From a bacterium (GTDB taxonomy: Bacteria > Cyanobacteriota > Vampirovibrionia > Vampirovibrionales > Vampirovibrionaceae), in assembly GCA_030429585.1 (NCBI GenBank), contig JAUIEU010000001.1:554316-618315 (forward strand): a stretch of DNA of 64,000 nt, given 5' to 3'. The stretch's first letter is position 1. Every line of letters begins with the position of its first letter. The notes under the pieces are model-generated. The model worked only from the letters and a program-made list of their open reading frames with translations. It was not told where the DNA came from and searched no databases. This document shows, piece by piece, positions 1-64,000 of the stretch. The translations under genes and the position numbers were made by a program.

Positions 1-441
1 CGGGGTAAACCCAAGCTGGAGTGGTTCATAGGTAGTGTCAATGCCGCTAATGCTAACCCCATGTATGGTTTGGCAGGCGGCAATAGCGTTTAAAGTTAAG
101 GTTCTGGCATCTGATGGAATACCAGCATCGAGTACGACCCCAATAGGCTGATGAGACATGGCCCGTAGGGCCCATTGGCTGGTGAGCATGGCATCTAGGG
201 TGGCACCTTCTGTATAGTACACGTTGCTGGGCAGGTGTTGCAGTACGGCGGCATTGGCCACGTTAGGGTGGGTTACCAGCCGGTCGCAGGTTTTGGCTAG
301 TAAATTCATGGCCATGCTGGCATCGCCGGCAAAGCCACCAATGCTAGCGCCAACACCAGTGGGCACCACCATGCAGGCGGTAAAGGGGGTGTTTAAATCG
401 TGGGGGGCACCAATCACCGGTGCCATAGCAGCCATGGCCAT
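1..441 (-). CDS. DUF3326 domain protein (partial, runs off the window start)
   Basis: Not in the ORF track. Manual translation from ATG at 441 gives MAMAAMAPVIG...ACMVVPTGVGASIGGFAGDA...LVTHPNVANAA...YYTEGATLD, matching the DUF3326 signature (PTG-G--IGG-AGDA; HPNV-N). Confidence 0.85.
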   Translation of the reverse strand, partial: MAMAAMAPVIGAPHDLNTPFTACMVVPTGVGASIGGFAGDASMAMNLLAKTCDRLVTHPNVANAAVLQHLPSNVYYTEGATLDAMLTSQWALRAMSHQPIGVVLDAGIPSDARTLTLNAIAACQTIHGVSISGIDTTYEPLQLGFTP

Positions 442-458
442 AAGGGGGAACGACTCGG

Positions 459-1070
459 TTATTGGGTGGGGGTGGCCGGTACGGTTTGATCTTCTGGCAA
501 AATGGCCACGTAGGGTAGGTTGCGGTACAGGCCAGCGTAATCTAGGCCGTAGCCCACTAAAAACTCGTTCGCCACTTCAAAGCCGACAAAATCCACCGGG
601 AATTTAGGAATTTCTTCGCTGCGGGCTTCCTTTTTATCCAGCAGTACCGCTAGCCGCAGGGTACGGATTTTGTGTAGTGATTTTAGGTAGTGCATAAAAA
701 AGTGAAGGGTGAGGCCGGTATCAATAATATCTTCTACAATCAGCACGTTCTTATCGTTTAAATCAGGCAAGGTTAGGTCTACTGGTTTTACCTCACCAGT
801 GCTTTTGGTACCCGCGCCATAGCTGGCCAGGCGCACAAACTCAATCTGGCAGGGCATATCTAAATGCCGAACCAAATCGCTAGTAAACATAAACGACCCT
901 TTTAAAATGGAAATAATCACCAAGCGATCCACACCGGCATAGCGCTTGTTAATATCGGCTGCCATGGCCTGTATGCGCTCTTGTAGCTGGCCTTCCGTAA
1001 AATAGGGTTCTAGCGTATCAATATTGTACAGTTTGGCGGGGTCGGTATCGGTAATGGCAGTCATTGTCAT
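459..1070 (-). CDS. hpt: hypoxanthine phosphoribosyltransferase
   Basis: ILKGSFMF, VLIVEDIIDTGLT PRPP-binding motif, FLVGYGLDY..YRNLPY; lies directly downstream of tilS. Confidence 0.95.
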   Translation of the reverse strand: MTMTAITDTDPAKLYNIDTLEPYFTEGQLQERIQAMAADINKRYAGVDRLVIISILKGSFMFTSDLVRHLDMPCQIEFVRLASYGAGTKSTGEVKPVDLTLPDLNDKNVLIVEDIIDTGLTLHFFMHYLKSLHKIRTLRLAVLLDKKEARSEEIPKFPVDFVGFEVANEFLVGYGLDYAGLYRNLPYVAILPEDQTVPATPTQ

Positions 1071-1132
1071 TGGGTGGGTTCCTACATTTTAGAAGGGGAT
1101 AAAAAAGAGAAGGTTGATGAGGGCAGGCAGGC

Positions 1133-3076
1133 CTACGGGTTGGCGGGCGGGTTAGGGATTTCGTGGGCTTCTAAGGTGCGCCAGGTTAGCCGGTGGGTGG
1201 GGCGTTTTTCAATGCGGAATAATTCGCTAAAGCCAATGCCAACCGCCCATAACACATCGCTACCGGTGGTTAGTAGCGGTATGGTGCCACGGCGTTCTTG
1301 GGGTAGGCCGCGGTTAATAAAGTAATTTTTTAGGCGCATGGCGTTCATCATGCCTAAGGGGTGGATACGGTCGCCGCTGCGGCGGGTACGAATACTCAGG
1401 GTATCGTTGATGAGCAGCTTAAGGTTGGCGTAAATGGTGGTTTCCGTTGGGTTGGGTAAGGGCTCCGGGATAACTTCATCGGGCCCAAGTCGGGTAATTT
1501 CCAGTTCAGCCCCATAATCGGGTAGGGCAATATACTGGGTACGAGACTGATGCAGTGCGGGGGTGGCAATTAGCTTGCCCGGCGAATCCGTGTCGGACGC
1601 GTCGTCGTCGGCCTCTTTATCCGTATTATCGTCGTCATCGCTATCGTCGTCAGTGGGCGCTTCTTCTGTGTTGTCGCTATTGTCAGCTAGCTCTGGGTCG
1701 ATATCATCGCCGTCGTCATCGTCGTTTAAATCGCCAAGGTCGTCTAAGTCCAGTTCGCCATCGGTATCAACGTCTAGGTCGGTGTTGGTGGCATCACTGT
1801 CGTCGTCATCATCAGTATCACTAACCAGGGATTCGTTGCGGATGGCGTCGGTATCGGTTTTATCGTCGTCATCACTGGCGGCGGCGGGGCCTACCCCTGC
1901 CCAGGTGGGGAATAACTGAGGCAGCCGAAAGGCGACGGGTGCGGGTTGGTTGTCCGTGGTTTCGGTTGCATTGCCAGCGCTGTCCATGTGGGCCTCATTG
2001 GCCACCACGCGCAAGGTGTGCTGGTTAATGGCTAAATGCCAATGGCTATCCGCCGATCCATCTGGGGATTCAATGGACAGGCGTTGGGCGGTGGCCTGGG
2101 TGGGGTCGCTTCCTTCAACAAAGGCCAGCACTCGGTCGATGGCATCGTAGTTAATGGGCAATTGGTAGTGCTGTAAAAACCGAATAAGCAGGGTTTTTTT
2201 AAGGGGTTTGGCCAATTGGTTTAGGGTAATTAGGTTGAGTTGTTGGCCATCAAACAGCCCGTGCCAGTAGGGGGTAATCAGGGCTTCCAGCATGTCTTGC
2301 TCTTCGCTGGCTAAGGTGGCTAAGCGGCTTAAGGCCTGGCGCGTGTTGGGAAAACTTTTTTCCAGGTAAGGGATAACTTCTTTGCGGAGGGCATTGCGAA
2401 TGTGGCGGGTATCGTTGTTGGTTTCGTCGTCATGCCAGCGTAGTTGGTTGCTTTCGGCATAGGCCAGCAGTTCATCCTTAGTAAGGCTTAACCAAGGGCG
2501 AAGCACAGGGACCTGGCTGTCATCTAGCAGGCGCTGGGCAGGGATACCGCTCAGCCCTTGCACACCCGTACCGCGTAGTACCCGCATCAGCAGGGTTTCA
2601 ATTTGGTCGTCTCCATGGTGGGCGGTGAGTATGGCGTGGGCGTCCATATGGTTTGCAATGGCTTCTAGGGCGCTATAACGGGCTTGCCGGGCCACTGTTT
2701 CTGTTTTAGCCAAGGTGCGGGGCACCAGTGATGTCATTACCGGGACCTGCCACTGTTGGCATTGTTGCCAAATAGGGTCTAACTCGGGCAAGGGGGCAGG
2801 GCGCCAGCCGTGGTCGATACCGGCGGCAAACACATGCAGGTTGGGGTGGTTTTTCCGCAGTTTTTGGGTGGCGAATAACAGGGCCATGCTGTCAATACCG
2901 CCACTAACGGCCACCAATACCCGTGCCGGGCGCGCACTGTGGAGTAATCCAGCGTTACCAAGGGCCTGTTCTATTGCGGCGGAAGGGCTAACCGACGGGC
3001 TAGGAGCCGTGACAGCACGGCCTGCTGTTTTCTTAGTGGCTTTGGCTTTGGTGGTTTTTGGCTTGGCGGGCGGCAT
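1133..3076 (-). CDS. tilS: tRNA(Ile)-lysidine synthase with a long acidic insertion
   Basis: AVSGGIDSMAL PP-loop, TAHHGDDQIETLLMRVLRGTG, RNALR, and a C-terminal TilS_C-like RTRRSGDRI..LKNYF..R.TIPLL region. Confidence 0.93.
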   Translation of the reverse strand: MPPAKPKTTKAKATKKTAGRAVTAPSPSVSPSAAIEQALGNAGLLHSARPARVLVAVSGGIDSMALLFATQKLRKNHPNLHVFAAGIDHGWRPAPLPELDPIWQQCQQWQVPVMTSLVPRTLAKTETVARQARYSALEAIANHMDAHAILTAHHGDDQIETLLMRVLRGTGVQGLSGIPAQRLLDDSQVPVLRPWLSLTKDELLAYAESNQLRWHDDETNNDTRHIRNALRKEVIPYLEKSFPNTRQALSRLATLASEEQDMLEALITPYWHGLFDGQQLNLITLNQLAKPLKKTLLIRFLQHYQLPINYDAIDRVLAFVEGSDPTQATAQRLSIESPDGSADSHWHLAINQHTLRVVANEAHMDSAGNATETTDNQPAPVAFRLPQLFPTWAGVGPAAASDDDDKTDTDAIRNESLVSDTDDDDDSDATNTDLDVDTDGELDLDDLGDLNDDDDGDDIDPELADNSDNTEEAPTDDDSDDDDNTDKEADDDASDTDSPGKLIATPALHQSRTQYIALPDYGAELEITRLGPDEVIPEPLPNPTETTIYANLKLLINDTLSIRTRRSGDRIHPLGMMNAMRLKNYFINRGLPQERRGTIPLLTTGSDVLWAVGIGFSELFRIEKRPTHRLTWRTLEAHEIPNPPANP

Positions 3077-3308
3077 GTATACGGTGGCTTTCGCTAAAAC
3101 AAGGGTGTTTATTATTGTAGCCCAAACAGACGGCGGGATAACGACAAACCCGTCATGGGAACCTCACCCCCAGACGGCGTCTATAGCTGTGCTGGGTAAC
3201 GTAACAGAATGTTTCATAGGCCGTTGTGCCAGTGATACAATGCCAGCGGTCTATAACACTATTTTTTATCGTCTCCGTTCTACTGTTTTAAATAAGGTGC
3301 TTTGCCCT

Positions 3309-4544
3309 ATGTTCTCTTTTTTAACCCGTCATGGAATCGCCCTGGTGGCCCTATTAGTAGCCATAGGTGCATGGGCGGTATCGCCAACCACTACCCCTGT
3401 ATCGGCCTTGTTAAACGGAACGCCGGGCCCCAGTAACCCGGCACAGGTGCAGCTGGCGGCCAATGCACCGCGGCCAGGCTTGGCTCAGCTATTTGGTAAT
3501 AACCCCACCATTATTGCGGATGTGGCGGAAAAAGTGGCCAACGGGGTGGTGAATATTGATGTGTCTCGCACGGAGCGGGTGCAATCGTACCTGCCGGGTA
3601 TGTCGCCCTTTAGTGATGAGATGTTTAAGCGGTTTTTCGGCTTTGGAGGCCCCAATAGCCCTGGCCAGGGCGAGCGTGTGGTTACGGGTAATGGTAGTGG
3701 CGCCATTATTGATGCCGCCGGTTATATTATGACCAATAACCACGTGGTGCATGGCGCTGATGAAGTGCAAGTAACCCTGAATGACGGGCGCAAGTATCCC
3801 GCCAAAGTGATTGGTACCGACCCCTACACCGACTTGGCGGTGGTGAAAATCGATGCGCCCAATCTTCAGACGGTGCCCTTTGGCGATAGCGATGTGCTGC
3901 GCCCTGGCGAATTTGTGTTGGCCATTGGCAGCCCCCTAGGCTTTGACCATACTGTGACCCTGGGCATTGTGAGTGCCAGTTCGCGCCGGGTGCCGGATAT
4001 TAATATGAATATGGAGTTTATCCAGACGGATGCGGCCATTAACCCAGGCAATAGCGGTGGGCCGCTAGTAAACCTGAATGGCCAAATTGTGGGCATTAAC
4101 ACCGCCATTAGTGGCCGTGCCCAAAATATTGGGTTTGCCATACCCGCCAACGTGGTTAAAACCGTCAGCGAATCCCTGATTGAAAAAGGCACCATTCAGC
4201 GCCCCTATATTGGTATTGCCATGACGCCTTTAAACCCAGAACTAGCCAAATCCATGGGCTTAAACGAGCGTACAGAAGGCATTGTGGTGGCCCAAGTTAT
4301 CCCAGACAGCCCGGCCGACCGTGCAGGGTTTGTGTTGGGTGATGTGATTCAGCGGATGAATGGCGACAAAGTTAATAATGCCAAGGATGTGCAAAAGCAG
4401 ATTCAATCCATGGTGATTGGAGCCGAGGTTAATTTCCAAATCCTGAGAGATAACCGACTGCTGGCCTTAAGCTTAAAAAGCGAAGAGCTGCCTAAGCAAC
4501 CTGCCGGGGGGCCTCGCTCTTTGCCGCACCCTCGCCACCGGTAG
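3309..4544 (+). CDS. HtrA/DegP-family serine protease with a single PDZ domain
   Basis: GSGAII, TNNHVV, DLAVVK, IQTDAAINPGNSGGPL, then a PDZ domain. The true start is probably ATG 3309 (MFSFLTRHG, signal/TM segment), not 2715. Confidence 0.93.
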   Translation: MFSFLTRHGIALVALLVAIGAWAVSPTTTPVSALLNGTPGPSNPAQVQLAANAPRPGLAQLFGNNPTIIADVAEKVANGVVNIDVSRTERVQSYLPGMSPFSDEMFKRFFGFGGPNSPGQGERVVTGNGSGAIIDAAGYIMTNNHVVHGADEVQVTLNDGRKYPAKVIGTDPYTDLAVVKIDAPNLQTVPFGDSDVLRPGEFVLAIGSPLGFDHTVTLGIVSASSRRVPDINMNMEFIQTDAAINPGNSGGPLVNLNGQIVGINTAISGRAQNIGFAIPANVVKTVSESLIEKGTIQRPYIGIAMTPLNPELAKSMGLNERTEGIVVAQVIPDSPADRAGFVLGDVIQRMNGDKVNNAKDVQKQIQSMVIGAEVNFQILRDNRLLALSLKSEELPKQPAGGPRSLPHPRHR

Positions 4545-4681
4545 TGTCGTGCTTTTTTGTAACAGCCGGGCGGCACCACTGCACTTGTGTGTGTCGCCCA
4601 CGGTTGGCTTTGCTACACTTTTTTCCTGTTTTCGCTACACTAGTGCTGTCTTTACCCCACTATTATTAAAGGATTGTGATT

Positions 4682-5017
4682 ATGACCACTGCCACCACCG
4701 ATGCCATCCGCGAAGAAATTCAGCGCGAAGTAAGTGAACATAAAATTTTGGTGTACTCCAAGGGCACCAAAGATGAGCCTCGTTGTGGTTTTTCCATGGC
4801 CACCAAAGCCTTTTTTGAAAAATTTGGCTATCCCTTTGAATTTATCGACGTGTTGGAAAACCATGATAAACGCCAAGTACTTAGCGAAATGACGGAATGG
4901 CCCACCTTGCCAAAAGTATTTATTGGCGGCGAATTTTACGGCGATGGCGATATTTTAATGCCCATGGCCGACAAGGGCGAACTACAAGCCCTGCTTAAAA
5001 AAACCTTTGGCGAATAA
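4682..5017 (+). CDS. grxD: monothiol glutaredoxin (CGFS)
   Basis: KGT..PRCGFS and WPTLPKVFIGGEFYG motifs; AAGGA RBS upstream. Confidence 0.93.
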   Translation: MTTATTDAIREEIQREVSEHKILVYSKGTKDEPRCGFSMATKAFFEKFGYPFEFIDVLENHDKRQVLSEMTEWPTLPKVFIGGEFYGDGDILMPMADKGELQALLKKTFGE

Positions 5018-5170
5018 ATCTTTCCGCATCCAGCACTTTAACTTGAATTTTCGTCGTTAAATCTGTACTCACGCAGTCACGTATTGTTATACGCTCCTTT
5101 GCTCCGTTCAGATTTGCCTTGAAACGTCGGCGTTCTAGCACAGGATGCAAAAAGATTCTGGAAACCGCTT

Positions 5171-6913
5171 ATGATGAATTTGTCTTCAACACAGCGTCTC
5201 GATTTGTATCGAGCCGGGGAAGTGGCGCTGGTTTACCCGAATGCGCTCTACCAGTTGTGGCAGATCACAGGCCCAGATGCGGCCTCTTTTCTGCAAAACC
5301 GCACCAGTAACGATGTGGCTTTATTGGAAGACGGCTGTGGCCATTTAAACGCTGTATTAGATAAAAAGGCCAAGTTAGAAGGCCTGTTGCTGTTGGGCAA
5401 GGCCCCGCAGCAAACGGATGGGTTTTGGGCAATGGTGGATAATACCATTGCAGAGAGTACCCACACCGCCCTGTTTCAATTTAAGTTAATGAACGATTTT
5501 TCCGTCGATGTCGTGTCTCGCCAACAATGTGTTGGACTCCATGGGCCCCAGGCCTTAGCATTGCTAGCGACTGCCATGGGTGTGGCCCAAACCACCCTAA
5601 CCACGGAACCTTATGGCCTACTGGCTTTATCTACCCAACTGTTTGGCGATGTACTTATTTGGGCCCAACCGCTTACGGGCCAACCTGGCGTGTGGGTATG
5701 GGGCCAACACGAGGCGATAACGGCCTTGCAAGGTGTGCTAATGGATAGCGACGAAGTGGCCACGGTGGATACAAAGCAGATGTCCGTGTTGGCGCTGGAG
5801 GCTGGCTTACCCCTGGTGGGCGACGATGTGGGCTTGGGCCGATTATTGCCAGAAACCGGCCTGGAGCAAGTGGCTGCCAGCACCACCAAAGGTTGCTACC
5901 TAGGGCAGGAAACCATTGCTCGTGTGGCGACCTATGGGGCTGTACAGCAGGCGCTAGTGTTACTTGCTGCCCCAACGCTGCCTAGCCACACCACGCCTGC
6001 GGATTGCGCTGGCCAACCTATCCACGCCACCGGTGTGGATAAACCTGTGGGGATGGCTAATCGCTGGGTGTTTTCGCCAGTGTTGGGCCAATGGTGTATT
6101 TCCGCCTACATGGATAAAGATAGCCGATTGCCGGGTAAGGTAATAGACGTTACCGTCGGTGATGGTGCAGTATTTTCCGTTACAGTGCACCTGTTGCCGC
6201 TGGTCCAGCCGCCATCGGTGGAAGATATGCTTCATGATGGGTTGCGGGCCTATGCCAACAATAATGATGCTGAGGCCCTGACCTTGTTGCGCCAGGCTTT
6301 AGGCTTAGCCCCGAAACACCCAGATGTATTGGAAGCTTTGGGCGCGGTGCTTAGCCGCCAAGGCCAATACGCTGAGGCCATTACCTTAATGGAATCGCTT
6401 ATAAATATTGAACCTGACCGTGTGATGGCTTATACCAATTTATCCGTATGCCATATGGAGCTGGGGGATAAAGAGGCGGCAGAAGACGCCAAGGCCCAGG
6501 CCACGGTGGTGGCTATGCGGGCCCAAATGCAAAAAGGCATGCAACAAAAGGCCAATGCGGCCGAAGAAGCCGCCAAGCAGGAAGCCCAACGCAAGCAGCT
6601 AGAAGACCGGGTGCAGATGTTCCACGACGCCTTGGCCCACAGCCCCGACGATGCGTTGGGTAACTTTGGGTTAGGCAGCACCTTGCTAGAGCTAGGCCGT
6701 TACACAGAGGCTGCTGACGCGTTAAAAAAGACGGTGGACTTGCCGACAAGCCAATCGGCGGCGTACTTAAAGTTAGGCCAAGCCTATGAAGGGGCCCAAC
6801 AACTGGAAGCGGCAAAAGCTATTTATGATGCTGGTATTCAGGTTGCCTCGCGTCGGCGGGATTTACAACCCTTAAAAGAGCTGGAACAACGGCGCCAGCA
6901 ATTGGCCAACTAA
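5171..6913 (+). CDS. YgfZ/GcvT-family folate-binding protein fused to TPR repeats
   Basis: ITGPDAASFLQN, KGCYLGQE (YgfZ motif); the C-terminal ~230 aa is TPR-like helical repeats. Confidence 0.88.
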   Translation: MMNLSSTQRLDLYRAGEVALVYPNALYQLWQITGPDAASFLQNRTSNDVALLEDGCGHLNAVLDKKAKLEGLLLLGKAPQQTDGFWAMVDNTIAESTHTALFQFKLMNDFSVDVVSRQQCVGLHGPQALALLATAMGVAQTTLTTEPYGLLALSTQLFGDVLIWAQPLTGQPGVWVWGQHEAITALQGVLMDSDEVATVDTKQMSVLALEAGLPLVGDDVGLGRLLPETGLEQVAASTTKGCYLGQETIARVATYGAVQQALVLLAAPTLPSHTTPADCAGQPIHATGVDKPVGMANRWVFSPVLGQWCISAYMDKDSRLPGKVIDVTVGDGAVFSVTVHLLPLVQPPSVEDMLHDGLRAYANNNDAEALTLLRQALGLAPKHPDVLEALGAVLSRQGQYAEAITLMESLINIEPDRVMAYTNLSVCHMELGDKEAAEDAKAQATVVAMRAQMQKGMQQKANAAEEAAKQEAQRKQLEDRVQMFHDALAHSPDDALGNFGLGSTLLELGRYTEAADALKKTVDLPTSQSAAYLKLGQAYEGAQQLEAAKAIYDAGIQVASRRRDLQPLKELEQRRQQLAN

Positions 6914-6923
6914 GCGCCTGCAA

Positions 6924-8093
6924 CTAGGCACCTGCACCTAGGCGATACTTTAACCACTCGCCAAAAACAAAAGGTTTGGCAGGGTGGGTATGGCGGTTAG
7001 GCCACTGGCTTAGCAAAGAGTTGACCGCATTATCCCAGCTGTAGTGGTTGGCAATGGCCAGGCATTCTGCCGGGGTTAGCTGTTGTTGGCCACGGGCTTG
7101 TAACATGGCCACTGCCCGCTGCTGAAAATCATCATCATCCTGGGCAAGTTGGCCAACAGTACCGGCATTGGCCAGCACATCGTGGGGGCCGGTTACATCA
7201 AAGGCCAGCACCGGGGTGCCGCAAGCCAAGGCCTCTAACATTACCAGGCCAAAGGTATCCGTTTTGCTAGGGAATACCATTAAATCGGCGGCGCCGTAGT
7301 ACTGCCGTAAGGCATCGCCTTGTTGCAGGCCCGCAAATACCACGTTGGGGTGTTTTTCTTTTAATTCATCCAGGTAGGGGCCGGTGCCCACCACAATTTT
7401 AGTGCCGGGTATTTCCAGCGCCATAAAGGCATCCAGGTTTTTTTCTTGGCTAACACGGCCCACATACACGCTGTAGGGCTTAGGTAATTCGGCATTGGGC
7501 AGATAGGTGGTGGCGAAGGCGGCCCGTTCATCATCGGTTAGGGGGTAAAACTGGTGGGTATCCACCCCACGATTCCAGTGCATCAGGTGCTTAAACCCAA
7601 ACCCCTCTAAGTGTTGGTGCAGGCTTTCTGTGGCCACTAGGGTGCCACTCGCAGGCCGGTGGAACCATCGCAAATACCGGTAGCCCATGGGCCGGGGCGG
7701 AAAACCCACGTGGGTGACAAAATACTCGGCCCATTTGGTGGTAAACCCGGTTAAAAACGGAATCCCTTCCATCACGCAGTGGTGGCGAGCTGCTAAGCCC
7801 AGGGGGCCTTCCGTCATAATTAAAATGCGGTCGGGGTTTAGCTCTGTAATGCGTTGGCCTGCCCCGCCGGGGATGGCTAAATGCAGGTTGGGGTAAAAGG
7901 TGGGTACGGTCCAGTATTGCTCTGGGGTTATTAAACTAACCTGGTAGCCGCGTTCTTCTAACTGTTGGGCCAGGTTGCGAATAGTGGTAACCACCCCGTT
8001 TACCTGGGGGGCCCAGGCATCGGTTACAATCAGCAAATGCTCGCCAGCGGTGGGGCTAGCGGCATTGTTGTGGGGTGTGGTGGATGGAGACAC
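6924..8093 (-). CDS. GT4 glycosyltransferase
   Basis: TDAWAPQVNGVV, YVGRVSQEKN, FPSKTDTFGLVMLEALACGTPV. Confidence 0.92.
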   Translation of the reverse strand: MSPSTTPHNNAASPTAGEHLLIVTDAWAPQVNGVVTTIRNLAQQLEERGYQVSLITPEQYWTVPTFYPNLHLAIPGGAGQRITELNPDRILIMTEGPLGLAARHHCVMEGIPFLTGFTTKWAEYFVTHVGFPPRPMGYRYLRWFHRPASGTLVATESLHQHLEGFGFKHLMHWNRGVDTHQFYPLTDDERAAFATTYLPNAELPKPYSVYVGRVSQEKNLDAFMALEIPGTKIVVGTGPYLDELKEKHPNVVFAGLQQGDALRQYYGAADLMVFPSKTDTFGLVMLEALACGTPVLAFDVTGPHDVLANAGTVGQLAQDDDDFQQRAVAMLQARGQQQLTPAECLAIANHYSWDNAVNSLLSQWPNRHTHPAKPFVFGEWLKYRLGAGA

Positions 8094-8250
8094 AGGGAAT
8101 GCTATAGGGAGTGTAGAGGCAACACTGTTATTATAGGGGCGATATAACTGTATGGCGACTGTTTACCTGATGGGTTGCCACAAGGGTTTACAGAAATGTG
8201 CTGCCCGTGTCGATACGAGTGGTAACCATTTGGATACGTGAGGCCTGTTT

Positions 8251-9303
8251 GTGACATTGTTACCCCCATACCCCCGAGCGATTGCTGCAACAGCCAGCCT
8301 GTGTGCGGCGGTGTTGCTGTGGGGGCTAGGCAGCACGGTGCCAGGGCTGGCAGGTTACCCTACCCCGCCGCCACAACAAAATGTGTACGAGCGCACCGCC
8401 CACCGAGGCATTTGGGATTATAACTTTACCGATGCTAAAAGCGGCTTGTTTTGGACGATCCCAGATAGTAAAGACAGTACGGGCAAGGCCGGCACGGATA
8501 AGTACCCGCCGGACTACCCTCGCATCCATTACCCAACCGAAATGTTTGTATGGGCGACCTTTGAAGAAGTAGAGCAACTAGAGCAACGCGTCATTTTATC
8601 CGCTAAAAACGACCCTACACGAGTACCAATTAGTATTACCACCCCTATCACAGATATGTATGGGCGCCACATTCCGGTGGGGGTGTATGCGGTGGCGCTT
8701 CGTCAGGCGAACCCGAACCCACCCAGCACTATTGCAGAATTAAACCAAGGCAGTACCAGTGCGGCCATGCCCCCCCGTTACCATGCCGGTATGTACGATG
8801 ATCCGTCGCCCTCGCCGCCAGCGGTGGTGCAAGGCCAAGCATCAGCCAACCAGGTTTTTACCACAACGCGGGTGGTGTACCCACAGCATGATATAACCCG
8901 TCAGACCCAGCAGAACCCTTTCTTCCTCCATAACCCGCGGCTAGATGCTGGGGGTGGCCCTGCGGGTACCGGCGGGTACCAAGGGCAAAACGCGGCTGGG
9001 GTTACTCGTAAAGGTAAGGTTATCCCCCTGCAGGGCAACTATTTGGTTATTAAACGCCAAGGCGTGGTAAAAGGGGTGTTGCCGGTGGATTCTGTGCAGC
9101 GGTACCAACCGCAAAAAGGCCAAAAAAAGTCGAAGATGGCCTTTGCCGCCATGTCTCATAACGGGCAGCCCGGTACCCGTGTGGCCCTGTTTTATAAATC
9201 CAAGGTGTACCAGGCCACACCGTCTCAACAACAATTGCCTGTGGACTACCCAACGCGCATCATCAATAACGACACGGATAGTATCAATCATCAATGGCCT
9301 TGA
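8251..9303 (+). CDS. hypothetical exported protein
   Basis: 350-aa ORF with an N-terminal hydrophobic signal-like segment and a Pro/Gln-rich middle; no family recognised. Confidence 0.65.
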   Translation: MTLLPPYPRAIAATASLCAAVLLWGLGSTVPGLAGYPTPPPQQNVYERTAHRGIWDYNFTDAKSGLFWTIPDSKDSTGKAGTDKYPPDYPRIHYPTEMFVWATFEEVEQLEQRVILSAKNDPTRVPISITTPITDMYGRHIPVGVYAVALRQANPNPPSTIAELNQGSTSAAMPPRYHAGMYDDPSPSPPAVVQGQASANQVFTTTRVVYPQHDITRQTQQNPFFLHNPRLDAGGGPAGTGGYQGQNAAGVTRKGKVIPLQGNYLVIKRQGVVKGVLPVDSVQRYQPQKGQKKSKMAFAAMSHNGQPGTRVALFYKSKVYQATPSQQQLPVDYPTRIINNDTDSINHQWP

Positions 9304-9397
9304 TGATTGTAGGGGATGCGGACAGCCTAAACATAGGCTATACTAGTGTTACAACAACTAAACGTCTGCCAGAGAGACAGCATTCGCTTTATTTATT

Positions 9398-9814
9398 ATG
9401 ATTTTAGAAGCCTTTAGCCAGCATTTAAAAACCAAAATTGCCCCCATGACAGATGCGCATGTGGCCGCCTTGTTGGCGAGTAATCGTGGCCAGGTGCAGG
9501 CGCGCCCCCGCCGCGGGCTTGGGAGCCATGTATCCAGCCACCATAGCCGGGCAGTATTAAGGGATTGGTTAATCACCATGCTGCAAACCCCAGCAGAAAA
9601 CCTGGTTGCAGATATCCCCCTCCACGAGCGTAATGTGATGAATGTGATTCAGGCAGAACTAATGCTGGTGTATTGGCAGGGCGATGCGTCCATTGAGCCT
9701 GCTTCGGCGAGTGGGTCTCGGTTATTACGAACCCTGGAAGATTACTGCGATAGCTATGACCATTGGCAGTTTGGTCGCTTTCTTCACCAAGTCAACGCCT
9801 CCGATTTTAGCTAA
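9398..9814 (+). CDS. hypothetical protein
   Basis: 138-aa ORF filling the gap before the convergent crcB. Confidence 0.65.
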   Translation: MILEAFSQHLKTKIAPMTDAHVAALLASNRGQVQARPRRGLGSHVSSHHSRAVLRDWLITMLQTPAENLVADIPLHERNVMNVIQAELMLVYWQGDASIEPASASGSRLLRTLEDYCDSYDHWQFGRFLHQVNASDFS

Positions 9815-10217
9815 ACAACTGGCGAGATAGCTGCAAACCAGCCCAAAATAGGGTAAATCCGCTTGCAATACTGCCAAGCACATATACCAGTGCCATAAAC
9901 CACTGCTGGGTGCTGGTAAAGGCCCAAATATCGCCAGTAAAGGTGCTAAAGGTGGTTAGGGCACCCAGTAGGCCCGTCATTACCAGTAATTGCCAATGCT
10001 GGGTGGGTACCCCAAGTAGTAGCGCAGGTAAGGGGGTGGTGGATTGAATCGCCCCAAAACATAGCCCCAATAACAGGCACCCCACACCGTTGACAGCCAC
10101 AATGCCCACCCAGCCTGGCTGGCCGAGTGCCGCCGTAGCCAGCACAACGCCATAGCGGGCCATAGCGCCGAGTGCGCCGCCTAAGCCAACAGCTATCCAG
10201 TGGGTTGTAACAGTCAT
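9807..10217 (-). CDS. crcB: fluoride efflux channel Fluc/CrcB
   Basis: GGALGAMARY and TGLLGALTTFSTF motifs; four TM segments. Confidence 0.92.
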   Translation of the reverse strand: MTVTTHWIAVGLGGALGAMARYGVVLATAALGQPGWVGIVAVNGVGCLLLGLCFGAIQSTTPLPALLLGVPTQHWQLLVMTGLLGALTTFSTFTGDIWAFTSTQQWFMALVYVLGSIASGFTLFWAGLQLSRQLFS

Positions 10218-10349
10218 GGGGGGGTGGGTCCTTGTGGGTATGGCTTATGGTAACGGTAAATAGATGCTAGGGGTAGGACCGAATGGCGTTGGATTATGTT
10301 ATTGTATTGCCCACACCAACGGTAAGTGGGTTTAACAAGGATAGGATCT

Positions 10350-11450
10350 GTGCCTAAAAAACGTATTTTAGTAGCCACTGGCGGCGGCGATTGCCCCGGC
10401 CTAAACGCAGTAATTCGTGCCATTGTGCGCCGTACCAGCCAAGAGCCCGATTGGGAAGTGGTCGGTAGCATCGAAGCCTTTAACGGCATTTTAAAAGATC
10501 CACCAGAAGTGGTACGCTTAACCAAGCGGGATGTATCCGGTATCCACATTCGTGGGGGTACCATTTTAAAAACCACCAATAAAGGTGGCCCGTTTGCCTG
10601 GCCGGTAGAACAACCTGATGGCACCTGGGCAACCGAAGACCGCACGGAAGAAATGCTAAACCGCTTAAAAGACCCCCTGGGTGTGGAAGCGGTGATTAGT
10701 ATTGGCGGCGAAGGCAGTATGGATATTGCCCAAAAGCTGCACGAGCGTGGCCTAAACGTGATTGGTGTGCCAAAAACCATTGATAATGACCTCTCTTCCA
10801 CAGATGTGACTTTTGGTTTTCAAACAGCGGTAGAAATTGCTACTGATTCGGTGGATAAGCTGGTAACCACAGCGGCTAGCCATAACCGACTGTTGATTTT
10901 AGAAGTGATGGGTCGTTATGCTGGCTGGATTGGCCTAAGTGCTGCCGTTGCCGGTGGGGCGCATGTCGCGCTGATACCGGAAATTCCGTATGACATTGAA
11001 AAGGTGGCAGAAGCCGTTAACGAGCGGATGCAGGGTAACCGCGGGTACTGCATTGTGGTGGTTAGCGAAGGCGCTAAGGCCCTGGGTGGCGAGCGTGTTA
11101 GCCAAAAAAGCGACCAAGTGGGCTACCAAAACGAAATGTTGGGTGGTGTGGGCCACCGGTTGCTGGCTCAGCTTAAGCAGCACATGGATATAGATGCCCG
11201 TGTGATGATTTTGGGCCACCTGCAGCGGGGCGGCACCCCCACGGCCTACGACCGTATTTTGGCCACCCAATTTGGTGTTAAGGCAGTAGAACTGGCCTTA
11301 GAAGGCAAGTTTGGCACCATGGTGAGCTACCGAAAGCCCCATATTGTGGATGTGCCCATTAAAGAAGCCATTAATAAATATAACTACGTTAGCCTGGATA
11401 GCGACCTTGTCCAAGCGGCTCGTGGTGTGGGCATTTGCTTAGGCGATTAG
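10350..11450 (+). CDS. pfkA: 6-phosphofructokinase (PfkA family)
   Basis: TGGGDCPGLNAVIRA, GGTIL, PKTIDND, EVMGR, LGHLQRGG; probable GTG start at 10350. Confidence 0.95.
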   Translation: MPKKRILVATGGGDCPGLNAVIRAIVRRTSQEPDWEVVGSIEAFNGILKDPPEVVRLTKRDVSGIHIRGGTILKTTNKGGPFAWPVEQPDGTWATEDRTEEMLNRLKDPLGVEAVISIGGEGSMDIAQKLHERGLNVIGVPKTIDNDLSSTDVTFGFQTAVEIATDSVDKLVTTAASHNRLLILEVMGRYAGWIGLSAAVAGGAHVALIPEIPYDIEKVAEAVNERMQGNRGYCIVVVSEGAKALGGERVSQKSDQVGYQNEMLGGVGHRLLAQLKQHMDIDARVMILGHLQRGGTPTAYDRILATQFGVKAVELALEGKFGTMVSYRKPHIVDVPIKEAINKYNYVSLDSDLVQAARGVGICLGD

Positions 11451-11649
11451 AGCAATGTGTGGCTGTGGTTACTAAATACTTATGTAGAAGCAACTGGAGC
11501 CGGTGCGGGGTGTAACATACGTAGTATGGCACCCCAGCAGACCAATCGGGGGCGAGCATTGCCCGTGATACCCTAAATTGGCAAGCGCAGCCGCCGTTGG
11601 GAAGGCGAACAGTAAGCGTATTAATCGCTAATAAGCTATTGGGAGAGGT

Positions 11650-11698
11650 TTGGAGACACCTTGTCTCCAATGGGAGTGAAGAGGGCTAGCCCTCTTCA
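11650..11698. terminator. tandem hairpins between the convergent pfkA and 11734 genes
   Basis: TTGGAGACA-CCT-TGTCTCCAA and TGAAGAGGGC-TA-GCCCTCTTCA inverted repeats, followed by an A-run (a U-run on the minus strand would precede the hairpins). Confidence 0.5.
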
Positions 11699-11733
11699 AG
11701 CAAAAAATCACCTAAGAAGATTGTTGATTAGCC

Positions 11734-12498
11734 CTAGATTTTCTTCCACTTTAGGGCGACGAAGGCCAGGTTGGCAATGGCGGCCATGGGACGAATGAAG
11801 GGGAAGCGGCGGCCTAGTTTTGCCATTTGCAACATGCGGCGCCCCGCCCAACTGGTTTTGTAGTGCTTGCGGGCCCCAATAAATTTTTCCATCAGTAGGC
11901 GGCGCTTACTGCCTTCTTTCATTTTTAGGGCATTTTTTAGGGTATCCCATTGGCTGGCTTTTATGTTTTGGCTGCCGGTGTTGTTGGCTTTTACATGGTT
12001 GACGACCCCATCCATGGCCTCGTTGTAGGTGGTTACGGTGGTTTTGGGGTCGCGGTCATGCTGGGGGTCTAAAATGGTTTCCAGCACATCACTTAGCCGA
12101 TGAAAGGGGGTGCGTTTGGCATTGTTCAGCCCACTATCTAACCCGGCTTTTAGTATTTTACTGCCCTTACGGCTTAACCAAATAGAAAGGGGCAACCCAA
12201 TAATAGGGTACAAGCACATGCCGCCAGGGATGGCCAAGTTGCCTGCGGTAACCGCGGCAGGTAGGCCGTATTTGTACACAAAGCCTTTAATCACACGGCC
12301 ATCGTTGGGGTCATTCATTAATTGTTTTAGGGGCTGCCACAGGCCACTTAGGTTTTTAGGGAGCAGTCGGCTTACCGGGTTACAACCACCAAACCGCACA
12401 GAATCGTTGCCAGTGGCTAGGCTGGCCCTACGGTTGCTACGGGCGGCACCGGCAATCGTAGGTGCATGGGTAGTGGGTGTGGAAAGGGGGGTAATCAT
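11734..12498 (-). CDS. hypothetical basic membrane protein with an N-terminal low-complexity leader ending VRFG
   Basis: 254 aa; T/P/A-rich N-terminus to SVRFG, two hydrophobic segments, Lys/Arg-rich C-terminus. Confidence 0.75.
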   Translation of the reverse strand: MITPLSTPTTHAPTIAGAARSNRRASLATGNDSVRFGGCNPVSRLLPKNLSGLWQPLKQLMNDPNDGRVIKGFVYKYGLPAAVTAGNLAIPGGMCLYPIIGLPLSIWLSRKGSKILKAGLDSGLNNAKRTPFHRLSDVLETILDPQHDRDPKTTVTTYNEAMDGVVNHVKANNTGSQNIKASQWDTLKNALKMKEGSKRRLLMEKFIGARKHYKTSWAGRRMLQMAKLGRRFPFIRPMAAIANLAFVALKWKKI

Positions 12499-12578
12499 AT
12501 GGGGATGACGAAGGTGGGCTCTGCTGTAGGGTGTCTCTCTCTGGGCGGCACAGGGGTGCTCGCTTATGGGGATGAATC

Positions 12579-12633
12579 CCCCTAAAGGCCGCTTGATGCT
12601 AGCAGGGTGGATGTTTGTAACAGTGGGGTTACC
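12579..12633 (-). promoter_or_regulatory. conserved upstream element, copy A (GGTAAC-N6-GTTACA-N13-CTAGCA-N6-GGCCTTTAGGGG)
   Basis: Aligns with near-identical spacing to copy B at 56666-56719. Confidence 0.6.
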
Positions 12634-12766
12634 AGGTTGTTACAAGGGCACTTACTCACATATCCCCAGTGCCACCTTTCCAACACAGGCTGTGCCGTTG
12701 GGTTAGTGGGTGGCGTGCAGGGGGCGTTGTGGGATGAAAAAAATGTCTCTCTGTAAGTATGTCCGT

Positions 12767-12841
12767 TAAAAAGAAAAAAGTGCTGGTAACCGCCCCAAGC
12801 CCTGCGTAGGGCATTGGGCCAGTCGTTTGTCGGTTACCAGC
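12767..12841 (-). terminator. long rho-independent terminator-like hairpin
   Basis: Perfect 11-bp outer stem GCTGGTAACCG/CGGTTACCAGC enclosing an inner stem, followed on the minus strand by ACTTTTTTCTTTTT. Confidence 0.75.
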
Positions 12842-12929
12842 GGGGTTGCATGTCTCTCCTCAAATGGGGTTGCGCTAAGGCTCTATTCTGTTTGTCTCTA
12901 ACCGTGTTTCCTTATTTCTATAATTAATA

Positions 12930-13325
12930 TTAGGCGGCCAAGTTTAGGTGGCGGGTGGGTAGGGTGTGGGAACGACCCAGTAACCGTTTGGCGGTATGCA
13001 GGCCAAATACACCCAGTACCAAGCCTAAAAAGCCGGGGGCACGCATACCCATTTTGCGTGTGGCCCACTTAACAGGGTAGTAGGCCAATGTTGCCTGCAT
13101 TACCGATTTTACCGCTGTTTTTAATACAGAAGGCCGCTTGTGTGGGGCATAGGGCACGGCACTGTAAGGGGTGGGGGTGGTTTTAAACAGGTTTTGTCCA
13201 ACGTTTAGGGCGGCCTCGGTTAAGGGGTGCATACCGCTGGCGTTGGTGGTGGGGTTAATGGGTAACATAACAGTGACTCTCTTCTCTGGGGGCGTGGTGG
13301 GCGGTGATGTGTTGGGGTGTGTCAT
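12930..13325 (-). CDS. hypothetical membrane protein
   Basis: 131 aa; P/T-rich N-terminus, hydrophobic segment, C-terminal LNLAA. Confidence 0.7.
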   Translation of the reverse strand: MTHPNTSPPTTPPEKRVTVMLPINPTTNASGMHPLTEAALNVGQNLFKTTPTPYSAVPYAPHKRPSVLKTAVKSVMQATLAYYPVKWATRKMGMRAPGFLGLVLGVFGLHTAKRLLGRSHTLPTRHLNLAA

Positions 13326-13489
13326 GGTGGGGTGAAATGGGTTACTGTGGTGTCCATATCCTTACTATAGGGGTTTTTAACCCACGCCTCATGAGACGGA
13401 ACACTCATTGTTGTGGGTGTTGGCCTAGGTGATTTTACCCAGTAGGCAGAATTACCCAGTCCTTTGTGGGTCGTTCTGGGTTATTCCTC

Positions 13490-13741
13490 TCATGCGTGTT
13501 GGCAGGCAACAAGGTTTAATAAGGGTGCAGCAAACGTTAGCCCTTTAACCGGGCTACTAGCGGGCGTTGCCGTTAGAGCCTTGTGGTAGGCGCCCCCGCG
13601 TGCGGAGGTTACTGCTACGAGATAAACCCTCTGATGTTGCCAAACCTTCCCATGGATTGGCTCGGTTACCCTTGGGGTCTCTGGGTAAATCCAACAGCCG
13701 TTGCTTTTGTAGCGGCTGTTTTTATTAGTGGCGTTATTCAA
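13490..13741 (-). CDS. possible small hypothetical protein
   Basis: The ATG overlaps the stop of the upstream 13734 gene (ATGAATAA), suggesting translational coupling; no family recognised. Confidence 0.3.
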   Translation of the reverse strand: MNNATNKNSRYKSNGCWIYPETPRVTEPIHGKVWQHQRVYLVAVTSARGGAYHKALTATPASSPVKGLTFAAPLLNLVACQHA

Positions 13742-14726
13742 ATATCAGCAAATGGGGCGAGGGAACCTCTAACGAGGGGCTATCGCTGGGGGCCTTAAGC
13801 AGTAAGTATTCGGTGCGCTGGTTGGGGGTAATGGCAACGGCCCATTGGTTACACAAGGCAGACATTAGAAAATGCCCACGGCCACTTACATCTAATACAC
13901 CCTCGCCAGTGGCGTGGCGTTTAATACCCTTTAATGCCGGCGGCGCCGTTAGTCGGCCCCATTGGTCCACCACGCTAAAGGCATGGTAGGGCTCGTTAAA
14001 ATACTGCACGTGCCCGGTGGTTAGGCCTACTTCATCCTTGCTATCGGTAATGGTAAAGGGTTGGCCCTTGGTGTAGTTGCCGTGGGGTGGCCCGTGGTAG
14101 CAAGCGTTGTAAATAGCTTCCACCACCGCTGTAGAAAGGTTGGGTAGGTGGGGGTGCTGCTTCCCTAAATGGTCGGCCAGTGTTTCGCGGTAATCATGGA
14201 TGTGCTGGCTGTTTTGGATGGTATTGTGGTGGGCGGGGTTAAAGGGTAGCTCTTGTGTAAAAGAAAAAGGCGTTGTGTGCTGCCGTTGGTATTGGTAGCG
14301 TTGCCATAGGGTTAGCCAGGCCAAGCCATCGGCGGCATTTAAATCGATATAGCGACCAATGCCTAAGGTGAATAAGGTGGTTACCCAGCTATCAATAGGG
14401 TTTTTGGTGGCCAGGGCCACTTGGCGGCGTAGGGGCTGGGGTATGGTGGCCTCTACCCATTGGCAAAATTCTTGCTGTTGAATGTGGGTGAGTGGCGGGC
14501 AGGTAATGAGTAATAAAGGAAAGGGGGTGTCTGCCGTTGGGTTCGCCGAAGCTTGGCACCAGGGGGCAACATCAGCAAGGTGGGTGAATTGGTGGGTATC
14601 TAGGGTGGCGGCATCCAATACAGGCTGGCTGCCCAATGGCCAATGCAGCACCCACAAGGGGTGCAAGGGTTGGGCGATACCACTGGGGGTATGGGCCACG
14701 GTTTGAGCTGATGGAGGCAGGGCCAT
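13734..14726 (-). CDS. HATPase_c-fold (anti-sigma/RsbW-like) protein with an N-terminal degenerate receiver-like region
   Basis: N-box-like AVVEAIYNACYHG, G1-like SVVDQWG, G2-like SGRGHFL. Confidence 0.7.
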   Translation of the reverse strand: MALPPSAQTVAHTPSGIAQPLHPLWVLHWPLGSQPVLDAATLDTHQFTHLADVAPWCQASANPTADTPFPLLLITCPPLTHIQQQEFCQWVEATIPQPLRRQVALATKNPIDSWVTTLFTLGIGRYIDLNAADGLAWLTLWQRYQYQRQHTTPFSFTQELPFNPAHHNTIQNSQHIHDYRETLADHLGKQHPHLPNLSTAVVEAIYNACYHGPPHGNYTKGQPFTITDSKDEVGLTTGHVQYFNEPYHAFSVVDQWGRLTAPPALKGIKRHATGEGVLDVSGRGHFLMSALCNQWAVAITPNQRTEYLLLKAPSDSPSLEVPSPHLLIFE

Positions 14727-14831
14727 AATGACGCATTATACCCTGCTAGAGGGTATGTTGGGGGCCTGCTGTGGGGGATCTCCCCCATCTACGGTAGGGT
14801 CGCGTAGGCCAAGTGGTGGTTAAAGTGGTGG

Positions 14832-15542
14832 TTAAGGAATAAGGTTGTGCTGCTTAGCCACGTACGCCGCTTGAGTTCGATTGGCGACTTTCAATTTTTT
14901 AAACACATGGGCCAAGTGGTTTTTCACTGTGGTGGGAGAGATGCATAATTCGGAAGCGATGTGCTGGTTGGTGGCCCCTCGGCCAATATGCATCAGTATC
15001 TCTCGCTCGCGGGGGGTCACGCGGTCTACCTGTGGGGCGGTATGGCCGCTAGGGTGGCTGGCAAAGCCAGGGAGGACGTCTTGTTGGAGGGGGAGCGGGG
15101 TAGAGAGGGTAGGGCTGGTTGACTCGACGGGTATGGGGTGGCTTGGGCGATTATGGTTAGAAGGTGCTCCAGAAGGTTGCTGGCCTTTATAAAAGCCAGT
15201 AATGGCGGCTTCTATCACACTTTTTGGGGTGTTTTCCGTAAAGTAGTACTGTACCCCGTGGTGGAGCAACGCGGTTTGTTCTTCAATGGTGGGCACAGCG
15301 GTTACCACCAGGGTGGGGGTGGCGTGGGTGTTTTCCAAGGCGAGTAAATCCTTAACCGCATCCACAATAAGCAAGCTGCCTTGTTGTAATATACTGGTAT
15401 GGATAATAACCGCCCGAATAGGCCGGTATTGCTGAATGGTTTTAGCCACCATGCCTAAGGAGTGGGCGACCAAAACACCGTGCTTGGTGTGGGCTTGCAC
15501 CCATGGTTGATTTGGGAGAGAGACCAGCAAGGTATAACTCAT
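14832..15542 (-). CDS. LuxR/NarL-family transcriptional regulator with an atypical receiver domain
   Basis: C-terminal VTPREREILMHIGRGATNQHIASELCISPTTVKNHLAHVFKKLKVANRTQA HTH. Confidence 0.9.
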   Translation of the reverse strand: MSYTLLVSLPNQPWVQAHTKHGVLVAHSLGMVAKTIQQYRPIRAVIIHTSILQQGSLLIVDAVKDLLALENTHATPTLVVTAVPTIEEQTALLHHGVQYYFTENTPKSVIEAAITGFYKGQQPSGAPSNHNRPSHPIPVESTSPTLSTPLPLQQDVLPGFASHPSGHTAPQVDRVTPREREILMHIGRGATNQHIASELCISPTTVKNHLAHVFKKLKVANRTQAAYVAKQHNLIP

Positions 15543-15812
15543 GGAAGAAGGGCCTTTAACATTACCGATGATGATGCGTTCAAAGCGATCAAAATAAGGC
15601 GGTGGTTTATTACCTAAAACGGATTGTTCTTTTCATTATAGAAATTATACAGCATAATCCCAATGGCCTAGCGGATGAATCTTCTATTTAGAAATATTGT
15701 GCATTAGTATACATAGTTGGGTTGGGTACCTTTCCAAGTATGGCGGCAAAGGGTAGCATGGAGGCCGTACACGGAATGATGAGTAGCGTTTTACAAGGTG
15801 GGCACAGCAACT

Positions 15813-16808
15813 ATGGCAATATTGGTAACCGGTGGCGCAGGCTATATTGGCAGCCACGTGGTGTGGGCTTTGCAAGATAAGGACATACCAGTGGTTGTGG
15901 TGGATAATTTAGTGACGGGTCACCGTTGCCTGCTGCCGGAATCGGTGCCCTTTATTACGGCGGATGTGGACGATATGGCCCAAATGGCCCACGTGTTTCA
16001 TTCCCATGCGGTCACGGCTGTTATTCATTTGGCGGCTAGTTTGTTGGTGGAAGAAAGCGTGACCCAACCGGCGGCCTATTACCAAAACAATATAGGCGCC
16101 ATGGCAGGGTTGCTGGCGGCAGGCACGGCGGCTGGGGTTAAGCAGTGGGTGTTTTCATCGTCTGCGGCGGTGTATGGGCCTACAGGCCAGCACCCTGTGG
16201 CAGAAAATGCCTCTTTGGCGCCCGCCAACCCGTATGGGCGAACCAAATTGGCTGGCGAGTGGCTATTGGCGGATGCCATGACCGCTTGCCATGGTAGTGC
16301 GGTTACTTTGCGCTATTTTAACGTGGCTGGCGCCGACCCACAGGGCCGAAGTGGTGAATGTCCACCGGTGGCTACCCATTTGGTAAAACGGGCCTGCATG
16401 GTGGCCACCGGCCAAAAAGAGTGCTTACAGGTGTTTGGCACGGATTACGATACGCCGGATGGCACCTGTGTGCGAGATTATGTGCACGTGAGCGATGTGG
16501 CAGACGCCCATGTGAAAGCGCTAGCCTATTTAGCGGGGGGTGGCCACAGCACCACGCTAAATGTGGGGTACGGGCAAGGTATTTCTGTACAACAGATGCT
16601 AACCGCCTTTGAACACCAGCTAGGGAGGCCGTTACCCGTTACCCATGCCCCCCGCCGGGCTGGGGATGTAGCGATTGCGGTGGCGAATGCCAGCAATATA
16701 AAGGCCACTTTGGGCTGGGCCCCTAACCACGATGATGTGGCCCCCATTGTACAAACCGCCTTAGCCTGGGAAAACACGTGGATGACCAAGGCCCCTGTGG
16801 CGCCTTAG
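15813..16808 (+). CDS. galE: UDP-glucose 4-epimerase
   Basis: ILVTGGAGYIGSH, SSSAAVYG, PYGRTK, LRYFNVAGA, GTCVRDYVHV. Confidence 0.95.
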   Translation: MAILVTGGAGYIGSHVVWALQDKDIPVVVVDNLVTGHRCLLPESVPFITADVDDMAQMAHVFHSHAVTAVIHLAASLLVEESVTQPAAYYQNNIGAMAGLLAAGTAAGVKQWVFSSSAAVYGPTGQHPVAENASLAPANPYGRTKLAGEWLLADAMTACHGSAVTLRYFNVAGADPQGRSGECPPVATHLVKRACMVATGQKECLQVFGTDYDTPDGTCVRDYVHVSDVADAHVKALAYLAGGGHSTTLNVGYGQGISVQQMLTAFEHQLGRPLPVTHAPRRAGDVAIAVANASNIKATLGWAPNHDDVAPIVQTALAWENTWMTKAPVAP

Positions 16809-16840
16809 GTTGTACCCTTTGCTTTTTCCCCTTGGTTAAT

Positions 16841-16875
16841 AAAAAACACCCCGCTAGGGCAAACCTAACGGGGTG
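16841..16875 (-). terminator. rho-independent terminator
   Basis: Minus strand reads CACCCCGTTAGG-TTTGC-CCTAGCGGGGTG-TTTTTT, downstream of the zinc-ribbon gene and convergent with galE. Confidence 0.8.
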
Positions 16876-16898
16876 AATAGTGTTTAATTTAGCAAAGC

Positions 16899-17186
16899 TT
16901 ATGCCATGCAGCCTCTGCAGTACACAGGCTTGCGGCCATCTGGCTTAAAGGGCACTTGGGTTTCGCAACCACAAGCGGCGCAAACAACGTCAAACATTTG
17001 ACGTGGGCCACGGCTACCGCCGCCACCGCCGCCAAAACCTTGGTTGCGTTGTTTTTTAGCGTTACGACATTCTTTACAACGACGTGGAGGCTGAAAGCCT
17101 TTGGACGAAAAGAATTCTTGCTCTTCTGGAGTGAAAATGAAATCGGCATTGCAATCGCAACACTGAAGGGTTTGTTCCGTATACAT
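16899..17186 (-). CDS. zinc-ribbon / CxxC-x17-CxxC domain protein
   Basis: CCDCNADFIFTPEEQEFF..KGF..PRRCKECR, a Gly-rich linker, then CAACG...VPFKP...PVYCRGC. Confidence 0.9.
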   Translation of the reverse strand: MYTEQTLQCCDCNADFIFTPEEQEFFSSKGFQPPRRCKECRNAKKQRNQGFGGGGGGSRGPRQMFDVVCAACGCETQVPFKPDGRKPVYCRGCMA

Positions 17187-17427
17187 GGAAAATAGTTCCT
17201 AACGTTAGGGATGATTATATTGGCTAACCAGACGAGAACCACATTTCGTGACCATTAGTAATCCATGACCAGATTTGGACGGATCCCTTCAGATTTGCTA
17301 TTGCCATTATCCGCCATGTTTGTAATTTTTCAAGTCCTTTATATCTGGTTCCTCTATATGATGCACCCAAAAGCCCCTAGGGTTATGCTTATAGCCACTT
17401 TACTAATCTTTCCTAAAGAAGGCGTTT

Positions 17428-17790
17428 GTGATGGTTTTTTTGGATGAGCGGCCCGAAAGCAACCGCGATATTTTTATAAAACGGAAAATCCGGCAGTGGT
17501 GGATAGTGGGTGTGATGGGCACCCCCCTAGTGCTTTTTTCCGTGGGGTTTAAGTTGTTTCCTCACCGAATGAAGGCGCTGTCCAAAACGCTACCGATAGA
17601 GATTGGGGGCGTTGATGGGTATACTATTGTGCCTGTGTTTATTACGGTGCTGGCGGTGCTAACGCTTATTGTAACCTTGGCTAATTGGCGATGCCCTCAG
17701 TGCGATGGGTTTTTTGGCCGCAATATTTTTATCCATGGCTGTAACCGCTGTGGCTTCGATTCCAGGGATGATGATAATCGCTTGGGGTAA
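17428..17790 (+). CDS. hypothetical two-TM protein with a C-terminal CxxC...CxxC zinc ribbon
   Basis: Two hydrophobic helices followed by WRCPQC...CNRCG. Confidence 0.7.
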   Translation: MMVFLDERPESNRDIFIKRKIRQWWIVGVMGTPLVLFSVGFKLFPHRMKALSKTLPIEIGGVDGYTIVPVFITVLAVLTLIVTLANWRCPQCDGFFGRNIFIHGCNRCGFDSRDDDNRLG

Positions 17791-17805
17791 GTTAAAAATA
17801 GCGTA

Positions 17806-19821
<2,016 letters not shown>

Positions 19822-19948
19822 AGAAAGTAGAAAAGTGGCTAGACCAATATGGCTTATATTTATAGGCTGTACGGGCAATAGCTTATACAGAAGGGTATAA
19901 GGGCATGCGATAGGGCTAGTATAACGAAAAATATGTAGGACGATTGTA

Positions 19949-20539
19949 ATGACCACCACCACTGTTGAGGCGTTGTCCTTGGATGCGACCCCCGGCATCC
20001 AAGCCCTGCTGCAAGAACTCTTTAATTTGTTAGATATTCCTTTTGCCAGCGACACGATTACGCGGTCTGACCTTTTTTTGCTATTTGAAGCATGCAAGGT
20101 GCGTGTTGTGACCATTGCCAAAAAGGCAACCACGGAGCAGGATACCGACACCGCCGCACTGATTGTGACGCGGATGGGGATTATTACCCACCAAATTCGC
20201 TTAATGCTATCGCAACAGCAGATAAAGGCCACGTGTGTCGGGTACACCAACGAAATCCCTAAACTGTTAAAAGAAAGGCCTTACCAAATGATGGTGTTGG
20301 ATGTGCCTTACGAGCGAGGGATAGACGGCGGTTTGGTCTCTTCTATGCCAGAAGAACTTGCCTACGTGTTAAAGTGCCAACGGGCACTAAATACCCGCCT
20401 TAATATGATTGCCATAATGGACCCCTACGATAAACGACGGCCGATTATTGAAAAAACGGGCGTCCATACCATTGTGAAAGAAGGCGGCTGGCAGGCCCAA
20501 TTAAAAGAGACCTTAAACGACCTTGTTTCCGTTGAATAG
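19949..20539 (+). CDS. hypothetical protein with a degenerate receiver-like C-terminal domain
   Basis: Alpha/beta pattern ALIVTR...YQMMVLDV...IAIMD...GVHTIVK resembles a REC fold. Confidence 0.6.
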   Translation: MTTTTVEALSLDATPGIQALLQELFNLLDIPFASDTITRSDLFLLFEACKVRVVTIAKKATTEQDTDTAALIVTRMGIITHQIRLMLSQQQIKATCVGYTNEIPKLLKERPYQMMVLDVPYERGIDGGLVSSMPEELAYVLKCQRALNTRLNMIAIMDPYDKRRPIIEKTGVHTIVKEGGWQAQLKETLNDLVSVE

Positions 20540-20628
20540 GCATTTGTGTTGGCTGTGGTACTAGCGGTATACTGTGGCTAATATTAGGTTAATCAGCGTG
20601 TTGCTGTAGTGTAATAAGGTGCGGATAA

Positions 20629-21090
20629 TTGATGACAGTGGATTGGACGCCGTGGCAGTGGTGGGTGGCCTTAAGTGCCTTTTTAATTGTGGTGGAAATG
20701 GTCTCTACCAGCTTTTATGTTTTCTTTTTTGCTATGGGGGCTGCCGCAACGGCGGCTATCTCTTTTGCGTTGGGTTACCAGCTAGAGCGAGAATTGGCCG
20801 TGTTTTTAGGGGCCAGCATTATTAGCATTTGGCTGTTTAGGCCCTTGATGTGTAAGTGGCTTAAAATAGGCGAACAACCCTCGGTGGCCAGTAATGTGGG
20901 GGCCCTAATGGGCGAAGATGCCAAGGTGCTAGAAGCGGTTACAGAAGATGGTGGCCGCATTAAACTGCGCCAAACCGGCGAAGTGTGGAGCGCATATGTG
21001 CCGGTGGGCCACACCCCTATTGAAGAAGGCCGAACGGTTGTGGTGCAAGCTGTAGATGGCGCCAAATTGTGCGTTGTGGCCACAGACTAG
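20629..21090 (+). CDS. NfeD-family membrane protein
   Basis: Three TM segments plus OB-fold motifs (LMGEDAKV, GEVWSA, VVVQAVDGAKLCV), upstream of an SPFH gene. Confidence 0.9.
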   Translation: MMTVDWTPWQWWVALSAFLIVVEMVSTSFYVFFFAMGAAATAAISFALGYQLERELAVFLGASIISIWLFRPLMCKWLKIGEQPSVASNVGALMGEDAKVLEAVTEDGGRIKLRQTGEVWSAYVPVGHTPIEEGRTVVVQAVDGAKLCVVATD

Positions 21091-21159
21091 TCGTTATTAT
21101 CAAACTCGTTACCTGCGTTACCCGTTTTTTCAGCGTTGTATAAACAAGGATTCCCTTCC

Positions 21160-22065
21160 ATGGAAATGTTACTTCTGTTTTTAGTCATCATGTTTTTTGT
21201 GGTGCTCTCCAAATCGGTGCGTATTGTGCGCCAATCTACCGTAGGGGTGGTGGAACGCCTGGGCCAGTATTTGGATACGCGGCAAGCGGGTATTACGTTT
21301 TTAATTCCCTTTTTAGATTCCATGCGCCTGCTGGACATGCGCGAGCAGGTATTACCGTTGCCTCCCCAGCCTGTTATTACCCGCGATAACGTGACCATGA
21401 ATATTGACGCCGTTATTTATATGCAAATTACGGACCCCTTCCGCGCGAGTTATGAAGTAAACGACTTGATTTTAGCTGTGGAAAAGCTGGCCCTAACCAC
21501 CATTCGGAATGTGATTGGTGAAATGAGCCTGGATGACACGCTAAGTAGCCGGGATGTGATTAACACCCAGTTGCAACATGTGCTGGATGATGCCACCAGC
21601 AAATGGGGCATGAAGGTAAACCGCGTGGAATTAAAAGATATTAACCCACCGCGCGATATTGAAGAGGCGATGCAGAAACAAATGCGTGCCGAGCGCGAAA
21701 AACGCGCCACCATTTTAACGGCAGAAGCGGAAAAACAATCGGCCATTTTAGATGCGGAAGGCGAAAAAGAAGCGCGCATTCGTCGGGCAGAAGGGGTGCG
21801 AGAAGCGGCTATTTTAGAATCGCAAGGTCAGGCAGAAGCCATTCGTCAAATTCAGCAGGCAGAAGCGGATATGCGCTTTTCTGTGTTGGATGCCTTAAAC
21901 CGAGCCAACCCAAGCGCGGGTACTATCCAAATTAAGTACCTAGAAGCTTTAGAACAATTAGGCGACGGGCAAAGTAACACACTGCTGCTGCCGTACGAAT
22001 CCGCTGCCTTTATGGGCGCCATTACCGGTGGCCTAAAAGCCGTGGATGCCGCCAAGGATAACTAA
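21160..22065 (+). CDS. SPFH/band-7 (stomatin-like) protein
   Basis: VVERLG, ITRDNV, TTIRNVIGEMSLD, WGMKVNRVELKDI, QMRAEREKRA. Confidence 0.93.
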   Translation: MEMLLLFLVIMFFVVLSKSVRIVRQSTVGVVERLGQYLDTRQAGITFLIPFLDSMRLLDMREQVLPLPPQPVITRDNVTMNIDAVIYMQITDPFRASYEVNDLILAVEKLALTTIRNVIGEMSLDDTLSSRDVINTQLQHVLDDATSKWGMKVNRVELKDINPPRDIEEAMQKQMRAEREKRATILTAEAEKQSAILDAEGEKEARIRRAEGVREAAILESQGQAEAIRQIQQAEADMRFSVLDALNRANPSAGTIQIKYLEALEQLGDGQSNTLLLPYESAAFMGAITGGLKAVDAAKDN

Positions 22066-22339
22066 CCCTCGGCCTGTGCATCATTAATAAATGTAACAAG
22101 AATAAGCAAATGGGCGCCTTTTGGTGTTTTTATTTATAAGTCACTTATTCTATGGCTATGGCTATGGGATATGGCCCCTAATGATGGACACTGGGGCACG
22201 CGCTCACATGTTATGTAACGGCTTTGGGAACATACGCCAAACAGTAGTCGTCTACAGTACACCGCCTTTTTAAACCTTAATATATGGCGCGGTATGGGCT
22301 AATTAATACAGTGACTTAATTCAATTTAGATGACGGATA

Positions 22340-22543
22340 ATGATGATGACGGACCAGCAACACAACACCACCAATACCAATACTGCTAAAAAACAGGGTA
22401 AAGCCCCACGCAAGGTAGTGGTTCAATCGTCGGTGCCTTCGTCTCATCCACTTAAGTTTTTAAAAATGCGCCAGCACCAGCAGGCGTTTTTAAATTGGCT
22501 TACTGCCAGCGATGAAAACCCCAGCCTACAGTTTGTGCGCTAG
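22340..22543 (+). CDS. small hypothetical protein
   Basis: 67-aa ORF in a 540-bp gap; GGA RBS-like sequence before ATG. Confidence 0.5.
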   Translation: MMMTDQQHNTTNTNTAKKQGKAPRKVVVQSSVPSSHPLKFLKMRQHQQAFLNWLTASDENPSLQFVR

Positions 22544-22644
22544 GCTATTAAGGTTAAGCCGTACCCGCGCCCGGTAGCGAGTTGTTAAACTCTCTGCTAG
22601 ACTGAGTGTATGTATTATATGGGCTTACAGGGATACACAAAGCA

Positions 22645-22974
22645 ATGGCAGACCAAACCGCACTGGGTTTTTTACAAGATGAGAAAACAGACCAGTTTAA
22701 CCGCTATGTGGAAGCACAGGGTGGCGCGGTGGATTTACAAAATGCCCATTTGCGCAGCTATGATTTGCGAAAATGCCATTTAACCCAAGCTGATTTGCGG
22801 GGCGCCTACATGCGGGCGACGGATATTCGGGCGCTGGATTTAAGCGAGGCCCAACTGGAAGGGGCCAGTATTAAAGATGCCAAAATCAGTGGGGTACAAT
22901 TCCCGCGGGATGTAAGCGCCAATGAAATTAACCTAAGCGTTACCCATGGTACCCGTATTCGGCAGGGGTTATAA
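22645..22974 (+). CDS. pentapeptide repeat protein
   Basis: A[D/N]LxxA-type repeats (VDLQNAHLRSYDLRKCHLTQADLRGAYMRATDIR); C-terminal GTRIR. Confidence 0.88.
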   Translation: MADQTALGFLQDEKTDQFNRYVEAQGGAVDLQNAHLRSYDLRKCHLTQADLRGAYMRATDIRALDLSEAQLEGASIKDAKISGVQFPRDVSANEINLSVTHGTRIRQGL

Positions 22975-22981
22975 ACCCGTC

Positions 22982-24415
22982 ATGACGAGTACAGGGGCGC
23001 AACCGGTGTTTACCTGCGCAGAGATAATTGCGGCCACAGAAGGCACCTGGGTAAATCCTAGCGATGCAATACCCACCATTAGCGGCCCCCTAAGCACGGA
23101 TACACGCACTTTAGCGGCAGGTCAGTGGTTTATCCCGATTGTGGGGGAGCGTTTTAACGGCCACGATTTTTTACAACAAGCCATTCAGGCGAAGGTGGCG
23201 GGTTGCTTGGTTCAGGCTGGGCAGATACACAACCTTGCCAGCTTAACTAATGGGCATATCCCGATTATTGAAGTGGCTGATACCACCTTGGCCTATTTGG
23301 CTATTGCCGGATGGTACCGTAAGCAGCGATGTGCGGGCACGGTGGTGGTTGGCGTAACGGGCAGTAGCGGCAAAACCACGGTTAAAGAGATGCTGGTGGC
23401 GGCCTTATCGCCCTATTGTACGGTGCAGGCCACTGCAAAAAACTTTAATAATGATATTGGCGTGGCCCAAACTTTGTTGGGCTGCCAGCCGAGTACGGAT
23501 GTGTTGATTGTGGAAATGGGGATGCGTGGCCTGGGCGAAATTGAACGCCTTTCTGTAGCCGTCCAGCCAAGTGTGGCGGTTATTACCACGGTGGGCAGTG
23601 CCCATATTGGCCGCTTGGGGAGCAAGGCGGCCATTGCCCAAGCCAAGGCAGAAATTATGGCTGGGCTAGTGCCCCATGCGGCGGTGCCTAGTAGCCCGGT
23701 GGCTATTTACCCAAGCAATGCAACCTTACTAACCCCCTGGGTAGCGGCCTTGCCCGCCACTATTCAGCGCCACCCTTTTACGGTGGTGGCAGGGCCCGTG
23801 CAGTCGCCTGTGGCGGGGGCCCATATGCAGGGCAATGCCAATGCAGTGGCCTTGGTAGGTCAGGCCTTGGGGTTATCTCCTCAGCAAATTCAGGCGGGGT
23901 TAAACACCTATGTGGTGCCAGAAGGCCGCGGAAACCTAATCACCCTATGTACCTCGCCCCATCACACCTTGATTAGTGACGCTTACAATGCCAACCCAGA
24001 AAGTATGGCCGCCTCTTTGCATCACTTTTTTGCCACCTATGCCACCGGCCACCAGGTGGCGGTACTGGCGGGCATGAAAGAATTAGGCGATTTTACGGAC
24101 AGTGCCCACCAACAGGTGGGGGCGCTATGGCAGCAGTTGGCTTTAGGGGCTACCGTGCCGCCAGCATTGTGGCTTATTGGGGATGAATTTAAATCAACGG
24201 CAGCAGCGGTCTCCGCTGCCGGGTTACCTTGCCAGTGGTTGGCCAGCATTCCATCAGCACCAACGGCCATGGTGCCACTGATTGATGCCATGGTTCAGGC
24301 GCTACCGTTACAAGCAGAGGGGGCGGTACTATTAAAGGGCTCTCGGGCTTACGGGTTGGATGCGCTAGGAGAAGCCTTGGTACTGCACTACGCGAAGCAA
24401 GTAACTGCGGTATAA
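22982..24415 (+). CDS. murF: UDP-MurNAc-tripeptide D-Ala-D-Ala ligase
   Basis: DTR, GERFNGHDF, VTGSSGKTTVKE, NFNNDIG, EMGM, DAYNANPESM, LLKGSR. Confidence 0.95.
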   Translation: MTSTGAQPVFTCAEIIAATEGTWVNPSDAIPTISGPLSTDTRTLAAGQWFIPIVGERFNGHDFLQQAIQAKVAGCLVQAGQIHNLASLTNGHIPIIEVADTTLAYLAIAGWYRKQRCAGTVVVGVTGSSGKTTVKEMLVAALSPYCTVQATAKNFNNDIGVAQTLLGCQPSTDVLIVEMGMRGLGEIERLSVAVQPSVAVITTVGSAHIGRLGSKAAIAQAKAEIMAGLVPHAAVPSSPVAIYPSNATLLTPWVAALPATIQRHPFTVVAGPVQSPVAGAHMQGNANAVALVGQALGLSPQQIQAGLNTYVVPEGRGNLITLCTSPHHTLISDAYNANPESMAASLHHFFATYATGHQVAVLAGMKELGDFTDSAHQQVGALWQQLALGATVPPALWLIGDEFKSTAAAVSAAGLPCQWLASIPSAPTAMVPLIDAMVQALPLQAEGAVLLKGSRAYGLDALGEALVLHYAKQVTAV

Positions 24416-24451
24416 TACGGGCTGTTGTTAGAGCCTGAAGGTGAATACGTT

Positions 24452-25420
24452 ATGCTAACCCTTGTGGTGGCTTTGTTACTGGGGTTGTTGGGCACGGTAC
24501 TGTCTGTGCCGGTGTGGATTCGTTGGCAACAACATCGCACCTTGGGTCAATCCATCCGAGAGGTAGGCCCGCAGGCCCATTTGGCTAAGCGGGGCACTCC
24601 TACCGCTGGTGGGCTGTGCATGCTGCTGGTGTGGTTGCTGGGTGCAGCGTTATTGGTGGTTATGTACCCCCACTTGCTTACCCCGGCTTTTGGCCTGGCG
24701 GTGGGGGCTACCGTGTTGTTGGGGGCTGTTGGTTTTACGGATGACTGGTTAAAAATGACCCGCAATGATAATAGCGGCGTGAGTGGTTACCTAAAATTAG
24801 GCGCGCAGGCCTTAGCCGGTGGCGCCATAGGCTGGTGGGGTTGGCAACACCATGGCGGCGCTACCCAAGTATTTGGGGTTACCTTGGTGCTGGGGTGGCT
24901 GTACCCTTTGTTTGCCGCCTGGGTGCTAGCGGCCTTTTCTAATGCGGTTAATTTAACCGATGGCGTGGACGGACTGGCAGCCACCACCCTTTCCATTACT
25001 TTTATGGTGCTAGCGGTGTTGTGTATGGCGATGGTGTTACCCGGCTTGGCGGTGCTGTGTCTTCTGGCGGTGGGTACATTGGTGGGCTTTTGGTGGTTTA
25101 ATCGGCACCCGGCCAAGGTGTTTATGGGGGATACCGGCAGCCTGGCCTACGGCGCGCTAGTAGCAGCCATCGGCCTATTGCTAGGGCTAGAGTGGTGGCT
25201 ACTGTGCTTTGGCCTGCTATTTGTATTAGAGGCGGTTAGCGTGGTGTTACAGGTGGGTAGTTTTAAGCTTACCGGTAAGCGGATTTTCCGCATGAGCCCG
25301 CTGCACCATCACTTTGAACTGGGCGGCATGAAGGAAACCCAGATTGTACGCCTGTTTATGGGCATCCAACTGCTGGGTGTACTGCTTGGGCTTGCGCTAT
25401 TACCGTTACTCGGGGTGTAA
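24452..25420 (+). CDS. mraY: phospho-N-acetylmuramoyl-pentapeptide transferase
   Basis: KRGTPTAGG, GFTDD, SNAVNLTDGVDGLA, FMGDTGS, PLHHHFEL. Confidence 0.96.
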   Translation: MLTLVVALLLGLLGTVLSVPVWIRWQQHRTLGQSIREVGPQAHLAKRGTPTAGGLCMLLVWLLGAALLVVMYPHLLTPAFGLAVGATVLLGAVGFTDDWLKMTRNDNSGVSGYLKLGAQALAGGAIGWWGWQHHGGATQVFGVTLVLGWLYPLFAAWVLAAFSNAVNLTDGVDGLAATTLSITFMVLAVLCMAMVLPGLAVLCLLAVGTLVGFWWFNRHPAKVFMGDTGSLAYGALVAAIGLLLGLEWWLLCFGLLFVLEAVSVVLQVGSFKLTGKRIFRMSPLHHHFELGGMKETQIVRLFMGIQLLGVLLGLALLPLLGV

Positions 25421-25427
25421 TATTGGT

Positions 25428-26981
25428 ATGACTGCCTGTACCCACCCCCTCCCTACCCAACCCACGCCCGCCCAACTGGAGTGCGCCACAACGGTTATTC
25501 TGCCGAATGACTGGCAGGGCCAGCCTTTAACAGTATTGGGGTTATCTAAAAGTGGGATGGCGGTGGCCCGTTATGTGGCTAGCCGTGGGGCCCAGGTATT
25601 TTTAAGTGAAATGTTGCCCGCCACCCCCAACAACGCTACCCAACGCCGAGAAATGGCCGCGTTAAATGTGGCGGTAGAAACCGGCGGCCATACCCATCAG
25701 TGCTACCAACATGCACCGTTAGTGGTGGCTAGCCCAGGGATACCCCCGAGCAGCCCTATCTTGCGCCAGTTATCGTTATCTAAAATCCCAGTAATTAGTG
25801 AAGTGGAACTGGCGTGGCAAGAAGCTGGCCGCCAAGCTACCCCCCCCTTTTGGGTAGGCATTACCGGTACTAATGGTAAAACCACCACCACCACCCTTAT
25901 TGGCGAATTGTTCAAGGCCCATGCAGATTCGCCCCAGCAGGTTGGTGTGTGCGGCAATATTGGCACCCCCGTGCTGGATGCCATGATGACCCAGCCGGAG
26001 TTGTCTCACTTGGTGGTGGAACTCAGCTCTTTTCAATTAGCCTTTTCGCCTTGCTTAACGCCAGCGGTGGGGGTGTTTTTGAACCTTAGCCCAGACCATA
26101 TTAACTGGCACGGCAGCATGGAAGCCTACAAACAAGCCAAGGCCAGTTTGTTTGCCCATATGACCCCCAACCAAGTGGCGGTACTAAATGGCGAAGATGA
26201 GGCGTGCCAAGGGGTGGCCGCTGATACCGCCGCCCACGTGGTATGGTTTACACGCCAGGCCACCTTGCCGGATACGGCGACTGTTGGTGTGGTGGTAAAC
26301 AAGGGTGCCCTGTGTTGGGTGGATAAGCAAAACGATACGGTTGAAGCCATTTTGCCTATTAACGATTTGCGCTTGCGTGGGCAGCATAATGTGCAAAATG
26401 TGGCGGCGGCCATTGCGGTGGCCAAGGCCTCAGGGATTGCTTCCGCTAAAATTGCCAGTGTGTGCAAAGGGTTTAAAGGGGTGGCTCATCGCCTGCAAAC
26501 CTTGCACACGTATCGTCACCCGCGCCATGCCTTTGCCTGCCAAGTGGTTAATGATAGTAAGGCAACTAATGTGTTGGCCGCTGTGGCGGCTGTATCCGCT
26601 TATGGCGATACCCCCACCTCCGTGTTGCTTGGGGGGCGCCCTAAGGATGAACCCTTAACCCCCTTGGAAGAAAAGCTAGCCGCCCACCCCTTAACCGGCA
26701 TGGCCTTGTACGGCGAGGCCATTGAGCGGTTTACGCCATTGGCCACCCAGGTAGGGGTACCGTTAGTTTCTGCAACGGGGCTGGATGATGCGTGCCGAGT
26801 ATGGGCCAATGCCATTACAGAAGGCCGCATACCATGTACGGGCAATACCCTAACCTTATTGTTTAGCCCGGCTTGCGCCAGCTTTGACCAATACCGAGAT
26901 TTTGAAATACGAGGCAATGCCTTTGCTATGGCGATAGACACCGCCTTGCAGGCAGAAGGCTGGGAGGTTACTGCCGAATGA
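25428..26981 (+). CDS. murD: UDP-MurNAc-L-Ala D-Glu ligase
   Basis: SPGIP, ITGTNGKTTTT, GNIG, ELSSFQL, DHINWH, NDSKATN, SPACASFDQY. Confidence 0.96.
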   Translation: MTACTHPLPTQPTPAQLECATTVILPNDWQGQPLTVLGLSKSGMAVARYVASRGAQVFLSEMLPATPNNATQRREMAALNVAVETGGHTHQCYQHAPLVVASPGIPPSSPILRQLSLSKIPVISEVELAWQEAGRQATPPFWVGITGTNGKTTTTTLIGELFKAHADSPQQVGVCGNIGTPVLDAMMTQPELSHLVVELSSFQLAFSPCLTPAVGVFLNLSPDHINWHGSMEAYKQAKASLFAHMTPNQVAVLNGEDEACQGVAADTAAHVVWFTRQATLPDTATVGVVVNKGALCWVDKQNDTVEAILPINDLRLRGQHNVQNVAAAIAVAKASGIASAKIASVCKGFKGVAHRLQTLHTYRHPRHAFACQVVNDSKATNVLAAVAAVSAYGDTPTSVLLGGRPKDEPLTPLEEKLAAHPLTGMALYGEAIERFTPLATQVGVPLVSATGLDDACRVWANAITEGRIPCTGNTLTLLFSPACASFDQYRDFEIRGNAFAMAIDTALQAEGWEVTAE

Positions 26982-28174
26982 CACCTGTACGCACCCCTCG
27001 GGTGGCTAAACCGCGCCCACCTAAATACCGCATGGGCCTGCCAGACAACTTTTTGTTGATGGTGGTAGGCTTGCTGCTGGCCATGGGGCTGATGTCGGTG
27101 TATTCCGCCAGTGCCACCCACGCCCAGCTAGAAACTGGCAATAGCCTGGGCCTGGCGTTTAAACAACTGATTGCCATGGGTATTGGTGTTGCCGGTGCGT
27201 TTGTTTTTGCTAACCTTCGTCCCCATGTGTACCAAACAGTGGCACGGCCCATGGCCTTGCTGGTAATTGGGCTGCTGGCGTATACCCTGGTAGCAGGTAA
27301 GGTGGCCAACGGTAGTGAACGCTGGATAGCCATCCCTGTGTTTGGCCAGTTTCAGCCCAGTGAGTTTGCCAAAATTGCCACCGTATTATTGCTAGCGGAT
27401 ATGTTGGCCCAGGCCAAGCGCTTTACCTGGCACCATATGATTAACCTGGCCATGGTGGCGGTGATGATTGGGCTTATTTTTAAGCAACCCAACCTAAGCA
27501 TGACCATGATTTTAGGCACCTTAACCCTGGCCGTCTTGGTGGTGGGCCGCTGGCCTATTTGGCTGTTTTTGGTGGGTATTCCACCAGTGCTGTATGGGGT
27601 GTATTTAAAAATTCAACAAACGGAATACCAGTGGCGCCGCATTGTGGGGTGGTTAAACCCTTGGGCCGATGCCCAGGATACTGGGTATAACCTGGTGCAA
27701 AGCTACTATGCTATTGGTAGCGGTGGCTTGGTAGGGGCTGGCTACGGACAATCCGCGCAAAAATTGTTTTACCTGCCCTTTCCGTACACGGATTTTATTT
27801 TTTCTGTGATTGCAGAAGAGTGGGGCTTTATGGGTAGCACCTTGCTGGTGGTGGTGTTTGCCATGCTGGCGTGGCGTGGGTTTAGGGTGGCCATGCGCGC
27901 CCCAGATCTTCACCCCCGTTTGCTGGCCTTTGGGCTTACCTTTGTCATTATTATCCAGGCCTTAATTAACATGGGCGTGACGACGGGCTTGTTGCCGGTA
28001 ACGGGTGTTACCCTGCCTTTAATTAGCTATGGGGGCACCAGCATGATGGTAACCCTGTGGATGCTGGGCATGCTGCTGGGCGTTTCTCGCTTAAGTAAAA
28101 CCATCCCTTTGCCTACAAGCGATGAAGCAACAGGCCAAGGAACGGCCACTGGGCTAACCCCCCAGCCGGTTTAA
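26978..28174 (+). CDS. ftsW: SEDS peptidoglycan polymerase FtsW
   Basis: RWI...FQPSEFAK, TDFIFSVIAEEWG, TGVTLPLISYGGTS; located between murD and murG. Confidence 0.93.
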   Translation: MTPVRTPRVAKPRPPKYRMGLPDNFLLMVVGLLLAMGLMSVYSASATHAQLETGNSLGLAFKQLIAMGIGVAGAFVFANLRPHVYQTVARPMALLVIGLLAYTLVAGKVANGSERWIAIPVFGQFQPSEFAKIATVLLLADMLAQAKRFTWHHMINLAMVAVMIGLIFKQPNLSMTMILGTLTLAVLVVGRWPIWLFLVGIPPVLYGVYLKIQQTEYQWRRIVGWLNPWADAQDTGYNLVQSYYAIGSGGLVGAGYGQSAQKLFYLPFPYTDFIFSVIAEEWGFMGSTLLVVVFAMLAWRGFRVAMRAPDLHPRLLAFGLTFVIIIQALINMGVTTGLLPVTGVTLPLISYGGTSMMVTLWMLGMLLGVSRLSKTIPLPTSDEATGQGTATGLTPQPV

Positions 28175-28186
28175 GGGGTTTTGGGT

Positions 28187-29293
28187 ATGACAAGCCAGGC
28201 TCCGCATATTGTACTGACGGGCGGCGGCACGGGCGGCCATATTTTTCCGGCGCTAACGGTGGGCGCCGCTTTGCGCCAACAATTGCCAGAGGCCCAGATT
28301 GATTATGTGGGCCAGCCCACCGGGCTAGAGTTTGAACGGGCGACGAAGGCGGGGTTTCCTTTTACTCGTATTACTTTTAGCGGTATGCCCCGTGGGCTTA
28401 CCTGGCGATGGGCCGCCTGGTTGCTGCAAGGGGTTATTGCCACAGGTACCATGCTGTGCCGCTTTATTGGTAAACGCCCTAAGGTGGTGTTTGCTACCGG
28501 GGGGTATGTTACGGCACCGGTGCTGGCGGCGTGCGTGGTGTTGGGTATTTCGTATGTGCTCCACGAGCCGGATGCTATGCCGGGCTTGGTGAACCGATTG
28601 TTCTGCCGTTGGGCTGCCGCCATCACGTGTGCCTTTACACCTGCCACCCAGGTGCTGGGTACGGCTAAAACCACCGTTACCGGCAACCCAGTTCGTACAG
28701 ATATTGGGACTGTGGATAAAGCTGCCGCTCAGCAACTGTTGTTTGGTAGCGCTATAAGTGGGCCATGTGTATTGGTGATGGGAGGCTCTCAGGGGGCGGC
28801 TAGTATTAACCAGGCGGTGGCCAACGGGGCAGAAGGCTTGCATAGTACCCTGGGTGCTACGGTGTTGCACCAGGTGGGCGCTAAGCACTGGCAGCGGTTT
28901 AAGGAAGAACACCCCAGCCCTTCCGCCTATTATCAGCCCGTGGCCTTTATTGAAGATATGCCCACGGCCTTGGCGGCGGCGAATGTGGTGTTGTGCCGAT
29001 CCGGGTCGATCACGTTATCCGAATTAGCCATGGCTGGGGTGCCAGCAGTATTGGTGCCCTACCCCCATGCGGCGGCAAACCACCAATATAAAAATGCAAT
29101 GGCCTTGGTGAATGACGGCGCGGCTGTGTTGTTGGCGGATAGGGATTTATCTGCAGAAACGGTAATAAGTCATATAGAGCGGGTATTGACGCCGGAAGCT
29201 AACGCTGCCATGCGAAAAAGGATGCAGCAAAGGGCCCTGCCACAGGCCACCGAAACCATTGCCAGCCGTGTAGTAGCAATAGCCTGTGATTGA
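28187..29293 (+). CDS. murG: undecaprenyl-PP-MurNAc-pentapeptide GlcNAc transferase
   Basis: GGGTGGHIFPAL, TGGY, HEPD..PGLVN, GNPVR, GGSQGA, HQYKNA. Confidence 0.96.
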   Translation: MTSQAPHIVLTGGGTGGHIFPALTVGAALRQQLPEAQIDYVGQPTGLEFERATKAGFPFTRITFSGMPRGLTWRWAAWLLQGVIATGTMLCRFIGKRPKVVFATGGYVTAPVLAACVVLGISYVLHEPDAMPGLVNRLFCRWAAAITCAFTPATQVLGTAKTTVTGNPVRTDIGTVDKAAAQQLLFGSAISGPCVLVMGGSQGAASINQAVANGAEGLHSTLGATVLHQVGAKHWQRFKEEHPSPSAYYQPVAFIEDMPTALAAANVVLCRSGSITLSELAMAGVPAVLVPYPHAAANHQYKNAMALVNDGAAVLLADRDLSAETVISHIERVLTPEANAAMRKRMQQRALPQATETIASRVVAIACD

Positions 29294-29318
29294 CACCTTT
29301 GGTAGGCTTGCCTAAAAT
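29290..29318 (+). promoter_or_regulatory. sigma70 promoter of tRNA-Gln
   Basis: TTGACA-17 bp-TAAAAT, about 20 bp upstream of the tRNA. Confidence 0.85.
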
Positions 29319-29337
29319 ACTTTCTACCCATTCATAT

Positions 29338-29409
29338 TGGGGAGTCGCCAAGTGGTAAGGCACCGGGTTTTGGTCTCGGCATTCGTGGGTTCGAATCCTA
29401 CCTCCCCAG
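29338..29409 (+). tRNA. tRNA-Gln (TTG), CCA not encoded
   Basis: TGGGGAG/CTCCCCA acceptor stem, AAGTGGTAAG D-loop, CCGGG-TT-TTG-GT-CTCGG anticodon arm, GGTTCGAATCC T-arm. Confidence 0.96.
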
Positions 29410-29416
29410 TTTTTTA

Positions 29417-29452
29417 TAATCCCCTGTTACACACCGTAGCGGGGGATTATTT
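29417..29452 (+). terminator. hairpin terminator after tRNA-Gln
   Basis: TAATCCCCTGTTAC...GTAGCGGGGGATTA stem with G-U pairs, followed by TTT. Confidence 0.6.
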
Positions 29453-29621
29453 GTAACTATTACCCGGTTTTACTTGGTAAACTAGCAATTTATTCTAATA
29501 TATCGTTTTTATTACTATATAGTTTTTATTGTATGGCTCGGTATTACCATAGCCTGCTAGCCCACGTGCGTGGGCATTAATTACCCAACTTATATATACA
29601 TTGCAAAGCACATAACGGATT

Positions 29622-29861
29622 ATGGCATCACCTCAACTCATCTTGGAATTGTCTAAAGGGTTTTTCAATAGAAATAACCCGGTGCAAGGCGTGGTGGCCA
29701 ATATTACCCAAGCGGTGCATTCGGTACTAACCTATAAAAGTAAGATGCGGTTATTAAAATATAAATTTATGCTGGCCCAGCAACAAATGAGTGAAATGGA
29801 AGAACATATCGTTTCTGGGGCGGTAGAACCGAGCGGTGGGCGCCTAGATAGGCCTTTTTAG
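29622..29861 (+). CDS. small helical hypothetical protein
   Basis: 79-aa ORF in an AT-rich region, ending GGRLDRPF. Confidence 0.6.
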   Translation: MASPQLILELSKGFFNRNNPVQGVVANITQAVHSVLTYKSKMRLLKYKFMLAQQQMSEMEEHIVSGAVEPSGGRLDRPF

Positions 29862-30123
29862 CCTGAAAACCGGCGATAGATAACAAAATGTTACGGGAAA
29901 AGCGGGTAATTTGTTACACAGTCGCAACAAAATGCCTGTGCTGGGTTTAATGCCAATGTTGCATAGTATTCCTTTTACTAATTATTTAGCAGGGGGGGTG
30001 TCGACGCAACCATTGCATGTCAGAGACAACATTCTATAGTTACACCGAGAGACTGACCGTTGATTGGCCAATACCATATTGGTTTTTCAGTAGGAGAGTA
30101 CGAGAGATTTACAGACAGGCTGT

Positions 30124-30456
30124 ATGAGTTACGCATTTTCATCCAGTATATTGCTTTCCCTTGTGGCCCAGGAGTACGACCTGGAAGCCGAGGTATTTCG
30201 CCTTAAAAGCGAATTGTTTGCAATGCATGCCTCTCGTGGTGCGTTAGAAGCCCAGGTCAATACTAATCCGCATTCTCGGTTAGCCATGGCGCTACGCTCC
30301 CAGCTAATTACGATTAAGCAGGCGGAAAAATTTATCACGATGCGATTAAACCAAGTTCAACCGCAAATCCAGGCCAACCAACAGATGCAGCAATCTGTTA
30401 AGCAAACCGTACAAAAAAGCGTTAAAATATTCGGAACCTGGGGCGGTGGTGGCTAA
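30124..30456 (+). CDS. small coiled-coil hypothetical protein
   Basis: 110 aa, helical hairpin pattern (LLSLVAQEYDLE...EKFITMRLNQVQPQIQANQQMQQSVKQTVQKSVK), ending GGGG. Confidence 0.7.
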   Translation: MSYAFSSSILLSLVAQEYDLEAEVFRLKSELFAMHASRGALEAQVNTNPHSRLAMALRSQLITIKQAEKFITMRLNQVQPQIQANQQMQQSVKQTVQKSVKIFGTWGGGG

Positions 30457-30483
30457 TTTAGCCGCATAGTAGTGCTGTAAACG

Positions 30484-31230
30484 TTAGTGTGAGGGTGTCA
30501 GTAGCGATGCCTGCTTGTTGGCCTGTAAGGCAGCTTGCACAGGCTTGTAACTTAGCCGGTGGTAAGGCGTTACCCCTTGGGCTAATAATGCGGCTTTATG
30601 ATGGGGCGTTGGGTAGCCCATATTACTTTCCCAGCCATAGCCTGGGTAGTGGGTGGCGATATCGCTTACCCACATGTCGCGGGTGTGCTTGGCCACTATA
30701 CTAGCGGCGGCAATTACATAGGATTGGCCATCCCCTTTAATAATGGCTTGCTGGGTGCGTTGCTGAGAAGGGTGGGCTTGTTGGAGTAGAGGGTCAGGCA
30801 AGGTGGCGCGGCCATCCATTAACAGGTGGTGGGCTGAATGTTGGATTGCTGCATGGTTGTGGACCAATTGCTGGTAGGCGCGCACAGCGGCCAGTAAAGA
30901 AGCCTGATGCACGTTTACCTCATCCACTTCGGTATGGGATACCCAGCCAATACCCACGTGGCAGGTTTCCATAATGGCACGGTAGGCGGTGGTTCGTTGT
31001 GGTGCCGTCATGGCCTTAGAATCGTTGACGGGGTGAAGGCCTGCAATAGCAACAAGGTGTTGGGTGGTTACCTGTTTAGGCAGGCACACAGCCGCCGCCA
31101 CCACAGGGCCCATACAGCACCCGCGGCCCACTTCATCCAACCCAATCAGGGTAGTGGCTGGGTCTTGCTGCTCTGCGATGTCATCGTCAAAGGCCAGCAG
31201 GTGGGGTAGGCGCCAAGGTTTAGTCGGCAT
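30484..31230 (-). CDS. rnhB: ribonuclease HII
   Basis: GLDEVGRG..GPVVAAAV, NDSK, DG, IKGD..S..IAAASIVAK..RD, GYPT..H, HRLSY. Confidence 0.95.
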   Translation of the reverse strand: MPTKPWRLPHLLAFDDDIAEQQDPATTLIGLDEVGRGCCMGPVVAAAVCLPKQVTTQHLVAIAGLHPVNDSKAMTAPQRTTAYRAIMETCHVGIGWVSHTEVDEVNVHQASLLAAVRAYQQLVHNHAAIQHSAHHLLMDGRATLPDPLLQQAHPSQQRTQQAIIKGDGQSYVIAAASIVAKHTRDMWVSDIATHYPGYGWESNMGYPTPHHKAALLAQGVTPYHRLSYKPVQAALQANKQASLLTPSH

Positions 31231-32143
31231 GGGCGGTATCGTCGCTATCCGGGCAAGTTTCTAAGGTTAGGTGGCCTAGGTGGCCTTGGCGGTAATCTGC
31301 CAGCACGGTGCGCGCCGCCCGAGAAATATCCATATCGCCCCCACCGGCTAACCACCCCCGCGATTGGGCGATATTGGCCAAGGTTAGCTCACTGTCAGAA
31401 TCCAAGCGGTAGTGGGTCGGGAGCAGGCTAGGGTAGGTTTCATTAACGTGACGTAAAAAGGCGTTCGCTACAAGCTCTTCATCGTAGGCGGCATCGCCCA
31501 CACTGCTAACCATGGCCAATAAGGCCCCACGGGTTAGGTGCTCATCCTGTTGTTGCACCTCGGCCATGGTATCCAGCACTGGGGGGATAACCCCAGGGGT
31601 ATCCAGGAGCTCTACCTGTGGATGAATACGCACCCATTGCACTTGGCGTGTAACCCCGGCCTTGTGGCCTGTATGGGTTTTTTTCTGCTTAACCACCGCG
31701 TTAATTAGGGTGGATTTACCCACATTGGGCATGCCTACTACCAGTAAACGCACCGGGCGGGGCTTTAGCCCTTTTTTGGCTCGCTTCCCTTGGATAGCAT
31801 CGCCTAGTTTTATGCACTTGGGGATAAGGTGCTGCACGGTGTTGGGCCGAATACTTTGGGCGGTAACGACCAAGGTGGCTGCCTGGCGGTGCTCTTTGCC
31901 ATACTGTTTAAACCACTTTAGCCATGCTTCGGTTTGTTGCTCATCGGCTAAATCCGCCTTGTTTAACACAATAATGCAGGGTTTATTAATATAGCGTTGT
32001 TGTAATCGCTGGTTCGTGGTGGCCATGGGCAGCCGCGCATCCACCACTTCAATCACTACATCACATAAATCCACCCATTGGCTAAGCTGGCGTTCTACCT
32101 TGGCAATATGGCCGGGGTACCATTGTATAGGGGGGCGAGACAT
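31220..32143 (-). CDS. rbgA: ribosome biogenesis GTPase RbgA/YlqF
   Basis: IQWYPGH, DAR, NKADL, GMPNVGKST, LLDTPG (circularly permuted GTPase). Confidence 0.95.
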   Translation of the reverse strand: MSRPPIQWYPGHIAKVERQLSQWVDLCDVVIEVVDARLPMATTNQRLQQRYINKPCIIVLNKADLADEQQTEAWLKWFKQYGKEHRQAATLVVTAQSIRPNTVQHLIPKCIKLGDAIQGKRAKKGLKPRPVRLLVVGMPNVGKSTLINAVVKQKKTHTGHKAGVTRQVQWVRIHPQVELLDTPGVIPPVLDTMAEVQQQDEHLTRGALLAMVSSVGDAAYDEELVANAFLRHVNETYPSLLPTHYRLDSDSELTLANIAQSRGWLAGGGDMDISRAARTVLADYRQGHLGHLTLETCPDSDDTAHAD

Positions 32144-32256
32144 GGCAATGCTTCGTTAGGAAGAGGGTAAAGAAGGAAACGGCGGTAAACAAAAACGGCT
32201 GCGAGCAATGTGCGCACAACCGTTTTAGGGGTAAAGTTTTAAACGCGGTGCGGTAT

Positions 32257-32733
32257 CTACTCAGTCGCCGCTGCGTCAGTGCTGTCAGGCGCCACTGGTT
32301 CTGCAGCAGGTTCGGGTTTGGGGGCGTCTGCCTTAGGTGCTGCTTTTTTAGCAGCCTTTTTGTTGGCTTCATCCAACTTGTAAGCAGAGAGCTTCTCGCG
32401 AATACGAGCGGCTTTGCCTGCCCGACCGCGCATGTAGTAAATACGAGAGCGACGAACACGACCGCGACGCAGTACCTTAATGCCTTCTACCCGAGGGGAG
32501 TGAAGTAGGAAGATACGCTCTACGCCGATGCCTTGGAAGACACGACGAACGGTGATGGTACGGCTGGTACCGCTGCCGGCCTGACGGATAACCACGCCTT
32601 CAAAAGCCTGTAAACGCTCTTTGGCACCTTCTCGGATGCGAACGTTTACTTTAACCGTGTCACCGGTGTTAATATCAGGGAGTTCGGCCTTGGTGTAGGC
32701 TTGTTCGATGGTATGAATTAATGGATGCGTCAT
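32257..32733 (-). CDS. rplS: 50S ribosomal protein L19
   Basis: GDTVKV..RIREGAKERLQAFEGVVI, GIGVERIF, GRVRRSRIYYMR; start MTHPL at 32733; Ala/Pro-rich tail. Confidence 0.96.
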   Translation of the reverse strand: MTHPLIHTIEQAYTKAELPDINTGDTVKVNVRIREGAKERLQAFEGVVIRQAGSGTSRTITVRRVFQGIGVERIFLLHSPRVEGIKVLRRGRVRRSRIYYMRGRAGKAARIREKLSAYKLDEANKKAAKKAAPKADAPKPEPAAEPVAPDSTDAAATE

Positions 32734-32883
32734 GGTGCGGAATCCCGTTAAAGGTAAAAACAAGTGATAAAAATTAAGTTGAATAAGACGCCTGTGGCGT
32801 ATTAGCCCGTCATTATCGTCAGGCGAGCCTATCATTATAAGGTGTCCATGAGGAATTGCAACGGGCGCGCTTGAGGCAAAACC

Positions 32884-35160
32884 CTATGGGGTTGGCGGTA
32901 CGGGTGGAATTAAAGGGTCGTTAGGGGTGGGCGGGCCATTATACACGTCTACAGCCACGTTGGCCACGCTTTCGGTGGGTGTTGTTGGGTCGCTTGCTTG
33001 GGGGGCAGAGAGCTGAAACTCTCGCCGCACGGGTGGGGGGGCTGGCCGCGGCGGACGAACGGCTTGGGTAGATTGAGGTGAGTAGGGTGCCGGATGAACC
33101 GGAGTGGTGGGTAGGGCTTGCTGGTTGGTATCCAGGCCGGTGGTTGTGCCTTGGTTAGGGGTTGGTGGCCCTATCAGGGGTTCGCCGGTGGCATTTTCCA
33201 TATCCTGGGCCATGCCGTCGTCTAGCAGGCTTTCGTCAACCTCTAGCTCGGGGTCTTCCAGGTACTCATCCATGGCGATGGGGGTTTGGTGGAGGGGGTT
33301 ATCCTGTTCGGTGTCGGCAAGCAAGCTAAAATCAACGGTATTAATAAACGCTAGGGTTAAGGGGCTAACATGTTGCCAATTAAACCTACGGGCCGCCCCA
33401 CGCGGATACCCACGCAAGGTGTGCCCCCAAATTTGTGCTGGGGCACCGCCTCCTACCAGGTGGCTTACGGGCTCGTTATCATCTCGGCCCATCCAAACAC
33501 CCATTAAGGTGTTGGGGGTATAGCCTACAAACCAACCATCTCGGTTATCATCGCTGGTGCCGGTTTTGCCGGCGGCTGGGCGGCCAATATTGGCGGCTCT
33601 GCCGGTGCCTAGTTTTACCACGCCTGCCATTAGGGCTTGCATGGGTTCGGTGGTGCTGGGTTCTAATACGGTTTGGGGCATGGCGTAATGTTTAAATAAT
33701 TCGCGGCCCTGGCGGTCGGTTACACGGGTAATGGCGTGGGGTTCTACCCGTTGGCCATTGGCCCCAATGGCCCCAATGGCGGCACACATTTCCCACAAGG
33801 TTGTGCTAGAGCTACCCAAGGTCAACGAAAGGTTCGGCTCCAAGGTAGAGCGCACACCTAAGCGTTTGGCCAGTGCCACCACATTACTGGGGTCAATGGC
33901 GTGGAGCAGCTTTACTGCCACAATATTGTTAGAGGTGATAAAGGCCCGCGCCAGAGTGGTGGGGCCAACATGCTCGCCGCTATAATTTTTTGGGGCCCAA
34001 TCCTTCACTTGTATGGGCACATCTAGGTATACCTGGTTAAAGGGTAGCCCGCGCTCCATGGCGGCGGCATAGGTAAACACCTTAAACAACGACCCTGGTG
34101 GGCGATTAGCCAGCTTAACCCGGTCGTACTGGCTTTTAGCGTAATTTCGCCCCCCTATATAAGCCAGTATGTCTCCGCTGGGTAGGTCTAACATTAGGGC
34201 GGCCACTTGTAGGGCAGGCGTGTTGGCAAGCTGTGGATTATTAAGGATGGCGGTATGGGCGTGTTGTTGGGCGGCAGGGTCTAGCGTGGTGTGGATTTGA
34301 AGACCACTTTGCCAAAAAGTTTGTTCATCCAGGCCAAAGTAATCTCTAATTTGTTGGATAACATATTGGGTAAAGTAGGGAGCACCATGGGCATCGCTGA
34401 CTAATCGGCCGTGGGGGTTTAGGGTGAGGGGGGTATCCTGGGCGGCTTTGGCTTTTTCTGAAGTAAGGTAACCGGCCTCTACCATGTTTTGCAGCACTTC
34501 ATTGCGGCGGGCCGTGGCGTCGTCTTTATTATAAAAAGGGTTGTACTGGCTTGGGGCCTGGGGTAACCCGGCCAGGGTAGCGGCTTGGGGCAAGGTTAGG
34601 TTGGCTGGTGGCACATTAAAATAAATTTGGCTGGCAGCAGCAATGCCGTAGGCCCCTTCGCCAAAATACACGTTGTTTAGGTAGGCTTCCAGTATGTCAT
34701 CTTTGCTAAGGCGTTGCTCTAGTTGGAGAGACAGCCAAACTTCTTGGAGTTTCCGTTTGTAGGAACGGGCATTAGAGAGATACAGGGTGCGCACCAATTG
34801 CTGGGTAAGGGTACTGGCCCCTTGAGAGACAGATTTTTGCCGTAGGTTGACCAACATGGCGCGGGCAATGCCTAGAGGGTCTATGCCAGGGTGGGCATAA
34901 AAGCGGCGGTCTTCTGTGGCAATGAGGGCCTGGATAAACTGTTCGTTGACGTTAGCCAAGGCCATATGCTTATGTTGGAATTTTCCGTAGGAATAGATAG
35001 GGTGATTGTGGCGGTCTAAGATGACCGTGTTTTGGCCGTTGCCGGGGGCATGCTCTTTTAACAAGGTATCGATATTAGGGGTGTCTTGCAGGGCTAAAAA
35101 CCCTGCAATGCCAGCGATAGCCAGGGCAACAATAGATAGGGTGAGGAATAGTCGGATCAT
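32884..35160 (-). CDS. class A penicillin-binding protein (PBP1A family)
   Basis: EDRRFYAHPGID, QGASTLTQQL and RKLQE transglycosylase motifs; SLFK, SNN and KTGT transpeptidase motifs; Pro/acidic tail. Confidence 0.95.
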   Translation of the reverse strand: MIRLFLTLSIVALAIAGIAGFLALQDTPNIDTLLKEHAPGNGQNTVILDRHNHPIYSYGKFQHKHMALANVNEQFIQALIATEDRRFYAHPGIDPLGIARAMLVNLRQKSVSQGASTLTQQLVRTLYLSNARSYKRKLQEVWLSLQLEQRLSKDDILEAYLNNVYFGEGAYGIAAASQIYFNVPPANLTLPQAATLAGLPQAPSQYNPFYNKDDATARRNEVLQNMVEAGYLTSEKAKAAQDTPLTLNPHGRLVSDAHGAPYFTQYVIQQIRDYFGLDEQTFWQSGLQIHTTLDPAAQQHAHTAILNNPQLANTPALQVAALMLDLPSGDILAYIGGRNYAKSQYDRVKLANRPPGSLFKVFTYAAAMERGLPFNQVYLDVPIQVKDWAPKNYSGEHVGPTTLARAFITSNNIVAVKLLHAIDPSNVVALAKRLGVRSTLEPNLSLTLGSSSTTLWEMCAAIGAIGANGQRVEPHAITRVTDRQGRELFKHYAMPQTVLEPSTTEPMQALMAGVVKLGTGRAANIGRPAAGKTGTSDDNRDGWFVGYTPNTLMGVWMGRDDNEPVSHLVGGGAPAQIWGHTLRGYPRGAARRFNWQHVSPLTLAFINTVDFSLLADTEQDNPLHQTPIAMDEYLEDPELEVDESLLDDGMAQDMENATGEPLIGPPTPNQGTTTGLDTNQQALPTTPVHPAPYSPQSTQAVRPPRPAPPPVRREFQLSAPQASDPTTPTESVANVAVDVYNGPPTPNDPLIPPVPPTP

Positions 35161-35331
35161 GGGGGTGGGCAGCTCTATAGTGGCGGGCAAATCGCCCGTG
35201 CCTGTGATGTGTTGCCCATTATACTAACCGGGCACAGCAAATGCGAACCTTACCAATGTCGCCAGCCCCTTACTATAGGTAGTGGAGCTTGCTGTATGGC
35301 GGATTACTATTGGCCGATACCCTGACTTGAT

Positions 35332-36060
35332 ATGACACACCCCAACACGTTACCCATTTTTAGCGCTTTTTTAGCTGTTACCTTGCTTTGCGGGGTTGGG
35401 GTGGCGCCCGCCTTGGCACGTGGCAAGCAACAAGCAGCCCAAGAGGCGGTGGAAGCTGGTGAAATGGCCAACTATTGGCTTAAACATCCTACCAGTAGCC
35501 GCTTTGTGGCACCTAACCCGTATACTCGTGCCCCTGTCGTCGCGAGCTATATGCGGATCTCTCGAGACAGGCCCATATTACAGGCCTTGGCCTTGTTGGC
35601 CAATAGCGATTACAGCCATATTATTACCCATATACAGCAACGGGGCGGGCGAGTTATTTTTAAGGATATGAAGACGTTGGGTAAGGCGGTAAAAAATTAT
35701 GATGCGGTGAGTTGGCTCAGCCCATCACAGGCCAACGGCCAATCTCAGTGGATGATTTTTATTAATTACCAGCACCAACACGCCCCTGTGGAAGCCTTGG
35801 CGGCCATTATTGCCCACGAAGCACTGCATTTTGATGGTGAAAACAGCTTAGCTGAAGAAGTGGCTGGTTGGCAGCAAGAAGGCACGGTTTGGGCTGCCTT
35901 TACCGAACAAAGCCCTAACCTTCGTGCTGGGGAAGACCCTATTATTCTGCGCTTAGAAACCATTCGTAAGGCCATAGAAGGAAACACCTTGCAGCAGCTC
36001 GTTTCAAGTAACCCTGGCTACGCCACCTTGCAGCCCCATTCTCATGGGTTTGGCTTGTAA
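35332..36060 (+). CDS. exported HEXXH putative zinc metallopeptidase
   Basis: Signal peptide (ALA cleavage site), AIIAHEALH followed by NSLAEE. Confidence 0.7.
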   Translation: MTHPNTLPIFSAFLAVTLLCGVGVAPALARGKQQAAQEAVEAGEMANYWLKHPTSSRFVAPNPYTRAPVVASYMRISRDRPILQALALLANSDYSHIITHIQQRGGRVIFKDMKTLGKAVKNYDAVSWLSPSQANGQSQWMIFINYQHQHAPVEALAAIIAHEALHFDGENSLAEEVAGWQQEGTVWAAFTEQSPNLRAGEDPIILRLETIRKAIEGNTLQQLVSSNPGYATLQPHSHGFGL

Positions 36061-36123
36061 AACAGGTCTGCAATTAGGCGGGGATTCTATGTATTCACTT
36101 TGTAACAAAATATAAATAATATT

Positions 36124-36150
36124 TAATGTTGTTAGCCATCATGCCGATAC
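36124..36150 (+). promoter_or_regulatory. sigma28 (FliA/SigD)-like promoter upstream of the flp pilin
   Basis: TAAT-N15-GCCGATAC versus consensus TAAA-N15-GCCGATAA. Confidence 0.55.
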
Positions 36151-36205
36151 TAAGATTAACTCCGTATTATCGGGCTCCATACTTGAATCACTTGAGGGAA
36201 ATCAC

Positions 36206-36373
36206 ATGTACAAAGCATTACTACAAAGAAAAGCAAAAAAAGGCCAAGGCCTGGTTGAGTACGCACTAATTATTGCACTAATTGCCGTTGTGCTTATTGG
36301 CTCACTGCAAGGTGTTCAAACATCTATTGCCGGTGTATTTGGTGATATTAACACCGCACTTGGTGCTATTTAA
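36206..36373 (+). CDS. flp: Flp family type IVb major pilin (55 aa, not in the ORF track)
   Basis: MYKALLQRKAKKG|QGLVEYALIIALIAVVLIGSLQGVQTSIAGVFGDINTALGAI; G|QxxxEY Flp motif; GAGGG RBS. Confidence 0.93.
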   Translation: MYKALLQRKAKKGQGLVEYALIIALIAVVLIGSLQGVQTSIAGVFGDINTALGAI

Positions 36374-36400
36374 TATAGCAGCGTAGTATTTTAAAGATTT

Positions 36401-36440
36401 ATTGTCAGGGCTTTTATAGTATTTGCCCTGACAATTTTTT
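36401..36440 (+). terminator. terminator after flp
   Basis: ATTGTCAGGGC...GCCCTGACAAT stem followed by a T-run. Confidence 0.85.
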
Positions 36441-36527
36441 AAGCTGTTATTGGCTTTACTGGCTAGCGTTTAGGTAGCTACAACATATTAAATACGATAT
36501 AAATTATGATGAATTGAGACGTTGCCC

Positions 36528-36893
36528 ATGAGCATGTTACACAATAGAAAACGGCTTATCCCCACACACAAAGGCCAAGGTATATTGGAATTTGGCTTAA
36601 TTGCGTTGTTGGTTGGTGTGGCGGTTATTGGGGCAACACAAACCTTACGCCCAAATTTTGAGGACCATATGGCTTCTGTGGCCATGCTGGAAAACACCGG
36701 GGTGGAAACAACGGCCAGTACCTTTAAAATGGCCAATCCTAATGCGGGTAGCAATGGGGCACCCCCCACGTTTAATGTGGGCATTGGGAATAACGGTAAT
36801 GTGGAGTACACAGCGCCGGATGGTTCCCCCTATGCAGGCAACCCGTTTGCCGCGCCAGCCTATACCCCGCCTGGCCCACAAGGTACAAGTTAA
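36528..36893 (+). CDS. Flp-like minor pilin with an extended C-terminus
   Basis: KG|QGILEFGLIALLVGVAVIG prepilin motif; Asn/Gly/Pro-rich tail. Confidence 0.8.
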   Translation: MSMLHNRKRLIPTHKGQGILEFGLIALLVGVAVIGATQTLRPNFEDHMASVAMLENTGVETTASTFKMANPNAGSNGAPPTFNVGIGNNGNVEYTAPDGSPYAGNPFAAPAYTPPGPQGTS

Positions 36894-36994
36894 TTTATTA
36901 AAAAAAGTGTAAAATGGTAGTATAGCTACTGTACCTTGGCTAAGCGTTTAGCCTTAGGGGCGGTGATAACTGTTGCTAAAGGGTTGGTTATACA

Positions 36995-38008
36995 TTGATG
37001 GCGCATACAAATACAACAGCACGTCCGGGCCAAGCGTTGGTAGAGTTTGTTATTATGATGCCCTTTGTTGTGGTGTTATTGCTGGCTTCTACTTATATTG
37101 GCTTTGGGTTGTTGCAATACCATGTCACGGCCTCTCACCTTAGGGGTGTCCATAAAAACATGGAGCGCTATGCCAGCCTGATCGACCCCCTTTACCAAAT
37201 ACAGCAAGACGTTGGCAATGGGTACACCGTAACGGAAGAAGGTGGCAATAAATTTAGGGGCCGAGTGATAAAGGCCACCAAAACGTATAGTATCCCTAAT
37301 CTTCCGTTTATACCGGCCATTACTCTTATTAGCAGCACCACCGTGCCAGGTGCACTAATGGAAGGCTTGAACGGCCCGTTTTTACCCGCGCTATCTAACT
37401 TGGGCAATGGCCCAGGCACGTACCCGGATATTCCAGGTAGTGGCGGCGGTAATGCTATTGGCTCTGCTGCCATACAACTGGCGGAAAGTAATTTGTTTAG
37501 AGACATGATGTTTTGTGCCGATATGACCTATTGCTACGGACGAGATTTGGCAGGGGCCGCCACCAGCTATGCGTCATCTGACTTGAGCTCGCATTATACG
37601 GGCAGTGTGTTTTCTCACGTAACGGATAATCTTGACTTGGCCCTGCCGGGCGGTGTTTATATGGATGCCAGCTGTACGGTAACGGATGAGAACTTAGGGC
37701 ATACAACAACATTATCCCGAGATAGCAATGGTGACGGTACAGATGACTTGGACTTTTCAGGCCCCCAGGTAGTTGATTTTTTAGCGGATAATACAACAGT
37801 AGCGTTACACCCCCAATGTTTGGCGGGTTGTAATACTTTGCATGCAGGGGGTACCCAGGCGGATTTTGATAGCTGTGTGAATCCGTGTTTAACAGGTAAG
37901 CTGGCTAATGCCCGTGCCTATGTAAATACCCATATACAGCTTGCAACAGCAGCGGGTGGGTGCGGCACAGAAACCATTGTCACCCCAATCAATCCGGTGG
38001 TTAATTAG
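36995..38008 (+). CDS. TadE-like pseudopilin with a large Cys-containing C-terminal domain
   Basis: RPG|QALVEFVIMMPFVVVLL TadE motif. Confidence 0.8.
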   Translation: MMAHTNTTARPGQALVEFVIMMPFVVVLLLASTYIGFGLLQYHVTASHLRGVHKNMERYASLIDPLYQIQQDVGNGYTVTEEGGNKFRGRVIKATKTYSIPNLPFIPAITLISSTTVPGALMEGLNGPFLPALSNLGNGPGTYPDIPGSGGGNAIGSAAIQLAESNLFRDMMFCADMTYCYGRDLAGAATSYASSDLSSHYTGSVFSHVTDNLDLALPGGVYMDASCTVTDENLGHTTTLSRDSNGDGTDDLDFSGPQVVDFLADNTTVALHPQCLAGCNTLHAGGTQADFDSCVNPCLTGKLANARAYVNTHIQLATAAGGCGTETIVTPINPVVN

Positions 38009-38010
38009 CC

Positions 38011-39003
38011 ATGGAACACAACCACATGCCATTACCTCGCATCGTACGCCGTGCCCAACAGGGCTATGTGGCGGCCTTACTTGGCGGTGTTGGCTTAATG
38101 CTATTAGCAGCTATAGGGGTGGGTATTTACACCGGTATTGTGGCCTACGTTCAAGGAGAACTCCATGAAATTGCCCTGTCGACGGCAGGGACGGCAGCGC
38201 GCTCTGTGTATGATGATGTTGATGCCACAACTCAGGCGCCTGTACTTAGCCCTGCCAAAGCAGTAACCGCTGGCTGGGAGACCTTTAATAATATGGTTGC
38301 TGCCAACACTATTTTAACGGCGTTTAACCCCGGGTTGGATTTACACCCCTTAGGCGATGAGGTGTATGAGGCGATTGTGTTGGCAGAAGTTAACGTGCCG
38401 CTACTTGCTATTGTTGGGCTGGATAATATGCTGATAGAGGCCCGCGCTAGTGCTATTTACGCCCAGAATGATTTATCCACCATTGTGCAGGATATTCACT
38501 CGCAAGGGGGGGCGCAATTTGTTAATGTGCCGCTGGATTTACCGGTGTTGAATGGCTCTGGGCCAGATATTTATATCAGTACCCTGGCGAGTAGTACCCC
38601 CAAAGGCTATCATGGCGTGATGGTGGAGCTATGCGTGAATAATGGCGATTGCTATGATGTTGGCGATGGGGCGTATCCTACCGATGCCACCAAGGGCCTA
38701 ATTGTAGAGCGCAATGGCCGCAATGTGTTGTATGGCGAATTTTTTATCGATTTAGAAAATGTTGGTATTAATAAAGGAACGACAATTCGAATTGTGGATG
38801 ACTTGGTAAACGACCGTTATTTAGCTGCCGACCTTAATACCGCCAATAGAAAACGCATACTGGAGTTGGTGCCCCATATGGTGGATTTGTTAGAGTTGCG
38901 CACTTTTCACCATGCCTTTATGTGCTTTGAAAATAATTGCAGCTACCCAACAACCCGCTTTGTCGCCGGTTCAACCCCTTATGTGGATTCGAATCCGCCA
39001 TAG
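38011..39003 (+). CDS. TadG-like pilus-associated protein
   Basis: QQG followed by a hydrophobic helix, then ELHEIALSTAGTAA, and ARASA after the beta region; in an Flp/TadE context. Confidence 0.65.
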   Translation: MEHNHMPLPRIVRRAQQGYVAALLGGVGLMLLAAIGVGIYTGIVAYVQGELHEIALSTAGTAARSVYDDVDATTQAPVLSPAKAVTAGWETFNNMVAANTILTAFNPGLDLHPLGDEVYEAIVLAEVNVPLLAIVGLDNMLIEARASAIYAQNDLSTIVQDIHSQGGAQFVNVPLDLPVLNGSGPDIYISTLASSTPKGYHGVMVELCVNNGDCYDVGDGAYPTDATKGLIVERNGRNVLYGEFFIDLENVGINKGTTIRIVDDLVNDRYLAADLNTANRKRILELVPHMVDLLELRTFHHAFMCFENNCSYPTTRFVAGSTPYVDSNPP

Positions 39004-39054
39004 GCATACGGGCTAGGCGATAGGGCACAACGCGCTAACCGGTGGGCCAGTGCG

Positions 39055-39083
39055 TTGACATAGGTGCCGTTTTGCACCACAAT
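39055..39083 (+). promoter_or_regulatory. sigma70 promoter of tRNA-Leu
   Basis: TTGACA-17 bp-CACAAT. Confidence 0.75.
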
Positions 39084-39119
39084 TCTGGCACTTTCTTCCC
39101 CTCAATAAAACCAAGGTGT

Positions 39120-39204
39120 GTCGGGGTGGCGGAATCGGTAGACGCGCACGCTTGAGGGGCGTGTGGAGCAATCCGTGGGGGTTCAAGTCCCCCTCCCGAC
39201 ACCA
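39120..39204 (+). tRNA. tRNA-Leu (GAG), CCA encoded
   Basis: GTCGGGG/TCCCGAC acceptor stem, GGCGGAATCGGTAGACGC D-arm, CACGC-TT-GAG-GG-GCGTG anticodon arm, long variable arm, GGTTCAAGTCC, terminal ACCA. Confidence 0.96.
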
Positions 39205-39240
39205 TTTTTACCCGTTATGCCCTGTGGTATAGGGGCGCAG

Positions 39241-40521
39241 ATGGAACTCGCCATGCCAGTCAACTCATCCCAACGCCCTACGGTGGGCATGGTACTGGAT
39301 CACCCCTTCCCGCCAGATTCCCGAGTGGCCCGTGAAGCCACCACCTTGGTGGACGCTGGCCACCGTGTCCATTTACTATGCGCCCAAGATAAAACCACCC
39401 CTTGCCCTGCGGAAGATAGCTATAAAGGCGTTTTGCTCCACCGAGTGGATGCGGTACAACAGGCTCGCCAGCAACCGTGGTGTGATGCCAGGCGCTCTAA
39501 GGTGTGGGCCTGTGGGTTGCTAAAAAATTGGCGTTACCAACATCATGGTATTGATACCCCGTGGCAATGGGCAGTTGAGGATTTTATCCAGGCTTATGAT
39601 ATTGATATTCTCCATGCCCATGATTTACGGGTGTTACCGGCAACCATAGCAGCCGCCCAGCAATCGTCGCGCGCGGTTAAGGTTATTGCGGATCTTCATG
39701 AGTTTTACCCGGCTTTAATACGTCAGTTAAAATCGAAAAAATCGGCTCGCAAAGGCAAGCGGGCTTACCAGCGCTGGGTAGGGTTTGAACAACGATGGCT
39801 ACCCCAGGCCGATTATGTGTGGGTGCTGGATAACGCCAGCCGAGATCGGCTTTTGGCATACCCAACAATACAGGCAGGTAAGGTGGGCTTGCTGCCTAAC
39901 GTGGTTAGTGTGGCAGAGTTTGATGCGATGCCACCGAATGATGCCATTATGCGCCAGTATGTGGGCAAACCAACCTTGGTGTACGCAGGCCATGTAAACC
40001 ATTTAGGCAGGGGCCTACAGTTTGTGATTGAAGCGCTGCCGGCCCTACTAAACATCGCCCCTGATTGTCGGGTGGTATTGGCCGGGGCCACCCGCCCTGA
40101 TTATGAAACACACTTGCGCCAACAGGCCGAAAGGTTGGACGTTAGCCACGCAATTGACTGGACAGGCCACCTGGACGATATGGGGATGGCGGAATACATC
40201 CAAGCGGCCACGGTGTGCCTATGCCCCACGGTAGAAAGTGAGCAAACCAACAGTGGTATCCCTAACAAGGTGTTTCAGTATGCCTTGTACGGTAAGCCCC
40301 AAGTGGTGAGTAGCGCTAAGCCCCAAACCCGTTGGGTAGAGGCCAATCAAGCGGGCCTTTCTTTTGCGAGTGGGGATGTGGCTGCACTAACCCAAGCCGT
40401 TGCCAAACTGTTAAACAACCCAGCAACCGCAGAAGCGATGGGGCAAAATGGCCGCCAGGCGGTGCTAAGCCACAGCAGTTGGGAGGCCATTACCCCCGCC
40501 TTTTTGGCCGTTTACCAGTAA
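39241..40521 (+). CDS. GT4 glycosyltransferase
   Basis: DSRVAREA, LHAHD, DLHE, YAG...RGL, PNKVFQY..GKP. The ORF-track start at 39163 lies inside the tRNA and is not used. Confidence 0.9.
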   Translation: MELAMPVNSSQRPTVGMVLDHPFPPDSRVAREATTLVDAGHRVHLLCAQDKTTPCPAEDSYKGVLLHRVDAVQQARQQPWCDARRSKVWACGLLKNWRYQHHGIDTPWQWAVEDFIQAYDIDILHAHDLRVLPATIAAAQQSSRAVKVIADLHEFYPALIRQLKSKKSARKGKRAYQRWVGFEQRWLPQADYVWVLDNASRDRLLAYPTIQAGKVGLLPNVVSVAEFDAMPPNDAIMRQYVGKPTLVYAGHVNHLGRGLQFVIEALPALLNIAPDCRVVLAGATRPDYETHLRQQAERLDVSHAIDWTGHLDDMGMAEYIQAATVCLCPTVESEQTNSGIPNKVFQYALYGKPQVVSSAKPQTRWVEANQAGLSFASGDVAALTQAVAKLLNNPATAEAMGQNGRQAVLSHSSWEAITPAFLAVYQ

Positions 40522-40535
40522 ATAAATGGCTTAGG

Positions 40536-41924
40536 TTAGGCCAAGGTGGTGGTATGGGCCAGCTCGCTGTCATCGTTAAAGCGTTGTAGCAGTAGGGTAG
40601 AGAGTAAAATAACGCCGCCGCCGAGCAAAAAGGCCAGGCCTTCGTGCATGCCGGTTTGGCTAATAATGGGGCCCACCGCCAGGCTGCATAGTAAGCCGGG
40701 TGCGGCAATAAAAATGTTAAACACGCCCATTAACACACCCTCTTTACCCTTAGGGATGTGGTTAGACAGCATGGCAAAGGGTACGGATAGGGTGGTGGCC
40801 CAGCCCATACCAATCAGCCCCATGCACACCAACAGCATAATAGGGTCGCGCACGATAAAGAGGCTCATCATGGCGAGGGCCATGCATAATTGGGTGGTGG
40901 TGTGGACGGCTTTTTTGCCAAAGCGTTGGCAAAGGCCATCGATAAATGGGGAAAAGGCAAAGCAAACCCCGTTGAGTACCGCAAACCCTAAGCTGGCCCA
41001 TTTCACGCCATCGTTATATAGGGCGGATTGAGGGTCTACAGCGCCAAAGGCTATTTTGGGTACAAACACAGCAAAAAAGATGAACAAACACATTAGGCCA
41101 AACCAAGTACCACTGTGGGCCAAGCACAGTACCCATTGGTTAGGGCTTAGGTGGATACCGCCCCACATATGGTTAAAAAAGCCAGTAAGCCCCGCTGTTT
41201 TAGGGTGGGTGTTAGCGGCGTGGGCTTCGTGTTGCAGGGCGGTGGAAGGGGCTTCTGGGGTTGTAAAAATAGTCACCCCCATGGCCACTAATATGGCCAC
41301 GGCTCCTAAGTAAAATAATAGGTGCATGCCATCAATCACAAAGGCAATCATAAAGGCGGCAATCGACCCTAACCCAATGGTTAGGCTCATCATACTGTAG
41401 GCTTTGGTTTGGCGCTCTGGGTTAAATACATCCGGTACTAAAGCGCGGTAGGGCCCTTGGGTTAGGTTAATGCTGGCATCCAGCACCCATAGCAATAGGG
41501 CCGCCACCAATAACCCCATGGGGAAACTAACCGCTAAGCCCACGGTGCTGGTAAACCACTCGCCAATGGCTTGAGAGTTGGGCATTAGGATAAGGCTGAT
41601 GGCGATAAGAATACTACCCACCAGTAAAAAAGGCCGACGGCGCCCTAGCGGGCTGCGGTGCTGATCGCTTAATACACCCACAATCGGTTGCACCAGAATG
41701 CCGGTTACTGGGCCTGCCGCCCAAATTAGGCTGGTTAGCCAAGGCTCGGAGCCGAGTTTTTCTAGCAAAGGGCTCATTTGGCCCATTTGCAAGGCCCAGG
41801 CAAATTGAATGCCTAAAAACCCGATGCTAACTAAAAAAGGGCTGGCCACTTGCTGGCGATGTTCTGCCGGGCGAGTCGGTATGCCGGAGCCAGCGGTTTG
41901 AAGCGGTGTGGATTGAGAACTCAT
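40536..41924 (-). CDS. MFS sugar transporter, SUC/SLC45/MalT (maltose/sucrose:H+) type
   Basis: GIQFAWALQ, WAAGPVTGILVQPIVGVLSD..SPLGRRRPF, LDASIN..QGPYRAL.D, GVLMGVFNIFI; about 12 TM segments. Confidence 0.9.
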   Translation of the reverse strand: MSSQSTPLQTAGSGIPTRPAEHRQQVASPFLVSIGFLGIQFAWALQMGQMSPLLEKLGSEPWLTSLIWAAGPVTGILVQPIVGVLSDQHRSPLGRRRPFLLVGSILIAISLILMPNSQAIGEWFTSTVGLAVSFPMGLLVAALLLWVLDASINLTQGPYRALVPDVFNPERQTKAYSMMSLTIGLGSIAAFMIAFVIDGMHLLFYLGAVAILVAMGVTIFTTPEAPSTALQHEAHAANTHPKTAGLTGFFNHMWGGIHLSPNQWVLCLAHSGTWFGLMCLFIFFAVFVPKIAFGAVDPQSALYNDGVKWASLGFAVLNGVCFAFSPFIDGLCQRFGKKAVHTTTQLCMALAMMSLFIVRDPIMLLVCMGLIGMGWATTLSVPFAMLSNHIPKGKEGVLMGVFNIFIAAPGLLCSLAVGPIISQTGMHEGLAFLLGGGVILLSTLLLQRFNDDSELAHTTTLA

Positions 41925-42028
41925 AAATGTTACCCAATAATAATAGTGTGATGGTTAAGCCTAATAACGATGCTGATAGTTAGCTTAATATAAAGTGTCG
42001 CGGCCCACCATAGGGGGGCACCGTCTGT

Positions 42029-45000
42029 TTACGAGGCTTTACCCTTACGGGTGCCATTGGTGGTGCTGGTGTTGTTACTTGGCTTGCCGGCTTGCCGAAC
42101 AAGTACGGCATAGGTGTGTAGGGTGCCCGTACCACGGGTAAGTTTTAACGTGCCGTCGTCATCCACGGTGTATTCATCGTTATTCTCTGGGTTTTTGTAC
42201 ACGGTGCCAGCCGGTTGGTCTAGCAAGTGAATGTCTGGCTCGTATTTTTCTATGCTGGCTTGTGTGGTGTGTATTTCGGGGTATTGCTCATTGGTTGCCC
42301 CTAGGATGTTGTCGTAATACTCGCCGGGGACAGGGCTGGGTTTGCCGGTATTTACCATCATAATAATTTGCTGGTTGGTCTCAGGGGTCGCCGCGGTTGT
42401 GTTGCTGCTGGCTTCTGCTGGGCCACCATCCCAGGCGGCCAGTAATACACCATGGGTGTCATCCTGGGTGATATTTTGAAGAAAGCCGCCATTAATAACC
42501 GGGTATTGCTGACGAATGGCCAACAGGTTGCGAATAACATTAAACTCTTTTTGGATAAAATCCATTTGGGGGTTATCCAGCCAATCCAAACGAACAGGCT
42601 CGCGGTTTTGCATAAATTTATTATTGGTTCGCTCGCCACCGGTTCTAAAAATATCGTACCAAGTGGGTTGGCCTGGCAGGGCCACCATTAGTGCTATGCG
42701 TCGTCGGTCTTTTTCTAACGCGGGTGTTAGTAAGTGTTGAAAAAAGTCATGCTTAAAGGCGGCTGCGGTTCGCCCGGTTGGGTTTTTAGGGTATAGGCGG
42801 CTGCCAATTTCATCTACCAACTTGGCTAACGACATATAACCTGGCAGGCGCGGGTGCTGCTGGCTCCATGTGTTTAGGGTGTCGGTGAGCATATCGTAAA
42901 AGGCGTCTGCTTTGGGCAAATGGGCCAAGCCAGATTGTTGGGCATACTGTTGGTAACCGTTTGCAAGGAAAGCACGGGTAGCCCACACTTCGCTGGTGGT
43001 ATTAAAGGCGGTTTCTAATTGGTTCCGAATCATTTTACCAAGGACAGGGTGATTTAAGGCCGCTTTCCAGTCGTCGGCATCATCACACCGTTCGGTTACA
43101 GCCAGGGATAATAATAACTTTCCTAGTTGCAGCCTTAACTTTTTCATGTTTTGGGGCGGTTGGCCTAGGTTGTATTTTTCCATTGTGGCCCGCTTGTCTT
43201 CTTCTCGGTAAAAATCGTGAAGAAGGCTAGGCAGCTCGTCTAGGGTTAGCTCTTGAGCAAGGTTGGCTAAGTTTTCAAGCGCCTCTTGTGGGTCCGTCAT
43301 CCCGGCGTTCGTCATGCTGTTACGGAGGGTGGCAAAATCTGGCTTGCTGGCAATGGTATTTAAAACATCTCGAACATCTTGGTCAACGCCGCGGTAAGGG
43401 TAGTAATCCATCCCATTAATCATGGGGTTTCGTAGTAAGTTATACAGCGTGTTGGAGTAATCGTGGCTGGCCGTAAAGGTTTGGGCAAGTTGGGCCGTTT
43501 CTTTTGCGTGGTTGTATACAAAGGGCTTAAGGGCAGACTTCCAAAAAGATTGGCCAGGGTTTTCCGCATTATCCACCTGCAGTTGGGTTTGGCCGTATTC
43601 ATACGGTTTCGGGTCGTGGTGGATTAATTGGAGTAGGCTGCTAAAAAAGTAATCCATATTAACTGGGCCGCCAAACAGGCTGCTTTGCCCCTTGGCTTGT
43701 GGGGTGAGCAATTTATCTAAGGCTTCCTTGCCCCCTTCCACACCACCTAGCGGGGTCATTTCAGTAAGCTCTGCAATAATGGTACTTTTAGGGAATATCC
43801 GTTTAACGCCAGCCAGTAAGCTGCCCCACAATACAGTGGCATGGTGCATTTCTTTTTTAAAGGCGCGTTGCTGGGCCAGGGTATCGGGGGCATTACGAAC
43901 GGTATCAATATCGGCAATATCTTTGGCAGCATCCAGGCGCCAGTTTAGCCCAAGTTCTTTTTGTTGAATAAGATGATCGGCAATGACTAAACTCTCAGGG
44001 CTAACGGCTTCTAGCTGCTGGGTTGCCTGTTGAGCCAGGTGGGTAAGGGGCAGAGCTGCAATATTGTGGAGCATCTGCTCGCGCAAATGCTTGCGAGAGG
44101 TGGCCACATCTTGCAGTAATACCTTGGGCCCTAAGCGCTTAGACAGTTGCTGCTTTACCGTTTCTGGGCCTGTTTCTGGCTGCCCCGTAAACACGGTTTG
44201 CCATAGGGCAGGGCCAATACTGCTGGCAAACAACTCTTGGCCTAGGGGGTGTTTTAATACTTGTTGGGCCTGTGGCGAAAGTTTTTCCGTAATGCTGGCC
44301 AATGCAGAAGAGAGTTGGGCATGAACATTACCCTTGTTTTGCCAGTCAGTAATCTTTTTGCCTAAGGCCGATTGGTTGCCGAGTAGGGTTTTTGCCGGTG
44401 TTAATAGGGGGGAGGCGATGTCTCTGGCGCCCTGGTTATACAATAGATAGTGGTGGCTGCTGGGGTGTGAGAGTAGTGCCTTTAACCGCAGAGAATCTGG
44501 GGGTAAATCTACCGACAGGGGTGGCACGGTGGTAAGCAAGGTGTTGGTTAGCGCTGCACCGCTGGGCAAGGGGGCGTCCGGGTTGTCTCGGTGTAGGTTA
44601 GCCAGCGCTTTATTTGGTAGCCCCGCTTGGGTAAGGGCCAGCTCGCCATTACTCACCAGGCTGTCTACTTGTTTAGTGGCCTTATCCCAATGGTGGGTTT
44701 GGCGGTAGGCGTGTTGTAGCTGGGTAGCCAAATGCTGGCGGTACAATTGCTGGACGCGTTGGGTCCAGTAGGATAAAGCCTTGCGGGTGTAGGCTTGTAC
44801 CTCTGGGTTGTCCATGTTCATTTGGATGGCCTGGACTTTGCCATCCCACTTGTAGCCGCTGTTGTCTTCATCTGGCCTACCCAGGCGGTAGTGGCGCCAT
44901 TCTAAAAAATTGGCGGCTTGGTCGCTGGTAATCGTGGTGGTATCTGTGGCCAGGCTAGAGTGGGCTAAGCGAGTTTTAAATTCATCCTCGCTAACAGGCC

Positions 45001-46096
45001 AGCGAAACGGGTGGGTACTTTGCCCACCAGGGAGCCATTGTTGTTCGCTTTTCTTGGTGGGGTCAAATTGCTCTAGGTACACAGGCCGAGAGGCGTCATA
45101 ATCTGGCATATAAGGCGAATTAATCACCCTAAGGCCCACGCGGGGCCAATCTACCTTTAAGGCGCCTTGGCCGTTGTCGTTTACAGGCAGGGTACCTACT
45201 ACCATTTTATGGTGGACAGCCGCGTTAGGGTACAGTCGACTAGCGGATTCTGGGTCGCCCTTATCAAACACAAACCATGACCAATATGGCGAGCGCACTC
45301 CGTTTAGCAATAAATCTTGGTATAAGGGGCTAGCAAACCCTTGGTTTACAAAGGCACCATCGCAATATACCTTAACCCCTTTGTGCAAGGCCCCCAGGAA
45401 GAATTCGTTAAAATCCCCCTTATTTGGGAAGGCATTATTTAAGGCAAAGGGGTCTGCCGTCCAATAACGGTGGGCAGAATCCCAATCGCCAGAGTGGGGA
45501 GTCAACATAACGGCCCCAACGCCATGTTTGGAGGAGGTGTTTAGCTTGTTGAGCAGGGCGGTAACCCCGTGGATAGTACCGTTATACCGTGTTTGGCTAT
45601 CTGTAGGGGCAGGGGTCACTAAAGGGTCGGTTAAGGGGTCATCGCTGTTGGCGTCCGGTAAGGTCATGCTATCAATATAGGCATATAGCATGCTGCCGCT
45701 TCGTTGCGGGCCGTGTTGCTTGCGGGCAACATTCCATTGGCCTTTGGGGTGGGCCTTTGTGGCGGTGTCAAAGGTACGGCGTTCGGTTAAATCAAAGCGA
45801 ATGTCATCCGTATCATCCCAAAACCGGTAATACACTGTATCGCCAGCAACGTGGTTTAGGGTATCTGTGGGGGCTACCCAGTAGCGGCCATCTTTGGTTT
45901 TGTTCATTTCCACCGCTTTGCTGCCACTGCCGGGTACAAACACTTCTAGCAGGGCGCTGTCTTGCTCGTGGGTACCGGCCTTCCAAAAGGTGGGTTTGCT
46001 GATAGTTGTTTTTGTGGTTTTGTTTGCAGCCCAGTGGTACCCGGCAAAACGAGTTGCAGGCAATGTGGGTTTAAAAGTAGGTGGGTGGGAACGCAT
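42029..46096 (-). CDS. giant GH13 alpha-amylase-family glycosidase with two large insertions
   Basis: YNGTIHGV, VMLTP, HRYWTAD, YCDGAFVN (beta3), WRLDAAKD (nucleophile, ~D722), IIAE (~E776), ASHD (~D879), LPGQPTWY, REPV; N-terminal CBM48-like beta region. Confidence 0.85.
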   Translation of the reverse strand: MRSHPPTFKPTLPATRFAGYHWAANKTTKTTISKPTFWKAGTHEQDSALLEVFVPGSGSKAVEMNKTKDGRYWVAPTDTLNHVAGDTVYYRFWDDTDDIRFDLTERRTFDTATKAHPKGQWNVARKQHGPQRSGSMLYAYIDSMTLPDANSDDPLTDPLVTPAPTDSQTRYNGTIHGVTALLNKLNTSSKHGVGAVMLTPHSGDWDSAHRYWTADPFALNNAFPNKGDFNEFFLGALHKGVKVYCDGAFVNQGFASPLYQDLLLNGVRSPYWSWFVFDKGDPESASRLYPNAAVHHKMVVGTLPVNDNGQGALKVDWPRVGLRVINSPYMPDYDASRPVYLEQFDPTKKSEQQWLPGGQSTHPFRWPVSEDEFKTRLAHSSLATDTTTITSDQAANFLEWRHYRLGRPDEDNSGYKWDGKVQAIQMNMDNPEVQAYTRKALSYWTQRVQQLYRQHLATQLQHAYRQTHHWDKATKQVDSLVSNGELALTQAGLPNKALANLHRDNPDAPLPSGAALTNTLLTTVPPLSVDLPPDSLRLKALLSHPSSHHYLLYNQGARDIASPLLTPAKTLLGNQSALGKKITDWQNKGNVHAQLSSALASITEKLSPQAQQVLKHPLGQELFASSIGPALWQTVFTGQPETGPETVKQQLSKRLGPKVLLQDVATSRKHLREQMLHNIAALPLTHLAQQATQQLEAVSPESLVIADHLIQQKELGLNWRLDAAKDIADIDTVRNAPDTLAQQRAFKKEMHHATVLWGSLLAGVKRIFPKSTIIAELTEMTPLGGVEGGKEALDKLLTPQAKGQSSLFGGPVNMDYFFSSLLQLIHHDPKPYEYGQTQLQVDNAENPGQSFWKSALKPFVYNHAKETAQLAQTFTASHDYSNTLYNLLRNPMINGMDYYPYRGVDQDVRDVLNTIASKPDFATLRNSMTNAGMTDPQEALENLANLAQELTLDELPSLLHDFYREEDKRATMEKYNLGQPPQNMKKLRLQLGKLLLSLAVTERCDDADDWKAALNHPVLGKMIRNQLETAFNTTSEVWATRAFLANGYQQYAQQSGLAHLPKADAFYDMLTDTLNTWSQQHPRLPGYMSLAKLVDEIGSRLYPKNPTGRTAAAFKHDFFQHLLTPALEKDRRRIALMVALPGQPTWYDIFRTGGERTNNKFMQNREPVRLDWLDNPQMDFIQKEFNVIRNLLAIRQQYPVINGGFLQNITQDDTHGVLLAAWDGGPAEASSNTTAATPETNQQIIMMVNTGKPSPVPGEYYDNILGATNEQYPEIHTTQASIEKYEPDIHLLDQPAGTVYKNPENNDEYTVDDDGTLKLTRGTGTLHTYAVLVRQAGKPSNNTSTTNGTRKGKAS

Positions 46097-46377
46097 GGCG
46101 GTGTGAGGAATAACCGGGTTGGTGTTAGTGGGTGCCCTGCCGGTATAGGCGGGGGCAATTATTACCGTTTAGGGGGCTTTATAAGGTCAACATCATGGCT
46201 GTTAGCAAATGTTCAAATCGCCAGCCCTGATGCGTTTATCTCACCGTGCGTGTCTACCATCGTGGTATTCCATCAAGTGTTCTCTTAATAACGTTCTTCC
46301 ACTTGTTAAATTGCTTGTTAATGGTGCCTTTTATTAAGGTTTATAACCATTTTCCGGTAAATCCACTTTGATAGCCA

Positions 46378-47507
46378 TGACAGTGCGACATTCACAGCCC
46401 CAATCACCCCCATTTAAGGCCATATTTGCACAATGGCCAGCCCCGGCTGTGGCAACGAGTGATAAAAATCACTATGAAGGGCCTGAGATATATTTTAATG
46501 ATAAGCCCTTATCTGAAGAGGTGGTGGTGCACCAAAACCCGCTACAGCAAATAGGGCATGGCGTTAAACAGGTGTTTGTAGAGCTACCCAAAGCCGTATG
46601 GCGTGGCCTGCAAGGCACGCCAGAGTATACCTTTGGGGATTTTTTGTTGATTGGTAAAGTGCCGTACTACTTGGGTGGGGCCACCCTGGCTGCTATTTTT
46701 GCCATGGGCCGCCACGGGCTTACATTGGCCCGGCAAGGGCCGGCTATTGCCATGTATTACTTAGCCATTGGCCTAAGTAATATGCTGATTAACCAATCGG
46801 TTAAATCCAATACAGGGTTGGATTTAGGCCTAAAATATAAAAATGCACTCGGTAAACTGAAGCCGGTGTATGGCGATGCCACCTTCTCTCGGTATGATTT
46901 GGTGCCTAAGGCCACGTACCAGCATATGGCCAAAAAAATGGGTATTCCGCTAAGCGTGGCAGACCCGGATGATGAAGTGCAATCGGTTATTGCGGATATG
47001 TTGCCCCGCATCCGCTTAGCCAAAATGGTGCTAGGGAATACCTTAGCCGCAGTGGCGGCGGGTTACCTGGCCAGAACAGACGAATGGCACCGTGTGTTTA
47101 CCACCATACCAGGGGTGCTATGGCACAAAAAGCCAGCCAAGCGTTTAGGCATCCTATTAAAGGATTCTGCCAAGGTTATTGCCCACCAGTTTGGTGGCGT
47201 TAAGCGGGCCGCTGGCATGGGGTTACCCCCTAAGCAATTTGCTGTGGTTAAGCACGTGGCGATGGGCTTTATAGCGGCAGCAGTAATTACCACCTGGCGT
47301 TTATTACGCCCCCCTGTGGATAATAAGGCATACCAACATTCAGAACGTATTGGGGATGTAAAACCGCCCTTGGCTCAACATTCTGGTAATCTCTCTCGGG
47401 CACAACTGTTGTGGGAGACGGATCAACAACGAGAATTCGCTCGTCACGGGCGCGATGTGGCCACACTCCAGCAATCTAGGTATAGAGCAGCAGGAGGGAC
47501 GCAATGA
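46378..47507 (+). CDS. hypothetical membrane protein, paralogous to the N-terminal domain of the next gene
   Basis: Several hydrophobic segments; VKSNTGLDLG..Y...G...YGD..F.RYDL...AKKMGIP block; stop overlaps the next start (ATGA). Confidence 0.8.
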
Positions 47508-50500
47508 CCACCCTGCCTGTAACACCACCTATCACCTCAACAATACCTAAGCCAGAAAAGGCCCACTTTATTACACACCCAATGGCCAAGGGCCCAAAGC
47601 GCCCCATGCCTGCCATACATCCTCAGCATGCTTTTCTGTGGGGTTCACCGGCTGTTCAGGGGTATTTAGCCGCAAAAGGCACTAATCCAGAGCAGCCTTA
47701 TAAAAGCGTGGTGAATGATCTCTTTTCTCCGGATACCCGTGTGAATGCCCATGAATTAGGGACGCTTGAATTTGAATCCAAGCTAACCTCTGGTGGGGTT
47801 ATTGCCCTGCTAGGTAGCTTAAGTAGCACTAACTTTGCCTTGGCCACTAAAGAGATATTGGGGTTTGCTGGCTTTTATGGCTCCATGGGGATATTGCCCC
47901 ACATTGTGCACTGGTGGGTAAAACAAAAAACCGGGGTAGATTTAGAACATAATTATCTAAGCACCCAAGGGGATAAGCGCAATTTATTTACCGACCCCCA
48001 ATACTTGCCGCTACAATTGCTACCCAACCAAGAGATTGATGCCATTGGTAATAAGTTGGATGTACCGAAGCATTTGAGTAACCGGCGCCGGGTAATCGAA
48101 GATAAAATTAGAAGCACTGTAGCCCAGGCGCAAACGTGGTGGATGATAACTGCAGGCCCCTTAGTGCCTATTATTGGTAGTGGCTTAGTGCGGGTAGTAG
48201 AACCCCTTTTCTTAAAGTTATCTAATAAAGCACAACAGGTTTTTTGGCAGTCTAAGGTATACCGAAACCCGGATCATCCGAAGTATGTGAAACGCTTTGA
48301 CCATTTATTAGCCACGGTGGTGGGTAGTTCGCCTAATACGGAACTATCCCGTTGGTGGACAACACTGCAAAAAGATGTGGTGAAGGAACTGGATATTCCT
48401 AAGGCGTTGGAGGCCCTGCCACGACGAGAACGCCAACACCAAAGCTGGTGGCACCGTGTGATGAAAACCCATATTCGTCGCCTAAGTGCTGCTCATGTGC
48501 ATGGCCGCTCACCTGCCATTCAAAAACGGTTGCAAAAACTAAAAAACCGCTTAGATAGCACCTATCTATCTAAAATCACAGAGATGGAAGGCAAGCTAAA
48601 TACATGGGCCACCCGTGCCCCCCATAAAACATTGCGCTCTCATCATGTACAGGCGTTAAATGCGGCTAAAAATATGTTGCGCCAGTACAAACAATTGCTC
48701 ACCGTGTTGCAACGCCCAGATGTGTTCCCTACCGATGCGACGATCCATACGTTGCTGCAAGGGGGTACCACTACTAACATTACCCGCCTGTTAGAAAACG
48801 GCCAATACAATACAGCCAAAACTGTGTTAGGCAGCCAAGGCAATTTAATAGAAGCGATTGGTGCCAGCCACAGCCGCCAGGGCCAGCGCCTTAACAGCCT
48901 AATGGGGGCAACTATTGCAGATCAACTAACCAAGGGCGCCAAAGAGGTGATTAACTCACGCCACTTTAATCGCTGGCTGGTAGGTGGTGTGGGCGGCGGT
49001 ATTGCGTTAGCAAGTGCTATTTTTTATCAGTTGGTACTTAGTAAAACTTCTCGCCGCCGTAAGGAGGGCTCTGCTAGTAGCACGGAAATTTTAAATAAGT
49101 ATAACGCCACCCATGCCTTTGAACGATTGCAAGCGACTATTGCGGCCCAAAAAACCCTTAAAACCACCTTGCCGCTCCGTAACACCACCCTAGAAAAACC
49201 GGGCTACTTAAAACAACTGTTTAAGCAAAGCCAAGCGGTTATTTATGCCTTAAACTTGCGTACTTTTGGCGCCACGGATGCCAACCATGATGGGGTCATA
49301 CAGCCGCAGGCGAACGAGCATGGCACTTTCTTATCTGCCATTAATCGGCTGGATGAACTACAATCCATGGGGGTCAATACCATCCACTTATTGCCTATTA
49401 ACCCAGTAGGCACTATTAAACAAAAAGGCACGGGGGGCAGTGTGTATGCAGTGGCGGATTACCATACCCTAAACCCGCAGCTTAAGGATAACACCAGCCC
49501 ACTTAATATTTACCAGCAAGCCCGCCAGTTTATACAGGCCGCCCACCAGCGGGGCATACAGGTAATGGTGGATGTACCCAGTGTGGCGGCTTATGATTTA
49601 GCCATTACTCGCCCGGATCTTATTTCGGTTGATGGCCATGGCCATACCTTAACCCCAGCGGACTGGGAAGATGTGGTGTTGTTTAAAAACGACAAAAACC
49701 TACAGGATTACTACGAAGGCTTTTTTGACTTGATGGCCAACGATGTGGGGGTAGATGGCTTCCGCGTGGATGTGGCGCGTTCTCGGCCAAATTGGTTTTG
49801 GCAGCATTTTATTGGCAAGTACCCCAACCATGCTTGGATGGCAGAAAGCTATGTGGAAGAAGATGCCTCGCCACTCCAAAACATCCCTAGGGATGTGCCG
49901 GAAACCTTATTAGGCTTAGGCTTTGACAGTGTGTACGGGCAAAATCATATCTTCCCTAAAATAAAAAGTGGCCAAGCCTATATGGATTACCTGCTTGAGA
50001 TTGAAGGTATGTTTAAGCGGGCGAACCTGGCTAATGGCAACCCGCCAGTGGCACAAGGCAAATCGGTTATTGGGTCCTTCCTTACCCATGATGATAATGA
50101 AACCTTGATGGACCATGGTGGGATTGCCTTTAATAAATTCTGTTTAGCGCTTATGGCGTTTCAGCCCTATACCAACCCATACCTGATTGATGGCATGCAA
50201 AGCGGCTACCCCCACCGCATTAATATTTTTGATTACGCGCCAGCACACAAAGGCAGTTACCCCGGTACCGCTGGCTTTATTCAGCAGGTGTTTAATACTC
50301 GTGCCCAGTATGCCGATGTGTTGGCCAACGGCCAATTTACCCCCCACGTTATTACCAAAGACCCCCACCATCAGTTGTTTGCCTACAGCTTAAGCCATAA
50401 TGGTAAAACGTTATTGGTGGTGGGTAATAAAGACGTGAACGCACGATCCACAGGGCATATTGAACTGGCCTTACCTAGCCAGGCGCCGCTGGTAAACCTA

Positions 50501-50596
50501 ATACCGGAATATGGCCGCCAAAGTAGCGTACATGCCCAGCCGGACAAACTCCATGTAAGCATGGGGCCTGCGCGATTAATGGTGTTTGAAATTTAG
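47504..50596 (+). CDS. membrane-domain / GH13 alpha-amylase fusion
   Basis: From residue ~580: IYALNLRTF, DANHDG, GTF...LDELQSMGVNTIHLLPI, GSVYAVADY, VMVDVP, GVDGFRVDVA (~D756), MAES (~E781), THDD (~D863). The N-terminal ~580 aa carry TM segments. Confidence 0.88.
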   Translation: MTTLPVTPPITSTIPKPEKAHFITHPMAKGPKRPMPAIHPQHAFLWGSPAVQGYLAAKGTNPEQPYKSVVNDLFSPDTRVNAHELGTLEFESKLTSGGVIALLGSLSSTNFALATKEILGFAGFYGSMGILPHIVHWWVKQKTGVDLEHNYLSTQGDKRNLFTDPQYLPLQLLPNQEIDAIGNKLDVPKHLSNRRRVIEDKIRSTVAQAQTWWMITAGPLVPIIGSGLVRVVEPLFLKLSNKAQQVFWQSKVYRNPDHPKYVKRFDHLLATVVGSSPNTELSRWWTTLQKDVVKELDIPKALEALPRRERQHQSWWHRVMKTHIRRLSAAHVHGRSPAIQKRLQKLKNRLDSTYLSKITEMEGKLNTWATRAPHKTLRSHHVQALNAAKNMLRQYKQLLTVLQRPDVFPTDATIHTLLQGGTTTNITRLLENGQYNTAKTVLGSQGNLIEAIGASHSRQGQRLNSLMGATIADQLTKGAKEVINSRHFNRWLVGGVGGGIALASAIFYQLVLSKTSRRRKEGSASSTEILNKYNATHAFERLQATIAAQKTLKTTLPLRNTTLEKPGYLKQLFKQSQAVIYALNLRTFGATDANHDGVIQPQANEHGTFLSAINRLDELQSMGVNTIHLLPINPVGTIKQKGTGGSVYAVADYHTLNPQLKDNTSPLNIYQQARQFIQAAHQRGIQVMVDVPSVAAYDLAITRPDLISVDGHGHTLTPADWEDVVLFKNDKNLQDYYEGFFDLMANDVGVDGFRVDVARSRPNWFWQHFIGKYPNHAWMAESYVEEDASPLQNIPRDVPETLLGLGFDSVYGQNHIFPKIKSGQAYMDYLLEIEGMFKRANLANGNPPVAQGKSVIGSFLTHDDNETLMDHGGIAFNKFCLALMAFQPYTNPYLIDGMQSGYPHRINIFDYAPAHKGSYPGTAGFIQQVFNTRAQYADVLANGQFTPHVITKDPHHQLFAYSLSHNGKTLLVVGNKDVNARSTGHIELALPSQAPLVNLIPEYGRQSSVHAQPDKLHVSMGPARLMVFEI

Positions 50597-64000: not shown

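Follow-up and report, generated by a model that had tools for sequence, protein, structure and literature searches.

The window analysed here, a stretch of 64,000 nucleotides from a member of the Vampirovibrionaceae, contains two adjacent genes, A and B, the second of which continues into a GH13 domain. The initial annotation proposed that both carry a paralogous, unnamed membrane domain and form a heteromeric anchor or translocon bearing an amylase. This raises the questions of what the domain is, whether the two proteins assemble in a membrane and how the enzyme is linked to them.

Gene organisation and paralogy of A and B

The features of the two genes are as follows:
46377..47507, plus strand: gene A, free-standing copy of the module (ORF; 376 aa from ATG)
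46626..47132, plus strand: shared module in A, residues ~87-255 (BLASTP and hhalign aligned ranges, hydropathy, secondary structure)
47492..47507, plus strand: A/B junction, AGGAGGG at 47492-47498 followed by ATGA (directly from the sequence)
47504..50596, plus strand: gene B, comprising module, helical middle, hydrophobic helix 4, linker and GH13 (ORF; 1030 aa)
47759..48256, plus strand: shared module in B, residues ~86-251 (BLASTP, hhalign, hydropathy, secondary structure)
48203..48964, plus strand: helical middle of B, residues 234-487 (AlphaFold2 helices, pLDDT mostly >90)
49046..49210, plus strand: linker between B and GH13, residues 515-569 (orthologue alignment)
49211..50593, plus strand: GH13 catalytic domain and C-terminal beta domain, residues 570-1030 (PF00128, PDB matches)

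An alternative start for gene A is the TTG at 46368, which would give 379 aa, while the database form (P0004) has 376 aa. The TGA stop of A overlaps the ATG start of B in the ATGA at 47504-47507, behind the AGGAGGG, and the two genes are thus translationally coupled. A scan for promoters and terminators returned counts no higher than those of shuffled sequence and was therefore uninformative.

BLASTP aligned A with the N-terminus of B over 155 columns (E 4e-6) at a pairwise identity of just 19 %, a level at which a chance or compositional match of two hydrophobic proteins might be suspected. Profile-profile comparison with hhalign, using 4 A-type and 2 B-type sequences, gave a probability of 95.3 % (E 2e-8, 171 columns) and one profile retrieved both families from the same genomes. 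The Smith-Waterman score of 89 compares with 38.0 +/- 5.4 (maximum 59) in 500 whole-sequence shuffles and 37.7 +/- 5.2 (maximum 59) in 500 shuffles within 20-residue blocks, a z of ~9.5 over composition-preserving and block-preserving shuffles. The AlphaFold2 models of A (pLDDT 82.4, pTM 0.73) and B (pLDDT 81.9) are both confident and have an identical order of elements; A is all-helical with one beta-hairpin, and its predicted secondary structure (H98-113, H117-149, E156-158, E164-166, H181-190, H200-234) agrees with that of the B module (H82-107, H111-143, E150-152, E158-160, H175-184, H194-254). Shuffles, profile comparison, retrieval and secondary structure together refute a chance match, to which we give virtually no credence, and bear out the paralogous domain of the initial annotation. 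The 50-residue blocks at residue 145 of A and residue 139 of B align without gaps, as had been claimed, with 13/50 residues identical, and the similarity reaches beyond them to a module of ~170 residues. In a tree of 125 module sequences a single branch with 100 % support parts A-type (72) from B-type (53) sequences, from which we conclude that the duplication is old; judged from their sequences, A and B are ancient paralogues sharing this module.

Searches for known relatives of the module returned little. Gene A had no match in Pfam or NCBIfam at E values up to 1 and the 38 A-type members showed no recurrent Pfam family; the initial annotation had named a match to a characterised Pfam of unrelated role as grounds for refutation, and the A/B module has no match in Pfam. 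Neither PHROGs nor PADLOC gave any hit, and A and B are thus neither a phage module nor one of the known defence modules. Foldseek against the PDB found no match at E <=1e-3 for A or the B N-terminus, and a wide VIA-align search with A peaked at a Z of 5.2 with a pair of bacterial dynamins (rmsd 12.9), which for helical proteins is at the level of noise. The helical middle of B, which varies from ~250 to 900 residues across relatives and accounts for the long forms of B, returned only generic three-helix-bundle matches in the same type of search (Mrs2/CorA stalk and spectrin repeats, Z <=7.5, within noise). The ESM Atlas returned unnamed Melainabacteria clusters only; a weak lead there, PF10558 (MTP18), assigned to 33 % of one cluster (score 0.76), was unsupported by the Pfam scan of 38 members. 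Among the titles and abstract openings of the literature on amylase and glycogen in Vampirovibrionia/Melainabacteria the A/B family was not found. A word-index homologue search recovered no more than four A-type and two B-type proteins, and an exhaustive profile search was required to reach the rest; among genome contigs alignment A1 matched nothing and a 10-sequence alignment matched 4 loci. Within a library of 1.84 billion proteins the module comprises 382 clusters at 50 % identity. The A/B family is thus sizeable, with no annotation, Pfam model or recognisable fold.

An A-B-GH13 triad in the Vampirovibrionia

The A/B family was present in 80 of 201 Vampirovibrionia genomes and an orthologue of the GH13 in 82, including all 80 with A/B. 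Tallies for the two were equal in most families (18/24 genomes in f1, 5/5 in f2, 6/19 in f3, 2/2 in f4 and 0/30 in f6), the exceptions being f7 (A/B in 48 and GH13 in 49 of 49) and f5 (none and one weak match, respectively, of 47). In f7, whose genomes are 1.6-2.5 Mb in size, the triad is near-universal (123/126 genomes). The A/B family is also common in the predatory-type order containing the source genome, where 25 of 28 matching genomes have adjacent, same-strand A-then-B pairs, and this adjacency holds throughout the matches in the class. The sample of other cyanobacterial families yielded neither A/B nor GH13; the A/B family is known only from Vampirovibrionia.

In all nine split loci examined (L012-L014, L015-L018, L020 and L022) a short B is followed by a stand-alone orthologue of the same GH13. 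Fusions of B and GH13, in frames of 1002-1125 aa, occur in eight genomes (G000, G002, G006, G007, G009, G010, G040 and G179), and the four fused proteins in the tree form one clade (support 97). The stand-alone enzymes carry a low-complexity N-terminal extension of 66-162 aa (9/9), to which the linker of B corresponds in the alignment, and the N-termini of all nine lack a hydrophobic stretch (maximum KD15 0.89). The GH13 is thus the third member of a conserved A-B-GH13 triad, encoded by three genes in most relatives and fused in the source clade. The initial annotation had described one free-standing copy of the module and one with a GH13 cargo; A is free-standing and B does carry the GH13, but this is not an exchangeable cargo, nor one of several, given that the same GH13 is the next gene in 9/9 split loci. 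The other cargo domains that it anticipated could not be recognised: none of 58 relatives scanned (of at least 150; long ones included) had a further domain above the Pfam cut-off. MnmE_helical, CC_PcsB and DUF445 were the sole domain matches in these 58 and all fell below it.

Two further genes of alpha-glucan type lie upstream of A:
42029..46096, minus strand: neighbour C, 1355-aa GH13-like protein with large insertions, divergently transcribed (PF00128, E 5.8e-5)
40536..41924, minus strand: MFS/sugar-transporter-type gene, downstream of C (PF07690 and PF13347)

Neighbour C has neopullulanase-type PDB matches over residues 147-294 and by tblastn lies beside A in 10/20 non-self loci (L004-L007, L009-L012, L019 and L021). 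L011 repeats the gene order, with C followed by MFS, a starch-synthase-like GT5 and MalQ, and L021 has a GT5 near A-B. As alpha-glucan neighbours (C, MFS, GT5, MalQ) occur at only these 10 of the 20 loci, 9/10 of them from the family of the source genome, and the loci of f2, f4 and f7 as well as L008 and L020 in f1 yielded none, they say little about the core role of the triad. Other genes around the locus are of cell-wall, glucan and housekeeping types.

The GH13 enzyme

PF00128 matches B at E 2.5e-6 and 27.4 bits (cut-off 22) in the N-terminal part of the domain only, pointing to a GH13 domain that is real but divergent. The enzyme part of B matched 30 GH13 chains in the PDB at E <=1e-3. The best solved sequence matches are the GH13_48 maltogenic amylases Thermotoga neapolitana AmyB (4gkl, E 3.4e-17) and the Lactobacillus plantarum enzyme 3dhu (E 1.8e-16), over ~160-180 residues, which have the VDGFR-x-DVA nucleophile region and a short domain B in common with the enzyme here. 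The Thermotoga maritima maltosyltransferase (1gju, E 4.4e-11) and GlgE (5cgm, 3zss and others, 1.5e-7 to 1e-4) are the next-best solved relatives, the similarity being weak and partial. The closest solved structures are thus an exo-amylase that forms maltose, a maltosyltransferase and GlgE. The maltosyltransferases, the GlgE enzymes included, use the maltosyl units of alpha-1,4-glucans as substrate; they are soluble and are not known to have membrane partners, unlike the enzyme as we propose it here.

The candidate nucleophile D756 (VDGFRVDVAR), in the G-x-R-x-D of region II, aligns with VDGFRCDVA of 4gkl and the candidate acid/base E781 (WMAES) with LAES of 3dhu, the 4gkl alignment stopping short of this Glu; both residues are invariant in 10/10 orthologues. 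A third candidate site, H862-D863-D864 (THDD), is present as a motif in 9/10 orthologues with its last Asp in 10/10. The invariant catalytic columns are D187, E212 and D295 (THDD) in domain numbering, and on our reading of the alignment WMAES and THDD would correspond to regions III and IV. Region I departs from the pattern: VMVDVPSV here aligns with DMVLNH of 4gkl, orthologues have DVPS[VC] in 9/10 cases (DVPSC in most) and the near-universal Asn-His of GH13 is missing, so the activity of the enzyme may be unusual or low.

In PMC11239784, 4gkl and 3dhu are both placed in GH13_48, and the His of region I, gone here together with the Asn, helps AmyB to bind the non-reducing end. The same paper gives Cys before the nucleophile in 81 % of GH13_48/49 and mainly Ala, Val or Leu in the remainder (PMC11239784); the Val found here, at a position that is Val, Ser, Ala or Leu across the 10 orthologues, is among these minority variants. 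It lists as marks of GH13_48 an L-[DN] ending region V, a GQ ending region VII and the equivalent of Asp135, and describes extra domains as usually absent from its members (PMC11239784), whereas the enzyme here always occurs with, or fused to, A/B-type proteins. The PDB alignments of the enzyme end ahead of region VII.

Proposed membrane association and assembly of the triad

The hydrophobic helices and conserved loops of A and B are as follows:
46641-46706, plus strand: helix 1 of A (hydropathy)
46734-46802, plus strand: helix 2 of A (hydropathy)
46803-47015, plus strand: conserved loop with beta-hairpin of A
47016-47072, plus strand: helix 3 of A (hydropathy)
47229..47306, plus strand: helix 4 of A, residues 288-313, its most hydrophobic segment (maximum KD19 1.76)
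47783-47848, plus strand: helix 1 of B (hydropathy)
47852-47911, plus strand: helix 2 of B (hydropathy)
47912-48133, plus strand: conserved loop of B
48134-48202, plus strand: helix 3 of B (hydropathy)
48965..49045, plus strand: helix 4 of B, residues 488-514 (KD19 1.57)

Hydropathy recovered in both A and B the order of helices described initially, with two before the conserved block, a third after it and one further downstream, and the four peaks are conserved among the relatives of both families (38 of A-type, 41 of B-type). Averaged over 19 residues, Kyte-Doolittle hydropathy has medians of 1.0-1.3 in helices 1-2 and ~1.4 in helix 3, rising to 1.6-1.66 in helix 4 (1.61 in the A-type family, with >=1.6 in 19/38 relatives, and 1.66 in the B-type family); a classical membrane span is thus seen in helix 4 alone, helices 1-3 lying under the usual 1.6. 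One unfused B-type protein, P0101, has no segment above the hydropathy threshold. Counts of Lys+Arg are alike on both sides of each helix and the positive-inside rule consequently yields no topology.

These values could also describe helical scaffolds that are soluble or only peripheral, sitting for instance on glycogen granules or a membrane surface. The hydrophobic helices would then be buried bundle cores and helix 4 at most an anchor. Consistent with this, helices 1-3 are under the transmembrane threshold, all loops are Lys/Arg-rich, A, B and GH13 each have a long, disordered, low-complexity N-terminus, and the confident AlphaFold2 bundles look like soluble helical repeats as much as anything. 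However, many members have a helix 4 of 1.6-2.1, which in 15/16 unfused B-type proteins examined lies ~10-60 residues from the C-terminus in the manner of a membrane anchor, while the Gly/Ala/Ser-rich helices 1-3 are kept as hydrophobic peaks in both families. We regard a soluble scaffold as improbable; the A/B family is probably an uncharacterised helical, membrane-embedded protein.

Complex prediction for A and B gave an ipSAE of 0.41 (best of 3 controls 0.00), with partner pLDDT >=70 and runs agreeing in >=79 % of contacts, which the tool scores as weak support. The mark for this prediction is reached by 116/157 solved complexes and 2/215 mismatches; scores <=0.60 include only 18 of the 157 solved complexes, yet both passing mismatches, and 0.41 falls in the range where, by the tool's own rating, predictions are mostly wrong if the prior was not already high. 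The heteromeric assembly proposed initially thus gains weak computational support. From this prediction we infer that A and B may bind; the membrane insertion, topology and substrate of the triad and the purpose of its membrane location are likewise what we infer.

Our tentative reading, to which we would give close to an even chance, is that A and B form a heteromeric inner-membrane scaffold holding a GH13_48-like alpha-glucan enzyme at its cytoplasmic face. Each protein would contribute helices 1-2 as a marginally hydrophobic hairpin, the conserved loop and its small beta-hairpin, and helices 3 and 4, and the two would most likely join laterally into a pseudo-symmetric inner-membrane heteromer. 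The complex would keep the putative alpha-1,4-glucan enzyme, its catalytic Asp/Glu/Asp intact, at the membrane, non-covalently where it is a separate gene and covalently here, through its fusion to B after helix 4. Because the stand-alone GH13s lack an export signal, the simplest topology would have a cytoplasmic enzyme, with the N-termini and conserved loops on its side of the membrane and the helical middle of B, variable in length, on the opposite side. Maltodextrin or glycogen chains might, at a guess, be processed next to a transport step.

Alternatively, A and B may themselves form a transporter or conduit through which maltose, maltodextrin or nascent alpha-glucan passes and which the GH13 feeds or receives from. 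The functional unit would in that case be an enzyme-transporter pair and not a passive anchor. The pseudo-symmetric pair totals eight hydrophobic helices with conserved polar or aromatic residues within them (PYYLGG, RQG, YY and GN in A; E117, P132 and T211 in B), co-occurs strictly with the enzyme, has an MFS gene nearby in the source lineage and could form a periplasmic stalk from the variable middle of B between helices 3 and 4. Yet there is no resemblance to a transporter family or fold (best VIA Z 5.2 and 7.5, within noise), the helices are less hydrophobic than a polytopic transporter would lead one to expect and the locus already has a separate MFS transporter; we judge a conduit unlikely, if with an appreciable chance of being right. 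Its fullest form, an unrecognised Vampirovibrionia envelope machine in which a paralogue heterodimer conduit has a variable periplasmic helical stalk, seems to us rather doubtful. If true, the conduit would link the passage of alpha-glucan or malto-oligosaccharide through the inner membrane to a cytoplasmic GH13 that transfers maltosyl units or releases maltose, and the triad would be an undescribed kind of synthase/exporter or importer/processor.

A translocon, either a dedicated pore exporting the signal-less GH13 or one inserting into a target membrane like the translocator pairs, appears highly improbable. In its favour, the enzyme lacks a classical signal peptide although it is linked to two hydrophobic helical proteins, whose moderately hydrophobic segments resemble those of secreted membrane proteins, and the genome encodes two FlhA/SctV-type export gates. 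Against this, the fused form would need to export its own membrane-embedded half, AmyB is described as intracellular, and the near-universal triad in f7 (123/126) is more like a housekeeping function. Both FHIPEP genes are far from the A-B locus and the one inspected sits among flagellar-type genes (FliF, FliH). Type III translocator pairs (SipB/SipC, YopB/YopD) are, like A and B, adjacent genes for helical proteins with moderately hydrophobic segments, but they are not known to be mutual paralogues and come with a dedicated chaperone and injectisome locus, a gene context absent at A-B. A SipB fragment matched A at a VIA Z of 4.4 (rmsd 6.1, 121 residues aligned), which is noise, and the resemblance to paired translocators suggested by the initial annotation is an analogy only.

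SMR pairs (EbrAB, YdgEF) are adjacent paralogous small membrane proteins that form heterodimers, and there as in A/B duplication gave two four-helix paralogues, encoded next to each other and translated together, whose pairing would be expected. A and B greatly exceed the SMR proteins in size, carry extensive soluble loops and tails and are unrelated to them in sequence or fold, and the Lys+Arg analysis detected no opposite charge bias between A and B. The proposed scaffold is also reminiscent of rBAT/SLC3A1 and 4F2hc/SLC3A2, in which a GH13-fold domain is tethered to the membrane by a hydrophobic helix and has a membrane-protein partner. These are eukaryotic, with an extracellular domain (catalytically inactive in 4F2hc) and a 12-helix LAT transporter as partner, which is unrelated to A/B and appeared in no search as a homolog. 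The nearest characterised enzymes to the GH13 here, those of GH13_48, usually lack extra domains (PMC11239784), which also argues against a translocon.

If A and B are only an anchor, the finding would be a useful annotation and not a new principle. The strict linkage of A and B to one enzyme, to which B is sometimes fused, gives an unusually clear, testable handle on their function. Work on the pair could reveal a new membrane-protein fold and would tell what the non-photosynthetic relatives of cyanobacteria do with alpha-glucans at the membrane.

A pair of overlapping paralogous genes

The window holds bacterial chromosome with cell-wall synthesis and housekeeping genes, and within it lie two neighbouring forward-strand genes, A and B, and a divergently transcribed neighbour, C.

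46368 (TTG) or 46377 (ATG) to 47507, + strand: gene A, an ORF recorded with the ATG start as 376 aa
47504-50596, + strand: gene B, an ORF of 1030 aa
42029-46096, - strand: gene C, GH13-like, 1355 aa, divergent from A and followed by an MFS transporter gene

The sequence at the A/B junction reads ATGA, the ATG start of B overlapping the TGA stop of A, with AGGAGGG placed 5 bases upstream of the ATG of B. A and B align without gaps over a 50-residue block with 13/50 identical residues, as had been described, and the pairwise match is significant, extending by BLASTP to 155 columns (E 4e-6). The local alignment score of 89 compares with 38.0 +/- 5.4 for whole-sequence shuffles (n=500) and 37.7 +/- 5.2 for shuffles within 20-residue blocks (n=500), the maximum of either shuffle type being 59. 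Profile-profile comparison of A-type against B-type sequences gave a probability of 95.3% (E 2e-8, 171 columns), and a profile built from four A-type sequences and the B module matched only A and B in the genome. AlphaFold2 models were confident for A (pLDDT 82.4, pTM 0.73) and for residues 1-560 of B (pLDDT 81.9, pTM 0.71) and share an order of elements comprising a helix, a long helix, two short strands, a short helix and a very long helix. These comparisons indicate that the similarity of A and B is real, and the significance of the alignment and profiles together with the ATGA stop/start overlap supports the proposal of the initial annotation that they are paralogous, coupled subunits.

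C is recognised by Pfam and PDB only at residues 147-294, of neopullulanase type. Candidate later GH13 motifs (NWRLDAAKD, IIAELTE, FTASHD, LPGQPTWYDIF), read by eye in its translation rather than aligned, lie far downstream and, if they hold, would imply a barrel interrupted by insertions of several hundred residues. Elsewhere in the window an ORF of 185 aa (52750-53307, - strand) matches no Pfam family and has a very acidic low-complexity C-terminal half with runs of D, E, K and T. Two adjoining ORFs of 337 and 330 aa (36995-39003, + strand), the first with a weak TadE-like N-terminal match below the cut-off (E 0.0015), may encode pilus-assembly-type proteins. The genome has two FHIPEP (FlhA/SctV) genes, one at 1752545-1754518 and the other at G000:C1:544328-546301, approximately 8 kb before the window start (9751-11883 of locus L023, - strand). 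The latter belongs to a short cluster of FliF-like, unknown 398-aa, FliH-like and FHIPEP genes, separate from the other copy, which could represent a second flagellar-type export apparatus or its remnant.

Breadth and divergence of the A/B family

A profile search run exhaustively over 1.84 billion representative proteins returned 382 clusters at E <= 1e-3 and 146 at <= 1e-10, with lengths of 137-1286 aa among the 150 matches listed; the nearest ESM Atlas clusters are from Candidatus Melainabacteria. By best BLAST score the relatives compared fall into two sets, A-type proteins mostly of 320-470 aa and B-type proteins of about 500-1286 aa. From 155 sequences with the module, the 125 covering at least 100 profile positions were used for a tree, in which A (72) and B (53) part at one branch (local support 100%), showing that the duplication is old. 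An A-type match at G196:C5:49626-50552, in family f7, is read across two TAG stops and one TAA stop, which could reflect decay of the copy or an alignment that overruns the end of the gene.

The A/B family has no match in Pfam, NCBIfam, PHROG or PADLOC, Foldseek gave no match at E <= 1e-3, and the best VIA Z scores of 5.2 and 7.5 fall inside the noise stated for helical models. The 38 A-type members have no Pfam family in common, weak ones included, and literature searches returned no publication on the family by title or abstract opening. Any likeness of A/B to translocator pairs, to SMR-type paralogue pairs or to the GH13-like heavy chains of amino-acid transporters in eukaryotes is one of analogy, not of kinship.

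We found no other fused cargo domain: a scan of 58 relatives, with long forms among them, gave no Pfam family above cut-off. Of 16 unfused B-type proteins examined (508-1286 aa), 15 end some 10-60 residues after the last hydrophobic helix; in the remaining one, P0101, no helix of this kind passed the threshold applied. The long B forms carry no other cargo; they differ in the length of the helical region that separates helix 3 from helix 4. A GH13 part is present in only 4/156 proteins compared, and these four form one clade (support 97).

A GH13 enzyme that accompanies A and B

Where B is short, the next downstream gene encodes a stand-alone GH13 protein of 532-644 aa that shares 40-54% identity with the enzyme part of B. 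This holds at 9/9 split loci (L012, L013, L014, L015-L018, L020 and L022), from four coded families. GH13 is therefore not an exchangeable cargo; with A and B it makes up a conserved triad, which is fused in the genome studied here. The fused form, in frames of 1002-1125 aa, is present in eight genomes (G000, G002, G006, G007, G009, G010, G040 and G179), and three of these (G006, G009 and G010) carry a split set as well.

In a class sample of 201 genomes, A/B was found in 80 and the orthologous GH13 (E <= 1e-30) in 82, including all of the 80. The two tallies were equal in f1 (18/24), f2 (5/5), f3 (6/19), f4 (2/2), f6 (0/30), f8 (0/9) and f9 (0/12), the exceptions being f7, with 48 for A/B vs 49 for GH13 of 49 genomes, and f5, with 0 vs 1 weak match of 47. 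The extra f7 genome, G060, has no A/B and only a second, unlinked GH13 paralogue. Such a paralogue (approximately 515-550 aa, E ~1e-120 to 1e-135) is found away from A/B in most f7 genomes, for example at G166:C1:902241-903710. Among 301 genomes sampled across the phylum, all matches were in f7 (123/126) or the genome studied here, and A/B matches were absent from the other 174 genomes, which belong to other families; as both sets of figures come from samples, absence here means not found in the genomes searched. A gene set that alternates between split and fused forms and co-occurs strictly is a classic sign of products that work together physically, here all three.

Among solved structures the enzyme is nearest to AmyB, a maltose-forming amylase from Thermotoga neapolitana (4gkl, E 3.4e-17), and to a Lactobacillus plantarum enzyme (3dhu, E 1.8e-16), followed by the T. 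maritima maltosyltransferase (1gju) and GlgE maltosyltransferases. A 2024 paper (PMC11239784) sets out the signatures of a new subfamily, GH13_48, to which it assigns the 4gkl and 3dhu enzymes. The nucleophile Asp D756 (VDGFRVDVAR), the acid/base Glu E781 and the final Asp of the THDD motif (H862, D863, D864) are each invariant in 10/10 orthologues. Region I has Ser-Val or Ser-Cys in place of the usual Asn-His, and the position preceding the nucleophile holds Val, Ser, Ala or Leu in the triad enzymes, whereas Cys is typical in the GH13_48 signatures listed (PMC11239784). Given these changes beside invariant catalytic residues we regard the enzyme as GH13_48-like, a divergent group of its own, and probably active. 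The enzyme is best seen as a hitherto undescribed form within a known subfamily; the A/B family is without any match.

An EF-hand-like D-x-N-x-D-G-x-I loop just before the GH13 barrel (49270-49300, B residues ~590-599) is kept in most orthologues, with weak PF13202 matches in L013 and L014, and may be a calcium site.

Probable membrane association and a possible role

Four hydrophobic segments were found in both A and B in the arrangement previously described, two before the conserved loop, one after it and one further downstream, and the peaks recur among the relatives of both types (38 A-type, 41 B-type). The Kyte-Doolittle mean over 19 residues has family medians of 1.0-1.3 in helices 1 and 2, ~1.4 in helix 3 and 1.6-1.66 in helix 4, and in both types charged residues are about equal on the two flanks of each helix. 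Owing to this modest hydrophobicity and even flanking charge we consider a membrane domain only probable, a non-integral scaffold being a rival reading. Another rival reading is that A/B form a transporter or conduit; the export or translocon device first suggested is an unlikely one.

In the reading we prefer, A and B would assemble as a heteromer in the inner membrane and hold the enzyme at the cytoplasmic face. In 9/9 stand-alone enzymes the N-terminal 66-162 residues are of low complexity (58-68% Pro/Gln/Ser/Thr/Asn/Ala/Gly), contain no hydrophobic stretch that could act as signal peptide or anchor, and align as the counterpart of the linker that follows helix 4 in B. Because no export signal is present on the stand-alone enzyme, B would be expected to end in the cytoplasm; four spans would then put the N-termini and conserved loops (TG-x-DL...Y...G...D-P...L-x-P) on that side as well, and the variable helical middle of B in the periplasm. 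Prediction of an A-B complex gave an ipSAE of 0.41, the highest of three controls reaching 0.00, at a partner pLDDT of at least 70 and with at least 79% contact agreement between runs, although passes of this tool at <= 0.60 prove wrong more often than right when the prior is not high. The prior is raised here by paralogy, translational coupling and conserved adjacency, and the prediction is weakly suggestive of an interaction.

Neighbours of the triad locus within the family are the giant GH13-like C and an MFS sugar-type transporter, joined in relatives by a starch-synthase-like GT5 and MalQ; none of these was found at the triad loci examined from f2, f4 and f7 or at L008 and L020 of f1. We conclude that A, B and the GH13 enzyme are a real, conserved and unannotated three-part system. 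The alpha-glucan neighbours point to maltodextrin or glycogen turnover, which, as a guess, localisation at the membrane may serve.
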